From NCBI RefSeq assembly GCF_001194135.2, contig NC_068987.1, positions 73,249,208 to 73,295,258 of the forward strand: a stretch of DNA of 46,051 nt, read 5' to 3'. Positions 1-46,051 of this stretch are shown one piece after another. The notes below the pieces were generated by a model that saw nothing but the letters and a program-made list of their open reading frames with translations, did not search any database and had not been told where the DNA came from. The number at the start of each line of letters is the position of its first letter. Positions within the stretch are counted from its first letter, which is position 1. The position numbers and the translations under genes were made by a program. The DNA comes from Octopus bimaculoides (Eukaryota).

Positions 1-316
1 TCGAATGTGGAATCTAAAAACAGAAACAATTCCTATCGTAGTAGGTGCCTTAGGTATAATAAAAAAATATTCAGGCAAATACATAACAAAAACACCAGGA
101 TTTACAAATATATATAACATACAGAAAATTGCACTACTGGGTACTGCACACATTCTACGCAAAACACTTTCAATACAGTAAACATAAGAGCACCACAGCA
201 ATCCACAGCACATACCCAAGGCGCACAGAGCTGCGCTCGGTAGTGAAGTGAAAGCACGTTATAAAAATAAAACTACTGAACAACAACAACAATAATAATA
301 ATAATAATAATAATAA
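1..316 (+). mobile_element. 3' end of a non-LTR retrotransposon with a restriction-like endonuclease (R4/Dong-like); runs off the window start
   Basis: Reads RMWNLKTETIPIVVGALGIIKKYSGKYITKTPGFTNIYNIQKIALLGTAHILRKTLSIQ* (stop 179-181), followed by a 3' UTR and an (AAC)/(AAT)n tail. It is nearly identical to 26240-26520. Confidence 0.85.
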
Positions 317-1130
317 TGGTTTCAAATTTTGGCACAAGGCCAGCAAATTTGGGGAAGAGATTCAGTCGATTACATCGACTCCATTGCTCAACTGGTACTT
401 ATTTTATTGACCTCAAAAGGGATGAAAGGCAAAGTCGAACTCAGAATGTAGTGATGGGCAGAATACTGCTAAGCATTTCACCCAGCGTGCTAATGATTCT
501 GCCAGCTCGAAGCCTTGATGATAAATAATAATAATAATCCTTCCTACTATAGGCACGAGGCCTGAAATTTTGGGGAGGGGATAATCGATTATATTGGCCT
601 CAGTACTTAACTGGTACTAATTTTATCAACCCCAAAAGGATGGAAGGTAAAGTCAACCTCAGTGGAAATAATAATAATAATAATAATAACAATAATAATA
701 ACAATGGTTTCAAATTTTGGTACAAGCCCAGCAATTTTTGGAGGAGAGAATCAGTCAATTACAGTGCCCCCAGCTCTTGACTGGTACTTTATTTTATTGA
801 CTTTGAAAAGATAAAAAGCAAAGTTGACCTTGGTGGAATTTGAACTCAGAATGTGCAGAGCCAGGAGAAATACCACTAAACACTTTTGCCTGACTTGTTA
901 ATGATTCTGCCAGCTTGCTGCCTTAACAATAACAACAACAACAACAACATTAACAATAACAACAACTGTTAATAATATGATATTGATAATAATTTCTAAT
1001 GTAAGTGCAAAGCTAGAAAGTTGGTGTTGAGAAAAAAGTTGAATTTATTACTGCCAATACTTGACTGGTATTTTATGTTATCGACCCTGAATTGATGAAA
1101 GGAAAAGCTGATCTTGGCAGGATTTGAACA
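317..1130 (-). mobile_element. Chain of about 4 copies of the major tRNA-derived SINE (family A), separated by (AAT)n/(AAC)n
   Basis: The motif tttcaaattttggcacaaggccagc...ctggtacttattttat...gaatttgaactcagaa...ctgccagct recurs. Its reverse complement has A-box-like TGGCAGAAT and B-box-like GAGTTCAAATTC, with an (ATT)n tail. Confidence 0.8.
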
Positions 1131-1219
1131 GAGACCAGTTAACTCTATTAAGGTGTGTCTTTGCAGAGTGACCAATGCAATAATGACAATATCAAGGTGT
1201 CCAAGATAAAGGGTGAAGG

Positions 1220-1550
1220 GTAAAGATCTCCTTCAATCATGAATGACCATCGGATTGCACCTAGAAAGTTACCATCTGAGGCACAAGTCTGGGCAAGGTT
1301 GTTTATGGAAGACCAGCAGATGCCCATGCATACCAGCCTCCCCTCTCCATGCTACCGATGTTATCCAAGAGAAAGGCAAAGGCCAATACAGCTTGGCACC
1401 AATGATGTTGTAACTCATTTCTACAGCTGAGCGGACTGGAGCAACATGAAATAAAGTGTCTTGCTCAAGAACACAACACACAACCCAGTCCAGGAATCAA
1501 ACTCACTACCTCATGATTGTGAGCCCAATGCACTAACCATATGCCTTCAC
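1220..1550 (-). mobile_element. tRNA-derived SINE (family B)
   Basis: The reverse complement starts gtgaaggcatatggttagtgcattgggctcacaatcatgaggtagtgagtttgattcc, a tRNA-like head. Similar copies lie at about 31190-31505 and 34915-35245, with partial copies at about 17280-17500, 17700-17857 and 21540-21766. Confidence 0.75.
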
Positions 1551-1860
1551 TGGTGTCCAAGGTAAAGTGTCACCAGCTTCTTTTACTTCTCCACCAGAAT
1601 TCAGCAAATCAGACTCCTCTTTCTCAAATGATATTTGGTATTTTAGGTAGCTTATTGTGTAATCTTTCATTGGTGGGGGTGTTCTTTTCAGGGTACATTC
1701 AAAATAGCACAAAACATATGCAAGAGCCATTGAGCATAGCTTCAAGTCTTCTTTTTAGTGGCCAATTGGAAAAACCATAAAGTAACACGGATTCATCTAC
1801 CACAAGGAAGAAGTTCTTTTTCAGATTCTCTAAGAACTAAGGCTTATGTCCATATTATGC
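1545..1860 (-). mobile_element. Degenerate RTE-clade LINE reverse transcriptase C-terminal remnant
   Basis: Minus-strand frames give LKKNFFLVVDESVLLYGFSNWPLKRRLEAMLNG and RLHNKLPKIPNII*ERGV*FAEFWWRSK. These resemble the RTE post-RT motifs VLLYGxETWxL and RxRFAGHCWRS. Multiple stops are present. Confidence 0.6.
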
Positions 1861-4376
1861 TAAGACATTGAAGTGTTATTCAAGCTTTGCTGATATGTAG
1901 CTTAACATCAGTCTATAGACCCAAAGAATCACTAAGTGAAAATGATTTGGAATGTCAAATTCACTTCTGTGAGAAAATGTAGGGGCTTTTTAGTTATGAT
2001 GCACATCCCATTGATTACGTGATTTGCTCAGATAAGGCAATACTTTATGCAGAGGGATTCAATCAATCAACATGACTATGCATTTTATGCTGCATATAAC
2101 TGTCATAAAACTGGTAACAAAAGATGTGTTCTGATTTGAACTCAGAAGCTGGAATAAATAATCTACTACCAGTACACGGCTTGAAATTTTGGACAAGTGG
2201 AATAGCCGATTACATTGAGCCCAGCGTTCAACTGGTACTTATTTCGTTGACCCCATAAGGATGAAAGGCAGAGTTGACCTCGAGAGAATTTGAACTCAGA
2301 ATCTAAAGACGGGAGATATGCCATTGAGCATTTTGCCCTGCATGCTAAAACTTCTGGCAGCTCATGACTCTTAACAAACACTGATGTATTTAGTTGATAA
2401 AAAGAAAAAGCCCAAGTATGGCTGCGTGGTAAGATGTTTACTTCCCAACCTCATGACCCCAGGTTCAGTCCCACTGTGTAGCACCTAGGACAAGTATCTA
2501 CTATAGCCCCAGATCAATCAGAGCCTTGTGAGTTGATTTGGTAGAGCAAAGCTTAAAGAAGCCCATCATGTGTGTGTGTGTGTGTGTGTGTGTGTGAGTG
2601 CGGGTGCCACATGAAAAGCACTTAATCCACATTGTAAGTTGGTCAGCATTAGGAAGGCCATCCAGCTACAAAAGCCATGACAAAACAGACAGTGAAGCCA
2701 GTACTTGTCAAATCATCCAGCCTATACCAGCACATACCATGGAAAACGGATGTTATATGATGATGATATATATAAATCATTACACATATACATATATATA
2801 TATACATACATATATATATACATATATATATACATATATACATATATATATATATACATATATATATATACATATATATATATACATATATATATATANN
2901 NNNNNNNNNNNNNNNNNNNNNNNNNNNNNNNNNNNNNNNNNNNNNNNNNNNNNNNNNNNNNNNNNNNNNNNNNNNNNNNNNNNNNNNNNNNNNNNNNNNN
3001 NNNNNNNNNNNNNNNNNNNNNNNNNNNNNNNNNNNNNNNNNNNNNNNNNNNNNNNNNNNNNNNNNNNNNNNNNNNNNNNNNNNNNNNNNNNNNNNNNNNN
3101 NNNNNNNNNNNNNNNNNNNNNNNNNNNNNNNNNNNNNNNNNNNNNNNNNNNNNNNNNNNNNNNNNNNNNNNNNNNNNNNNNNNNNNNNNNNNNNNNNNNN
3201 NNNNNNNNNNNNNNNNNNNNNNNNNNNNNNNNNNNNNNNNNNNNNNNNNNNNNNNNNNNNNNNNNNNNNNNNNNNNNNNNNNNNNNNNNNNNNNNNNNNN
3301 NNNNNNNNNNNNNNNNNNNNNNNNNNNNNNNNNNNNNNNNNNNNNNNNNNNNNNNNNNNNNNNNNNNNNNNNNNNNNNNNNNNNNNNNNNNNNNNNNNNN
3401 NNNNNNNNNNNNNNNNNNNNACACACCAGCATCGGTTGTCAAGCGATGTTGGGGGGACAAACACAGACACATAAACACACATATACATATATACGACAGG
3501 CTTCTTTCAGTTTCCATCTACCAAATCCACTCACAAGGCTTTGGTCGGCCCGAGGCTATAGTAGAAGACACTTGCCCAAGGTGCCATGCAGTGGGACTGA
3601 ACCCGGAATCATGTGGTTGGTAAGCAAGCTACTTACCACACAGCTACTCCTGCGCCTATATATATATATATATATATATATGTTTGTGTGAATGTGTGTA
3701 TGTTTGTGTCTCCTTGTCTGGACATCACGTAAAATGGTTGTCACTGTCATAAAAGCAATGCCATTCATTTCTAATATTTTGCAGGAACATATCTGGCCAT
3801 GGGAAAATATTACCTTACATGGAAACAGGTGAGGGTTGGTGACAGGAAAGGCACACAGCTGTGGAAAAATCCACCTGAATAAACTCCATCTGACCCAAGC
3901 AAGCAGGGAAAAGTGGACATTATAATGATGATGACGATGGCTACAATGATGATGGTGGTGGTGGTGGTGATGACGATGATGATGATGCTGATGACGACAA
4001 CAACAATGCTGGTGGTGGCGGTGATGATGATGATGATGAAGAATAATATTTGTACAAAAGCCTTCTACTTTACTTTTGTTCATAGTTGTTATCATATGGC
4101 AAGACATTGAATAAAATATATTACTATAAGTCTAAAGTATTGCAACATATGAAACATCATTTTTAACAAAGAAATTTGTCACTGTAAATAGAAAAGCAAT
4201 AAATTTTATTGAATTGAAATGAATAGCATGTTGGTTCATAGAGAAAAGTCTTAAAAATGTCTTAACAAGCCATTACAGTTCTTCAGACTAAAAGAAGCAA
4301 GAATAATAAAAAAATAATAATAACCTAACAGGAAACTTCTGGGTAAGAACTGGTGGTTTTAAGATAAGCTGATGGC

Positions 4377-4382
4377 TTTATT
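4377..4382 (-). promoter_or_regulatory. Candidate polyadenylation signal (AATAAA) for HEXD; a second one lies at 4205-4210
   Basis: TTTATT on the plus strand about 95 nt and about 265 nt downstream of the predicted stop. The motif is common in AT-rich DNA. Confidence 0.35.
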
Positions 4383-4474
4383 AAATAATAAATTAATTAC
4401 ACAATTAATTATATTGACACTGAAAATGCTGTTGATTGAAAAATACTGAGTGACACTTTTAAATGTTTGAGATC

Positions 4475-4547
4475 TTAGTGGGTCCAGAGGCATTTGAATA
4501 GTGTCAGAGTATCAGGATAAGGTCGATATGTTAGTTCTGGTAGGAAT
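4475..4547 (-). CDS. HEXD: Hexosaminidase D-like, candidate terminal coding exon 14: (R)FLPELTYRPYPDTLTLFKCLWTH*
   Basis: Strong acceptor (tttttcttttctttcttctgcag). The longest of the three frames matches the phase-2 end of exon 13, and AATAAA lies downstream. Homology support is weak. Confidence 0.5.
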
Positions 4548-4833
4548 CTGCAGAAGAAAGAAAAGAAAAACAGTCAGATAGAATGATAGACAGACAGACA
4601 GACAGAATGACAAGTACAATAATGTTTGCTAAGTTAACAGTTATTGTCTGGCGACTTAAAGTATTGCTGGCTAGACACCGCCTTAGTCGAAGAAATTGAC
4701 CCCAGAACTTTTTTTTTAAGCCTGGTACTTATTCTATCAGTCTCTCTTTGCTGAACTGCTAAGTTACTGGGATGTAAACAAGTGGTGTTGGTATGTACGT
4801 ACGTACACACGTACATACATATATACATACATA

Positions 4834-5420
4834 CAGTACTGTGCAAAAGTCTTCAGCCACTTTAAACTATTGTAAATTTTTACTAATTGCTAACTTATAA
4901 GTGGATGTTTCGCACTGCATTTCTTACAGATGAAACATTGGCTCTGTTGGAGTCATTTCCATACATAATCATTATATTTTGTAGCAGCGATTCTGAATGA
5001 GAGGGGAAGGTGCAAAACGGCCACCAAAAATGGCTGTGCAAAAGTTTTCGTCCATCTCACATAAACCAGTCAAAATACAGTGTTTTACAACAGAAAAATG
5101 TCTATAATGAAAGTTTATTACATAATGCTCATTTCAAGAAGTTACTGTACATTGTTAATATTTTGTGTGGCTTCTTTTAGCTTGAATAATTGCTTTAATG
5201 CGCATGGGAAGAGATGTGTACAGATCCTTCACCATCTTAACAGGGTTGAGATGCCATTCTCTGTGGTTGTGTTCCCACAACTCCTCTAGACTGCATGGAT
5301 TCTTTTGACAAACTCTTCTCTTCAGTTCTGTCCACATTTGCTTGATGATATTTAAGTCAGGGCTCTGAGCTGGCCAGTCTTTCAAGACTATATCACGAAG
5401 CCACATTTCCATGGTCCCAA
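4834..5420 (-). mobile_element. Tc1-family DNA transposon, 3' end (transposase C-terminus plus IR/DR-type terminal repeat)
   Basis: ORF 5155-5439 has WPAQSPDLNII...W...SLPMRIKAIIQAKRSHTKY, matching the Tc1 WPxQSPDLNPIE and GxxTKY motifs. The terminus is TA|CAGTACTGTGCAAAAG at 4832-4834, and a 21-nt internal direct repeat lies at 4839-4859 and 5034-5054. Confidence 0.85.
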
Positions 5421-5959
5421 TGAAACAACCATTCAACACTTACCTGTAAAGATGTTTGACAACTACAGTCTGCCTGGGCAATATAAGGTCCACACTCTAA
5501 ATATAAATTATCACTTTGCTGCAATCATTGGTGGTGGTGGTGGTGGTGCAGGCNNNNNNNNNNNNNNNNNNNNNNNNNNNNNNNNNNNNNNNNNNNNNNN
5601 NNNNNNNNNNNNNNNNNNNNNNNNNNNNNNNNNNNNNNNNNNNNNNNNNNNNNNNNNNNNNNNNNNNNNNNNNNNNNNNNNNNNNNNNNNNNNNNNNNNN
5701 NNNNNNNNNNNNNNNNNNNNNNNNNNNNNNNNNNNNNNNNNNNNNNNNNNNNNNNNNNNNNNNNNNNNNNNNNNNNNNNNNNNNNNNNNNNNNNNNNNNN
5801 NNNNNNNNNNNNNNNNNNNNNNNNNNNNNNNNNNNNNNNNNNNNNNNNNNNNNNNNNNNNNNNNNNNNNNNNNNNNNNNNNNNNNNNNNNNNNNNNNNNN
5901 NNNNNNNNNNNNNNNNNNNNNNNNNNNNNNNNNNNNATATATATACACACATAGACACA

Positions 5960-6330
5960 GGAGTGGCTGTGTGGTAAGCAGCTCGCTTACCAACCACATG
6001 GTTCCGGGTTCATTCCCACTGCATGGCACCTTGGGCAAGTGTCTTCTACTATAGCCTCAGGCTGACCAAAGCCTTGTGAGTGGATTTGGTACACAGAAAC
6101 TGAAAGAAGCCCGTCGTATATATATATATGCATAAGTATATGTTTGTTTGTCTGCGTTTGTTCCCCACTGTTGCTTGACAGCTGATGTTGGTGTATTTAC
6201 ATCCTCGTAAATTAGCGGTTCAGAAAAGGAGACCAATAGAATAAGTACTTGGCTTACAAAGAATAAGTCCTGGGGGCGATTTGTTTGGCTAAAAGGTGGT
6301 GCTCCAGCAAGGCCACAGTCAAATGATTTA
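5960..6330 (+). mobile_element. tRNA-derived SINE (family C) with an internal (TA)n microsatellite
   Basis: Reads ggctgtgtggtaag...ggttccgggttcattcccactgcatggcaccttgggcaagtgtcttctactatagcc...aaactgaaagaagcccgtcg. Related copies lie at about 2418-2575, 3420-3655 (-), 13560-13915 (-), 22560-22910 (-), 23650-24010 and 31040-31160 (-). Confidence 0.75.
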
Positions 6331-7328
6331 AACAAATAAAAAAATAAAAGAATATATATAGACACATACATACATATGTGTGGGTATATTGCTTGTGTAT
6401 GTGCTTGTATGCATTTATGTATGTGTGTATGTGTGTGTATGTGTGAGTGTGTGCATGTGAGAAGACATCCCTAAATTGGTGATGAAACAAGACAAAACAG
6501 TTGGGGTAGAAAATATTGATATACAAGGAGCAGATAAGAATTATATAAAAGAAGTAGGTATGAAAAGAAGTTATAAATACTCAGGTATGATAAAGTTAGA
6601 TAAAAATATACAGAACTAACATGAAGGATATATTTACTTCAACATATTTCAGTAGGGGTAGAATTTAGGTCAGAGAAGACTAAGACTTGTCTTAAATACA
6701 ATGTCATATCTCTTTAGTAGTATTGTGGAAAGGTCCTAAAATAGACTGACTGAAGGTCAGATTAATTTAGGGAGATTTGAAATATAATGGTCATATTTGG
6801 GACATGATATTCCAGATATGTTATTGGGAATATTTATTTCACATGTATGAAAGTGGAGCAGTGGGGAAGGTGTTAGGGGTTGTAAAGAATATATTTAGAG
6901 AATAAGAAACTCTAGTGTAGCATGGTATGTAAGAAATAATGTGGAACCACCATTGTAAATGGTAAAAGAATAGTTTAGTTTGAAGGGTGTACAATATCTG
7001 GAAAAATCTAGAGGTGACACAATGAGAATTTGGAAATATTGGTTTCCAATTTTGGCACAAGGCCAGCAATTTTAGAGGAAGGAGTAAGTCAATTACAATG
7101 ACCCCAGTGTTCAACTGCTACTTATTTTACTGACCTTGAAAGAATGAAAGGCAAAGTCAACCATGGTGGAATTTGAACACAGAATGTAAAGATGGATGAA
7201 ACGCTGCTAAGCATTTCACCCATCATACTAATGATGCTGCCTATTTTCTGTCTTAAGAACTTGGAAATATTAAGAGAATAACATATAGTCAAGATTTGAG
7301 AGATGAATGACAGTAGTGACGTCATTAA

Positions 7329-7541
7329 CCCTTTAACATTCAGATTACCTTGTCAAAAATAATGCTTATTTATTCACTTTGTTTTGAATCAACCATCTTG
7401 TAGTTTTGAGATTTCAATGAAATGATTATCTATTCTTAGAATGAATACATAGGGTAGGTGTGAGAGGTTAGATCTGGCCAGTTTGAAAATAAAACAAGTA
7501 GTATATTTGGGCTGTTAATGCCTGGTTTAAATGCTAAAGGG
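7329..7541. mobile_element. piggyBac-type non-autonomous element (MITE)
   Basis: TTAA|CCCTTTAACATT at the left end and AATGCTAAAGGG|TTAC at the right end, i.e. CCC/GGG termini with a TTAA target site (right copy mutated). Confidence 0.7.
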
Positions 7542-7625
7542 TTACAAGCATGATCAGAGTTTAAGAGAAACAGATTCAAGGACAGAGAAGTACATCAAAT
7601 AGAGGTAAAAACCATTGAATCTCTA

Positions 7626-8010
7626 TTGCATAAAATGCGCGGAGAGCTAAGTGAAAGTGTTGCATATTTGGTAAGGGAATGTAACACACAAGGAAGACCT
7701 AAACTGAGGTACAAGAACACACTGAAAAGCAACCTCAAATGGAGCAGCATTAGTTCACATGAACTTGAAGCCCCTGCCACAGACAGATCAGTGTGGAGGT
7801 CCTTCACCTCAAGAACAGCAGCTGCCTTCAAAGAGAACTGGCAACAGTGCCTCACTGCTGCAAGAGAAAGAAGTCACAGAGCAGTGTCCATCTCAATCCA
7901 GTCAACAGACTATTGTTGTGATACCTGTGGTTGCCTGTGTCCTTCCAGCTTTAAACTGCTGAGTCATGTGCTCTCATTGCTGAGAAAACTGATTTTATCC
8001 TTGTCGGACA
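7626..8010 (+). mobile_element. RTE-clade LINE 3' ORF remnant
   Basis: GRPKLRYKNTLKSNLK...ATDRSVWR...CDTCGCLCPSSFKLLSH matches the RTE C-terminal GRPxxxYKD/DRxxWR motifs and a decayed terminal C2H2-like knuckle. Confidence 0.75.
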
Positions 8011-8699
8011 CTGATGGACAATCAACAAACTCCAATGAATGTAATAAATTGACTGGCTAGGAACAAACAAACAGGGTGTATATTCTGGGTGTGGGTGAAT
8101 GTTGTACACTCATCAAAGATTAAGTTAGGTTGAAGTTGTGTTCATCATCATCATCATTTTAAAATCCACTTTTCCATGCTTGTATGGATCAGATGGAATT
8201 TATTGACACAGATTTTTATGGCTAGATGCCCTTCCTGCTGCCAACCCTCACCTGTTTCCAGGCAAGGTAATATTTCCCCATGGCCAAACATGTTTACAAC
8301 AAAAGACTGGAAATGAACATCACTTGTATAACAGTGATGCTTTTTCACGACAATGATGTCAAAACAAAAGTTTACACAAACACACACATATGTATATATG
8401 ATAGGTTTCTTTTAGTTCCTATCTTCCAAATCCACTCACAAGGCTTTGATCATCCCAGGGCCATAGAAAAATACATTTGCACAAGGTACCATGCAGTGAC
8501 TTAAAACAAATAAAAGCTAAAAGATACAATTACTAAATGTTACAGATGTTACTAGTAAGATATTTGAAATCTAATTAACAGGACATCTTAAGTCTAGATA
8601 ACGAGATACATTATATATAGTTTATGAGACACTGCAGAACTTGTTCATGGGATGCACCAAAGAGAAAGAAAAGGATAAGAAATCTCTGAAAGAACTTAC

Positions 8700-8786
8700 C
8701 TCAGTGCCTCATCAAGAAGCTGTTGTAGATGTGCAGGATTAAGAAATCCACGCTGTAAGTTATAGTCATTCATCCATGTCTGACGT
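8700..8786 (-). CDS. HEXD: Hexosaminidase D-like coding exon 13: (R)RQTWMNDYNLQRGFLNPAHLQQLLDEAL
   Basis: Acceptor gtcttacag and donor gtaagt; 87 nt, phase 2 to 2. It aligns to the HEXD RYVTGWFSPY...HP segment. Confidence 0.85.
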
Positions 8787-9311
8787 CTGTAAGACAAAAC
8801 AACACTATATCAAATATGTTAACGCTAACTTAACTATTGCTTTTCCCATGTATAACCGCAGTCTCTGAGTAACCAACTTTATAGAGGTGCCCAAACTCAT
8901 GTATTCCTCCCCTCAATACTTGTCAGCTCAACCACAACTGCTTCCTTCTTTCTTAACCCCCATGTAAAATACAGAAGCACCATCTTCCCTCCATTGGTTT
9001 GTTGACTTGTGAGCTACATGGTGACCTCAATAGTGCCGTAGCACAACTAAAAAACATCCAGTACACTTTGTAAGGTGGGTGGTATTAAGAAAGGCATCCA
9101 AACGTAGAAACCATGCCAAAACAGACACCAGAGTACAATGCAATCCTTGACTCAGTGGATCCTTGTCAAACTGTCCAAGCCATTCCAGCATGGAACATGA
9201 ACATCAAATGATGATGATGATATCATGTCAGAGTTGACTCTGCTCTTTATTTCTCCGAATATAACCAGTAACAGAACCAGTAATATACGGAAATTAATTT
9301 AAATAAGTAAA

Positions 9312-10846
9312 AGGAAGTAGCTCATTCCCCTCCTCAGAACTTTCCAGGAAGTAATTACTCCCCCACCTCTGAACTTTCCAGAAAGTAATAAACCCCCATT
9401 CCTTGGAACTTTCCAGGAAGTAATTACCCCCTCCTCGGAACTATCCATGAAGTAATTACTCCTCCCTCTGCAGAACTTTCCAGGAAGTAATTCCTCCCCT
9501 CTCCCTCTCCTTGGAACTTTCGAGGAAGTATTTCATCACCTCCTCGGAACTTTCCAGGAAGTAGATCATCCACCTCTTCCCTTTCCTTGGAACCTTCCAG
9601 GAAGTAATTACCCCCTCGTCTGAACTTTCCAGGAAGTAGTTATTCCCCCTCCTCGGAACTTTCCAGGAAATAATTCGCCCCTTTCTCCTCGGAACTTTCC
9701 AGGAAGTTATTCCCCTCCACCTCTCCTTGGAACTTTCCAGAAAGTAATTACACCCCTCCCCGGAACTATCCAGGAAGTAATTACTCCTCCCTCTTTGGAA
9801 CTTTTCAGGAAGTAATTCATCCCCTCCTCCCCTTCATTGGAACTTTCCGGGAAGTAATTACTCCCCCTCCTCGGAACTATCCAGGAAGTAATTACTCCTC
9901 CCTCTTCGGAACTTTCCAGGAAGTAATTTCTCCTCCCTCTTCGGAACTTTCCAGGAAGTAATTTCTCCCCTCTCCTTGGAACTTTCGAGGATGTATTTTA
10001 TCGCCTCCTCGGAACTTTCCAGGAAGTAGCTCATCCTCGCCTTCCTTGGAACTTTCCAGGAAGTAATTACTCACACACCTCTGAACTCTCCAGGAAGTAA
10101 TTACTCCCTTTCCTCGGAACTTCCCAGGAATTAATTCGCCCCTTCTACTCGGAACTTTCCAGGAAGTTATTCCTCCCCTTCCTTGGAACTTTCCAGGAAT
10201 AATTAACCCCCTCCTCGGAACTTTCCAAGAAGTAATTCGCCCCACCATCGGAACTTTACAGGAAGTAATTCCCCCCTTCCTTGGAACTTCCCAGGAAGTA
10301 ATTACCCCTACTCGGAACTTTCCAGGAAGCAATTACTCTTCCTCCTCGGATCTTTCCAGGAAGAATTCTTCCCCCTTGGAAGTATCCAGGAAGTATTTCA
10401 TGCTTCTCCTCGGAACTTCCAGGAAGTAATCCATCCCCTTCTCGGAACTTTTCAGGAAGTAATAACTTCCCCTCCTCTGAACTTTCCAGAAAGTAATTCA
10501 CCCTCCTTGGAACTTTCCAGGAAGTATTTCATCCCCTCCTCGGAACTTTCCAGGAAGTAATTATTCGCCACCTTCCCTGCCTTAGAACTTTCCAGGATGT
10601 AATTACTCCCCCTCGGATCTTTCCAGGAAGTAATTCCTTCCCCCTCCTCTCCTTCATTGGAACTTTCCAGGAAGTAATTACTCCCCTTCCTCGGAACTTT
10701 CCAGGAAATATTTCCTCCCACTCCTCGGAACTTTGCAGGATGTAATTCACCCCTCCTCGGAACTTTCCAGGAAGTTATTCCACCTACCCTTCCTTGGAAC
10801 TTTCCCGGAAGTATTTCATCCCCCATCCTCAGAACTTTCCAGGAAT
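9312..10846. repeat. Minisatellite of about 44 units of 30-43 bp: conserved core GGAACTTTCCAGGAAGTAATT plus a variable C/T-rich linker
   Basis: Units were counted by eye. The core is well conserved while the linker varies in length and sequence. Diagnostic variants recur 13 units apart (units 6-11 versus 19-24). Confidence 0.95.
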
Positions 10847-11564
10847 GTTCTTTCTTCTTTTTTCCCGTGGGGAGAGGGGGTGGGTGGGTTTGGTGTATGT
10901 ATGGGGAGGGTGGGTCTGAGTGGTCTTGAGTGGGATGGAGNNNNNNNNNNNNNNNNNNNNNNNNNNNNNNNNNNNNNNNNNNNNNNNNNNNNNNNNNNNN
11001 NNNNNNNNNNNNNNNNNNNNNNNNNNNNNNNNNNNNNNNNNNNNNNNNNNNNNNNNNNNNNNNNNNNNNNNNNNNNNNNNNNNNNNNNNNNNNNNNNNNN
11101 NNNNNNNNNNNNNNNNNNNNNNNNNNNNNNNNNNNNNNNNNNNNNNNNNNNNNNNNNNNNNNNNNNNNNNNNNNNNNNNNNNNNNNNNNNNNNNNNNNNN
11201 NNNNNNNNNNNNNNNNNNNNNNNNNNNNNNNNNNNNNNNNNNNNNNNNNNNNNNNNNNNNNNNNNNNNNNNNNNNNNNNNNNNNNNNNNNNNNNNNNNNN
11301 NNNNNNNNNNNNNNNNNNNNNNNNNNNNNNNNNNNNNNNNNNNNNNNNNNNNNNNNNNNNNNNNNNNNNNNNNNNNNNNNNNNNNNNNNNNNNNNNNNNN
11401 NNNNNNNNNNNNNNNNNNNNNNNNNNNNNNNNNNNNNNNNNNNNNNNNNNNNNNNNNNNNNNNNNNNNNNNNNNNNNNNNNNNNNNNNNNNNNNNNNNNN
11501 NNNNNNNNNNNNNNNNNNNNNNNNNNNNNNNNNNNNNNNNNNNNNNNNNNNNNNNNNNNNNNNA

Positions 11565-11719
11565 TTGACCCCAGTGTTTTACTGGTATTTAATTCATTGA
11601 CCCTGAAAGGATGAAATGGTGTAATTTGAACTTCAAACATAAAGACGGGTGAAATACCGCTAAACATTTTGCTCGGCGTGCTATTGATTCTGCCAGCCTG
11701 CTGCCTTTTTAAAATCATG

Positions 11720-11780
<61 letters not shown>

Positions 11781-11989
11781 CAAATTTTGGCACAAGGCCA
11801 GCAAGTTCATGGGAAGTGGGTAAGTCAATTACATCGACCCCAGTGTTTAACTGGTACTTATTTTATCGACTTCAAAAGGATAACAAGTAAAGTCGACCTC
11901 GGTGGAATTTGAACTCAGAATGTAAAAGATGGATGAGATGTTACTGAACATTTTGCCTGGCATGCTAATGATTCTGTCAGCTCTCCGCC

Positions 11990-12027
<38 letters not shown>

Positions 12028-12750
12028 TATAATAATAATTATAATAATAATAATGATGATAGTGATGATTTCAAATTTTTGCACAAGGTCAATAATTTTG
12101 GGGGAGGGAGTAAGTTGATTACATTGACCCCCCAGTTCTCAACTGGTACTTATTTCATCAACCCCAAAAGGTTGAAAGGTAAAGTTGACCTCAGGGGAAT
12201 TTGAATTCAGAATGTAGTAATGGGTGAAATACCACTAAGCATTCCATCCAGCATGCTAGCAATTCTTATTTCTTTATTGAAAGGGCTAAACATAGAGGGG
12301 ACAGACAAAAGGATTAAGTCGATTATATCAACCCCAGTACTTAATTTATCGACCCCGAAAGGATGAAAGGCAAAGTCGACCTTGGCAGAATTTGAACTCA
12401 GAATGTAATGGCAGACNNNNNNNNNNTCGACCTTGGCAGAATTTGAACTCAGAATGTAATGGCAGACGAAATACCACTAAGCATTTCTCCCGGCGTGCTA
12501 ACGTTTCTGCCAGCTCACTGCCTTTACTTAATATAAATAATCCTTTCTACTATAGGCATAAGGCCTGGAATATGTAGGGAGGGGCATAGTTGATTACATC
12601 GACCCCAGTACCTGACTGGTACTTAATTTATCAACTGCGAAAGGATGAAAGGCAAAGTCGACCTCGGTGGAATTTGAACTTAGAATGTAGTGTCGGATGA
12701 AATACTGCTAAGCACTTCCTACAGTGTGCCAATGATTCTGCCAGCTCACC
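11565..12750 (-). mobile_element. Head-to-tail chain of about 5 family A SINEs separated by (AAT)n/(GAT)n
   Basis: The same SINE body recurs at about 11565, 11775, 12065, 12270 and 12537, all in one orientation. Confidence 0.8.
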
Positions 12751-12810
12751 ACTTGAAATATACATAATAACACATCAAATGTATATATATAAATACATAT
12801 AAATACATGT

Positions 12811-13180
12811 GGAGGCGCAATGGCCCAGTGGTTAGGGCAGCGGACTCGTGGTCGTAGGATCGCAGTTTCGATTCCCAGACCAGGCGTTGAGTGTTTATTT
12901 AGCGAAAACACCTAAAGCGCCACGAGGCTCCGGCAGGGGATGGTGGCGAACCCTGCTGTACTCTTTCACCACAACTTTCTCTCACCCTTACTTCCTGTTT
13001 CTGTTGTGCCTGTAATTCAAAGGGTCAGCCTTGTCACACTGTGTCATGCTGAATCTCCCAGAGAACTACGTTAAGGGTGTCTGTGGAGTGCTCAGCCACT
13101 TGCACATTAATTTCACGAGCAGGCTGTTCCGTTGATCGGATCAACTGGAACCCTCGACGTCGTAAGCGAAGGAGTGCCAC
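12811..13180 (+). mobile_element. Full-length tRNA-derived SINE (family D)
   Basis: GGAGGCGCAATGGCCCAGTGGTTAGGGCAGCGGACTCGTGGTCGTAGGATCGCAGTTTCGATTCC contains A box TGGCCCAGTGG and B box GTTTCGATTCC, followed by a non-tRNA body. A reverse partial copy lies at about 17520-17700. Confidence 0.75.
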
Positions 13181-13193
13181 CATAAATACATAT

Positions 13194-13224
<31 letters not shown>

Positions 13225-14110
13225 TGTTCTGTACACTTTCTTAACAATATCAGTGACGGCTGACAGAAAAACAGTAAATCTAGAAACATCTGAGGAAGTT
13301 CAAAAACGAACTTATAATTTCTTTCACATTAGCCTCTTCTCCTCCTCCCCCTCCTCCTTCTTCTTCCACAGAAATGTGGGTTTCTGTGCTGATTCTGAAG
13401 AATAAACTCATATACCTTGAGTAGAAGCACTGTGACTTTGTGGTATTGGAGCACATTCTTTTATTCATCTATCGGTTTCAATTGGTGGACAATGGTCATT
13501 CTCGTATTGCCTTGAAGGAATCTTATATTAATATTATCTTTTATCATTTGTTTCAGTTATTAGACAGTGGCCATGCTGGGGTACTACCTTGATGGGCTTA
13601 GCTGAACAAATCGATCCTAGTACTTACTTTCTAAGTCTGGTATTGTCTTTCTATCAGTCTCCTTTGCTGAACTGCCAAGTTTTGGGGATGTAAACAAACT
13701 AACACACATTTGTCATGTGTTGGCAGAGGACACACACACACATGCACACATGATGGGCTTCTTTCAGTTTCTGTCTACCAAATCCACTCACAAGGCTTTG
13801 GTCGGCATGGTGGTATAGTAGTAAACACTTGCCCAAGGTACTTTCTATGCAGTAGGACTGAACTGGGAACCATGTGGTTGAAAAGCAAACTTCTTACCAC
13901 ACAGTCACTCTTGCGCCCATATTAATATCATATCAATAATATGCATTGTCTTGTACTGATTGTTTATATCAAATCTCATCAAGAGATGGCGGCGAAATCA
14001 GCTTGGGTACGAAGGGACATAACTGTGGCAGAGCACAATTACACAATTTTTTTTTTTTTTTTGACGTTTAGTTTTTGATCCCACACCAATATACTGAGCA
14101 AACGTCTTAC

Positions 14111-14212
14111 CTGTCGCTATGTATATATTCGTTGTAGTCAAGTTCGAATCGCAAGAAGTCTAGCATTTGTAGATAGATGTCACTCCCAGGAAATTTACAC
14201 TTTGGAAATATA
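14111..14212 (-). CDS. HEXD: Hexosaminidase D-like coding exon 12: (T)IFPKCKFPGSDIYLQMLDFLRFELDYNEYIHSD
   Basis: Long polypyrimidine acceptor (ctctctacttctctccag) and donor gtaaga; 102 nt, phase 2 to 2. Contains the conserved FPGS motif. Confidence 0.9.
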
Positions 14213-14554
14213 CTGGAGAGAAGTAGAGAGAGAAAAAAACATTATAATTTAATCAAGAGATAACTGAATTACATCAACATTTATGAAAAAAAACCCAGAG
14301 TGGGTATTCTTTATCTGGTATTTCAGTTTTGATGTCATCATCATCATCATCATCATTTAACATCTACTCTTCCATGCTTGCATGAGCCAGCTGGATGCCC
14401 TTCCTGTTACCAACCCTCACAGGCTTCCAGTCTAGGTAACATTTCTCCATAGTCAGACATGCTTTTCTATAGCAAATTTGAAACTGGATAACATTACTTG
14501 TACAATAGTGATGTTCATTTGTAACCATCATGTGATGTCAAGACAAGGGTATGT

Positions 14555-14595
<41 letters not shown>

Positions 14596-15350
14596 GATTT
14601 CAGGAAGATTTGTCTATTATTTCTAGTAAATTCAACAGTTGCATAAACAGCTGTGATAAATTAAATACCAGTCAAATACCAAGGTCCGTTTAAAACAACT
14701 TTGTTCCTACCATTATAGCTGTTCCCAATATTTGAAACCTTGGGCTGACACGTGGCATCATTATTATCATGTGATGATGGTGGTGATAATAATCCTTTTT
14801 AGGCAGAAAATGAGAAATCTTGCAAGAGAGAGTTAGTTGATCACATTGGACTCAGTACTCAACTGGTACTTAATTTATTGATCCAATTGACTAGTTTTAT
14901 TGTTAACAATCTGTCAGGATTTACACTGTCTACAAATCATTCTTGTTCAGACCACTTGGTTATGATTTCAAATCTTACTCTAGCCAGCTTGTTGTACACT
15001 GAGACAAAGTACATAAGCCTGCTTTTAACAGATTGCCTAATATTATTTCTTTTTACATTTGAATGATAGAAATGGCATCCAAATGAAAAGAAAAGAAATA
15101 AATTGACCATTTCAACCGTTAGTTTTTGCAGGTTGAGTGACCTCCATGGAAACTTCTTTGGTTCAGTGCTTTAGAGGTCCTCCATTCTAGGAAGTGATTG
15201 GATCACACTAGTACTGAGACTGTTTACAATCACATTTGAAATCTGTGGTTTTAACCTCACTAGCCTGAAATTCTTATCCAAAAGGACCAAATATATTTTA
15301 AAATATGTAGTTTAATACTTGAATTTAAGATGCAATAAATGTAAACATAC

Positions 15351-15432
15351 GTTCTATCTGGGATAAGAGGCAGTGTAGGTTCAAATTCCAGCTCCTTTGA
15401 AACTGTTAAGTGAATATCAGAATTGAATGTTC
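15351..15432 (-). CDS. HEXD: Hexosaminidase D-like coding exon 11: (G)TFNSDIHLTVSKELEFEPTLPLIPDR
   Basis: Acceptor ttttactttcag and donor gtatgt; 82 nt. Its phase 1 to 2 exactly bridges exons 10 and 12. Confidence 0.8.
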
Positions 15433-15615
15433 CTGAAAGTAAAATAAGTGAGAATCATGAATTTATTTCATTCCTACTTCACAGGTGAAAGGGTTAGTAA
15501 TAAAGAGGAACAGTATCCAGTTGTAAAGCCAATTATTAAAATAATATACAAATACTGAAATTTCTTCTAAAAATTATATCCATACTGTTGTGGATGAAAA
15601 GTACATTCCAGTTAA

Positions 15616-15848
15616 TCCTTTGCCTGCCATGTGTATAACATATGATATGAGGAACATATTTTCATGGTGTCCATGCATCATATATGACAAGTATTCTAGA
15701 TTATTTCCAACCACCAGAATAACTTGGGACATTTGAAAGGAAAACATTTTTATTTCTCAGAACGTATGAAACAAAAGTTAACTAAAAGTCTGAAAACAAG
15801 CATGGATGTTTGGACAAACTCATAAAAATGCTTTGAGCAGGCAAAGGG
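15616..15848. mobile_element. piggyBac-type MITE
   Basis: TTAA|TCCTTTGCCTGC ... GCAGGCAAAGGG|TTAA: terminal inverted repeats flanked by a TTAA duplication. Confidence 0.7.
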
Positions 15849-16240
15849 TTAAAAGTAGAATATATCTGCAACACCATCCTAGAATCAGTCAATATTTTAT
15901 GTGATCCAAGAAAAGGTCAGAAGATATATCCTAAAATAGTGAGTATTATGTGCCCCATTTAATTCATCATCATCATCATTTAGCATCTGCTTTCCATGTT
16001 GGGATGGGTTACATGGTTTGACCGGAACTGGTAAGCTGGAGAGCTGCACCAGGTTCCAGTCTGATTTCGCTTGGTTTCTATGGCTGGATACCCTTCCTAA
16101 CTCCAACCACTTCAAGAGTGTGATGGGTGCTTTTTCCATTCCACCGACACAGCTGCTATTATGTGCCACCGACATGGGTGCTTTTATGCACCACCAGCAG
16201 AGGTGAGAGTTATATGACACCAGTATCAGCCACAACTATG

Positions 16241-16275
<35 letters not shown>

Positions 16276-18021
16276 NNNNNNNNNNNNNNNNNNNNNNNNN
16301 NNNNNNNNNNNNNNNNNNNNNNNNNNNNNNNNNNNNNNNNNNNNNNNNNNNNNNNNNNNNNNNNNNNNNNNNNNNNNNNNNNNNNNNNNNNNNNNNNNNN
16401 NNNNNNNNNNNNNNNNNNNNNNNNNNNNNNNNNNNNNNNNNNNNNNNNNNNNNNNNNNNNNNNNNNNNNNNNNNNNNNNNNNNNNNNNNNNNNNNNNNNN
16501 NNNNNNNNNNNNNNNNNNNNNNNNNNNNNNNNNNNNNNNNNNNNNNNNNNNNNNNNNNNNNNNNNNNNNNNNNNNNNNNNNNNNNNNNNNNNNNNNNNNN
16601 NNNNNNNNNNNNNNNNNNNNNNNNNNNNNNNNNNNNNNNNNNNNNNNNNNNNNNNNNNNNNNNNNNNNNNNNNNNNNNNNNNNNNNNNNNNNNNNNNNNN
16701 NNNNNNNNNNNNNNNNNNNNNNNNNNNNNNNNNNNNNNNNNNNNNNNNNNNNNNNNNNNNNNNNNNNNNNNNNNNNNNNNNNNNNNNNNNNNNTATATAG
16801 TAAAATCTAATAAGTGGTGCTATCATGCATTGAGCAAGTTCCTGATGTCCATATTTTATAAGGTACTTCACCAGAACTTGCAGCCATATTTAGATATGCT
16901 ATGGTGAAAGGCTGGTGATAGAAAGCAGTAGTGCTAGACATAGATTACAGCAGAACTGAAATACATATATGAAAGAAGGTAGTTAATATTAGTGATAGGA
17001 GGAAACTCTGGTAGACGTAGATTGCAGAATAGTTGAAGTAGACATATGAGTTGAATTAGATACATTATTGCTATTTTACACCAAGTCATCTCTAATCAAA
17101 GACTTATGATGAAGCAGACCTATGATCCAGCATTGAGAAACTCATTTTCTCCAGTAAATAAGCCTATATTATTTAGTGTGTTCTTTTATTTTTAAAGATA
17201 TTATAGTGTTATCCGAGGCAAGTTTGACTGTTATCTCTTTGAAGTTGATAACAATGCTCCTCTAGTCATATACACTTACAGGGCCAGTCTCCTGATTTCC
17301 ATGGTGCATATATTCCCCTGGATGAGATGCCAGTCCACTGCAGGGTTACTCAGATTTGCCAGCTGAGTGGACTGGAGTAACATGAAATAAAGTGTTTTTG
17401 TTCAAAAACAAAATGTCCCCTGGTCCAGGAATCAAAACCACAATCTTAGGATCATGAATCTAACACCCTAACCATTAAGCCACATACTTGCACATCTTTG
17501 AAGGTGAGTAGCAACATTAAGGGCCTTTAAAACTGGCACTCTGTTGGTTATGATGATGAGGGTTTCAGTTAATCCAATTGACCAAACAGCCTGCTCATAA
17601 AATTAACATACAAGTGGCTGAACACTCTACAAACACGCATACCTTTAATCTAGTTCTCAGAGGGATCCAGCATGACACAGAATGTGGCAAGGCTGGCCCT
17701 TTGAAATACAGGTACAACTCATTTGTGCCAGCTGAATGGACTGGAGCAACATGAAATAAAGTGTCTTGCTCAAGGACACAATGTGCTGCTGAGAATTGAA
17801 CTCACAACCTTACAATTGTGATTTAAATACCCCTAACCACTAAGCCATGCACCTTCACTATAAGGTCCTTTATTAGCTTGATGGCAGGTGAGACATTGAT
17901 GATGGGGATGAAAATGATGTCTAAAGATGATGGCTAAAGAAATATTTTCAATGATGGTGGTGGTGGTGGTGGTGGTGGTGGTGGTGATGGTGGCAGCAGT
18001 GTCAGTGATGCTGAGACTTAC

Positions 18022-18104
18022 CACACTTCAGGACATGTAAGCAGACAGCAAGGGACGGTAATGCCTGAGGCAGCATCTCACAGAGGACAGCAAAATGGTC
18101 AAAC
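18022..18104 (-). CDS. HEXD: Hexosaminidase D-like coding exon 10: (R)FDHFAVLCEMLPQALPSLAVCLHVLKC
   Basis: Acceptor attctctgcag and donor gtaagt; 83 nt, phase 2 to 1. Matches the HEXD RYDHxxxLCELLPxxxPSLxxCL motif. Confidence 0.92.
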
Positions 18105-18325
18105 CTGCAGAGAATGATATTGGATGTTATTACAGAAGGTTATCTTATATTGCAGACAAACATTCATGCCACACACATGTTTATACACCCTATTGATAGG
18201 CTGTATTGATAGGAATATTGCTGAAGATACAGGTCAGATGTTGTTGGTGTCAAAGAGGACAACAAAACATTAAGGCAAGGCAAACATCTCAAGTCATAAA
18301 CATTATTATCATTGGAAATAATTCA

Positions 18326-18381
18326 GTCTTACAGCTGTTTCTGGGATATCCCCGAGTATGGGATATTTTGTCATCAGAGAC
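18326..18381 (-). ncRNA. Minimal type I hammerhead ribozyme motif (possibly decayed), on the sense strand of the HEXD pre-mRNA
   Basis: Minus strand reads GTCT-CTGATGA-caaaATATCCCatactcgGGGATATccca-GAAACAGCTGTA-AGAC. It has the core CUGAUGA/GAAA, palindromic stem III ACAGCUGU, a GUA cleavage triplet and 4-bp stem I GUCU/AGAC. The base of stem II is mismatched. Confidence 0.65.
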
Positions 18382-18441
18382 AAATAGGGAAAAATATATA
18401 TTAATATATACCCTTCTCATTTTCCCTATTTTTTCCTATTT

Positions 18442-18493
18442 GTCTCTGATGAAGAAATATCCTACACTCGGGGATATCCCAGAAACAGCTGTA
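18442..18493 (+). ncRNA. Second, inverted hammerhead motif copy (3' strand of stem I disrupted)
   Basis: Reads GTCT-CTGATGA-agaaATATCCtacactcggGGATATccca-GAAACAGCTGTA, followed by aaat instead of agac. Confidence 0.55.
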
Positions 18494-18944
18494 AAATAGG
18501 GAAAATGAAAAGGGTATATATTAATACTTGATTAGGGAGATGAAAGGGAAAGTTGGGATTCAAACTTAGAATGTAAAGAAATGGAACAAATGCTGCATCA
18601 CGTTTTTCTGACTCTCAACTGATTAGCGTTTCATCTGTCTTTACATTCTGTGTTTAAATTCTGATGAGGTTGAATTTGCCTTTCATCCTTTCAGTGTTGA
18701 TAAAATAAGTACCAGTTGACTGCTCGGATTGACGTAATTTGCCCAAAATTTCTAGCCTTGTGTCAATTTGAAACCAATAACCCTTTCTAGTGTAGGTTTG
18801 GTCACCGGGAAAAATCTGAGTTTCCCAGCAACAGAGTTTTATTTTGAGGGGTTTTTTTTTTCTTTTCCAGGTTATTTTGCATGTTTTCAATGAATGTGAC
18901 ATTAAAATCATGCCTAAGCAGCTCCTTTCGCCAGAAAACGAAAG

Positions 18945-19055
18945 ATTTGGCTGCTATTTCTTGCATGCCCTGCTACCATGTAACAGGTATTTCGAGTCTT
19001 TTATTGCAAATAGCAGTTACGTGGTAGCAGGGTGTGCTAGAAATAGCAGCCAAAT
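18945..19055. repeat. Hairpin with about 40-bp arms and a 31-nt loop
   Basis: ATTTGGCTGCTATTTCTTGCATGCCCTGCTACCATGTAAC pairs with GTTACGTGGTAGCAGGGTGTGCTAGAAATAGCAGCCAAAT. The arm start also recurs at about 38188 and about 38742. Confidence 0.8.
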
Positions 19056-19673
19056 TTTTGGAAGTGAGATACGTTGAATACACTCCAAAAAACCTATGGA
19101 AAAAAATTATTTCACACTAAAGTTACGAATGGGTCTTTTACAAAATATTTATGTCAAAAAAATATTTTGTAATAGTATTCACTTGAAAATAATTTTAAAA
19201 AACATTAAAATATTGTTTGTTTAAAGAAAGCTAAAACATTAATAATTATTGTATAAACAACTTACATTTTTGAAATTACATTCACTTAAAAATATTTGTA
19301 AATGATTAAAATATAGTGTTTAAAAAAAGCAAAAGCAGAAACATTTACTGTAAAAAAACAAATCATATTTTTTCATTGTCAAGTCACTATCTAATCGAAA
19401 GGTAAGAGTTACTTCCCTTTCATGATTAAGTCAATTTCGGAGATTTTTCCCATTATGTGCCATTTTGGACATTTATACCCTGAAAACCCTTAATATCTTA
19501 CCAACCACTTATCTGATTTACACAAAATTTGTTTCATTCCATTTGTATTTACATTTCAGGGCAAATTTAATTCAGAGTATTTTCCCATTTTGCACCAGCT
19601 TGGCTGAGTAACATTGCAAGCAAGCAAACAAGCAAGATTCAATCTGACTTTTAATGTACTATAGATGTATGTA

Positions 19674-19708
<35 letters not shown>

Positions 19709-20759
19709 TTGAGGTGGTGATTGGAGCTAATTAATTACCTTGGCGTCAGTGCTCAAATGCTACTTATTTCAATGAATTCAAAAAGGACGAAAAGCAAAGT
19801 CAAGCTCGGCATAATTTTAACTCAGAACATAAAGACAATCAAAATACTCCCAAGTATTTTGTCTGATGTGCTAATGATTCTGCCATTCTCGCTGTCCTAA
19901 TGAAGGTAATAATGAAAATGATGATATTGATAGTTATGAAGATGGTGATAATAACAATTTTTTTCTCATTTTGGCACAAGGCCAGCAATTTTAAGGGGAG
20001 GGCAAAGTCAAATTACATTGACCCCAGTACTCAACTGGTACTTATTTTATTGATACTGAAAGGACAAAAGTTAGTATTTGAACTCAGGATGTAAAGAGAA
20101 GGAAGAAATGTCACTACGTATTTTGTCCAGTCTCAACACCTTGGTAACAATGATGATAATATTAATTATAATGGTGATAATGATAATGACGATGATGACT
20201 GTAATGATATTAATTATGATGGTAATGATGATGATGATGTGATGAAGATGATGATGATGATACTGCTGCTGATGATGATGATAATGATGATGATAGTGAT
20301 GGTAACAATTGATGATGATAATGGTGGTAATAATGATAGAGATGATAACAATGATGATACTAGTTAATAGATGCTAACATTATCCTAAAGCAGTGGGCAG
20401 ATCAATAAATCAATAATCTAATTGTATTATTTCTGATCCTCAAACACCAACTAGTTTTTCCACTCTAACTCTGTGTCCTAGACAAATGTATATAAAGTTT
20501 CTGTATGGCTCAGTTTTAAGTGGACACTTGAAAGCCATACTCCTTTTGATTAAATAGATGGACACATGCACACTTACACATAGACTGTAACATATGCAGT
20601 CCTCAACAGAAACAATATAAAATTGCAGATGTCTCTTAACCGCAAGGGAATTTTAAGGGTTAATGCTTAGGTCTGTCATTTTGGCATTAAGATGATGAAA
20701 GACAGAGCCTTCTTCTTCTTTAATCTCGAGCTGGTGACCGGAGGAGGTGGTTGTCCTCT

Positions 20760-21240
20760 CAACCAATATACTGCTGTGGGTGCTACTGGATGACAGACTC
20801 CGATGATAATATTATTCAATAATTTCTGATTCATGGCAGTGGCCTTAGTATGCTCATGGTTGAGGGACTATGGCTCCAGGTCTTCCTCATTTTGTTTTGC
20901 CCATGTCTTCTTTGGTGTACTGTGCTGGATTCTTCATTCCATAGGTCATTTCTGCTACAAAAGTTGGTGTAGTAGACTTCCAGTGTTCATCCTGCAGATG
21001 TGGCTAAACCACTGTAACCTGTACTGCCAGACATAGTCTGCAATGGTTGGCTGTTGCTGGCATTGTTCTTGGATGTTGTTACTTGAGATTCAGTCGTGTA
21101 GAGAGACAGGGCCTACAAGAGAAATTTTGCAAAACTGCTTTCTGATCCCTAGGGAGGTAGGAGTGGTCCCATCACAATTCAAAGACGTGGGTTTTTTAGG
21201 GGATGGACTGATCAGGTATTCATGGATCCCCACTTTGGCT
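20760..21240 (-). mobile_element. Degenerate RTE-clade LINE 3' remnant
   Basis: Minus-strand frame YRLQWFSHICRMNTGSLLHQLL...TPKKTWAKQNEEDLE resembles RTE RLxWFGHxxRM / PxKTW. Frameshifts and stops are present. Confidence 0.65.
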
Positions 21241-21989
21241 TTCCCTGGACTGATGATGATGATGATGAAGATAATGATGATGATGCTGATGAGGATGCTG
21301 ATGCAGATGCTGATGATGATCTACATATTGTGTTTTGTGTGTTTGCATGTACCCTTGTCCTGACATCATGAGATGGTTGTAAACGAGCATCACTGTCATA
21401 TAAGCGATGTTGTTCGTTCCCAGTCAACTGTGGATACCATATCTGGCTATGGCCATAGGGAAATATTACCTTGCTTGGAAACAGGTAAGGGTTGGTAACA
21501 GGAAGGTAAAAAGGTTAAGTTACCTTCTCAAATCATAGCAACTCATAAGGGCCAGTTTCCCAGTTTCCATGGCATATATATTCCCCACCTGGACAGGATG
21601 CTGGTCTATCACAGGGTTACTCATTTTTGAAAGCTAAAAGGACTGGAGCAACATAAAATGAAGTGTTTCACTCAAGAACACAATGCATCACCTGGTCCAG
21701 GAATCAAAACCACAATCTTACGATCATGAGTCCAACACCCTAACCACTAAGCCACGCGCCTTCACTTGGTAACAGGAAAGGCATCCAGCAGTAGAAAATC
21801 TGCCTCAATGAATTCCATGTGATCCATGCCAGCACAAAAATGTGGACATTTAATGGTGATGACTTTTGAGCCGGCAGTGGAATGCCTTCTCTATTCAGCC
21901 ATTTTTCTGTGTACTTCTTGACAGATGTAGGCACATAACTATCTTACTGTAGGCATCTCACTCTCTAACTACCACTTTATAGTTCAGAA

Positions 21990-22275
21990 AGCAAAACTTA
22001 GATGACTACTACTGCTATTACTATCACCATCACCACCACTACTACTATTGCTCCTACTACTGGTACCACTACAACTTTGCAATCACATTCGTTACTTCAA
22101 CACATAATCCACCACCATCACCTCTACCACTTCTATTGCAACCACCACCACCACTACTACTAGCACAGCTAATTATCAGATACTACTACAGCTACCACCA
22201 CTATCACCACCAATAACAACAACACTGCAGCAATTTACCTTCCCTAAGACTACTATCACGAGTACCACTAACAAC

Positions 22276-22307
<32 letters not shown>

Positions 22308-22320
22308 CATCACCACCAGA
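21990..22320. repeat. Compound (ACC/ACT/AAC)n low-complexity tract directly downstream of the exon 9 donor
   Basis: Read directly from the sequence. Similar compound triplet tracts lie at about 3925-4040, 17950-18000 and 20150-20360, and (TA)n, (TG)n and (CT)n tracts occur throughout. Confidence 0.9.
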
Positions 22321-22332
22321 GCTGCCACTCAC

Positions 22333-22528
22333 CTTTGCCATCCTGTTATAGTAATACCACAGATCTTCTTGAATTTATGTTTCTCTTGGTTGATGACACT
22401 CAACCAGGCAAGATGGTTGTCGACATGATACATAATATTCGTCAAGTAGGCAGAAGAACTGGTAGCACCTTTGAAAGAACTTGCGAACCAAATGTTTGGA
22501 AATACTTTGGAATAACGGTCCCAAATAT
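22333..22528 (-). CDS. HEXD: Hexosaminidase D-like coding exon 9: (D)IWDRYSKVFPNIWFASSFKGATSSSAYLTNIMYHVDNHLAWLSVINQEKHKFKKICGITITGWQ
   Basis: Acceptor atttttgcag and donor gtgagt; 196 nt, phase 1 to 2. Contains the W-x-ASxFKGAT, NHxxWL and TGWQR motifs of the HEXD subfamily. Confidence 0.95.
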
Positions 22529-22909
22529 CTGCAAAAATATACATGTCTTGTTTATCGTATTTATTTGTTTTAGTCGTTGGACTGCGGCCATGCTGGGGCA
22601 CCACCTTGAAGAATTTTAATTGAATGAATCAACCCCAGTACTTCTATTTTAATCCTAGTACTTATTCTTATGGGGATGCAAACACAACAACACCGGTTGT
22701 CAAGTGATAGTGGGGGAGGACAAACACACAAACACACATACACACACACACACATACATACATATATATGACAGGTTTCTTTCAGTTTCCATTTACCAAA
22801 TCCACTCACAAGACTTTGGTTGCCCAAGGCTATAGTAGAAAACACTTGCCCAAGGTGTCAAACAGTGGAATTGAACCTGGAACCATGTGGTTGGGAACCA
22901 AGCTTCTTA

Positions 22910-23130
22910 TTTCTTTATGCCCACAAGGGGTTAAACATAGAGGGGACAAACAAGAACAGACAAAGGGATTAAGTCGATTATATCGACCCCAGTGCGCAAC
23001 TGGTACTTAATTTATCGACCCCGAAAGGATGAAAGGCAAAGTCGACCTCGGCGGAATTTGAACTCAGAACGTAACGGCAGACGAAATACCGCTAAGCATT
23101 TTGCCCAGCGTGCTAACGTTTCTGCCAGCT
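22910..23130 (-). mobile_element. Family A SINE variant with an alternative 3' tail
   Basis: Same head and body as family A, but the tail is gtctgttcttgtttgtcccctctatgtttaaccccttgtgggcataaagaa instead of the (ATT)n tail. The same tail variant is at about 12270-12310. Confidence 0.7.
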
Positions 23131-23766
23131 TCTTACCACACAGCCATGCTTGTGCCTGTGTATATATATAAAATAATAAATAAAGTACACACACAGGCAC
23201 AGGTATGACTGTGTGGTTAAGAAGATCATTTTTCTACCATAGGGTTTCAGGTTCAGTCCCACTGCATGGTACCTCATCTTGGGTAGGGTTTTTTTTTCTA
23301 TAGCCCCCAGACAAACGTCTTGAGAGTGAACTGAAGATGAAAACTGTATGGACGCACTCAGTGGAAAATTAACATAGATTATGTCACTCGAATCATTAGC
23401 TGGTTTCTGGAAAAATTCATTGCGATACTAGCTGCCTATAAATATTTTAAAATGCAATCTGCTGAAAAGATAGTCCTGAAGATCAAAGTATGAAATATGA
23501 CAGTGATGTGGAGGGTATGCTGGCACTTAATATCAAAGAATACTGAAGGAAAGTCTCTGTCAAAATCTCAGTAAAATGTAAGCATAACATTGTAGACATA
23601 ATGAGCTAGGATGGAGAGAAAAACACCAGGAAGTGTGCATATAGGTGCAGGCATGGCTGTGTGGTAAGCAGCTTGCTTCCCAACCACATGGTTTTGAGTT
23701 CTGTCCCACATTGTGGCAACTTGAATATATGTGTTCCTTGTGAGTGGATCTGGGGGAGAGAAACCT

Positions 23767-23813
<47 letters not shown>

Positions 23814-24357
23814 ATGCGTGCATGTGTGATTTTGTGTTTGAATCTATCTCTCGGCTGCTTGACAATCAGTGTTTGTTTGCTTACATCCCCTGTAACTTAT
23901 TGGTTTAGCAAAAGAGACTGATAGAATAAGTAACAGAATGTAAAAATAAGTCTTGTTTCACCAAAACCCTTCACGGCAGTGCTCCAGCATGGCAGCAGTT
24001 CAATGACTGTAACAAAGACAAGAAGATAGAAGAAGCTATAGAACCAAATGTTAACATAATGCTAAAGATAAATAAAAAGAAAACGTCTATACCACAAACT
24101 ACAGAGAAATCTACAGATATCCCATCTGGTCTATAGCTTTAGAATAATACCTGTAATTACTGGAGTACTTTAGAATTGTACCTGCACTTACTGGTAACTA
24201 ACTGCCTCAGCAAAAATCTTGAGAAGTTTCATAAAACCAGAAAGGGCATGGTTGATTAGGAAATTACAGCTCCATACAATTAATGGAAATGCGAAAATAT
24301 GTAACAGATTATTTAAAATAAATATTGGAAGAGATATATAATAGATGTCAGACTCAC

Positions 24358-24426
24358 CATTAGGTAGGACAAATTGTGTTACATAGTGCCATACCATTGG
24401 TTCCACAAGATCACCTAGTTTAGATT
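24358..24426 (-). CDS. HEXD: Hexosaminidase D-like coding exon 8: (E)SKLGDLVEPMVWHYVTQFVLPN
   Basis: Acceptor ttttcttctctttctag and donor gtgagt; 69 nt, phase 1 to 1. Contains the LVEPxxWxY motif. Confidence 0.92.
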
Positions 24427-24464
24427 CTAGAAAGAGAAGAAAAAAAAGAGATTTTGATGATTCT

Positions 24465-25224
24465 AACAATAATGCTTTCAAATTTTGGCACAAAGCCAGC
24501 AAATTCAGGGGAGGAGGTAAATTGATTACATCGACCCCATGACTCAAATGGTACTTATTTTAGTGACCCTGAAAGGATGAAAGGTAAAGGTGAGCTCAGC
24601 AGAATTTGGACTTAGAACACAGAGACGGATGAAATGCAAAATGATTCTGCCATCTTGTTGCCTTTTTGATGATTCTNNNNNNNNNNNNNNNNNNNNNNNN
24701 NNNNNNNNNNNNNNNNNNNNNNNNNNNNNNNNNNNNNNNNNNNNNNNNNNNNNNNNNNNNNNNNNNNNNNNNNNNNNNNNNNNNNNNNNNNNNNNNNNNN
24801 NNNNNNNNNNNNNNNNNNNNNNNNNNNNNNNNNNNNNNNCCTCAAAACAATAGAAGGCAAAATTGATCTTGGTTGGATGTGAACTCATAATGTAAAAAAT
24901 GTAAAAAAGTCAGAATAAATACCACAAGGCATATTTTCCTGATGATCTCACCCAGGATCTGCCAGCTCTTCATCCTTTATAACAATTTAATAATGATTTC
25001 AAATTTTGGCACACAGCCAGTAATTTTATGCGTGGGGGCTGGTTGATTACATTAACCCCAGTGTTCAACTGGTACTTATTTTATCAGCCCTGAAAGGATG
25101 AAAGTTAAAGTTGACCTCGGTGGAGTTTGAAACCAGAATGTAAGAATAGACAATATGTTGCTAAGCACTTTGTCCAGCACGCGATGATTCTGCCAGCATG
25201 CCACCTTATAATAAATAAATGATA

Positions 25225-25259
<35 letters not shown>

Positions 25260-25900
25260 AGTATTAATTACGATCCTTCCTGTTATAGGCACAAGGCCTG
25301 AAAGTTTGGAGGAAGGGGTTAGTCAAGTACATCGGCCCTAGTACTGGAACTTGTTTCACTGACCCCAAAAGGACGAAAAGCAAAGTCAGCTGTGGTGAAA
25401 TTTGAACTCAGAACATAAAGATGAACGAAATGCTACAAAGCAATTTGTCTGGCATCTAATGATTCTGCTACTTCACCATCTTTATTATTATTATTATAAT
25501 ATATAATCATCATCATCATCATTGTTTAACATCCGCTTTCCATGCTAGCATGGGTTGGACGATTTGACTGAGGACTGGTGAAACCGGATGGCAACACCAG
25601 GCTCCAGTCTAATTTGGCAGAGTTTCTACAGCTGGATGCCCTTCCTAACGCCAACCACTCAGAGAGTGTAGTAATAATAATAATCCTTTCTAGTGTAGGC
25701 ACAAGGCCTGAAATTTTGGGGAGGGGGGGTGAGTCGATCATATCGACCCCAGTACTTGACTGGTACTTAATTTATCAACCCCAAAAAGGATGAAAGGTAA
25801 AGTCAACCTTGGCGGAATTTGAACTCAAAACATAGCGACAGATGAAATACCACTAAGCATTTCGCCCGGCATGCCAATGATTCTACCAGCTCACTGCCTT
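24465..25900 (-). mobile_element. Chain of about 5 family A SINEs plus an RTE-tail-derived repeat (about 25505-25670)
   Basis: SINE bodies recur at about 24465, 24840, 24990, 25275 and 25680 in the same orientation, with microsatellite spacers. Confidence 0.75.
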
Positions 25901-25930
25901 AGTAATTATAATAATAATAATAATAATAAT

Positions 25931-26541
25931 GATAGACACGACAGAGCTGGGACCTATATACACTGGAAGCTATGCCAACACTATGGAATAACAACAGAAA
26001 AAAGATGGTATAAACACAAGCCAGAAAAGGTCACAGAAAACGAGAAAGCAACCATACTCTGGGATATGCCAATACACACAGATAGAGAAATTAAGGCAAA
26101 TAGACCAGATATAGTTGTCAAAGATCATGAAGAAAAAAAATGCTTTCTAATTGATGTATCAATACCAGCAGATGACAACGTTTCTCTAAAAGAAATGGAA
26201 AAAACTTTCAAAATACAAAGACCTAGAAATAGAGGTAACTCGAATGTGGAATCTAAAAACAGAAACAATTCCTATCATAGTAGGTGCCTTAGGTATAATA
26301 AAAAAATATTCAGACAAATACATAACAAAAACACCAGGACTTACAAATATATATAACATAAAGAAAATTGCACTACTGGGCACTGCACACATCCTACGCA
26401 AAACACTTTCAATACAGTAACCATAAGAGCACCAAAGCAAACCACAGCACATATCCAAGGCACACAGAGCTGCGCTCGGTAGTGAAGTGAAAGCACGTTA
26501 TAAAAATAAAACTACTGAACAATAGTAATAATAATAATAAT
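25931..26541 (+). mobile_element. 5'-truncated non-LTR retrotransposon with an RLE (PD-(D/E)xK) endonuclease domain, R4/Dong-like, embedded in (AAT)n
   Basis: Reads RHDRAGTYIHWKLC...ILWDMPIHTDREIKANRPDIVVKD...CFLIDVSIP...EK. A +1 frameshift in the A-run at about 26199-26204 interrupts EKLSKYKDLEIEVTRMW. The stop is at 26418-26420, and (AAT)n lies on both sides. Confidence 0.9.
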
Positions 26542-26931
26542 ACCGGCATCTATGTCATGCATAAATGAGTGGAGACCCTGTAGGATTGAGAGGACTTTAA
26601 TATGGCTGAGGATGTGACAGCTACCTTAGGACTGGAGCTATAAAAATTGCACCCAGTACACTCTGTGAAGTTGTTGGTGTTAGAAGAGCATCCAGCTGTA
26701 GAACCCATTCCAAAAAAAGAACACATGATTAGATGTGCCATTCTGATGCATCTTGGAGAAGAGTAACTTCAAAAAAAAGTTAACCTGGGCAGTGAATAAC
26801 TGTCTAATCTCTGCCAGCATGGACAGCAGACATGAAATAAGGATGATGATGATTGTGTTAACACATACTCACAAATATATATGCATGTGTGTATGTATCT
26901 GTATATAGATGTGCGCTTATATATACATTAC

Positions 26932-27115
26932 CTTTAAGAAGAGCCAGTTCACAAAACCTCATCATATCATCCCACATGAGAACAGTCAGATGATTGTATT
27001 TACACTTTACATATTTCACAACTTTCTCAATATGAACAAAGAACATCTGTTGGTTTGTCAAGTTCTCTGAAGTCATTGTCTTCTTGCACCGCTCACAGAA
27101 TCCTATGTGATAAAC
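26932..27115 (-). CDS. HEXD: Hexosaminidase D-like coding exon 7: VYHIGFCERCKKTMTSENLTNQQMFFVHIEKVVKYVKCKYNHLTVLMWDDMMRFCELALLK
   Basis: Acceptor tcatttacag and donor gtaatg; 184 nt, phase 0 to 1. Contains the GH20 WDDM motif. Confidence 0.95.
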
Positions 27116-27429
27116 CTGTAAATGACAAAGCTCTATGAACACATTGGAACTACAATTTATATATTCTAGCATAGAACATGCATGCATAAATGCATAAATA
27201 CATACATAGATGGACAGACAGAGAGCCAGATAAATAGATAGATGCACATAGACCTAGGCAGTACAATTTTAGCTAAAATTAAGTAATGAGCAGGTGATGG
27301 GCAGATGTCCATATACACGATTACTAAATAATCATGTATATGGACAGAAATTCTACATGGCAGTGAGCCATTGGCCCTGAATGCAGAGGACATAAAAAGG
27401 TTAAAAAGAAATGAGGCTAATATGCTCTG

Positions 27430-27740
27430 CTAGATGTGTAATGTAAATGTATATATTTGACAGAGTGCTAATGCTTTGAGAAAGAAGTTAGGCATAAGAA
27501 GAATTAGTTTCTGTGTGCTAGAGAGAAGACTGCACTGGTTTGGTTGTGTGATGCGGAGGGATGCCAACAGCTCCACAAAGAAGAGCCAATCTCTCAAAGC
27601 AGATGGAACACAGGGAAGTGGGAGACCCAGAAAGATATAGGATGAAGTGCTGAAGGATAACCTTAAGATGCTGAACCTTTCAAGTGAGATGACAAAGGAC
27701 TGAGATGTCTGGTACCTTGCTATACTCAAGAAAATCCGTA
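27430..27740 (+). mobile_element. RTE-clade LINE 3' remnant
   Basis: Reads LRKKLGIRRI...ERRLHWFGCVMRRD...GRPRKI*DEVLKDNL. Confidence 0.7.
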
Positions 27741-28004
27741 CTCTACAACAGAAGTGTTAAGACTAGTCCCCCTGATGGTGAAGATTGACCTGCAAGAGTC
27801 CTGGACTTGTGTCATGTAAAAAGAGCACTTGTGGAGGTGCCATGTAAGAGCACCTGTGTGGCGCCACAAGGAAGCACCCGTTCAGCGCCACATAAAAGCA
27901 CCAGTACTATAGAGGTTACTTTACTATCAGCAAGACTAAAGAGCCCTCTCATCAAGCCCTGCTTTATCACTGTTTAGATCAATTACCAATCACTGAGAAA
28001 TAAT

Positions 28005-29120
28005 CCTTTCTATTATAGGCACAAGGCCTGAAATTTAAGGGATGGGGACAGTCGATTACAACAGCCCCAGTTCTCAACTGGTACTTATTTTATCGATCCT
28101 GAAAGGATGAAAGGCAAAGTTGACCTTGGGGGAATTTGAACTCAGAATGTAAAGACGGACGAAATGCTGCTAAGCATTTTGCCCAGCGTGCTAACGATTC
28201 TGCCAGCTCACTGCCTTAACCGCTGACAAATAATAACAGCAGAAAAACTTTTAATGAGCCCAAATTGGCAGGAGTATATAATTAGCATGTATTTTGTTGC
28301 TCTCTGTCTCTCTCTATATATATTGGCAAATTGTTTTCGGCTTTAGTATTCCATCGGAAAGATTGCAAGAATGGTGACAGGAGGGAAGAGGTCAATATTG
28401 AAGCTCACACAATTAATGGAATTACCAACACTTACCTCATCAGCTCCAATATGGAAACGGTGACTGCGAGGATGCAATGAGAGAATTTGGTCAATCATCA
28501 GTTTTACTGTGTCTAAAGCATCTGAAAGTAAAGAACACACTCACATTGATTTAGTAACTGACAACTAATAGAGACTCCAACATCACCTCAATAATTCTAA
28601 AGACCTGAGCTGACAACATGAAATGTGGGATGTTCACACCAACCGTTCAGGTGTGAAGTTGAACTATTACTAGCTCGACAAACTGTAGTAAAAAGAGTGT
28701 CATATGCATTTTGTGAGCATAATAAGTATGAACACACATTATTCTTTTCTATTCTAGGCACAAGGCCCAAAATTTTTGGAGAGGGAGCCAGTCGTTTAGA
28801 TCAACCTCAGTATGCAACTGGTACTTAATTTATCGACCCCCAAAAGGATGAAAGTCAAAGTTGACCTTGGCGGAATTTGAACTCAGAACATAAAGACAGA
28901 TGAAGTACCACTAAGCATTTTGCCCGGTGTGCTTATGTTTCTGCTAGCTTCACACCTTTTTGAACACACATTACTGTTTCTATTAATAATGGTTTCAAAT
29001 TTTGGCACAAGGTTAGCAATTACAGGGGAGGGGTTAAGTTGATTACCTCGACCCCAGTGCTCGTGTGGTACTTAATTTATTGACCCCAGAAAGATGAAAA
29101 GCAAAGTCGACCTCAGCTGT
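28005..29120 (-). mobile_element. Three family A SINE copies (about 28005-28220, 28745-28960, 28985-29120) flanking HEXD exon 6
   Basis: Same SINE body and same orientation as the other chains. Confidence 0.75.
28436..28521 (-). CDS. HEXD: Hexosaminidase D-like coding exon 6: (D)ALDTVKLMIDQILSLHPRSHRFHIGADE (catalytic Asp-Glu)
   Basis: Acceptor ttctttactttcag and donor gtaagt; 86 nt, phase 1 to 0. Contains the GH20 H-x-G-x-D-E catalytic motif. Confidence 0.96.
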
Positions 29121-29542
29121 CAACAGGTTCCATACATACTTCATGCTTGTGTTATTGTTTCTATTAATAATAACACAAACATAAAATATGGAACTTGTCG
29201 ACAGCTAGGAAGACTGAGGCTATTAAAGTTATGTGCTATGGTTTAAGGATACAATGCAATGTTTGATGTGCAGATGTGTTCTTACAGTAGATATGAAGCT
29301 ATATTTTTATAGGAGAAATGAAATGTGATTGTATAACATTCATGCCTTTTTGTAAATATATTAGTGATCAATATAAACGAGGAGAAACAATTACCACTGT
29401 GAAACAAAACCAGGTCACAGACTCCTCAGCTTGCCAAGAGTTTATCATTTATTCTAGAACATTTGTATCCACATCCAAACTGCTGACATGTATTGACAGG
29501 AAGTTAGATGAAAATGGTGAGGAAGAGATGTGACTTACTTAC

Positions 29543-29621
29543 CTGGATGGGTTGGACATAGAGAAGTAGGGTAAGCTGCAACTTCCCGGAGTTTTCGAAA
29601 TTTTTCATGTTTCAAAACAAA
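29543..29621 (-). CDS. HEXD: Hexosaminidase D-like coding exon 5: FVLKHEKFRKLREVAAYPTSLCPTHP
   Basis: Acceptor ctatcttgtag and donor gtaagt; 79 nt, phase 0 to 1. Contains the FVLKH...LRE...P..L.P motif. Confidence 0.95.
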
Positions 29622-30004
29622 CTACAAGATAGAGAACGGCATGAAGATTTGAAGAAAGCTGTAGATGGCTGAGTGTAAAAGTTATAAGATGATGAAGGCA
29701 AAGAAGCACAAAACATGTCCTTTGACTTATCAGATCCTGTCAAACCATCCAATCTTTGTCAGTATGGAAGATAGATAGTATTATATGATCAGATTGGAGC
29801 CTGGTGCAGCCTTCTGGTTCGCTAGTCCTCAGTCAAATTGTCCAACCCATGCTAGCATGGAAGGCGGACGTTAAACGATGATGATGATGATGATGATGAT
29901 AGTGACGATGATGGTACATATGTATGTATGCGATATGTCCCGCATTATGACGATGTAACATCATCGTCTGCATGACTGGCCCAAACAGCATACCTCGCTG
30001 ACTT

Positions 30005-30866
30005 TAATTCTTTATTTAGCACCTAAGCCATGACAAAGAGGGGACAATACAAGGACAGACAGAACATCACAGTGGGGACAAAAACCATAAAACGAATGAA
30101 ATAAAGGATGTATAACAAATTAATGTTGATGAAACGGCTGCATTGAGCCCCGCTCTCAAGAAATACCATTTAAATGTTTTAGCATACAGTTTGTAATCAT
30201 TTTTCTTCCTCTTATTTTCCATTTACTTTTTTTTTCCTATTGGCATTGTATTTATAGTCTGTTATATTTTAACGTCTTACTTACTTTTTAGAAGTTCATG
30301 AATGGTTCTAAATCTTTGTACTCCACAACTGGTGGTAGTTCATCGAACTCCACCTCTACTCCCAATGGGTCTATGTTGTCTCCGAATAAATCTTTCAGTT
30401 TTCCATATCTCTCTCGGTCTATTACAATTCCTTTTACATTTTCTGTATGCAGCTCTACTGGTAACTTTACCCTTATTACCAATTTAAATTTTGTTATTCT
30501 CCTCTCTATGGCCATACTCTTTGCATATGTTACCATATGCCACTTGTTCTGCTTCGGTTTCTCGCTTGTTCATTTCTGTGAAGCACCTGGGCTGTCCAAG
30601 CAAGTTACTCTTTTTTGTTCTTTTGTTGGTGATTCTATTGCACATCTTTGCTGCCAGCTCTCTCTAATGTCCATTTCTTCTTCCTCCTTTTTACCTTTTG
30701 TTGGTGATGCTGGTGTGCTTCTTTGCCACCAGCTCTCTATCACATCCATCTCTTCCTCCTCCTTCTTCTTTTTCTGACTCTGAGAGTTCATGCATTCTTT
30801 TCTCTTTTTTCTGTTCGCCATGGTGAATGCTTCCTCTGTGTCCTTCTCACTTTCTAGTATTGCCAT
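30005..30866 (-). mobile_element. Possible internally deleted LINE (L1/Tx1-like): ORF1-like reading frame broken by one stop, followed by an AATAAA-bearing 3' end
   Basis: ORFs 30570-30866 and 30288-30536 share one frame and are separated by a single stop plus 11 codons. There is an internal duplication of about 24 codons (KKEEEEMDxxESWxQR...SPTK). The clade assignment is inference. Confidence 0.4.
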
Positions 30867-31781
30867 TCTGTATTATTTATATATCATCATCATCATCATC
30901 ATCATCATTTAACGTCCGCCTTCCATGCTAGCATGGGTTGGACGATTTGACTGAGGACTGGTGAAACTGGATGGCAACACCAGGCTCCAATCTAATTTGG
31001 CAGAGTTTCTACAGCATATATATATATATATATATATACAACAGGCTTCTTTCAGTTTCCATCTACCAAATCCACTCACAAGGCTTTAGTTGGCCCAAGG
31101 TGTCATGCAGTGGGACTGAACCCGGAACCATGTAGTTGGGAAGCAAGCGTCTTACCACATACACACACATATATATATATAAAAGGAATATGATCAAGGG
31201 ATTGCACCTAGGAAGTTCCACTCCTTGGCACAAGTCCAGGCAAGGTTGTTTGTGGAAGACCAGCAGTCACCCATGCATACCAGCCTCCCCTCTCCACGAC
31301 ACAAAGGTTATCCAAAGGAAAGGTAAAGGTCAATACAGCTTGGTACCAGTGATGTCGCAATTCATTTCTACAGCTGAGTGAACTGGAGCTACATGAAATA
31401 AAGTGACTTGCTCAAGAATGCAACACACAGCCCGGTCTGGGAATCAAACTCATAACCTCACAATTTTAAGCTCAATGCTTTAACTACTAAGCCATGTACC
31501 TTCACACACACAGACATATATATTTACTTTAATAATTCCATCATGTAATCATATATAGATAGGACAAGTCTATCAATTATTGGTGCAGTAATACTTCATG
31601 ACGTTGTGTCACCACTTTTGTGAAACCTTCATGTATTAGTGAACAAATGACAGAAAAACTAATGAACATAAGACAGCAAATGTAGTAACAACTGACAGAA
31701 ATAAAAAAACCCAAAAACTAAATATACCAAAATTACAATATGAATCCTAGAAATCTAGAAACGGAAATACTTTTTACATAC

Positions 31782-31869
31782 CTCAAAATGACCAAATGTT
31801 TGAATCAAAGGAATTACTTCCAAATTATTTTGTTCTGCCAATTGTTGTATTCTTTGTATATCATCTTTG
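31782..31869 (-). CDS. HEXD: Hexosaminidase D-like coding exon 4: (S)KDDIQRIQQLAEQNNLEVIPLIQTFGHFE
   Basis: Acceptor ctatctcttccag and donor gtatgt; 88 nt, phase 2 to 0. Contains the LEVIPLxQTFGHxE motif. Confidence 0.96.
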
Positions 31870-33496
31870 CTGGAAGAGATAGGGTGAGACATTTCAGTGT
31901 TGAAGTTAATATAAATATAAGACTGGGTGTTATTATTTTCTGCACTGAGTCAAGTATTATTTAGTTTTAAAATATTCATCATTCTTAAGAAATACATGAT
32001 GCCTCTGCAGCCCTGGCAATGTTACTCCAAGACTTAGATTGCCAAAGGTGAGAAGTGTAATTGGAGACATGAAGATATTTCAGTGTACTACCCAATAAAA
32101 AAATTTCTTCTTTTAAGAAATTTGCTGTATTGGAGTGGTAGGGGTGCCTTCTTTAACCCCTAACTAGATCTGTCACAACTTCTGCAACAGTAACCAAAAT
32201 AATAAGTGAAATACAAGCAAAAGAGAGGATCTTTACATAGTTGTTTCACCTGCTAGACATGGTAGCTAAACCTCCCTCAGAACATACCCTACTACCCATA
32301 CATTTTCAAGATAATGTTATCTTCTGGATACATTATACTTCAAACAAAGATGAAATGATCATCATTTGAATATCTTTGATCAAAGGTATTTTCAATGAAG
32401 GATGACCTAGGTTTAAATAAAAACAGCAAAATTAAAACAACAATAGCAAAATAAAATTGCAGTTGTTTAGCCCTAGGTTAGCCATGATCTGGCAGGTCTA
32501 TGATCAAATGTGTTTCAGGCCTTAACCTACTGTCATTTGTTTTCTATATGCAAGATGTAAACATATGTTACCACTACCGAAGCAATGTCATGGCAAAAAC
32601 ATACGGTGGCAAACTCACACACACACATACAACAGACTTCCAAACAGTTTCTATTAAAATTCCCTCATGTAAAATTGGCCATTCCAAGGCTATAGCAGGA
32701 GACATCCATCCAAAGTGCCATACAGTGGGATTGAACTTGAAACCACTTCAGTGAGAAGTGAATTTCTTAACCACACAACCATGCCTGTGCCTTCAATACA
32801 TTTTTACAAGATATAAAAGAAATGAAGACGTTACTATTTAAAATTCTATATGGATATAATAAAGTGTGTGTGTGTGTGTGTGTGTATACAGATATATATA
32901 TATAAAAATTATTATTTGGACTTTGCTCATATGACTAGTAGTATGCGATTAAAGCACTTTCACTATTTAGGCTACCTGATGTTATCCACAGTTACGATAT
33001 AATTGTCAGTGTTCGTTGAGTTTATAATGATTGAGAGAAATGGAAAATGGATTTAGCAAGAATCTTTATTCAATACAAAGATCATTTCAACCCATCCTGC
33101 ATCTGTCCCTTATGGATGGGATATTGTACAGCTAACTGTGTTGCATCCATCAATACAGGCAGTGTTTCATCAGGTGTCTCATTTAAATAAGATACCTCAC
33201 TACATATACTGATTTTTGCTTAGCAGGTTGTGGTCACACACATATATCTTGAATAGATGAGGCCTAGTGTCTTTCTAGCAAGAAAAAAAAAGAGACAGAC
33301 AATAGACTAGCTTAGTTACTTCTTAAGGCTAATTATGCATTAGAATCCCTGTAATCATGAAGTAAATGAAAAAATATTGTTTGTATACTTTGTGTTGTAT
33401 GGAATATAATAAAGCAATTAGGGTATGTTGTGTAAAATACAGTGTATTTTCCCTCCACTCAGATTAACTTTAAAATAAATATAAATATGATCTCAC

Positions 33497-33606
33497 CTGT
33501 ATGCATGCTTGGCAGCCAATTCTTTGAGATCATTTTGGTATGGAAACATATCTTCATATTCTAGCAATAAACTCGTAGCACCCCATTGACGGAATAAAGG
33601 AAATAT
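33497..33606 (-). CDS. HEXD: Hexosaminidase D-like coding exon 3: [36 protein letters not shown]
   Basis: Acceptor ttttacttgtccag and donor gtgaga; 110 nt, phase 0 to 2. Contains the EYEDMFPY motif. Confidence 0.96.
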
Positions 33607-34758
33607 CTGGACAAGTAAAAGGTCTAAATTAATATTGGCTCCTCCTGAGACTGTTGCTGTGGTGGAAATGTTATGACACTTCAATTTTATAAAAGAAAAA
33701 TTTATAATAATTTTTCACTTCTAAAATATTCTGTAAAATGCATGTTATTAGTATACATTGAAGTGCACCTTAGATCATAATTAGCACAAGTTCTGGTAAG
33801 TAAAATCTGCACATTAGGGAAACTTTTTATGATGTCAATCAATGAAAAAGAAGCTCATGGAAACATGCAAAAAATGTGACCTATTTCCCCTTCACTTTAT
33901 CGATACATATCAAATCAAATGGAATTTTTATTTTCCAAAAGTTATGCATGTATTTGTCCAAATTGATTCTAGTGATTTATACACATATATAATATTGAAA
34001 AAAGCTTTGTAAGTTTTTCTTTCAAGCACAGGTCTTCTCATAAAGTGTATGCATTCATTTGGACAATTTCTATTCCTCTTCACACCTTAATGACTCTTAT
34101 TCATCAAGACTGTATACACATCATGTGAATGAATTTTATTCACACATCTCTGTGCACATACTTTGCTAACGCCTCATTTTCTTGATCTCTTTATCCACTT
34201 CACTTCATTTATTTGGCAGCTATGAACATTTCAACATCTTATTTCTTTCTTCTTTATAAGTATTTGTTTTTTTTTTCTTTTGTGGAATAAAAATCAGTAT
34301 AATCACCATGGAGTACAGACCATATTCTAGTGAAATGTTTAGTTACACCGCTTGAAATTCTGAGTTCATATCCTACCAAGGTTGATTTATGCCCTTTTAA
34401 ATTTGTATGGTCATATATAAGTCATATCATCTTATTCTTGATTTGAATTGAAAAACTGGAGTGTGATTTATATACAGGGCAAAGTTTGAATATGAAGGGA
34501 AAAAATTATGTATCAAAATTCAACACTAAATTAGGGGTTCGACTTAAACACAAGTAGATATGGCAAATTTATTGTTGAATATATCTCCAGCCAGGTCTAC
34601 TTCATATGACCTTAACAAATAAACACTTCAGCAATGGATGTTCTCTTTCGATTTAGGGATTAAGACATGTGGTCTCCATATAAGACATTGGACTGCTACA
34701 TAAGCAAGTCAAAAAATGGCTGAAAAATCACCTTTGTGTCTGAATTTTACATAACTTC

Positions 34759-34800
<42 letters not shown>

Positions 34801-35362
34801 GCGTGTGTGCGTGCATTTTAAGTCTATTATTTCAAAGCAAGTTAAGAATAGCAACAGGACAGTTACTAATGAGAGTCACTACTGAAAATAGAGTCAAATT
34901 TCTTATAAAGTGTAAAGACCCACTTCCATCATGAATGACCATGGGATTGCACCTAGAAAGTTACCCTCCGAGGTACAAGTCCAGGCAAGGCTGTTTATGG
35001 AAGACCAGCAGTCACTCAGGCATACCAGCCTCCCCTTTCCATACCACTGATGTTATCCAAGGGAAAGGCAAAGATCTAATACAGCTTAGCACCAGTGATG
35101 TTGCAACTCATTTTTACAGCTGAATGAACTGGAGCAACATGAAATAAAGTGTCTTGCTCAAGAACACAACACACAGCCCGGTCCAGGAATGGAATTCACT
35201 ACCTCATAATTGTGAACCTCATGCGCTAACCATTGAGCCATAGGCAGTATAGAAACTTACACAGGTACACCTGAACGTGTAAGTGTTCATGTGGGTATAT
35301 CAATTGATGCTGACATAAAAATCAGAAATAATTCATAGTAAAGGATTTTAAAATGACATTAC

Positions 35363-35417
35363 CTCAGCAAAATAGCTGACCCTTGGAGGTGCTCCTTTCA
35401 GGTCCAAGTGAACTGTG
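35363..35417 (-). CDS. HEXD: Hexosaminidase D-like coding exon 2: (H)TVHLDLKGAPPRVSYFAE
   Basis: Acceptor tctatttacag and donor gtaatg; 55 nt, phase 2 to 0. VHLDLKGAPP is the HEXD N-terminal signature. Confidence 0.96.
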
Positions 35418-36045
35418 CTGTAAATAGACAATAACAAACATTTACTGCATATTTCTTTCCATACTATACACATAATCCAAGACAGTCACAATCTATTTAC
35501 ATTTACTCCATACAAGCTACATACACTTGCATTTCTAAGACTGGTGAGACCAACATGGTTCATTCTTGAACACTGGCTTTCTGGAACTTCTTGCTTGTAC
35601 ATATTCTTCTTGCAGCCATCAGTAGGAATAGCTTGTGTAAGGGGAGAATTCCAGAGAGCCAATGTGCTAGATTGAAAGAACTGAACATAGCGCAGGGCCT
35701 GGAGGGGTATACAGAATATGAATGAAGAGAGGAAGTAGTGCGTGTGAGTTGCAAGTACCTGAATGAAAATGGTAAAAAAAAATACCAGCCATGACCAATG
35801 TGTAGAAACCAATGCACTAATTGAAATGACTGTTGAGCACAATTGAAGTATGAACTATATGTGAAACTTATGCTTTTTCTGCTCATATTCTAAACATGTT
35901 GCTCTTAAAGATATTTTTAACTGATTATGTATATACATGCAAGTTGATTCCACTTGAACTTAATAATAACATGTTGGAGTTTAACAACCTGTATTTAATT
36001 AAGCTCTTAATTACTGTGGATTTATCTTTTGATGCTTATACATCA

Positions 36046-36082
<37 letters not shown>

Positions 36083-36696
36083 GTGTGCCAACCCACACAT
36101 GTGAAATCTTATTTCTATCAATGCTGGTTCTCCCTGCACCCTTTGTTACTTTTTAGTGATAGTAAATAATTTCTTTTTTGGATTGGAATTGCGTCTAGCC
36201 ACCTTAATTATTTTACGATTTTCACATTACGATTTTGCGGAATCAGTCACTGATTCCTATGGTAAGTTCTATAAATACTGACAAGGTAAATTTCAGCTTC
36301 ACCACCTACAATGGAAAAAGCATTACTGATGAGCATTAGCTTCCATGCAAAATTGGCATGCCAGTTTAATGTCCTTTCTTGCAGTGGGTAGGTTGTCTCC
36401 TTTGTCAGTAAATACTGCATGTGCTTTTGTGGTTAAAGAGTATTTGACTCTTATTTCTAGCAATGCTGATGCTCCATGAGAACAAATGGGTAATATAACA
36501 ATATCTGTCAGAGAGACAACCATTGTCAAAAGACCACTTTACAACATATATACACCTACACAAGACTATATACACAGACTGTACAGTAAATACAATGACA
36601 TCAGTTTATGTGCACCAATGTTATACAGCTAATTCTAGAAACTTATCCCAAAACATACGTTGTGAAGTTTCCCTGTAGGCAATTTGTAATACTTAC

Positions 36697-36722
36697 TGGT
36701 GAAAATCTGAAGGCCCATTCAT
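36697..36722 (-). CDS. HEXD: Hexosaminidase D-like first coding segment MNGPSDFH (exon spans 36697-36733 with 11 nt of 5' UTR)
   Basis: Acceptor ttttatatttttcag at 36734 and donor gtaagt. The ATG at 36722 is in frame with phase 2, joining exon 2. Confidence 0.75.
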
Positions 36723-37299
36723 TGTAGAAAGACCTGAAAAATATAAAAGAGATCAAATATGTATATAATCTTCATAACTGTCATTATTGATTTCTTTATG
36801 GGATGAGATGATATTTAATTCAGTCTTACAAAAACTGCAGTCTGCAGAACTTTCTGGAAAATTACTTTGAGTTATTTTAGTAGTGCAGCCCAACTGATGA
36901 TGAACCATGTCTCATGCAGCTCACCTTTCAAAAAAGTTTCCCATACCTGTTCTAATCAATTCCCAGTTAATTACAGGTAATACTTTCTAATATCAGCATA
37001 AAGTCACACCTTTCAGGGGAAGAATATGATCTATTACATCATCCTAGTACTTGACAAGTTACAATTTTACAGATGCTAAAAAGAAGAAAAGCAAAATAAG
37101 CCTTGACAGGATTTGAATTCAGAACATAAAGGGCTATACCGAAATACCACAAAGCATTTGTTTGATTCTGTAAGGTTTCTGCCAGTTCACTACTTTATCA
37201 TATTAACTGCAGCTCTGGCAGGTGGGGGATTTAGAGCCATAAGGGTAATAAGAAAACACAGTCCAAATCTCTAATGATAACTCTCTCTACATTCAAATA

Positions 37300-37640
37300 T
37301 TGTAGAATGTCATGGAAGATGCTGTGATACTGCATGGCAGAGATAAACAGACTCTAAATGAAAGCAGTGAAGTGAGCATGTTCCACGGATATGTGATGTT
37401 CATAAATGAAAAAGTACAAATGAACAGTCCATGCTGGTATGGGCAAGTAATGTATATGGAGCATGACAGCTGTATAAAGAACTGCAGGATACCCAAAGTT
37501 GATGGAATCTGTGATAGATGGAGACCCAGGAAGATATGAGATAAAATGGTGAAGATCAATCTCAGGATGTAGTAATTTGCTGAGAAGATGACTAAAGACT
37601 GCGATGATTGGTGAGACACAGTGCTGAGAAGGTCCATCCA
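37300..37640 (+). mobile_element. Degenerate RTE-clade LINE 3' remnant
   Basis: Reads CWYGQVMYMEHDSCIKNCRIPKVDGICDRWRPRKI*, the same family as 27430-27740. Confidence 0.65.
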
Positions 37641-38963
37641 CTTGTGTAAGTATGGTGAAATGAACATCAAAAGCATTAAAGATAGAGAGCAAAGATGGAA
37701 GCATCTGCTTTTAGGTCTCCAGCCAATAGTCCCATCTGTTGCTGTCTCTGTTTCTTAATATCCTCTCATATCTCTTTTACTCACCTCACCTGCCTGCCTG
37801 CCTGCTTACCTACACATACACACAATAGATCATCTGATGGTTTCAGCTATTAACCTCAAAGACCTTTTAAAATCAAACATATTTGCCCATTCAAACTCAG
37901 GATTATTGACTGGAATGAAAGGTAGTTTTACTGGAATTTTTTGGTAACATTTATCAAGGTGGATTTGAAATTGCAAGTTGCTTAATCTGGATTGAACAAA
38001 GATGAGTCAGTTGTGGTACAATTATTGTGTTTAGCCCCAGATCAGAGCTGATTCAGTAGCTTGGTGATAAAAGACATCCCACATCTGATCTCCCCAGCTT
38101 TTATTCAGACACATTATATCTGGGACCACAATATTCAAGGTCCTGCTTTTTTTTTTTTATTAAAGACAATAGGATCAGTTGAGAATGATTTGGTTGCTAT
38201 TTCTAGCAGACGGAGTGATGGCATGGAGGGAACACAAGCCAACGTGGGAGCCTGTATGTGTTTGCTCGACCTGTTAGAAATAACAGCCAACCCTCCTTCG
38301 AACCACACAACTGTCTTAAAAAGAAGGATAAGTTCTTGAGAATAAGATGGGATGATCAAGGTTGGAACATCCTTGGTCATAAGTTTGATTGATCGAGACT
38401 GATCTGGAACTACCACTACTAACCAGGGACAGGTTTTCTCGTTGGCTCCTGGTATAATAATTATCATTGCAGACTGTTTTCTGTCTGCTCGTATTTAGAC
38501 TACGAAAGGGTTCGAATGTTGCCGAGTTCTAGTCCTGTCTCCCACTCAGGACCACCCATAGGTGCACTTGAATAAATAGAGGTTTTGGAATCATTAGCAT
38601 AAAATTTGATTTACTTTTTACATAGTTTGGACCGACGATCGTAGGCGTTGAAGCTGTGATAATCCCTTCAGTTTGTATATTTATGACTCTATTAGCCAAA
38701 GTTTATCATTCTTTTAGACACTACAGTGTGATCTGAAGGATATTTTGCTGCCGTTTCTAGCAGGTCGGGTCACCCTGCCACGGTTCATCGTCGGTTTGTT
38801 GAAAAGAAATTTTGTACCCTTAAAAAGGGTGTTAAGTGGGGGTACATGTGTGGATAGCAAACGTGGTGGAGGGCCTGACAAATTATCAAATTTAATAAAA
38901 TTAAGGTCTTAATCTTTTTTAAAAACTTGTCCAACATTGAGGCGAAGGAAGAATGGCAGAGAC

Positions 38964-39632
38964 GGACTATATGTAATCTGAACCTTTCCCCTACTTATTT
39001 ATTATTTTTTTTACGGAATCCCACGTTTTAGGCTATCGAAATTCCGATTCTGAAAAAAAATTTTCCAAAATCTCAAATTCAAAATTTCGATTTCCCCCAC
39101 CCCATTTCCTCATTTAAAAATATTTTCCGGAAATTTTTTTTTTTTAGAAATACGTAAAAAAATATGGAGATTATGATTCTGAAAAAAAANNNNNNNNNNN
39201 NNNNNNNNNNNNNNNNNNNNNNNNNNNNNNNNNNNNNNNNNNNNNNNNNNNNNNNNNNNNNNNNNNNNNNNNNNNNNNNNNNNNNNNNNNNNNNNNNNNN
39301 NNNNNNNNNNNNNNNNNNNNNNNNNNNNNNNNNNNNNNNNNNNNNNNNNNNNNNNNNNNNNNNNNNNNNNNNNNNNNNNNNNNNNNNNNNNNTAGGGTTA
39401 GGGTCAGGGTTAGGGTTAGGGTTAGGGTCAGGGTTAGGGTTAGGGTTAGGGTTTGAGTTAGGGTTAGGTTTACCCTGTGGATCTATATAAAAACCGGGGG
39501 GGGGGGGGAAATTTTGAAACTGAGATTTTTGAAATTTTTTTTCAGAATCGGAATCTCCATAGCCTAAAACGTGTGATTCCGTAAAAAAAAAAAAATAAAT
39601 AAGGGAGGAAAGGTTCAGATTACATATAGTCC
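38964..39632. mobile_element. Non-autonomous foldback element with terminal inverted repeats of about 125 bp and an internal telomere-like array
   Basis: Left GGACTATATGTAATCTGAACCTTTCC...ACGGAATC.CACGTTTTAGGCTAT...CCGATTCTGAAAAAAA is the reverse complement of 39500-39632. The interior includes a gap. Confidence 0.8.
39393..39468 (+). repeat. Interstitial (TTAGGG)n with TCAGGG variants
   Basis: About 12 hexamers read directly after the N gap, so the array may be longer. Confidence 0.9.
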
Positions 39633-40385
39633 ATCTGGACCGGAAGAATTGTTTGAATGCAAGCTCTATTTTCTTTTAATACAGACTAATATATTGGGCA
39701 AAATTTCTTACCAAAATTGGCAGTTGTGGTGGTGGGGTATTTGTCAGTTTGAGAACCGGTGCCATAAATGGCTTCGGTATTCCTAACAAAAGGTTAGTTT
39801 ATTGACTAAAATAAAATAAATTAGAACCAATTTTCGTAAGTTTGCTATACCAACTATAACGTTTTTTCTTTGTATCTATAGCGATTGAACTTAACAGTTT
39901 AAATATACAAAATAAGTAAATCAAATAAATAAATATCCACACATACACGCGACTATGTCGATGAAGGTATGTATGTGCACGCAATACTTCGTGTGCACAT
40001 GTGTGTAGTTTTGTAATTCTAATAAGCACTGATTTGGTAGATCTAATATTATAACTACGGGGTTTTTTTTTCTCGAGATCGTGTATCTGAGGTGTACATT
40101 ATCGAATGTGTCCTTTCTCTTTGAAGATTGTAGGATATTATTTGAAAGACAGTCGGCTGTTAGCTGAAAGAAGTAGAATGATCACGTAAAGGAATCCGCG
40201 TTGACTTATGAAAGTAGGTAAATGAGAATGCATATAAGCAAGATCCCAAAACTGGAAATGTTCAGCAAAGGTAAAGACGATCAGAGTACCCCAAAACTTT
40301 TAATGAAAATAAACCGAACAATCACAAACACATACACTATATATGTATATATATATATACACACAAGGTATACATATAAGATTAC

Positions 40386-40450
40386 CTGAAAGTGTGCTGA
40401 GTACATTAATTTGACGTCAGTCAACAACAATGCCAAGTGTTGGAGCAATA
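40386..40450 (-). other. HEXD: Candidate non-coding first exon of HEXD (5' boundary unknown)
   Basis: The exon at 36733 has an acceptor, so an upstream exon must exist. CAG|gtaatc at 40386/40385 is a plausible donor, and a TGACGTCA (CRE) palindrome lies at about 40412-40419. No transcript evidence is available. Confidence 0.3.
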
Positions 40451-42280
40451 AACTTTACTTATTTCTTTAATATTTTGGAAATGAATTTTCACCTCATGGT
40501 TAGAGCAATGAGTTATCTCCCCTGCATCCGCACTATCCGGTGAATGTTCACTATTGTTACTGTTCATGCAGAAGCAAGTATTTGGATGATTGTTCGACTG
40601 AAATTACCATTAAATCTCCCCAGAAAACGAAACCTTGCTGTCTTTAAAATGACTACTACAACTAATAAATGCCCTGATGCAATACCAGGTAGTGACTGAT
40701 AGTTTCTGATCTTAACTGATTGGAAAGCGTTAACGTGTGCGTATTTTGTCTTGGTGCAAAGGATGGGCTACAGCAAATATTCTGCTCAATACCGGATATT
40801 TGCTTGTCAGTTGCTTCACCATAACCAGTTGAGCATGTCCTTTAGTGGTTGACGGTATGTGCATCTCTGTTCACAAGCAGGAATAGTGGGGGAGCATCAT
40901 AGCCATGTGTTGAGATTCTTTGGAGTTTGAATAATTCACTTCTGGAAAGATGAGTGTTTCGTTCATCATCCTTAAACAATTCTTATTCGGGGAACTTTTG
41001 TGTGGGATGGGTTACTTGACCTGAAGAAAATTCTAACTGGGCCCCAACTATAAGGTCATGCGTTGCTTATCTTGATATGAGATCACCATGTCGCGCACAT
41101 ATGGCTGTGATGCATGTGTCTGGTGTACTATTATAAGACGGGTAGTTGTGGTGGGTATACTGCACTTCGTATATTTGTACCCCAGCGTCACTTTTGATGG
41201 CGTGTGCTGCTCTCTCACACAATGATGATGATGATGATGATAATAAAGAAGAAGGAAGATAAGACAGAATATATCAGATAATGTTGTCTTAGATATACTA
41301 TGCTTGAATAAAATAAAATTAAAAAAAGACCGGAATCGCCATAAGATATACTCTATGTCATAAACTAGGCAAAGGCAGCAAGCTGTCAATATCGTCAACA
41401 CATCGGACAAAATGCTTAGCGTCATTTCGTCCGTCTTTATGTTCTGAGTTCAAATTCCACAGACGTCAATCTTGTCTTTCGTTCTTTCGGAGTCCATCAA
41501 ATAAGTTGCAGTTGAACACCGGGATCGGTGTAATCGACTATCGCCCTCCACCATAATTTCACCCCTTGTGCCTATAGCAGAAAGGATTATAAACTTGGTA
41601 TATACACATATATACTTACAAACATGTGTACGTATGTGTCTATTCTATATATATATATAACTATGTGAGTATACACCCCCCCTCTCTCTGTATATAAATA
41701 TATACATATATATATATAAATGACGGAAAAACTACTTGAACTAATGGCGAAGTCCGGCATGCCCCCCCTTCCCCAGTCCTTATTATGTAATAAACGGTGT
41801 CTTGGGAAGGCACGATGAAGTGGACAATATAAAAGGAAAAACTTAAAAGTTGGGCAGGCATTAGGATAATAGTGAACAATATTTCCAATGGGGACGCCGA
41901 TGTGACCTGTAGATAGATCCACAATATTTTAGTTAGCTGCCTTAAGATTAGGGGGGGAATAGAAGAGCAACAATACGAAAACTACAAAGGGAGAGAAGTA
42001 TGGATATGCTTCGTTATGGATATCACAAAGGCACCTGAAAGTTGAGAATTAAAGTTATATCTGCTGGAATTATGAAAATTAAATAATTCTTGAGTGACTG
42101 CAGCTGCCCGTAGTTTGATAAGCGAGCTACAATGTGGAGGAACAACGGACGCTGGACATTTTTAGGTAGCATCCATGCTGTTTAACCCTATTGAAAGAAG
42201 TATTACTGTCGGAAGATGTCGAAATTGTTATGATCTGCTGTTATCGATTGGTGAAGGGATTGTCTTGTGCTGCAAACTAT

Positions 42281-43039
42281 AGGGCTTTCCTATAAGTAGG
42301 TTATCTCCCTTGGCTAGGCGGCGCTCCATGTAGATAATTAAACTTCCGGAGGCTACCCACGCCATTGTTATTGTTTTACGTCTTATCATGGATATAAAGC
42401 AGCTTGATGATTCAGCTATCGAAGTACTTACTGTGCCTGAGTTAAAGAAATATTTAAGATTATATGGACAGTATGTTACTGGAAGAAAGGCGGACTTGAC
42501 TGAAAGGTTGAAAGGAATAAAAATTCTGTCGATGAAGAACGTCAACAAAGTAAATTCATTGGACGATAAGTCTGAAGTATCGGACGATACTTCAGACAGG
42601 ANNNNNNNNNNNNNNNNNNNNNNNNNNNNNNNNNNNNNNNNNNNNNNNNNNNNNNNNNNNNNNNNNNNNNNNNNNNNNNNNNNNNNNNNNNNNNNNNNNN
42701 NNNNNNNNATAATGACATAATTACCTCGTGCTATGGATGAAATCAAAGCAACAGTTAAGGAGTGGCATATTTTACCACGACAGACACGTACACAGCATCG
42801 AATACCACGATGTGAGTGAAAGCTGCTCTCACTGTATTGCCTGGTGTCTGGTAATCCCTTCGATACCGACATCAAACCAAAAAAAGAATCCTGACCACAG
42901 AGTGTGGGTAATTATGTCAAATGTCACTGGCAATGTGCATTCAGCTGATTGCAACTGTTAAAGCAAGTCACTGAGCATGCGTACATGTCATACGGGAGAG
43001 TTCCAATCAGGGGTGGATAACACCTTATAGGAAAGCCCT
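42281..43039 (+). mobile_element. Internally deleted ISL2EU-like (PIF/Harbinger-ISL2EU group) DNA transposon
   Basis: Perfect 16-bp TIRs AGGGCTTTCCTATAAG / CTTATAGGAAAGCCCT, imperfect to about 30 bp, are flanked by AT on both sides. They enclose a SAP plus SWIM-like ORF fragment. An alternative reading (TA duplication, TAGGG termini) cannot be excluded. Confidence 0.7.
42388..42961 (+). pseudogene. Truncated transposon accessory ORF with a SAP domain and the start of a SWIM zinc finger
   Basis: LTVPELKKYLRLYGQYVTGRKADLTERLKG fits the SAP consensus. After the gap, HRVWVIMSNVTGNVHSADCNC supplies the CxC half of SWIM and then ends. Confidence 0.7.
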
Positions 43040-43332
43040 ATACGCAAAATTTTAAATATTAGGGGGGAGTAAACTGGGATAATGAACTATACTTGAATGT
43101 GAACACCTTCTTTCTACGCTTTTGATACGCAGAAAAAAAAAATGAGTGGAGGAGTCTCCTGATGGATCGTTCCACGATTTATTGATGATTCCTCAGAGAA
43201 GACCTCCCAATCTCTTTCCCCAATTATCAATTAGGATATTACCATGTAGATAGCTTAATTTGCTCAGTAGTAAGTATTTCAGGGAGCGAGACATTAGGTA
43301 AACAATATGTATTTTATTCACAACACAGCGCA

Positions 43333-43768
43333 AATGGAGAGGATGGTCGTGATGCAAATGATTGCACAAACAACAGTTTAAGCTAGTGGTGCTGCCCCAG
43401 ATCATCCCTGATCCAGTATATCAATGTACTATGTCTATCCCCTTAACTATTATGAGAATGTAAATACATTTCTTCTATGGCTTTGATGTCCAGAAGAGGA
43501 AAAGAACGAAGTCTAGACTAACTGTTTTAGGATTTGTTGATTGCTCCTCGGCCAACATGTGGGCGCTGTCTGATCACTCGACTTATAAAATACCACACAA
43601 ATTGTCCCTAAATCACATCTTACCTTTCACAATGGGGTCTTAGATACATCGAAAAATGGGATAGACATAGTACATTGATATACTGGATCAGGGATGATCT
43701 GGGGCAGCACCACTGTAGCTTAAATTGTTGTTTGTGCAATCATTTGCATCACGACCATCCTCTCCATT
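43333..43768. repeat. Palindrome with near-perfect arms of about 110 bp (43333-43441 and 43658-43768) and a spacer of about 215 bp
   Basis: AATGGAGAGGATGGTCGTGATGCAAATGATTGCACAAACAAC...CCCCAGATCATCCCTGATCCAGTATATCAATGTACTATGTCTATCCC and its reverse complement are both present. Confidence 0.9.
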
Positions 43769-44406
43769 ATCATTTTAGTAGAAAGTGGGTTATACATCTT
43801 TAGATTGTATACCTGACTTTCTACTATAAAATTAAAGAATATAAACGGAACGCTGAACTCCAGACTAAACAACACTTTATTTAGGTGGTAAACATACTGA
43901 TCTTTAGTTCTTGTTGTTACAGCTTCTATTGTGCATGAGCATAATTGTTGGGACGTTGTTCTGTAGTTGTGAGCGAGCTGTCTTGTGTAAGTCCGAAAGA
44001 TGTAGAGACAGCTTTAGCACACGTCCATGCTCATGGTCGGCCGACCGTAAANNNNNNNNNNGATGTAGAGACAGCTTTAGCACACGTCCATGCTCATGGT
44101 CGGCCGACCGTAAAAGAAAAAGATTAAAGCGGGAAAGTTTGGTTGTTTAATTCTACGCATGCGCACGGCGTTACTACATCATCTTCACCATAGAATACTA
44201 GTTGCTGACTTTTTGCGACAGTCACAATGCACTACTTAGTGGTTTTTTTTTTTTTTTCTCACATTCACTCCTCATCTAATGTGTTTTAATTTATTCATTT
44301 GTCTTATATCTGTCATATTCATCTTTGAAATATTTTATTGTTGTGGCATTCCCCACAACATCTGGTAAACTACTTCATCCACTAATAGTTATTTGTGAAG
44401 TAAAAA

Positions 44407-45587
44407 AGCTTAACTACAGTCAATATCTGGCTGAATGCTCAAAGAGACTAAATGACAAGTTGAAGGCCACTTTGAAGAGGAATGGTATCAGCTCTTCAAA
44501 AGTGAGACATCGCTGCCCGCCGCTCGTTATAGTGTGCTTTCTCTTGGAGGGCCTATCACAAGGTCCAGTCCTTGTTGCAGTGTGGTGGCTTTTGAACCTC
44601 AATGACCCCAAGAACTATACCAGCGGAGCTGAGCAGGCCAAAGGATTGAGACATTTGGATCTTTCTGATTTGGCGGACACCATTTTTTATTTAGTTTTTA
44701 TTTAGTGTGTTTTCTACCGAAACACTTTAAAACTTCGTATACTTGTATATTTTGTCTTATAGAACAGAGAAAAAATTTTATATTCGAAGTTATTTCATGT
44801 TAAAAGTTGTCGTATTTCGGTAATTTCAACCAATCACTGACGTCTATTGAGGTGAAACAATTACTGCTGTGGTTTGTTTACAACACGTTTTGGCGGTGTA
44901 CTGGGATCTTTTCCCTTGAATAAAATTAGTGCCGTTGTTTGTCAACAACAACTATCGGCGGTAGAGTTAGGGTTAGGGTTATGAGTATTTTTTGCCAAGT
45001 TTGGTGAAAATCTGTTCAATACACCGCCACAAATTTTCCACTAAATTTGGCAAAAATACTCATAACCCTAACTCTAAAACCCGAACCCTAACCCTAAAGC
45101 TAAAACCAGTACAAACGCACGAACGATGTCATAAATAACAGTACCGCCGATAGTTGTTGTTGACAAACAATAGCACTAATTTTATTCAAGGGAAAAGATC
45201 CCATTACACTGCCACAACGTGTTGTTGACAAACCACAGCAGTAATTGTTTTCACCTCAATAGACGTCAGTGATTGGTTGAAATTACCGAAATACAACAAC
45301 TTTAACACGAAATAACTTTAAAAATATAAATTTTTCTCAACAACACTAAGAGTAAAAAATGTTTTATATGACACATTCTACCAGTGTCCCAAGTTTGAAA
45401 GTGTTTCGTTAGAAAACAAATAGTGTCCGCCAAATCAGAAAGATCCGACCAAATGTATACGGACCACCTCTTCCCAGATGTAAAGATGGGTTTGCATAGG
45501 ACCAACACCCCTATTTCTTCAAAGTGGCCTTCAGCTTGTCTTTTAGTCTCTTTGGTCCTTCAGCCAGATATTGACTGTAGTTAAGCT
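44407..45587. repeat. Outer inverted-repeat pair (44407-44478 and 45516-45587) enclosing the foldback element
   Basis: AGCTTAACTACAGTCAATATCTGGCTGAA...AAAGAGACTAAA.GACAAG.TGAAGGCCACTTTGAAGA and its reverse complement. Confidence 0.8.
44651..45456. mobile_element. Foldback element with inverted arms of about 330 bp, TTAGGG/CCCTAA tracts and a central inner hairpin
   Basis: ACATTTGG(TCGG)ATCTTTCTGATTTGGCGGACAC...CAACCAATCACTGACGTCTATTGAGGTG...CAACAACTATCGGCGGTA is mirrored on the right. An inner inverted repeat pairs GAGTTAGGGTTAGGGTTATGAGTATTTTTTGCCAA with TTGGCAAAAATACTCATAACCCTAACTC. Confidence 0.85.
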
Positions 45588-45988
45588 GCCTGTAAAGGAT
45601 CCCATTCAGGTAGTGTTTGTATGTATGTGTATGTTATGTATATGGTGAGTTTTAAACCCATTTCCCCTCGTCTTTCTTTTTTTCTAATTTCATTATCGCG
45701 AGTTGAACTTATCTGGCATACATAATCCCAACCTTTACCTCAATCTCACAAACCCCAATCCAATTTTTTCAATTTTTTTCTATGCCTTTTCTCTATCTTC
45801 TGCCTCTGTTGTGAGTTAGGGCATGTAATGTACAATGTATAATCAATTGTATGTGTAGAATATTTGACAAATTGGGGTGTTGAGTGGTTTTCATGGTCTG
45901 TTAAATGTGGGCTATGTCTGGTACATGGAGTCTGAGTCATAGAAGACGACTAGGAAAGATGGCAAGAAAGTTTCGTGCGGTTACAGAT

Positions 45989-46025
<37 letters not shown>

Positions 46026-46051
46026 CTCTCTCTCACTCTCTCTCTCTCTCT

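Follow-up and report, generated by a model that had tools for sequence, protein, structure and literature searches.

A GGAA/TTCC-rich minisatellite within a hexosaminidase D intron of Octopus bimaculoides is probably lineage-specific and neutral

Introduction

Ordinary intronic minisatellites and VNTRs are head-to-tail arrays with a unit length of 10-100 bp; they extend over the kilobase scale, include variant repeats and are lineage-specific; they grow by slippage and block duplication, and their length changes fall in the low-complexity parts of the unit. Human satellite III is a megabase pericentromeric (GGAAT)n satellite that serves as the target of HSF1 in nuclear stress bodies. The HRAS1 minisatellite, whose unit of about 28-34 bp resembles a kB site, is reported to be bound by rel/NF-kB proteins (Trepicchio and Krontiris 1992, cited in PMC3464111), and GGAA microsatellites act as enhancers when bound by EWS-FLI1 (PMC6075149). 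A further functional case is IFNB1-MRE, a tandem repeat in an intron of FOCAD, which contains 45 PU.1/SPI (ETS-family) motifs, is repressed by MORC3 and drives IFNB1; TWIST2-MRE belongs to the same class. The motif clusters of IFNB1-MRE are conserved at the locus across mammals, and both binding and enhancer activity have been proven, although just 2 of the 53 motif-cluster repeats in that study regulated nearby genes (PMC13373173).

The tandem array analyzed here lies within a window of 46,051 nucleotides of Octopus bimaculoides DNA, the whole stretch to which all coordinates below refer. It shares each of the above features of ordinary minisatellites, differing from them in a unit that is unusually rich in GGAA/TTCC half-sites. 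Like satellite III it repeats nGAAn-type pentamers, but it measures 1.5 kb, is intragenic and has only two correctly phased pentamers per unit. Its unit is close in length to that of HRAS1, for which binding was demonstrated in the work cited above, whereas a strict kB site is found in 0 of the 44 octopus units. It has in common with the EWS-FLI1 elements a set of repeated GGAA cores readable by ETS-domain proteins; those elements, however, have 4-bp units and are activated by an oncogenic fusion protein, while the octopus array is a 34-bp minisatellite. The MORC3-repressed enhancers are likewise intronic, with tens of ETS-family GGAA motifs (45 in human, compared with 35 copies of GGAAGT in octopus). 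In contrast to the mammalian clusters, with their conserved position and proven binding, the octopus array is absent from sister species, and its unit offers one ETS-like site per 34 bp, overlapping a STAT palindrome. The ordinary intronic minisatellite is thus the nearest kind, and the MORC3-repressed tandem-repeat enhancer the nearest functional analogue.

Results

Structure of the array

The minisatellite comprises 44 head-to-tail units on the plus strand, with a modal length of 34 bp and a partial unit at its opening (about 9319). The principal features are as follows.

9319-10846, plus strand (host gene on the minus strand): minisatellite of 44 units of about 34 bp, found by Tandem Repeats Finder and by fuzzy core search
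9370-9796, plus strand: units 2-13, the earlier copy of a block of about 13 units that occurs twice, recognized by lag-13 identity and common unit-specific variants
9839-10249, plus strand: second copy of the same block (units 15-26), recognized in the same way

Tandem Repeats Finder reported the interval 9327-10845 with a period of 34, 43.7 copies, 73% matches and 11% indels. A fuzzy search detected 44 cores between 9336 and 10831, every one in the plus orientation, in agreement with the approximately 44 units that an earlier note had described from inspection of the letters. The consensus core of the unit is GGAACTTTCCAGGAAGTAATT, and the remainder is a C/T linker of 10-23 nt (59% C, 30% T). 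With up to three mismatches to the consensus, 40 cores were recovered, where none would be expected by chance, and the rest of the 46-kb window contained none; only six cores are exact. The spacing from core to core ranges from 30 to 44 bp (mode 34, mean 34.8, sd 3.2). In its unit length, within the range of about 10-100 bp, and its head-to-tail arrangement the array is a typical minisatellite, as represented in one assembly of the species.

When 43 units were aligned, each core position kept the consensus base in 32-43 of them. The linker had been described in the earlier note as varying freely between 10 and 22 nt, a description that suits only part of it. The three bases following AATT are hypervariable, the consensus being retained in 21-29 of 43 units, and the inner C/T run is the site of length changes; TCCT, the last four bases of the linker, is retained in 36-42 of the 44 units, little below the core. 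Immediately before the core, 29 units have C and 15 have T, giving a CpG/TpG junction. Repeated decay of CpG at this junction (CG in 22, TG in 14, CA in 3) was considered and remains a possibility only, as the junction types are inherited between duplicated blocks and hence represent few independent events. Over the whole window CpG is strongly depleted, with an observed/expected ratio of 0.36 outside the array and 0.46 inside.

A block of about 13 units (about 460 bp) is present twice, as units 2-13 and 15-26. At a lag of 13, seven-unit blocks reach 85.7% identity against a median of 76%, and variants specific to individual units are common to both copies. A higher-order periodicity of the array as a whole was rejected, the weak overall lag-13 signal being that of a single block duplication.

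In searches beyond the species, a two-core pattern had no match in metagenome contigs, and a 20-mer of the unit gave 0 viral, 2 metagenome and 4 bacterial-genome matches, each a single chance match without an array. In a literature search, no paper was found that contained either the core string or the string of the neighboring SINE.

Host gene

The array is located in intron 12 of the gene for hexosaminidase D (HEXD), which is encoded on the minus strand. Mapping of the annotated O. bimaculoides HEXD protein gave 14 exons on that strand, from 42872 to 4478, and a protein search with the spliced exons identified O. vulgaris hexosaminidase D at 94% identity. The 90% cluster of the latter protein includes those of O. 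bimaculoides, O. sinensis and Argonauta hians, and the HEXD homologues possess a GH20 catalytic domain. The exons that bound the array were defined by exon mapping.

14111-14212, minus strand: HEXD coding exon 12 (ending ...FPKCKFPGSDIYLQMLDFLRFELDYNEYIHSDR)
8787-14110, minus strand: HEXD intron 12, GT-AG, 5.3 kb, holding the array
8700-8786, minus strand: HEXD coding exon 13 (RQTWMNDYNLQRGFLNPAHLQQLLDEALR)

The reading frame continues uninterrupted from the exon at 14212-14111 to that at 8786-8700, and the intronic position proposed in the earlier note is thereby borne out, the array being enclosed in the GT-AG intron 14110-8787. Read in the direction of transcription, the array stops about 540 nt short of the 3' splice site.

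Flanks and neighboring repeats

The immediate surroundings of the array include unique and repeated sequence.

9040-9221, plus strand: dispersed SINE-like repeat ending in (ATG)n, separate from the array, matching several other sites of the window
9222-9311, no strand: proximal unique flank, with orthologous sequence in O. vulgaris and O. sinensis as far as about 9304-9308
10847-10940, plus strand: distal G-rich flank with a G-quadruplex-type motif (GGGGAGAGGGGGTGGGTGGG, 10869-10888), lacking a homologue at the O. vulgaris and O. sinensis locus
10941-11563, no strand: assembly gap of 623 N in the sequence, which hides the distal junction

The edges of the array are sharp, and the search of either flank for degenerate units, which would indicate growth in place, gave nothing significant. 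A search for inverted repeats or transposon features bordering the array gave only microsatellite palindromes and palindromes within the array itself; no transposon ORF was seen adjoining it, the distal end falling in the gap. Because this gap begins 95 bp past the array, the copy number and the distal junction are insecure.

The window contains octopus-type SINE repeats and assembly gaps. An ORF at 7626-8060 (plus strand) resembles what we take to be the C-terminal tail of a LINE-type reverse-transcriptase protein, and it has no Pfam match; the stretch is about 93% identical in O. vulgaris and O. sinensis, and the insertion is therefore older than the species split. Farther from the array, 5155-5439 (minus strand) preserves part of a DDE_3 (Tc1/mariner-type) transposase, with a score that falls short of the Pfam cut-off, and at 39393-39472 about 13 units of (TTAGGG)n, an interstitial repeat of telomere type, abut an assembly gap. 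A SAP-domain ORF at 42388-42600 (plus strand), which may belong to a neighboring gene, adjoins HEXD exon 1 (42872-42723, minus strand) on the opposite strand, and a short degenerate AACCCTAA stretch is present at 45064-45107.

The orthologous locus in related species

Intron 12 exists in all three relatives whose HEXD genes were compared.

O. vulgaris HEXD locus: 55.7 kb, no Ns, intron 12 of 4.2 kb, without cores
O. sinensis HEXD locus: 59.5 kb, no Ns, intron 12 of 7.6 kb, without cores
Argonauta hians HEXD locus: 27.6 kb, intron 12 of 0.9 kb, without cores

Neither a core with up to three mismatches nor any comparable tandem repeat was detected in the orthologous HEXD gene of the three species, and the motif cluster is thus not kept at the orthologous locus. 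At the end nearer the exon, the O. bimaculoides sequence can be aligned with that of O. vulgaris and of O. sinensis (89-95% identity) as far as about 9304-9308; in both species alike, the homology stops some 10 bp or less from the edge of the array. The distal flank (10847-10940) has no counterpart in either locus, and both species have SINE insertions at the corresponding place. With Argonauta as the outgroup, parsimony favors a single gain on the O. bimaculoides lineage over an older gain that was later reversed; loss in an ancestor shared by O. vulgaris and O. sinensis is the less parsimonious, though possible, account.

The possibility that O. vulgaris retains a single proto-unit at the empty site was rejected, only the 9-mer CTCAGAACT being common to the two sequences, which is not significant. 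Intron 12 extends from 40617 to 44780 in the O. vulgaris locus and from 42834 to 50432 in that of O. sinensis (4.2 versus 7.6 kb, locus coordinates). The two lengths differ while the stretch just upstream of the array site is 97.8% identical between these species, which indicates very recent insertions or deletions in this intron. Another intron of the O. vulgaris gene (locus positions 8362-8653) contains an unrelated tandem repeat, also of 34-bp period, with 8.8 copies of the consensus AGATCGATAAAATGACTTAGCGGTTCGCCAAACA.

Transcription factor-like strings

The core had been proposed to stack heat-shock, kB-like, STAT and ETS motifs at about 40 sites. All counts given here are string matches per 44 units and do not imply binding. 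GGAAGT, the ETS core, is intact in 35 of 44 units, and CAGGAAGT, in which the GGAA core is accompanied by favorable ETS flanks, in 26. The perfect STAT GAS palindrome TTCNNNGAA is intact in 29 of 44 units, in 26 of these as TTCCNGGAA. The STAT and ETS assignments thus hold as strings, and intact copies number 26-35 per 44 units instead of about 40. The heat-shock assignment stands in part: the two-pentamer element GAANNTTC is intact in 30 of 44 units, while the three-pentamer string GAANNTTCNNGAA occurs in only 3. A heat-shock element comprises at least three contiguous inverted nGAAn pentamers; the consensus has two in phase, with the third shifted by 1 nt. The kB-like assignment fails with the strict consensus GGGRNWYYCC, absent from all 44 units, and the relaxed form GGRRNNYYCC yields 23 matches.

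The motif strings are 40- to 200-fold denser in the array than in the remaining window. Taking a homotypic motif cluster to be ten or more motifs of one factor inside a tandem repeat, the array is one at the string level only (GGAAGT, 35; TTCNNNGAA, 29). The four motif classes are not independent, since all reuse the three alternating GGAA/TTCC half-sites of a single amplified seed. Among composition-matched 34-mers, all four classes occur together in fewer than 1 in 200,000 and three of them in about 1.4 in 10,000, and 0.3% of those with the STAT palindrome carry the other three, figures which refer to one seed, copied 44 times and chosen post hoc.

A second palindrome, around AATT, is also present in each unit (AGTAATTACT in 8 units), and TAATTA, a homeodomain-type core, occurs 15 times in the array, about 16-fold more densely than in the remaining window. 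This palindrome, which had been overlooked, illustrates how readily such a unit yields additional "sites".

Substitution rates within the unit

The core differs from the consensus at 5.75% of positions (46/800). Between the duplicated blocks, 7.2% of core positions differ, compared with 15.7% substitutions in the linker, and of the alignment columns with gaps 29 belong to the linker and 1 to the core. The earlier note's statement that the core is better kept than the linker is upheld by this paralogous comparison (odds ratio 0.42, p = 0.011), in which substitution is about 2.2-fold lower in the core. The polypyrimidine linker changes faster because its C/T runs slip, nearly all indels being located there.

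For calibration, the mostly intronic DNA around the array differs pairwise by 6.9% from O. vulgaris and by 7.0% from O. sinensis, or about 3.5% per lineage, on the assumptions that lineage rates are equal and that the consensus approximates the ancestral unit, with homogenization by exchange also possible. By this yardstick the core evolves at a roughly neutral rate, at or above the neutral expectation, and the linker at about twice that rate. A core no more conserved than expected, which the earlier note had set down as one half of the outcome that would tell against its reading, is therefore what was found. A hypermutable polypyrimidine tract prone to slippage accounts for the contrast between core and linker better than a protected core does; the core may conceivably be under weak constraint as well, which is compatible with the difference of about 2.2-fold.

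Per-position substitution revealed no binding-site footprint within the core. Motif-critical positions of the core were substituted at 5.0% and non-critical positions at 7.1%. Fisher's test of critical versus other positions reached p = 0.02 only with linker-edge positions pooled, and 0.13 after one subfamily marker position was removed. Elsewhere in the unit, variation amounts to 11-12% at the alignable linker ends, 42% at the three bases after AATT and 26% at the junction CpG pair. Helical phasing is not kept, because the spacing ranges over 30-44 bp.

Coding and RNA potential

Long ORFs cross the array on the minus strand because the minus-strand consensus unit, by inspection, lacks a stop in any frame. 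Coding potential was rejected for these ORFs, which have neither a Pfam match nor a homologue among 5.8 billion proteins, and whose period is not a multiple of three. No structured RNA, tRNA or known RNA family was found; a folding z-score of -4.75 is attributed to pairing of the palindromic units.

Discussion

The array is probably a selectively neutral or nearly neutral minisatellite, specific to the O. bimaculoides lineage and situated in intron 12 of HEXD, whose motif strings were inherited from one GGAA/TTCC-rich seed. A seed of about 34 bp, rich in alternating GGAA/TTCC half-sites, would have been multiplied, either in place by replication slippage and unequal exchange or through the insertion of an array preformed elsewhere. 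Its growth included the duplication of the 13-unit block of about 460 bp, and in its decay the core has changed at about the neutral intron rate and the polypyrimidine linker faster, with variation at the junction CpG. The stack of STAT-, ETS- and HSE-like strings was copied 44 times from one seed and therefore does not represent 44 independently selected sites. A regulatory role is unnecessary to explain anything observed.

The array may alternatively have arrived inside a larger inserted segment, borne by a transposon or as an ectopic copy of an older array, and would then be a member of a dispersed family. This origin is itself compatible with neutrality, and we regard it as possible, if rather doubtful. 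Insertion of an already diverged array is a live alternative because the distal G-rich flank is likewise lineage-specific and the divergence of the units (5.75% from the consensus; about 77% pairwise) exceeds the approximately 3.5% available to each lineage since the split from O. vulgaris. It would also suit the sharp edges, with flanks free of degenerate units, and an intron 12 into which repeats have inserted with particular frequency in each of the three Octopus species. Against it, searches of the 46-kb window and of 142 kb of related loci turned up no further copy, and terminal inverted repeats and a transposon ORF were not found beside the array, whose distal end falls in the gap. The 9-mer that the first unit shares with O. 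vulgaris lies at a nearly equal offset from the common flank, which hints at a local origin without being significant (179 of 1000 shuffles reach the score). A more drastic account, by which the array or its placement is an artefact of short-read assembly (a collapsed, expanded or chimeric join), could appeal to the nearby 623-N gap and to the distal flank without an orthologue; the chromosome-level assembly GCA_001194135.2 (CM046607.1) matches positions 9201-10940 (1,740 bp) exactly, with the same contig and Ns, and so provides no independent check. Such an artefact is nonetheless very unlikely, as collapse would not give distinct, ordered variants in 44 units together with a coherent 13-unit duplication, and on its proximal side the array passes without a break into orthologous intron sequence.

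Functional readings face the same data. A stress- or immune-responsive enhancer array or transcription-factor sink, as put forward in the earlier note, receives no support from the sequence tests: the array is absent from three relatives, the core is about neutral, and the difference between critical (5.0%) and spacer (7.1%) positions is not significant. In its broader form, a species-specific homotypic cluster of ETS and/or STAT sites, perhaps with HSF, acting as a putative inducible enhancer, repressed enhancer or sink for HEXD or a neighboring gene, this reading would in our estimate be unlikely. It draws on the 26-35 intact ETS or STAT strings in 1.5 kb, at 40- to 200-fold the density of the remaining window, on a seed improbable by composition, and on a core substituted 2.2-fold less than the linker. 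There is also a precedent, in that IFNB1 is driven by a tandem repeat that lies in an intron and carries 45 PU.1/SPI motifs, and the unit sequence of such clusters differs between species (PMC13373173); absence from sister species is compatible with a species-specific function. That precedent, however, is conserved at its locus, in contrast to an array missing from the orthologous intron of three relatives, and very few repeats of its kind regulated nearby genes (2 of 53; PMC13373173); the approximately neutral core without an internal footprint and the unphased spacing of 30-44 bp argue in the same direction. We consider it highly improbable that the array is one copy of a mobile dispersed family which places overlapping STAT/ETS clusters into genes, creating lineage-specific stress or immune enhancers. 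Action at the RNA level, whereby 44 purine-rich G-run elements and self-complementary segments in the HEXD pre-mRNA, some 540 nt before the 3' splice site, influence how exon 13 is spliced, is extremely improbable. The transcribed strand does read (AAUUACUUCCUGGAAAGUUCCGAGGAGGGG)n, the fold of a 301-nt stretch scores z = -4.75 against shuffled sequence, and splicing-linked intronic minisatellites have been reported (PMC4039745). Mutually pairing palindromic repeats would give such a fold score in any case, however, exon 13 and its splice sites are unchanged in species without the array, and no Rfam family was matched.

Should binding or inducible activity prove true, the array would be a very young cephalopod tandem-repeat enhancer, parallel to the mammalian motif-cluster enhancers; and a mobile STAT/ETS-cluster family, if true, would give invertebrates an equivalent of the interferon enhancers seeded by transposons and of mammalian tandem-repeat enhancers. 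As things stand, the array is one more lineage-specific intronic minisatellite, of little importance in itself. Its value is that of a worked control, an apparently designed stack of transcription-factor sites that is yet absent in sister species and, to judge from its substitutions, evolves neutrally.
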